From contig JAWOFX010000110.1 in assembly GCA_046497275.1 (NCBI GenBank), positions 1 through 24,310 of the forward strand: DNA of 24,310 nt, read 5' to 3'. The position numbers and the translations under genes are program-made. Below are positions 1-24,310 of the stretch, piece by piece; the first letter of the stretch is position 1; each line of letters begins with the position of its first letter. The notes under the pieces are model-generated. The model searched no databases, was not told where the DNA came from, and worked only from the letters and a program-made list of their open reading frames with translations. Source of the stretch: Promethearchaeia archaeon. GTDB lineage: Archaea > Asgardarchaeota > Lokiarchaeia > Sigyniarchaeales > SOKP01.

Positions 1-1023
1 GAAAGTAGAGATGATGGTATTGTTGTAAGAGGAGTCAAAATAAATATTACCAACACAGCATATGTAGACGAGTTAGTAGCTGTCCCTGTTAGATACATGG
101 GTCCAGAAGATCACGATTATGCTGTGGCATTTGCCTTACCTGCAGATTGGGAAGGTGTAAAATTACTCGCACGACCCGCATGGTTTAGTGAAAGGCAAAA
201 ATATGATGCTCCAGCAGCAAAATTTGGTGATGTCGAAACTATGATCGTATTTGATGATGTGTTCGTACCTAAAGAACGAGTCTTTTTGAATGGTCATGCA
301 GATCCACGACAAACGGCATATGCAGGATTTTTGGCATTAATGTTTGCCCATTATCATCGACATTCGTATACAGGGTGTAAACCTGCGGTTTCAGAAATTT
401 TGGCTAGCGCATCCGCTTTAGTATCTGAATATAATGGGATTGAAAAGGAATCTCACGTAAGAGATAAATTATCCCATATAATAGGAACTGCTGAATTAGT
501 CTACGCTGCGGGAGAATCGAGTGCTTATCATTCTGAAAAAGCACCGTCTGGAACACAAGTGCCAGATGAAGTTTTAACCAATGCCGGAAGAAGACTGGCA
601 GGTGAAATGATCTATAAAGAATATGAAATTTTGGCCGATCTCTCTGGCGGTTTAGTTGCTACTTTACCATATGAAGGTACTTTTCTCAGTGATGAGGTTG
701 GAGATTTAGCAATGAAATATCTGACAAGAAATCCTAGAATCCCACAAGAAAAGGTTTATAGATGTTTTAAAGGAATCGAAGATTTAATTGTCTCAGATAT
801 GGCGGGTGTTATGCAAGTCGCAGGACTCCATGGTGGAGGATCCCCCCAAATGGAGACAATAACAATGATGATGAGATACGATCTAGAAGAACTGAAAAAG
901 ATTTCCAAGTACCTTTTTGGTATACGCAAAAAATTAGGAAGATATGAAAGACCTACAGTCACTCCAAGAGAACAATTAAAAAAATTCAGAAAAGCAATGG
1001 AAATGAAAAAACAATCTAAATAA
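1..1023 (+). CDS. 4-hydroxybutyryl-CoA dehydratase (AbfD) / 4-hydroxyphenylacetate 3-hydroxylase family flavoprotein, 5'-truncated by the window edge
   Basis: Frame +1 is open from base 1 (ESRDDGIVVRGVKINIT...), so Met at 97 is internal. Family motifs: DGIVVRGxK, DYAVAFALP, ETMIVFDDVFVPKERVF, YHRHSYTGCK, LHGGGSP. Confidence 0.85.
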   Translation, partial: ESRDDGIVVRGVKINITNTAYVDELVAVPVRYMGPEDHDYAVAFALPADWEGVKLLARPAWFSERQKYDAPAAKFGDVETMIVFDDVFVPKERVFLNGHADPRQTAYAGFLALMFAHYHRHSYTGCKPAVSEILASASALVSEYNGIEKESHVRDKLSHIIGTAELVYAAGESSAYHSEKAPSGTQVPDEVLTNAGRRLAGEMIYKEYEILADLSGGLVATLPYEGTFLSDEVGDLAMKYLTRNPRIPQEKVYRCFKGIEDLIVSDMAGVMQVAGLHGGGSPQMETITMMMRYDLEELKKISKYLFGIRKKLGRYERPTVTPREQLKKFRKAMEMKKQSK

Positions 1024-1030
1024 TTATTTT

Positions 1031-1060
1031 TAATTCCTTCTTTTTTTTATTTTTATTTAA
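1031..1060 (+). terminator. Oligo-T tract, putative archaeal intrinsic terminator
   Basis: TTCCTTCTTTTTTTTATTTTTATTT just downstream of the stop at 1023. Confidence 0.45.
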
Positions 1061-1227
1061 TTTTAAGAATCATAAAGAAACTAAAATATCAATTTTGAAA
1101 ATCAAATATTTTCTTTGTGTCCTATTTTTTTAATAAAGGATTGTTAAAATTAATTAAAACATTTTAAGAATATCATTTACTATCTCTTTTAACTATAATT
1201 AAATATTTAATCATCTTGAGAGATCTT

Positions 1228-2829
1228 ATGAAAAAGATTGAAAGGGCTATAATTAGTGTATATGATAAAAGTGGTGTAGTGGATTTTGCAAAAGCGTTAG
1301 CAAATGAATACAATATAGAAATTCTATCAACAGGAGGTACAGGTCAGTTATTAGAAGAAAATGGGATAGATATCATAAAAATTTCTGAATATACTGGTTC
1401 CCCCGAAATGTTTGAAGGGCGTGTGAAAACATTGCATCCAAAAATCGAAGGAGGCATTCTTTATAGGAGAGAAATTGAGAAGGATGTAATTGATGCTGAT
1501 AAATATGATATACCTCCTATTGATATGGTGGTGTGCAATTTATACCAATTTAAGGAAGCTATATCTAAACCAGACACAACTTTATTGGATGCTTTAGAAA
1601 TGATTGATATTGGTGGTCCAACAATGATCCGAGCGGCAGCCAAAAATTATCCTGATGTGGTAGTGGTTCCAGATGCACGCTATTATAAAAGGATTCTCAA
1701 TGAATTAAAAAAAAATAATGGAAAGATCGGAGATTCGTTAAGAGCTGAATTAGCTCAAGATGTTTTTGTTATAATGGCAGATTATAATGCAGCTATAGCA
1801 AATTATATTCAAAAAAGAAATGAAGAAAAATTATTGCCACGTAATCTTATAAAGGTTTTTGAAAAAGTATCAGACACGAGATATGGTGAAAATTGGGATC
1901 AAGAAGCTGCTTTTTATAGAGATCTGTCATCAAAATATGGTCTGCAAGACTTTAAACAACTAAACGGTAAAGAGATCTCATTCAACAATTATCTTGACAT
2001 TGATTCATGCATACAAATTTTATTGGATTTTGAGACAGAAGATTATGTAACTGCTATATTAAAGCATACATCACCAAATGGAATTGCAAAAGATAGCACG
2101 GATCAGCTTGAGTCAGTAAAAAGAGCATTTAGTACAGATCCCTTATCCGCTTTTGGTGGAATATGGGGAGTTAATAAAGAATTGACCGAAGAAGTGGCAG
2201 ATTATATCGTGAATCAAGAGAATATTTTTATTGAAGTTATTATGGCACCATCATTTGAAGGCAAGGCTCTTGAAATTTTGAGAAAAAAAGAAAATATGAG
2301 AGTGCTTGAATTCGGAGATTTTCTTACAAAACGAGAGAAACTATATGGTAATTTTGAGATAAGATCGGTTCTTGGAGGAATTCTTGTGCAAGAATATGAT
2401 CATAAACCAGTTATAAAAGAATGGAATGTAGTGAGTCAAAAAAAAGTTAATAATTTGGAAAAAGAAGCACTTATCTTTGCTTATAAAGTTTCAAAATGGG
2501 CAAAATCCAATTCTGCATGTTTTGCTCAAGTTTATGATACTGGAATGTACACAATTGGTATAGGGGCTGGGCAACAAAGTAGAGTTCATGTGGTTAAATT
2601 AGCCGTGCAAAAAGCTCGAGAGTTTGGTCACCAAAAGGCCCTTATTGAATCAGTTATGGGCACAGATTCGTTTTTCCCCTTTCCCGACGGATTAGAGGCA
2701 GCAGTTGAAGCAGGAGCAAAAGCAATTATTAACCCAGGAGGATCAATTCGTGATGATTTAGTAATAGAAACGGCAAATAATCTAAATTGTGCATTAGTTT
2801 TTTGCGGTAAGCGAGTATTCCGACATTAG
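1228..2829 (+). CDS. purH: Bifunctional AICAR transformylase / IMP cyclohydrolase (bacterial-type PurH)
   Basis: Motifs LSTGGT, GRVKTLHP, IDIGGPTMIRAAAKN, RYGEN, GKEISFNN, LKH, SAFGG, KSN, GAGQQSRV, DSFFPF, PGGSIRD and C-terminal FRH. ATG 1228 preferred over TTG 1216; the start is uncertain. Confidence 0.96.
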   Translation: MKKIERAIISVYDKSGVVDFAKALANEYNIEILSTGGTGQLLEENGIDIIKISEYTGSPEMFEGRVKTLHPKIEGGILYRREIEKDVIDADKYDIPPIDMVVCNLYQFKEAISKPDTTLLDALEMIDIGGPTMIRAAAKNYPDVVVVPDARYYKRILNELKKNNGKIGDSLRAELAQDVFVIMADYNAAIANYIQKRNEEKLLPRNLIKVFEKVSDTRYGENWDQEAAFYRDLSSKYGLQDFKQLNGKEISFNNYLDIDSCIQILLDFETEDYVTAILKHTSPNGIAKDSTDQLESVKRAFSTDPLSAFGGIWGVNKELTEEVADYIVNQENIFIEVIMAPSFEGKALEILRKKENMRVLEFGDFLTKREKLYGNFEIRSVLGGILVQEYDHKPVIKEWNVVSQKKVNNLEKEALIFAYKVSKWAKSNSACFAQVYDTGMYTIGIGAGQQSRVHVVKLAVQKAREFGHQKALIESVMGTDSFFPFPDGLEAAVEAGAKAIINPGGSIRDDLVIETANNLNCALVFCGKRVFRH

Positions 2830-3166
2830 AAACATCAATTATCCTTTTTATCATTATTATTTCATATTAACTCATTAATATTCTACTTAAGTAATCCATC
2901 TAAAATATTTAATTGGAGGTACATTTCTACATATTCATATCTTAAAAAAAATATTTCACAAACCTTGAATTATTACCCAGAAACTGGTTTGAGCTAAATA
3001 GGTAAATCTATTTCTGAACTATAGAAATTCTCTTGTTTCGTAAAAAATATTTAAATGTTAAAAAACATAAATGTAATACATAAAAATTATTCTATCATTA
3101 GAGATTTTACGTAAGTAAAGTCGGTATAATTCGTAGAAATCACCATAAGAGGAGCATTTTTTAAGA

Positions 3167-3448
3167 ATGGATTTTTTTTTAAAGAATTTAAGAGAAACAT
3201 TATCAGCCATCAACAAACTTATAGAAGGCAATATTTATGTCGTAAATACTAAAAGGGTTAGAAGATGCAATAATATTAAATCATCAAATCGTTCGAAAAT
3301 AAACTTCATCTGGCGTTCTCTGGCATTTCTCGAAGAACATAAAATATTAGAATTAAATGGAAAAAGTAATCCTAAAACTTATAAAATTTTACCTCAAGAG
3401 CAAGTAGATATTGAGAATTTCATTGAAAAAATCGAAGAAAAAAGATAA
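3167..3448 (+). CDS. Small basic hypothetical protein with probable winged helix-turn-helix fold
   Basis: 93 aa with GAGGAG (3149-3154) upstream. The pattern IWRSLAFLEEHKILE-LNGKSNPKTYKI resembles a recognition helix plus wing hairpin. Confidence 0.55.
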   Translation: MDFFLKNLRETLSAINKLIEGNIYVVNTKRVRRCNNIKSSNRSKINFIWRSLAFLEEHKILELNGKSNPKTYKILPQEQVDIENFIEKIEEKR

Positions 3449-3460
3449 TTTTTGAGAATT

Positions 3461-6199
3461 TTAAATAAGATTTAATTGTTCTCTTAAATCTCTCAGCTTC
3501 TCTTTTGTTTTTGTCTCCTCAGGATTATTTATTAATCGTTTTTGATAGAAAAGAATATTTTGATATTTTAATTCTATCTTATTAAACAACTTTATCCATA
3601 AATTAAATCCATCCATTAATTCTTTTACTTTTTCATCTTCTGCAAAAGCCCTTATTTTCTCTCCATCTTCATCCATATAAGAAATTGCTTTATATTTTTT
3701 TAGTGAATATCCCTGTTCTTCTAAGAATTTTTTATTGAGGCGATTGATAATCGCATCAAGCTCGCTTCTCCAATGAAAATATCTCTCGTTTATTTTATTG
3801 AGGGAGTTTTGAATTATCTTAATTTCTTGCGGATAAATTGTTGAATCTTTCGTTAAAATTCTCTTTATTTTTTGAAATTCTTTATTAAAGTTATCATAAT
3901 AATTATTTACAATAATTTCAAATTCATCTAAACTATTTATGTAATTTTTAGCAAAAATTATTTCATCTCTGGTAAAGGTATAGGTTTCTTCATCAAATTC
4001 TCCTTTTAATTCTCCATTATTCCTAAGTTCATTGAAAATATCCATCAGAATTTCTAAATCTTTTTCGCTTAATTCTTTGCCATAAAATAGGTCATTAAAT
4101 GAAAAAAGCGCACCACTAGAAATCATCATCTCTTTGATTCCTTTTTCAGTATAAAATTTCACCTCGTTATCTTCTTCATAGAAAATTCCTTTTAGTGTTC
4201 CTGATTGTTGCAATTCCTCAATAAGATTCTTCATTAATTGTGAATTAATATCATATGTTCCTAAACTTATAACACTCTGCGATTGGGATTCTGTCTTGAC
4301 AAATTCTTTGATTTTTTTCTTTGCATTCTCGATTTTCGATGGATTAAAAATTATGGTATCTCCTTGAATTAAAAAATTAAGATTTAGCTCATTTAAATAT
4401 TCTAAAAAGATTTTGTATTCCATACCTGTTTTTGTGAGATACTCTGATATTTTAATTTGGTCTTTACTTTTGATTTCCTCTCCTATTGATTTAGTATTTT
4501 CCGCAATTTTGAGAAGGATTTCTTCTTTATTGATATTTAATTCTTGAGCAAAAATGTTTATTTCTTTCGCCTTCTTTTCCTTATCTTGAATCTTACTTAT
4601 AGAATCAATTCTTTCTTTAAGATATTTTGAATAATAAAATACCGTTCTCTCTTTATTCCAAAGTCCGCTTCTCTCATCAACAAAAGTATCAAAAATATCA
4701 TATAATAATATTTTATTAATACCAAATTTTTCTGAAATGCGATTTACATCAAAATATCCAATAATTTTAGTATTTTCTAACTCTCGTTCAATTTTCAATT
4801 TCCCAATATTTGTCAACCAAAAAGTTCTTTCATGAAAATTGGTTAAATATTCTTTTGGGAGATGTTTTATAAGTTTGATGAAGGATCTGTCTGTTAATTT
4901 CGTCTGATAATCCTTTAAGTCAATATAAGTTTCCTTTGTCGCCAATTCAACAATTCTTTTCTGAATTCTATCCATTAGAAAGAATTTTTCCTTCTCTCTC
5001 CCCAATAAAACTAAGAAATTATTCTCTTGAATGACATCTTTTATTAATTTTTTTACATAGGGTAAAGGAAGATGATTATAATCTTTTAAATCAATAACTC
5101 CATTCTTCTGCAGATCATCAATGAGTTGAGATTTGATATAATTTGCTGGATAAAAATAAAACTCTGAAAGATATCCTTGAATATGTCCTAATTTTACTAG
5201 GGTCTTAATAAATAGCTTTAGATCCTCCTTATTTATAATTTCAGAAAATCCCTCTAATATTTTATCATAAGAGACCTTATCCGATTGACTAAAAAAATTA
5301 TTTAATTTCTCTTTTTCAAGTTCATAAAAATAAATTTGTTTAGTTTCTTGATTTTTAGTATAAAAATAAATTTCTACATCTTTCAAGCTCAAATCTTTAA
5401 AACTTTCTAAAAATTCATTAAAATTAATTCCTTTTTTTTTGTTTAATTGTGTATAATTATATCTCTTTTTAATAAAAGTATTTTCTAAAAGCTCTTTTAA
5501 TTCATCTGCTTGTTTTGATATGAAATCTTCTTCCTTTAATTCAGGAAACTGTTGACATAATAGAGTTCCTAATGTGGTTTTAAGCATTTCTACATCTTGA
5601 TCGAAGAACGATTCAACTATTTCTTTACCAATGTTCCTTAATCTGTAAAGATGCTTAAATTTGAACTTCTCACAATTTTTTAAAAATTTTATAAGTAAAA
5701 TTATATTTCCGATTTTTTTTTGCTGAATTTCAAAATCAAATATTTCCAATAATTCATTTTTATTATCACGAAGCAATTCTGGTTTTAGTTTCAAAAAACG
5801 TTTAAGAAAGTAATAACAATTTTCTCGAATATCTTCATCTTTATTTGATAGTAACTCAATAAATTGTGAACTATATTTTTGATTGAGATATTTTGGATTA
5901 CTAAGTAAGAAAAACCCTAAGATTATAATAGAATTTAACTTTAGTTTTAAGTCTTCAGAGTTGATGAAAGGTTCAATGATCTGGATAAAATTCTGATCAT
6001 AAATTTCAGGATACTCTTCTATTACTATACTCAATACGTATGTAATAGGAACTTTCAGTCTTTCTTCTTTTAAAAGTTTTTTAAAATCTTCCATTAGTGA
6101 GGTGAGTTTTGACCTCTTGTCTTTTCTTATATACTTATTGAGCTTATTTATTTCCGAATGTAACTCTGGAAATGCTTCGAAATCGTCTATATTAAACAT
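3461..6199 (-). CDS. Large HEAT/ARM-like plus tandem winged-helix (PCI/UFL1-like) repeat protein
   Basis: 912 aa. N-terminal helical repeats (FIELLSNKDEDIRENC) are followed by recurring WH-like units (LVKLGHIQGYL, LQKNGVIDL, LQQSGTLKGIF, LRNNGELKGEFD). The C-terminus is helical/coiled-coil. Confidence 0.6.
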   Translation of the reverse strand: MFNIDDFEAFPELHSEINKLNKYIRKDKRSKLTSLMEDFKKLLKEERLKVPITYVLSIVIEEYPEIYDQNFIQIIEPFINSEDLKLKLNSIIILGFFLLSNPKYLNQKYSSQFIELLSNKDEDIRENCYYFLKRFLKLKPELLRDNKNELLEIFDFEIQQKKIGNIILLIKFLKNCEKFKFKHLYRLRNIGKEIVESFFDQDVEMLKTTLGTLLCQQFPELKEEDFISKQADELKELLENTFIKKRYNYTQLNKKKGINFNEFLESFKDLSLKDVEIYFYTKNQETKQIYFYELEKEKLNNFFSQSDKVSYDKILEGFSEIINKEDLKLFIKTLVKLGHIQGYLSEFYFYPANYIKSQLIDDLQKNGVIDLKDYNHLPLPYVKKLIKDVIQENNFLVLLGREKEKFFLMDRIQKRIVELATKETYIDLKDYQTKLTDRSFIKLIKHLPKEYLTNFHERTFWLTNIGKLKIERELENTKIIGYFDVNRISEKFGINKILLYDIFDTFVDERSGLWNKERTVFYYSKYLKERIDSISKIQDKEKKAKEINIFAQELNINKEEILLKIAENTKSIGEEIKSKDQIKISEYLTKTGMEYKIFLEYLNELNLNFLIQGDTIIFNPSKIENAKKKIKEFVKTESQSQSVISLGTYDINSQLMKNLIEELQQSGTLKGIFYEEDNEVKFYTEKGIKEMMISSGALFSFNDLFYGKELSEKDLEILMDIFNELRNNGELKGEFDEETYTFTRDEIIFAKNYINSLDEFEIIVNNYYDNFNKEFQKIKRILTKDSTIYPQEIKIIQNSLNKINERYFHWRSELDAIINRLNKKFLEEQGYSLKKYKAISYMDEDGEKIRAFAEDEKVKELMDGFNLWIKLFNKIELKYQNILFYQKRLINNPEETKTKEKLRDLREQLNLI

Positions 6200-6360
6200 G
6201 ATTCTTTTGAAATATTTTTATAGGTGAATGAAGCGTAAAATAAGAATTTTGTCGATAAAATTATAGGTATTACTTTTAAAATCCCAATGACAATCTCTTT
6301 TTTAGAAAGAGATAATGAAATTACAATTCTTGTTATAAAAAATAATTATAAATTCAGAAT

Positions 6361-6380
6361 AAAAATAAAATAAAAAAAAA
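6361..6380 (-). terminator. Oligo-T tract, putative terminator of the membrane protein gene
   Basis: The minus strand reads TTTTTTTTTATTTTATTTTT about 35 nt after the stop at 6415. Confidence 0.45.
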
Positions 6381-6414
6381 GACTTCTAATGATTAGATTT
6401 TTAACAAGAAACTT

Positions 6415-7074
6415 TTATTCCTCTTGTTCGTCTACCGATACGTGGGATAATAGGTGATCAATCCTATCTGCTTTATTATTGACATTTAACACCGTGGTGA
6501 GGGTAATAACTTCTTCTCTTCCGCCAGGTAATAATGTTATTTTACCTGCTCTCAAAAAGAGAAATTCAAACACGTCTGGGATAGACTTTTTAATTCTTAG
6601 GGCTTGTACCGGATATCTCTCAGCAGAACTGAAAATTCCGCTTTTATGATAGATTTCATTTCTTTCAACCTTCCAGTAGTCAAACTGAGCATTAATAACG
6701 ACGATTAATAGAACAAAACCAAATATGATGGTCATAGTTAAATAAAATTCAGCTGTGAGTCCTACGTTAAACAATCCCCCACCTCCACCTCCACCACCTA
6801 AATTTACGTTAGGAAGTATCAGAAATATTGTTACAATGATGGAAATCACGATGATAAGAATCAACACGAAAAACTTAGTGGATGAGAAATCAAAAGCGAT
6901 AACGAATACATTAATGAAAAAGATGCCTACCCAGAAATATCCAAGTATATAGTTTGGCTCTCCCGGTAAGAAATATTGAATCACCCAGAGTACCAGAGAG
7001 GTCAAGAACGTTGGATAGAAGAATATAATCTTAGGATAGCCTCTTAGAATGATTACTTCATCTGTTTGCGACAT
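6415..7074 (-). CDS. Four-TM membrane protein with C-terminal bacterial-PH-like (bPH_2-like) domain
   Basis: Four hydrophobic segments and a Gly8 loop between TM3 and TM4. The soluble C-terminus (YWKVERNEIYHKSGIF...FEFLFLRAGKITL) resembles bPH_2 domains. Confidence 0.55.
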   Translation of the reverse strand: MSQTDEVIILRGYPKIIFFYPTFLTSLVLWVIQYFLPGEPNYILGYFWVGIFFINVFVIAFDFSSTKFFVLILIIVISIIVTIFLILPNVNLGGGGGGGGLFNVGLTAEFYLTMTIIFGFVLLIVVINAQFDYWKVERNEIYHKSGIFSSAERYPVQALRIKKSIPDVFEFLFLRAGKITLLPGGREEVITLTTVLNVNNKADRIDHLLSHVSVDEQEE

Positions 7075-7224
7075 TTTTTTTAACCTTTTTAAAATGATTG
7101 TCCAATTAATTACATTGGGTTAATTAATATATAAACAAACTTACTTTAAAAAATGTTTTTAATATACACCAAATGCAATCTCCATTTAAAAATCAAAGGA
7201 AAATAAGAAAAAAGTAAACAAATT

Positions 7225-7971
7225 TTAGTAATAATTTCCAATAGAATGTACCATCCTATTCGATAAGGCAATTTGGGTATTTCCACTATCACTTATTCCC
7301 ATATGACCTGGAAGTAAATACGTAACATCTAGCCCATCCACAAATTCTATAGAATTCTGTAGTTTCTCTAAAGAGCCTCCGGGGAAATCAAATCTCCCAA
7401 AACTTCCCTCAATGAAGACTAGATCACCTGGAATAAGAATTTTTTTAATAGGTTCATAATATACGATAGATCCTTCCGAATGACCAGGCGTATGATAAAT
7501 TGTGAATTTGTATTCTGATCCAATATTAATAGGTGTATCAAGATTCAAGTCTGTCACGTTGATTGGATGTATATCAGCGCCAAACATACTGGGGCTTATC
7601 CCTAAACTTCTTGGAAAAATTTCGGAGGATTTTCCTTGCCGTAAGATTTCTGCGGTTCTTCCATAAGCAAAAATCTGAGGAGGATCCTTCTTTAATTCTT
7701 CTAATAATCTATATAATCCCAAGACATGATCAACATGTTCATGGGTAAGATATACTTTCGTAATATTTTCATAATTTAACTGAAATTTTTCCATTCCATC
7801 AAAAAGTCCGCTCAGAGATTTACCATTTCCAGCATCAAATAAAGCTAATTCGTCTGTTGTATCATCTTTAATAATATATTGATTGCAGTCGAGCATTGCT
7901 TGCTCTTCGAAATAAAATAAGGAGTCAACAACATTTCTTCCCATTTTTTGAGATCCTCCACTGAAAAACAT
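7225..7971 (-). CDS. Metallo-beta-lactamase-fold hydrolase (glyoxalase II-like)
   Basis: HxHxDH motif (THEHVDH), plus HTPGHSEG, GDLVF and PGH metal ligands. Confidence 0.92.
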   Translation of the reverse strand: MFFSGGSQKMGRNVVDSLFYFEEQAMLDCNQYIIKDDTTDELALFDAGNGKSLSGLFDGMEKFQLNYENITKVYLTHEHVDHVLGLYRLLEELKKDPPQIFAYGRTAEILRQGKSSEIFPRSLGISPSMFGADIHPINVTDLNLDTPINIGSEYKFTIYHTPGHSEGSIVYYEPIKKILIPGDLVFIEGSFGRFDFPGGSLEKLQNSIEFVDGLDVTYLLPGHMGISDSGNTQIALSNRMVHSIGNYY

Positions 7972-8082
7972 TTAACTATTCACTTTATACCTTAATTTTA
8001 AAATTATAAAATTAGCTTCCCTTAATTTTTTTATTCTTTCAAATTTTAAAAAATATAAGTAATAACAACATAATAGATAAAT

Positions 8083-8445
8083 ATGGAAGAGAATTCCGAT
8101 ATTGAAGAGCTAAAAGAAAAAGTTGATTTCGGAATAAAAATTTGGCTTGAATTTGAAGGAAAAAGTATTTTAGGGTCGGGCTGGGCGAATCTATTAGCAT
8201 GTATTGATAATAGCGATATCGAATCATTAACAGATGCTGCAAAAGAGTGCGAGTATTCGTATAAATATGCATGGAATATTTTAAAACGAATTGAAGAGAG
8301 AACTGGTTATTCTCCAGTCATAACTAGTAAGGGTGGACGTGGTGGAGGTGGGTGGGTTAAATTAAATAATTGGGGAACCTACTTACTTGAAAAATATAAG
8401 ACCCTATCTGAAGAAGTAGAAAAATTGAATATGAAATTAAAATAA
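8083..8445 (+). CDS. ModE-family N-terminal winged-helix regulator lacking TOBE domains
   Basis: SLTDAAKECEYSYKYAWNILKRIEE...VITSKGGRGGGG matches the ModE HTH signature. At 120 aa it has no molybdate-binding domain. Confidence 0.85.
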   Translation: MEENSDIEELKEKVDFGIKIWLEFEGKSILGSGWANLLACIDNSDIESLTDAAKECEYSYKYAWNILKRIEERTGYSPVITSKGGRGGGGWVKLNNWGTYLLEKYKTLSEEVEKLNMKLK

Positions 8446-8559
8446 TAAGAGTATCGAAAAACAAAATTAAATATCTTTTAATTAAAATGTTTATTATTTT
8501 CTATACCTATTAATTGGAAAAAGGACTTTAAAGAAGCATTTAGATTTCAAGTTGATTGA

Positions 8560-8994
8560 ATGGAAGAAAACGAGTATTCACTAAAAAAATTTGGGGAATT
8601 AAAAGTAAGTGAAATAATGGTGAGAGATCCTTTATATATAACTCCTAAAGAAAAAATAAGCGCCACAGAACTCCTTATGTTGCGTAAAAATATTGGCGGA
8701 CTCCCTGTGGTAGAATCTAAGGAAAGTAGAAAACTAATTGGCATAATAACTCAGAGAGATATAAGATTAGCTCGATTTGCTATGTCATTAGAATCACATA
8801 CTTTAGTTAAAGACCTTATGACTTCTGAACCTTATATTGCGAGGGAATCAGATACTTTAAAACAGATTTTAAAAAAAATGTTTAAATTTGATATTGAAAG
8901 ATTGCCTGTTGTTGATGAAAAGAATCAACTAATTGGGTTAATTCTCGAGAAAAATATTTTAGATAAATTGGCGGGATTCTTAATAGATGGTTAA
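8560..8994 (+). CDS. CBS-pair protein
   Basis: Two CBS units: VSEIM..P...GGLPVV...LIGIITQRD and VKDLMTSEP...ERLPVVD...LIGLI. Confidence 0.92.
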   Translation: MEENEYSLKKFGELKVSEIMVRDPLYITPKEKISATELLMLRKNIGGLPVVESKESRKLIGIITQRDIRLARFAMSLESHTLVKDLMTSEPYIARESDTLKQILKKMFKFDIERLPVVDEKNQLIGLILEKNILDKLAGFLIDG

Positions 8995-9080
8995 AAATTT
9001 AACTTAAAAAAAATCAAAATTTAATTATTAAAATTATTATTAATAACATACATTATTTAAGATTAAAAAAACTGATTTAA

Positions 9081-17753: not shown

Positions 17754-18707
17754 ATGCCAGATGTAGTAATTAAAACCCCAAATTTAGATGAAATCTTTGA
17801 AAAATGGAAACAAAAAGCTTATAGAACTGATAAAAAAAACCTTGAAAAACAATTTGGGACAAAAGGATCCGTTTTTTCGTTAGATGTCATTTCTGCAGCA
17901 GAAACTGTAAAAGATACCGTTAAGGAGGCAGCTATCTATTTTGCTGTTCAAAAATCAGTAGAACCAGCTAAAGGAAAAGAAGAAACACGTACAGTTAATG
18001 CAGATAAAGTATATAAGGAGACTTATTTTGAATTCAAAAATAATATCAATAAAGATAATTGGGATAAAGATGAGACTGTTCCATTTTATAATACTTTAAA
18101 ATCAAAACCTTGCCCAAATTGTAATGGAAGGGGCTATATTGAAAATAATTGCGATACTTGTGGAGGAAGTGGAAAGCAATCTGATAAGTTGATCGTTTTA
18201 ATTGGGGAGGAGATGAATAAAGATAAAAAAGTCTTCGAATATCCCTGTGGGAATTGTTTTGGAACAGGAAAAGTAAACGAACCTTGTAAAGAATGTGGGG
18301 GACATAAAAATCTTTATACATATCAAATTAAAGCAGTTCCGTTTAAAAGAGTGATAAGTGGTTTGCCTGTATTATATAGCAGTGCTAAAACGAAATATGA
18401 AAAAGAAATGGGAGAAGATCTTCACAAATTAATTGATGAAGTCGAAGGGATAAGTTTTAATGATTTTAAAACATTGGATAAAAAAGCAGAAGCTTCACTA
18501 GGCTATTATAATAAAAATATTAAGAAAACCATAAACAGTGCGGGAAAAGATTATAAAAATTATGATAAGGATGGAGATTACAAAATCGCCAGCAAAATAT
18601 ATCTTTTTCCGATGATTCAGATGGTATGCGAGACGAAGAAAGGTAAATCATTTGAAATATATTCTATTGGTTCCGATAAAAAGTTCATAACTTACTCTAA
18701 TTTCTAA
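17754..18707 (+). CDS. DnaJ-type Cys-rich zinc-finger protein without J domain (SSUH2-like)
   Basis: Repeats CPNCNGRG, CDTCGGSG, CGNCFGTG and CKECGGHK. No HPD motif. Confidence 0.75.
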   Translation: MPDVVIKTPNLDEIFEKWKQKAYRTDKKNLEKQFGTKGSVFSLDVISAAETVKDTVKEAAIYFAVQKSVEPAKGKEETRTVNADKVYKETYFEFKNNINKDNWDKDETVPFYNTLKSKPCPNCNGRGYIENNCDTCGGSGKQSDKLIVLIGEEMNKDKKVFEYPCGNCFGTGKVNEPCKECGGHKNLYTYQIKAVPFKRVISGLPVLYSSAKTKYEKEMGEDLHKLIDEVEGISFNDFKTLDKKAEASLGYYNKNIKKTINSAGKDYKNYDKDGDYKIASKIYLFPMIQMVCETKKGKSFEIYSIGSDKKFITYSNF

Positions 18708-18715
18708 GTAAAGTC

Positions 18716-18740
18716 TCTATTTTTTTTATTTTTCTATTCT
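18716..18740 (+). terminator. Oligo-T tract after the zinc-finger gene
   Basis: TCTATTTTTTTTATTTTTCTATTCT follows the stop at 18707. Confidence 0.45.
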
Positions 18741-18841
18741 TTGAGATAAATTACTATAGTATATTTTTGAAATCAAGATCTAATATCTATAAAAAGACAA
18801 TTTAAATCCATTCCTTAATATTTTCTATTTGGGTGAAAATT

Positions 18842-19624
18842 TTGCCAGAATTGCCCGAGGTTGAAAATTTCAGAAATAGAATTGATCCAATAGCTCTTGA
18901 CAAGAAAATCAAAAGTATTAAGATACATGATGATTATATTATAAAAACACCGAAAAAGGAATTTAAACAAGCCCTTATAGGGAAGGAATTTGAAGAGACA
19001 ATAAGAAGAGGAAAATATTTATTTCTTCGTTTAGATTCTAAGAGTTTGCTTGTTCATTTTGCCATGAGTGGTAGCGTTAAATATTTTAATGATAAAAACC
19101 AAGAACCGGAATATAGTAAAATTAGGATTCAATTTGAAAATGGAGACTTTCTATCAATAATTTCCGTCAGAAAATTGGGAAGAGTAGAAATAATTGATGA
19201 TTTAGAAAAATATATTAAAGAAAATAAACTTGGTCCTGACTCATTGAAGCTTAGTTTTAAAGAATTTAAAGAAATAATGAATCAAAAAAGACGTTCCTTT
19301 GCTAAATCAGCTTTAATGGATCAAAAAGCATTGAGCGGAATAGGAAATGAATATTCTGATGAGATTTTATTCCAAGCAGGAATTTATCCTAAAACAAAAC
19401 TCTCTGATTTAGACGATTCGAACATTAAATATCTCTATGAAAAGATTAAAGAAGTTTTAAAGACTTCCATAAAGGTTAAAAAAGAAGGAAAAAAATATCC
19501 TAGTAATTACCTTATGCCACATCGAGATGTAAAAGATAAATGTCCTAAATGTGGCACAAGCATAGAAGATATTACAGTATCAAGCCGTCATGGATATTAT
19601 TGTCCAAAATGTCAATCAAAATGA
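18842..19624 (+). CDS. mutM: Fpg/Nei-family DNA glycosylase / AP lyase
   Basis: TTG at 18842 gives M-PELPEVE with the catalytic Pro at the N-terminus, and GGGTGA (18831-18836) lies upstream. Motifs RRGKYL, HFAMSG, H2TH LMDQ..SGIGNEYSDEIL and zinc finger CPKC...R...CPKCQ. Confidence 0.9.
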   Translation: MPELPEVENFRNRIDPIALDKKIKSIKIHDDYIIKTPKKEFKQALIGKEFEETIRRGKYLFLRLDSKSLLVHFAMSGSVKYFNDKNQEPEYSKIRIQFENGDFLSIISVRKLGRVEIIDDLEKYIKENKLGPDSLKLSFKEFKEIMNQKRRSFAKSALMDQKALSGIGNEYSDEILFQAGIYPKTKLSDLDDSNIKYLYEKIKEVLKTSIKVKKEGKKYPSNYLMPHRDVKDKCPKCGTSIEDITVSSRHGYYCPKCQSK

Positions 19625-19710
19625 CGGCATATCAAAAAAAAGTTTTTTATCTATTTGTGAGATGGAAATCAGAACTAAAGTTTAACATTACATTTTTAAG
19701 CTATTAATGA

Positions 19711-19748
19711 ATATATAAGTTTGAGATTATATATAAGTTAAAACTTAT
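19711..19748 (+). promoter_or_regulatory. Direct and inverted repeat cluster upstream of the ECF S gene, candidate operator/promoter
   Basis: ATATATAAGTT occurs at 19711-19721 and 19729-19739. ATAAGTT-aa-AACTTAT palindrome at 19733-19748. Confidence 0.35.
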
Positions 19749-19770
19749 GCAAAAATTTTTGTGATTTTAA

Positions 19771-20376
19771 ATGAATGAATTAAATAATAATAAAAAAACC
19801 TTTTTTGGATATTATTTGCCAACAAATTCGTTATCTATTTCATTGATCGGAATATTTGGAGCTTTAGTCTGTGTAGTCACAATGGTAATAGCATTTCCAG
19901 TTCCCGCAACTAATGGGTATATAAATATTGGAGACGCAATGGTAATGTTGACTGCAATTATTTTTGGTCCAGTTATAGGAGGAATTGCTGGAGGTGTTGG
20001 TTCTGCTTTAGCCGATCTTTTTTTAGGATATATATTATATGCCCCTGCTACTTTGATCATAAAAGCATTAGAAGGAATTGTAGTTGGATTAATTGCTAAT
20101 CCAAAAAATATTGCAAAAAGATTCTCTTATAGAGATATAATTGGTGTGCTTATTGGAGGTTTGATAATGGTAATTGGCTACTTTATTTACGAAATAATAC
20201 TGTATGGGTTGTATGCCGCTATATATGAAGTAATTCTAAATGGGTTAATCCAATATGGGTTAGGGATATTAATTTCATTATTACTAACAGTTCCTCTCAG
20301 AAAAGCATTGGATGAATCAATATCACAAATATATGAAAGCATTTATATTGTTGATAAGCAAAAATTCGCTGAATAA
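19771..20376 (+). CDS. ECF transporter S component (substrate-binding membrane subunit)
   Basis: Multiple TM helices with the typical pattern FPVPATNGYINIGD...AIIFGP..GGIAGGVGSALAD...YAPATLIIK. Confidence 0.88.
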   Translation: MNELNNNKKTFFGYYLPTNSLSISLIGIFGALVCVVTMVIAFPVPATNGYINIGDAMVMLTAIIFGPVIGGIAGGVGSALADLFLGYILYAPATLIIKALEGIVVGLIANPKNIAKRFSYRDIIGVLIGGLIMVIGYFIYEIILYGLYAAIYEVILNGLIQYGLGILISLLLTVPLRKALDESISQIYESIYIVDKQKFAE

Positions 20377-20413
20377 TTATCAATATTATAATATCATAAT
20401 CCAAAATTATTGA

Positions 20414-21856
20414 TTAAAGCAAACTAATAAGCGTTTCAAGCGCCTCTAAGACTTTTTTACCCTTGTCTGTAATCCTATAATACACAGATTTTCCTTTTTT
20501 TTTCCTATTGATTAAATTTTTCTCTTCTAATTCCTTTAAATGTTGATAAACCGCTGCCAAACTTATCCCTCCCAATATTTCTTGGATTTTTTTTCCATAT
20601 ATACCTTTTTCATGAGATAATGAGATTTGTGATAATATTTTCAATTTTGTACTTAGAATACCCCCTAAACTAGCTGTTTTCGCCCGACTGGAAAGTGCTT
20701 CTAAAACATGAGGGGTTTTTAATCCCGAACCTGTAATCATGCAAACTACTTTTTCATCTTCATTTATTTTATTCTGCTGTCTTAATGTATTAACAGCAGC
20801 TATTGTAAGAGCAGAGGCAGGTTCGGCAAAAATACCTTCATTGCTAGCTAATTCTTCTGCGGCAGTTAACATAATATTTTCTGGAATTGATAATGCGATC
20901 CCATTAGTTTCTTTAATCGCATTTATAGCTAAATCCTGATAAAAAGGTTCTTTAACTAATATACCTAACGCATAGGAATCATAATCTGCTCCTAAAGATT
21001 GGTTGAGTTCTAATTTATTTTTCTCTAATTGATCCACTATTGGAGAAGAAACTTGCGATTGAACACCTATCATCATAGGTATTTTATTGATTATCTTAGC
21101 TCTTTTTAATTCTTTAAAACCTTTCCAAATACTTATTAATAATCCTCCGCTCCCCATAGGGATAATAATTCCATCCACGTTACCTATTTGATTATAAATT
21201 TCATAAGATATCGTTTTTTGCGCTTCAATCGTAAGAGGATTATATTCTGGAGTTGCTTGATAATAATCACTATATTCCCTTTTCTTAACCTCTTCTATCG
21301 CTTCATCCACATAATCACCATGACTGATGATTTTAGAATTATAAGCAATCATTTGTGCTTTTTTGCCAACATCCATTTTTTTAGGAATAATATTAATACA
21401 CTCTAAGCCCTCAACAGATGCATAAGCTGCAATAGATGCTCCTTGGTTGCCATTTGAAGCACAAACGATCTTTTTATAATTTAAACTTCGAGCGTGAGAT
21501 ACAAGAAGCGCAGCAGCACGATCTTTAAAAGAATTAGTAGGGTTTTGAGTTTCATCTTTAAAGTAGAGATCATTAATATTCCAAATTTTCCCTAATCTTT
21601 TTGATAACCTGCATGGAGTTCCCCCTTCTCCTATGCTTACAATGTAATTTTTATCTATATCAGGTAGTATGGATCTATAATCCCAAAAATTCTCTAAATT
21701 TTTTTTTTCAAAAATTTGTTTAACTTTAGAAATCGGAACTTCAATTAATACCAACTTATCACATTTAGGACATTTAAATATTATTTCTGAACTTTTAAAT
21801 TTGGAATTACAATTATAGCATTTATATAAGAATTCTCTGAATCTCTCTTTATCCAT
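20414..21856 (-). CDS. Threonine-synthase-like fold-type II PLP protein with N-terminal Zn ribbon and C-terminal winged HTH
   Basis: CYNC...CPKC, GEGGTP, KDE..NPT.SFKDR (PLP Lys111), PMGSGGLL, EPASA and ITGSGLK. The last ~83 aa are a PadR/ArsR-like wHTH (SLAAVYQHLKELEEKNLI...VYYRITDKG). Confidence 0.87.
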   Translation of the reverse strand: MDKERFREFLYKCYNCNSKFKSSEIIFKCPKCDKLVLIEVPISKVKQIFEKKNLENFWDYRSILPDIDKNYIVSIGEGGTPCRLSKRLGKIWNINDLYFKDETQNPTNSFKDRAAALLVSHARSLNYKKIVCASNGNQGASIAAYASVEGLECINIIPKKMDVGKKAQMIAYNSKIISHGDYVDEAIEEVKKREYSDYYQATPEYNPLTIEAQKTISYEIYNQIGNVDGIIIPMGSGGLLISIWKGFKELKRAKIINKIPMMIGVQSQVSSPIVDQLEKNKLELNQSLGADYDSYALGILVKEPFYQDLAINAIKETNGIALSIPENIMLTAAEELASNEGIFAEPASALTIAAVNTLRQQNKINEDEKVVCMITGSGLKTPHVLEALSSRAKTASLGGILSTKLKILSQISLSHEKGIYGKKIQEILGGISLAAVYQHLKELEEKNLINRKKKGKSVYYRITDKGKKVLEALETLISLL

Positions 21857-21910
21857 AATAAGTCAACTACTAAATAATTTAGATAAAAGTAATGAAATCC
21901 TATATACATA

Positions 21911-21936
21911 ATCTATTATTATATAAAATAATAGAT
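21911..21936. promoter_or_regulatory. Perfect 10-bp inverted repeat enclosing a TATA-like box, candidate operator
   Basis: ATCTATTATT-atataa-AATAATAGAT. Minus-strand TTTATATA at 21920-21927 lies about 64 nt upstream of the ATG at 21856. Confidence 0.5.
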
Positions 21937-22004
21937 CTAAAAATCTCCAAAATAAAGGTTTTTTGCTCATAATGAATTTCTTCTCATAAAATAATTATCA
22001 TTTC

Positions 22005-22026
22005 GAAAAAGAAAAAAAGAAAAAAA
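22005..22026 (-). terminator. Oligo-T tract after the methyltransferase/ATP-grasp gene
   Basis: The minus strand reads TTTTTTTCTTTTTTTCTTTTTC about 15 nt after the stop at 22042. Confidence 0.55.
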
Positions 22027-22041
22027 TTCTTTTAAGAAAAT

Positions 22042-24069
22042 CTATCTAATCTTTTCATCCAAAATTCCTTCTTGATAATTCTTCTGTGTAAGTTGTTTAA
22101 TTTCAGATTCATTTTCTCCATTCTGAGAAGAAATATTCTCATTTTTTATTCTCTCTTCAGTAGCTTCTAATATCTCTTTTAGCATATCATTGTAAGATAA
22201 TCCATCAATTTTTGCCATTTTCGCTAAATGTCCGTCCCAACACCATCCAGGATTAGGATTCACCTCTAGAAGTTTTGGATTTCCTTCAGCATCAAGGCGC
22301 CAGTCAAATCGACAATAATCTCGGCATTCTAATCGTTTGAATAATTTTACAGAACAATCTATTATAAAATTTTTCTTCTCTTCACTTATTCTAGCTGGGA
22401 TTGATTTGATATTCCAATAAGGAGAATCAGGCATCCATTTAGCTTCGTAACCGCAAATTCTTGGGAGATCTTCTGGTAATGCAGTATAATCTTCTTCTAT
22501 AATAGGAAGTACCCTATAAGAATTATCAGGATTTCCAATTATTCCTACAGACAAATCTGCACCAGATAAAAATTCTTCAATAAGAATAGGTTTATCATAT
22601 CCAAATTTTTGACGTATTTCAGTTATGATGTTTACAAGATCTTCTCCATTTTCCACATAACTATTTTGAGTAATTCCAAAACTAGAGTCGCCATAGTTTG
22701 GTTTGACTAATACAGGGAAATTAAAGGGAAGGAATTGATATGTAAAATCTTCTTGTTTTATATAAATTCCATCGCCAACTGGTATATTCATTTCCTTGGC
22801 AATCCCACGCACCAATGATTTATCATAACAAAATGCTAAACATTGAGGTCCTCCACCAGTAAAAGGAATATTTAGAACTTCTAGTAATGCGGGGACATGT
22901 AATTCTTTTCGAGCATCATTGTAATACCCCTCATCGCATAAATTAAAGACGAAATCAATTTTATTTTTCATTTTTATTAAGTCCCAGATAAGAGTATCAT
23001 GATTATCTAAATATATGAAATTGTATCCATCCATCTCATTCAATGCTGCTTTTAACTCATTAATCGTATATAAATCATCATCATCAAACACATGTGAAGG
23101 TTTCACCACATCGCTTTTCCTGGGGTCCCCCATAATTACATAAACATTCTTAACTTCTTTCTTAGGCTTTTTTGGACTCCAATCTTTTTGAATAGTCGCA
23201 GAAATTAGAATTCTCTGTTCCATCATTCCTAAATCTTGATTTCTTTCAGAATTGGGTGTTATTTTGTCATAGAGGGTTGGTTTGGTAAACCCTGCAAATT
23301 CGAGTAATTCGGAAATCTTTTTTTCGGTGTACAACCTTTCAGCATAAAATTGGTCAGCGATTACTCCATGATTTACATCTGTGATTACTTCTCTTGAGAT
23401 TAAGCGTTCCTTGTCAAGAGAGAGATTTCGCTCCCTGCATACAAAAAATCTTTTATTAATCCATTCCCATGATCTTTTATTAAAATTATTTAGGAGATAC
23501 TCCCCATCGGTAATATCCAAAAATATTTTTCCTAATGGTTTTAGAACTCTTTTTACTTCTTTTAAAACTTTTAAATCATCATGTTTTGATTCAAAATACC
23601 CAAAACTATTTCCTAAGATCATCACAACGTCAAAATTATCTGTAGAGTATGATAATTTTCTTGCATCTCCTTCTTTAAAATGAACAGATAAATTTTCCTT
23701 TAAGCAAGTTGTTTTGGCTCGTTTAATTAAATAAGAAGATTGATCAAGACCATATAAGTTTTTAAAACCTCTTCTTGATAATTCTAATAGATGCCTTCCT
23801 TGGCCACAGCATAAATCTAAAATTTTATCATCCTTTTTGAGATTAAGATAATCTATAATTAATGAAACTTCATTTGAGGTAATTTTAGGATCATTTACCA
23901 CATCTCCATCAGTTTTTAGATAATTAGAATTAAATATATGTTTCCACCAATCAGAGTGTACATACTCTTCCAAGTTTTCAATTGGACCAAAACTAGTGGT
24001 TTTTAATATATTATGTTTTTTATTCATTTTTATTTGATTAGAATTGTTATTCTCTTCAGTTTTTTTCAT
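22042..24069 (-). CDS. Class I SAM methyltransferase fused to a D-Ala-D-Ala-ligase-like ATP-grasp domain
   Basis: N-terminal half: ILDLCCGQGRH, GLD.S, EGDAR, GNSFGYF. C-terminal half: FNLCDEG, LLEVLNIPFTG, DK, VKP..GDSSFGI, IEEFLSG, YEAKW, RFDWR, LEVNPNPG. Confidence 0.9.
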   Translation of the reverse strand: MKKTEENNNSNQIKMNKKHNILKTTSFGPIENLEEYVHSDWWKHIFNSNYLKTDGDVVNDPKITSNEVSLIIDYLNLKKDDKILDLCCGQGRHLLELSRRGFKNLYGLDQSSYLIKRAKTTCLKENLSVHFKEGDARKLSYSTDNFDVVMILGNSFGYFESKHDDLKVLKEVKRVLKPLGKIFLDITDGEYLLNNFNKRSWEWINKRFFVCRERNLSLDKERLISREVITDVNHGVIADQFYAERLYTEKKISELLEFAGFTKPTLYDKITPNSERNQDLGMMEQRILISATIQKDWSPKKPKKEVKNVYVIMGDPRKSDVVKPSHVFDDDDLYTINELKAALNEMDGYNFIYLDNHDTLIWDLIKMKNKIDFVFNLCDEGYYNDARKELHVPALLEVLNIPFTGGGPQCLAFCYDKSLVRGIAKEMNIPVGDGIYIKQEDFTYQFLPFNFPVLVKPNYGDSSFGITQNSYVENGEDLVNIITEIRQKFGYDKPILIEEFLSGADLSVGIIGNPDNSYRVLPIIEEDYTALPEDLPRICGYEAKWMPDSPYWNIKSIPARISEEKKNFIIDCSVKLFKRLECRDYCRFDWRLDAEGNPKLLEVNPNPGWCWDGHLAKMAKIDGLSYNDMLKEILEATEERIKNENISSQNGENESEIKQLTQKNYQEGILDEKIR

Positions 24070-24310
24070 TTGATCTTTAACTAAATTTGGATTTTTAAAT
24101 TTTAAACTAATTTAATTTAATTACTCAAAAAGTTTTCAATTGTATTTAAAAATATCTCTTTTGTTTAATTATTCCGTTGTGTCGCGGATTATAACATAAA
24201 TTTATAAAATTTAATGGATTTAAAAATCGAATATATAGATATATATTCCTAAATCTTAAATACTCTTATTAATGAAATTCTGGAATCTTATTGAATTATA
24301 AGTATTAATT

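Follow-up and report, generated by a model that had tools for sequence, protein, structure and literature searches.

To our knowledge, few metabolite-sensing regulators have been characterized in Archaea, and none for vitamin B6. In the archaeal thiamine regulator ThiR, a DNA-binding domain is fused with one from thiamine's own metabolism, and we know of no described B6 counterpart of either ThiR or the riboflavin regulator RbkR. RbkR is itself described as an archaeal regulator that pairs a DNA-binding domain with a domain from the metabolism of that vitamin (PMC5397151). In Bacteria, PdxR is described as sensing PLP and controlling B6 supply genes (PMC5320631; references in PMC9997740). A literature search for a family combining the threonine synthase (ThrC) fold with a wHTH, or for an archaeal B6 regulator, returned no relevant description. 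Here we report on a Lokiarchaeal locus (GenBank assembly GCA_046497275.1, contig JAWOFX010000110.1; the window is the whole 24,310-nt stretch analysed) in which a gene for a 480-aa ThrC-fold protein lies next to an importer gene. We consider it probable, judging from sequence and structure prediction, that this gene encodes a homodimeric one-component B6 (PLP)-sensing regulator of the importer gene and not a threonine synthase.

Domain architecture of the 480-aa protein

The reading frame of the regulator gene is uninterrupted, and its product matched Pfam PALP (PF00291, fold-type II) at 2.4e-68 and yielded an AlphaFold2 model with a mean pLDDT of 89.1. The coordinates of the gene, its domains and the neighbouring features are collected in Table 1. 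The PLP-domain motifs listed in the earlier note were all located in the translation, comprising SFKDR with K111, ASNGNQ, PEYNPLT, and further PMGSGGLL (233-240), EPASA (345-349) and ITGSGLK (374-380). The PLP contacts besides the lysine (N137, G235, G237, T375 and E345) were invariant or near-invariant family-wide. At the N terminus, the zinc-ribbon cysteines C13, C16, C29 and C32 were kept in at least 90 % of a 60-sequence family alignment, and the ribbon also occurs in a wHTH-less PRK08197-type paralog. This CxxC...CxxC feature had no place in the earlier note.

The in-frame C-terminal wHTH proposed in that note was borne out by domain scores and by the predicted fold. Residues 422-477 scored 29.8 bits against Pfam PadR (PF03551; cut-off 27) and 27.3 bits against Pfam HxlR (cut-off 20.8), whilst the model placed helices at 403-413, 421-428 and 433-445 and the strands of a beta-hairpin at 449-454 and 457-462. 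The closest solved sequences were AspA, NolR and ArsR/SmtB proteins. The recognition helix (433-445) bears VYQHL at 436-440, of which Y437, Q438, H439 and L440 were invariant or near-invariant in the family alignment, and [VI]YQH[LI] was present in 76 of 80 archaeal species loci. A homodimer was predicted with a score of 0.67, against 0.00 for the best control; at least 90 % of contacts were concordant between runs, partner pLDDT was at least 81 and the interface lay within the PLP domain. Of 30 proteins solved as one-chain pairs, 20 passed this mark, as did 1 among 23 single-chain structures, and the pass may merely mirror likeness to ThrC, since ThrC dimers have already been solved.

Table 1. 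Positions of the features of the locus, counted from the first base of the window
Feature	Position	Strand	Details
Proposed operator, two abutting 18-bp palindromes	19714..19749	.	Ends 21 nt before importer ATG
Operator site 1	19714-19731		TATAAGTTTGAGATTATA; 18-bp palindrome
Operator site 2	19732-19749		TATAAGTTAAAACTTATG; 18-bp palindrome
Importer gene, ECF S component, PdxU/PdxU2 (PF07155) family	19771..20376	(+)	PF07155 1.3e-35
Regulator gene	20414..21856	(-)	480 aa, ThrC fold + wHTH (P0001), proposed B6-sensing regulator; ORF + translation
wHTH, PadR/ArsR-like, residues 403-479	20420..20650	(-)	Pfam, AlphaFold2 model
Flexible linker, residues 381-399	20660..20716	(-)	pLDDT <50, AlphaFold2 model
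PLP domain, fold-type II (ThrC fold), residues 74-376	20729..21637	(-)	Pfam, Foldseek
Altered substrate-site motif PEYNPLT, residues 203-209	21230-21250	(-)	
Altered substrate-site motif ASNGNQ, residues 133-138	21443-21460	(-)	
K111 codon	21524-21526	(-)	PLP lysine within SFKDR 109-113
Zinc ribbon, residues 13-32 (CYNC...CPKC)	21761..21820	(-)	N-terminal end of 480-aa protein

Relationship to threonine synthase

The top Foldseek matches of the protein were ThrC structures (E 7e-26, 29-33 % identity). Positions were counted by hand on an HMMER alignment with Thermus ThrC (1UIM), in which K61 corresponds to K111, and T85 is replaced by N135, T88 by Q138, N154 by P203, S155 by E204, R160 by T209 and N188 by S236. 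Omi et al. are said to have reported in 2003 that T88, N154, S155, R160 and N188 of the Thermus enzyme bind the phosphate of O-phosphohomoserine. The alignment reproduced the Thermus numbering used in the earlier note and upheld its claim that the equivalents of Thr88, Asn154, Ser155 and Arg160 have been lost. The sequence NSVNPxR was common to all four aligned solved bacterial ThrCs, and the asparagine-loop and phosphate-site residues of the 480-aa protein were unlike those of every solved ThrC aligned.

Database names imply a genuine threonine synthase that carries a mere extra DNA-binding tail. The best-matching NCBIfam model, NF004170, is a threonine-synthase equivalog, and source records label members of the family 'threonine synthase' or, in some cases, 'pyridoxal-phosphate dependent enzyme'. 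TIGR00260 gave 166.2 bits with the protein and 167.1 bits in a six-frame search, the latter equal to its cut-off of 167.1. Against this, all the reported phosphate ligands are substituted, and NF004170, although its positions 3-442 of 442 were spanned by residues 12-474, scored 353.1 bits, below its cut-off of 421. That model is moreover typified by a Thermococcus protein which itself lacks the catalytic lysine: the Thermococcus chitonophagus member scored 799.6 bits and has Arg at this position, and the NF004170/PRK05638 name is therefore probably wrong. The genome also encodes two further ThrC-type proteins above their cut-offs, namely the separate canonical thrC for which the earlier note had proposed to look (248.9 bits with TIGR00260, against a cut-off of 167.1) and a PRK08197-type paralog (552 bits against 303). 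A threonine synthase with a tail is thus scarcely credible, and by these sequence comparisons the 480-aa protein is most probably not the cell's threonine synthase, in line with the view in the earlier note that it is not a working ThrC.

Linkage to a PF07155 gene and vitamin B6 supply

The importer and regulator genes are convergent (tail-to-tail), with a gap of 37 nt. PF07155 is the family of PdxU and PdxU2/HmpT (PMC9997740; PMC4860826), and this membership suggests B6 as the importer's substrate. The sole strong sequence match of the importer in the PDB was 4HZU chain S (HmpT/PdxU2; 58 bits, E 1e-14; next match E 0.016), and it shares three of the five reported ligand-contact positions (as an identical residue or as Glu to Asp). 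No second PF07155 gene turned up in the genome. A PF07155 gene adjoins the regulator ortholog in all 13 of 13 same-family relatives, and also adjoins 32-37 %-identical homologs with a lysine-to-arginine change that belong to other families of the order, where the orientations are different. Across archaeal species loci, a PF07155-like gene lay within 500 bp of the regulator in 57 of 80, spanning Asgard lineages, Bathyarchaeia, Thermoproteota and Terraquivivens and occurring in three arrangements (convergent, co-directional and divergent). At one of the 80 loci the regulator was followed directly by pdxS-pdxT. No PF07155-like gene was seen in 20 of the 80, which is no evidence of absence, because several of these are short contigs cut near the regulator gene. 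Near-identical contigs spanning both genes were found in salt-lake metatranscriptome libraries from two studies; transcript starts cannot be read from such contigs, the parts of the window that they leave uncovered are uninformative, and they provide a weak hint of expression only, because DNA carry-over is possible.

Searches of the 98.9 %-complete genome for pdxS, pdxJ and a true pdxT found none of them, and the organism appears, on its gene content, unable to make PLP de novo. The regulator-importer pair would therefore constitute its B6 supply module. ThiC is encoded, so import of HMP is not needed. Among same-family relatives, pdxS was found in G008 alone, with pdxT beside it; this relative lacks both importer and regulator, and pdxS-pdxT occupies the same syntenic spot.

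A candidate palindromic operator

Both palindromes upstream of the importer gene share the form TATAAGTT-NN-AACTTATA. The motif was present 5' of the importer gene in 14 of 14 family genomes, mostly in two copies and with diverging flanks, although it is TATA-like and part of its conservation could therefore reflect promoter function. A related motif core was found in more distant lineages. In another relative (G010; 99 % complete) the importer gene is present, and regulator and motif are both absent. A genome-wide PWM scan (3.85 Mb) returned three sites of at least 17 bits, of which two are those described here, including the top match. The PWM gave no site at the regulator's own promoter or at the ThiD/PdxK-family kinase, EcfT and LeuRS loci, and the regulon thus appears to be a single gene.

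Two other sequences were considered and set aside. The second-best PWM match, C151:11307 (18.4 bits), lies between TPR-protein and esterase genes and was treated as chance, because the random expectation for this AT-rich genome is about two perfect 12-base cores. The regulator's own promoter contains a perfect palindrome (21911-21936), which was rejected as an autoregulatory operator. It is unlike the importer operator, drew a blank with the PWM and was absent 5' of the orthologs in 10 relatives; it was kept only in a 92 %-identical relative, in which the whole 115-nt promoter block is identical.

Distribution of the catalytic lysine and the nature of the ligand

The protein carries the marks of a wider ThrC-fold/wHTH family, with T209 in place of R160, VYQHL in the recognition helix and a PF07155 gene 37 nt away. 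We surveyed this family using 50 %-identity cluster representatives, comprising 76 wHTH forms and 67 wHTH-less forms. The catalytic lysine was kept in 3 of 76 wHTH forms versus 66 of 67 wHTH-less forms. The R160 equivalent was found in none of the 76 versus 21 of the 67, consistent with the co-occurrence of wHTH fusion and Arg160 loss that the earlier note had envisaged. All wHTH forms fell on one side of the tree. The Asgard clade holding the 480-aa protein (support 100) retained the lysine throughout (121 of 121 clusters), with K111, ASNGNQ and PE.NPLT conserved across about 121 clusters, and was placed inside a subclade (support 99) with lysine-to-arginine forms that takes in the Thermococcales PRK05638 seed. 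In sister lineages the lysine is replaced by R, S, I or L, with gene context and recognition helix unchanged; no internal aldimine is therefore possible in these proteins. The near absence of the lysine from the wHTH clade, together with tight linkage to one target bearing a conserved palindrome, supports the role of one-component regulator that the earlier note had put forward. Its suggestion of an amino-acid ligand fared less well: a B6 vitamer (PLP) is the likelier ligand, because the target is a B6-family importer, de novo PLP synthesis appears to be missing and sister lineages lack the lysine.

We note that the conserved K111 and pocket are also compatible with retained chemistry, or with an amine effector forming an external aldimine. 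In one version, PLP would sit permanently on K111 and an amino compound would act as effector through an external aldimine that alters DNA binding. GabR of the MocR family is a precedent (PMC5320631), the lysine is present in all 121 Asgard clusters with near-invariant pocket motifs, and a non-phosphorylated or cationic ligand would be a better fit for E204, which stands in place of the phosphate-binding Ser. We nevertheless regard this mechanism as unlikely, given sisters that keep context and recognition helix but can form no internal aldimine, and a conserved target that is a B6-family importer and not an amino-acid pathway gene.

A bifunctional trigger enzyme, in which the lysine-retaining Asgard form catalyses another PLP reaction and also regulates the importer, seems distinctly improbable. 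Such an enzyme might, for instance, carry out a beta/gamma-elimination or replacement, or act on a compound related to B6. The Schiff-base lysine, Asn137 and T375 are all retained, as is the Gly-rich phosphate loop; the pocket is under strong purifying selection, and presumably the wHTH-less proteins nearby in the tree are enzymes. However, the lysine is dispensable for the role that the family shares, being absent from 73 of 76 wHTH forms, there are no co-located pathway genes, and the asparagine-loop and phosphate-site residues depart from all solved ThrCs aligned.

Our preferred reading remains the B6-sensing regulator. Under it, the ThrC-derived domain would have kept its PLP pocket, lost the O-phosphohomoserine site and come to act as a sensor of B6 status, and in the Asgard clade K111 would probably hold PLP in a reversible Schiff-base linkage. 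The dimer would present a pair of C-terminal wHTH domains, which may read the tandem palindromes; these would overlap with the core promoter of the neighbouring S-component gene of the PdxU/PdxU2 type. With an adequate supply of B6, the holo-protein would most likely occupy the operator and repress the importer; when B6 is scarce, the protein would leave the DNA.

Discussion

If this reading is true, a large family is mis-annotated across Asgard lineages, Bathyarchaeia, Thermoproteota and Thermococcales, and the mislabelling distorts metabolic reconstructions, including amino-acid prototrophy calls for Asgard archaea. It would also mean that these Lokiarchaea rely on external B6, a dependence relevant to their syntrophic lifestyle and to the design of cultivation media. 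Two PLP-enzyme fold types would have been recruited convergently as B6 sensors, one in Bacteria and one in Archaea, and the lysine-retaining and lysine-less sister clades would represent a natural experiment in the passage from enzyme to receptor. The chances seem to us evenly balanced that this is the first B6-responsive archaeal transcription-factor family, derived independently of MocR/PdxR from a fold-type II enzyme, in which the Asgard clade tethers PLP covalently to the ancestral lysine, most relatives sense the vitamer without it and the importer is repressed directly in a B6-auxotrophic Lokiarchaeon.

Compared with ThrC (TIGR00260; 1UIM, 6CGQ, 2ZSJ, 2D1F), the protein shares the fold, the SFKDR lysine motif and the domain of the predicted dimer interface, but has T88, N154, S155, R160 and N188 replaced and a wHTH and zinc ribbon added. 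The Thermococcales-type NF004170/PRK05638 proteins share the three-part architecture end to end and fall in a common wHTH clade; the Thermococcus member differs in having Arg for Lys and no adjoining importer gene, neither a PF07155 gene nor pdxST being found within 5 kb of the T. chitonophagus locus. RbkR and ThiR differ in that their sensor folds are kinase-derived and serve other vitamins. The bacterial PdxR/MocR/GabR proteins resemble the 480-aa protein as dimeric one-component regulators with an enzyme-derived PLP domain, a wHTH and repeated or palindromic sites (PMC5320631). The relation to PdxR is one of analogous function and not of homology. In MocR proteins a GntR-type wHTH at the N terminus is joined to a fold-type I aminotransferase-like domain, neither of which is present in the 480-aa protein; this is archaeal and combines a zinc ribbon at its N terminus with a ThrC domain of fold-type II and a C-terminal PadR/ArsR-like wHTH, and, unlike MocR/PdxR, most members of its family have dispensed with the Schiff-base lysine.

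Fusion of a threonine synthase fold to a DNA-binding domain

The protein that we call the regulator combines a threonine synthase (ThrC) fold with a winged helix-turn-helix (wHTH). Its translation contained every ThrC-type motif quoted in the earlier note, each in its stated place: K111 within SFKDR, ASNGNQ (133–138), PEYNPLT (203–209), PMGSGGLL, EPASA and ITGSGLK. The claimed in-frame C-terminal wHTH fusion was likewise borne out by Pfam matches (PadR/HxlR) and by an AlphaFold2 model built from a 60-sequence alignment (mean pLDDT 89.1), with a disordered linker (381–399) and a wHTH of three helices and a beta-hairpin (403–479). All Foldseek matches to this model were ThrCs or related enzymes of fold-type II, none covering the wHTH, and the solved sequences closest to the tail were AspA, NolR and ArsR/SmtB, all site-specific DNA binders. 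Alignment with Thermus ThrC (1UIM) using HMMER reproduced the residue numbering and losses of the earlier note: K111 corresponded to K61, and T85, T88, N154, S155, R160 and, in addition to the losses noted earlier, N188 were replaced by N, Q, P, E, T and S, respectively. The replaced Thermus residues are those which we take to hold the substrate phosphate; the motif NSVNPxR occurred in each of the four solved bacterial ThrCs aligned.

Homodimer prediction for the regulator scored 0.67 (best control 0.00), with at least 90 % of contacts agreeing between runs, partner pLDDT of at least 81 and the interface within the PLP domain. Of proteins solved as one-chain pairs, 20 of 30 reached this mark, against 1 of 23 single-chain structures; a pass here may reflect mere likeness to ThrC, because ThrC dimers are solved. 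The predicted dimer fits a palindrome being read by a pair of wHTH domains.

Features of the regulator–importer region (nucleotide positions in the window unless residues are stated)
Feature	Position	Strand	Details
DEAD-box helicase gene	14581–17301	minus	906 aa, DUF5814 tail
DnaJ-type zinc-finger gene	17754–18707	plus	317 aa, CXXCXGXG zinc fingers
Two abutting candidate operator sites	19714–19731 and 19732–19749		3' edge 21 nt before importer ATG
Importer gene (ECF S component)	19771–20376	plus, opposite to regulator	201 aa; PF07155, E 1.3e-35
Regulator ORF	20414–21856	minus	open, 480 residues
N-terminal zinc ribbon (CxxC...CxxC)	regulator residues 13–32		
PALP domain, full	regulator residues 74–376		Pfam E 2.4e-68
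C-terminal wHTH	regulator residues 422–477		Pfam PadR and HxlR, both above gathering thresholds
Perfect 10-N6-10 palindrome, ATCTATTATT-N6-AATAATAGAT	21911–21936		55–80 nt upstream of regulator gene

Relationship to threonine synthases

The names of database hits assign the gene to Promethearchaeota, Asgard archaea of the Lokiarchaeota type. The separate canonical thrC for which the earlier note proposed a search was present in the host genome (3.85 Mb, 188 contigs, 98.9 % complete), encoding a class II enzyme of 449 aa (TIGR00260, 248.9 bits; cut-off 167.1), as was a ThrC paralog with a zinc ribbon, of the PRK08197 type (552 bits; cut-off 303). The regulator reached 166.2 bits on TIGR00260 and, on its best model (NF004170/PRK05638), 353 bits against a cut-off of 421. 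With two other ThrC-type genes available and its own scores close to or below cut-off, the regulator therefore appears neither needed nor built for threonine synthesis. These scores and the replaced substrate-site residues support, as far as sequence can indicate, the earlier claim that it is not a working ThrC; that it is a true ThrC after all is highly improbable.

Relatives from an exhaustive HMMER search of 50 %-identity cluster representatives were aligned and their residues tabulated. In this survey of wHTH fusion against Arg160 loss, as the earlier note had suggested, the R160 equivalent was kept in 0/76 wHTH-bearing and 21/67 wHTH-less relatives. The Schiff-base lysine was retained in only 3/76 of the former versus 66/67 of the latter, its substitutes including R, I, L, M, V, T, S and F. 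All wHTH forms fell on one side of a maximum-likelihood tree, where a subclade (support 99) held both the K→R forms, among them the proteins of Thermococcales that typify PRK05638, and a lysine-retaining Asgard clade (support 100) to which the regulator belongs. Thermococcus chitonophagus P0138 exemplified the K→R forms (SFRDR; 799 bits on NF004170). NCBIfam lists NF004170 as 'equivalog: threonine synthase', typified by a Thermococcus protein with Arg for the catalytic Lys, and through this curated name an incorrect function is probably being passed on.

Within the Asgard clade (at least 55 % identity), the lysine was kept in 121/121 clusters, and ASNGNQ and PE.NPLT were almost invariant. That the regulator is a trigger enzyme retaining some other PLP chemistry is nonetheless quite improbable, most wHTH forms having lost this residue. 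Throughout the wHTH family (60-sequence alignment), N137, G235, G237, T375 and E345, positions that in ThrC touch the ring and the phosphate of PLP, were invariant or nearly so. Retention of these contacts despite loss of the lysine thus indicates a pocket preserved for a B6-like ligand, with catalysis dispensable. The recognition-helix motif YQHL was similarly conserved. Judged by these residues, the wHTH-bearing ThrC-fold proteins would constitute a sensor family.

Linkage to a putative B6 importer

The importer gene lies downstream of the regulator gene across a 37 nt gap, and the host genome has no other PF07155 gene. Its sole strong PDB sequence match was 4HZU chain S (HmpT/PdxU2; E 1e-14). 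Both B6 S components characterized so far, PdxU and PdxU2/HmpT, belong to PF07155 (COG4720), the Pfam name of that family notwithstanding (PMC9997740; PMC4860826). ThiC is present in the host genome, therefore HMP is made de novo and nothing calls for reading 'HmpT' as an importer of HMP.

Regulator ortholog and importer were adjacent in 13/13 same-family relatives with an ortholog, with the remaining neighbours variable. In the order's other families, the importer was co-directional beside K→R homologs (32–37 % identical). It was convergent with a K→S form in Helarchaeota and, in a further case, divergent from a K→I form. A PF07155-like gene was found within 500 bp, mostly within 100 bp, in 57 of 80 species-representative loci from Prometh-, Hermod-, Hod-, Odin-, Thor-, Jord- and Baldrarchaeota as well as Bathyarchaeia, Thermoproteota, Terraquivivens, Thermococci and methanogens; pdxS-pdxT directly followed the regulator gene in one. 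Chance adjacency is about 10^-3 given one such importer gene per genome, although the genomes are kin, so the trials are not independent. Persistence of the adjacency through convergent, co-directional and divergent arrangements argues for a functional link. Near-identical salt-lake metatranscriptome contigs, from libraries of two studies, span both genes, a weak hint that both are transcribed, as DNA carry-over is possible.

Candidate operators

The palindrome TATAAGTT-NN-AACTTATA was present upstream of the importer in 14/14 same-family genomes, usually as two copies 16–18 bp apart within diverged surroundings. Given their distance from the ATG, the window's sites must overlap the importer core promoter, the usual geometry of archaeal repression. 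On a position weight matrix from 28 palindrome sites, slightly circular in that the window's two are among them, these scored 20.2 and 17.1 bits, and only three sites genome-wide reached at least 17 bits. The scan revealed no operator-type site in the promoter of the regulator gene itself, nor at the EcfT or ThiD/PdxK-family kinase genes, and the regulon appears local. Related cores in K→R, K→S and K→I lineages (AAGT-N3/4-AACTT, TATAAGC-N4-GCCTATA) would match the near-universal recognition helix. A related genome, G010 (99 % complete), carried the importer gene and lacked both regulator and palindrome.

The palindrome upstream of the regulator gene brackets a TATA-like box and is unrelated to the candidate importer operator. 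Exactly one further perfect copy was found in the 3.85 Mb genome (G000:C69:85727–85752; L010:5728–5753), with the genome's single LeuRS gene on one side and a 163-aa ORF of no known family on the other, and none with one or two mismatches; about 5e-4 copies were expected by chance, as estimated from base composition. The two copies have identical arms and different spacers and flanks, as for a shared transcription-factor site. Among orthologous regulator promoters, the palindrome was not conserved beyond one 92 %-identical relative, nor in other genera, and it may belong to another regulator.

Apparent exchange of B6 supply modules

PdxS, PdxJ and genuine PdxT were not found in the 98.9 %-complete host genome, and tblastn with a relative's PdxS and PdxT gave no match; a Phos_pyr_kin kinase and two EcfT genes were present. 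On this gene content, the host would be a B6 auxotroph. PdxS was found in only 2/31 related genomes. The sole same-family relative in which pdxS was found, G008, lacked importer and regulator, and its pdxS-pdxT (L079, G008:C177, 5943–7597) filled the slot holding that pair in other genomes, next to genes for a DnaJ-type zinc-finger protein and a DEAD-box/DUF5814 helicase. The two modules thus look interchangeable at one locus. Synteny of the zinc-finger and helicase genes is conserved throughout the family, beside the variable B6 module.

Locus L102 (DATHCJ010000024.1, 6001–9046) lies on a contig titled Candidatus Limnocylindrales bacterium and binned as a bacterium (Chloroflexota-type), and its ThrC-wHTH gene, of the archaeal K→R type, directly precedes pdxS-pdxT; either the contig was mis-binned, or the regulator and the B6 synthase were transferred horizontally together. 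Elsewhere in the window, a 511-aa protein (9081–10616, plus strand) carries an actin domain (PF00022, 7e-75) and, C-terminal to it, several zinc-ribbon motifs, an apparent fusion of an Asgard actin with zinc ribbons. A 675-aa fusion (22042–24069, minus strand) joins a SAM-dependent methyltransferase domain (residues ~70–190) to a D-Ala-D-Ala-ligase-like ATP-grasp domain (~340–640), and its tblastn matches adjoin the regulator gene in two relatives' loci (L028, L035).

Proposed mechanism and comparison with known systems

On balance, the regulator is probably a dimeric B6 sensor that represses the importer, a reading in which we infer DNA binding, ligand and sign of regulation alike. PLP would enter the ThrC-derived pocket, forming a Schiff base on K111 in the Asgard clade and binding non-covalently in lysine-less relatives. 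With ample B6, pocket closure would then bring the two tethered wHTH domains to the tandem palindromes, whose occupancy would repress the PdxU-type importer gene. The earlier note proposed an amino-acid sensor or trigger enzyme; its DNA-binding part is favoured by the sequence comparisons, but B6 is the preferred ligand since the apparent target is a PF07155 importer. A GabR-like amine sensor using PLP as cofactor, to which K111 would be suited, is accordingly unlikely.

Our literature search found no paper on an archaeal ThrC-fold/wHTH regulator family. The regulator is proposed to work like bacterial PdxR of the MocR family, yet it shares neither defining feature of MocR proteins: their wHTH is N-terminal and GntR-like, whereas that of the regulator is C-terminal and PadR-like, and their sensor domain is of fold-type I rather than fold-type II.
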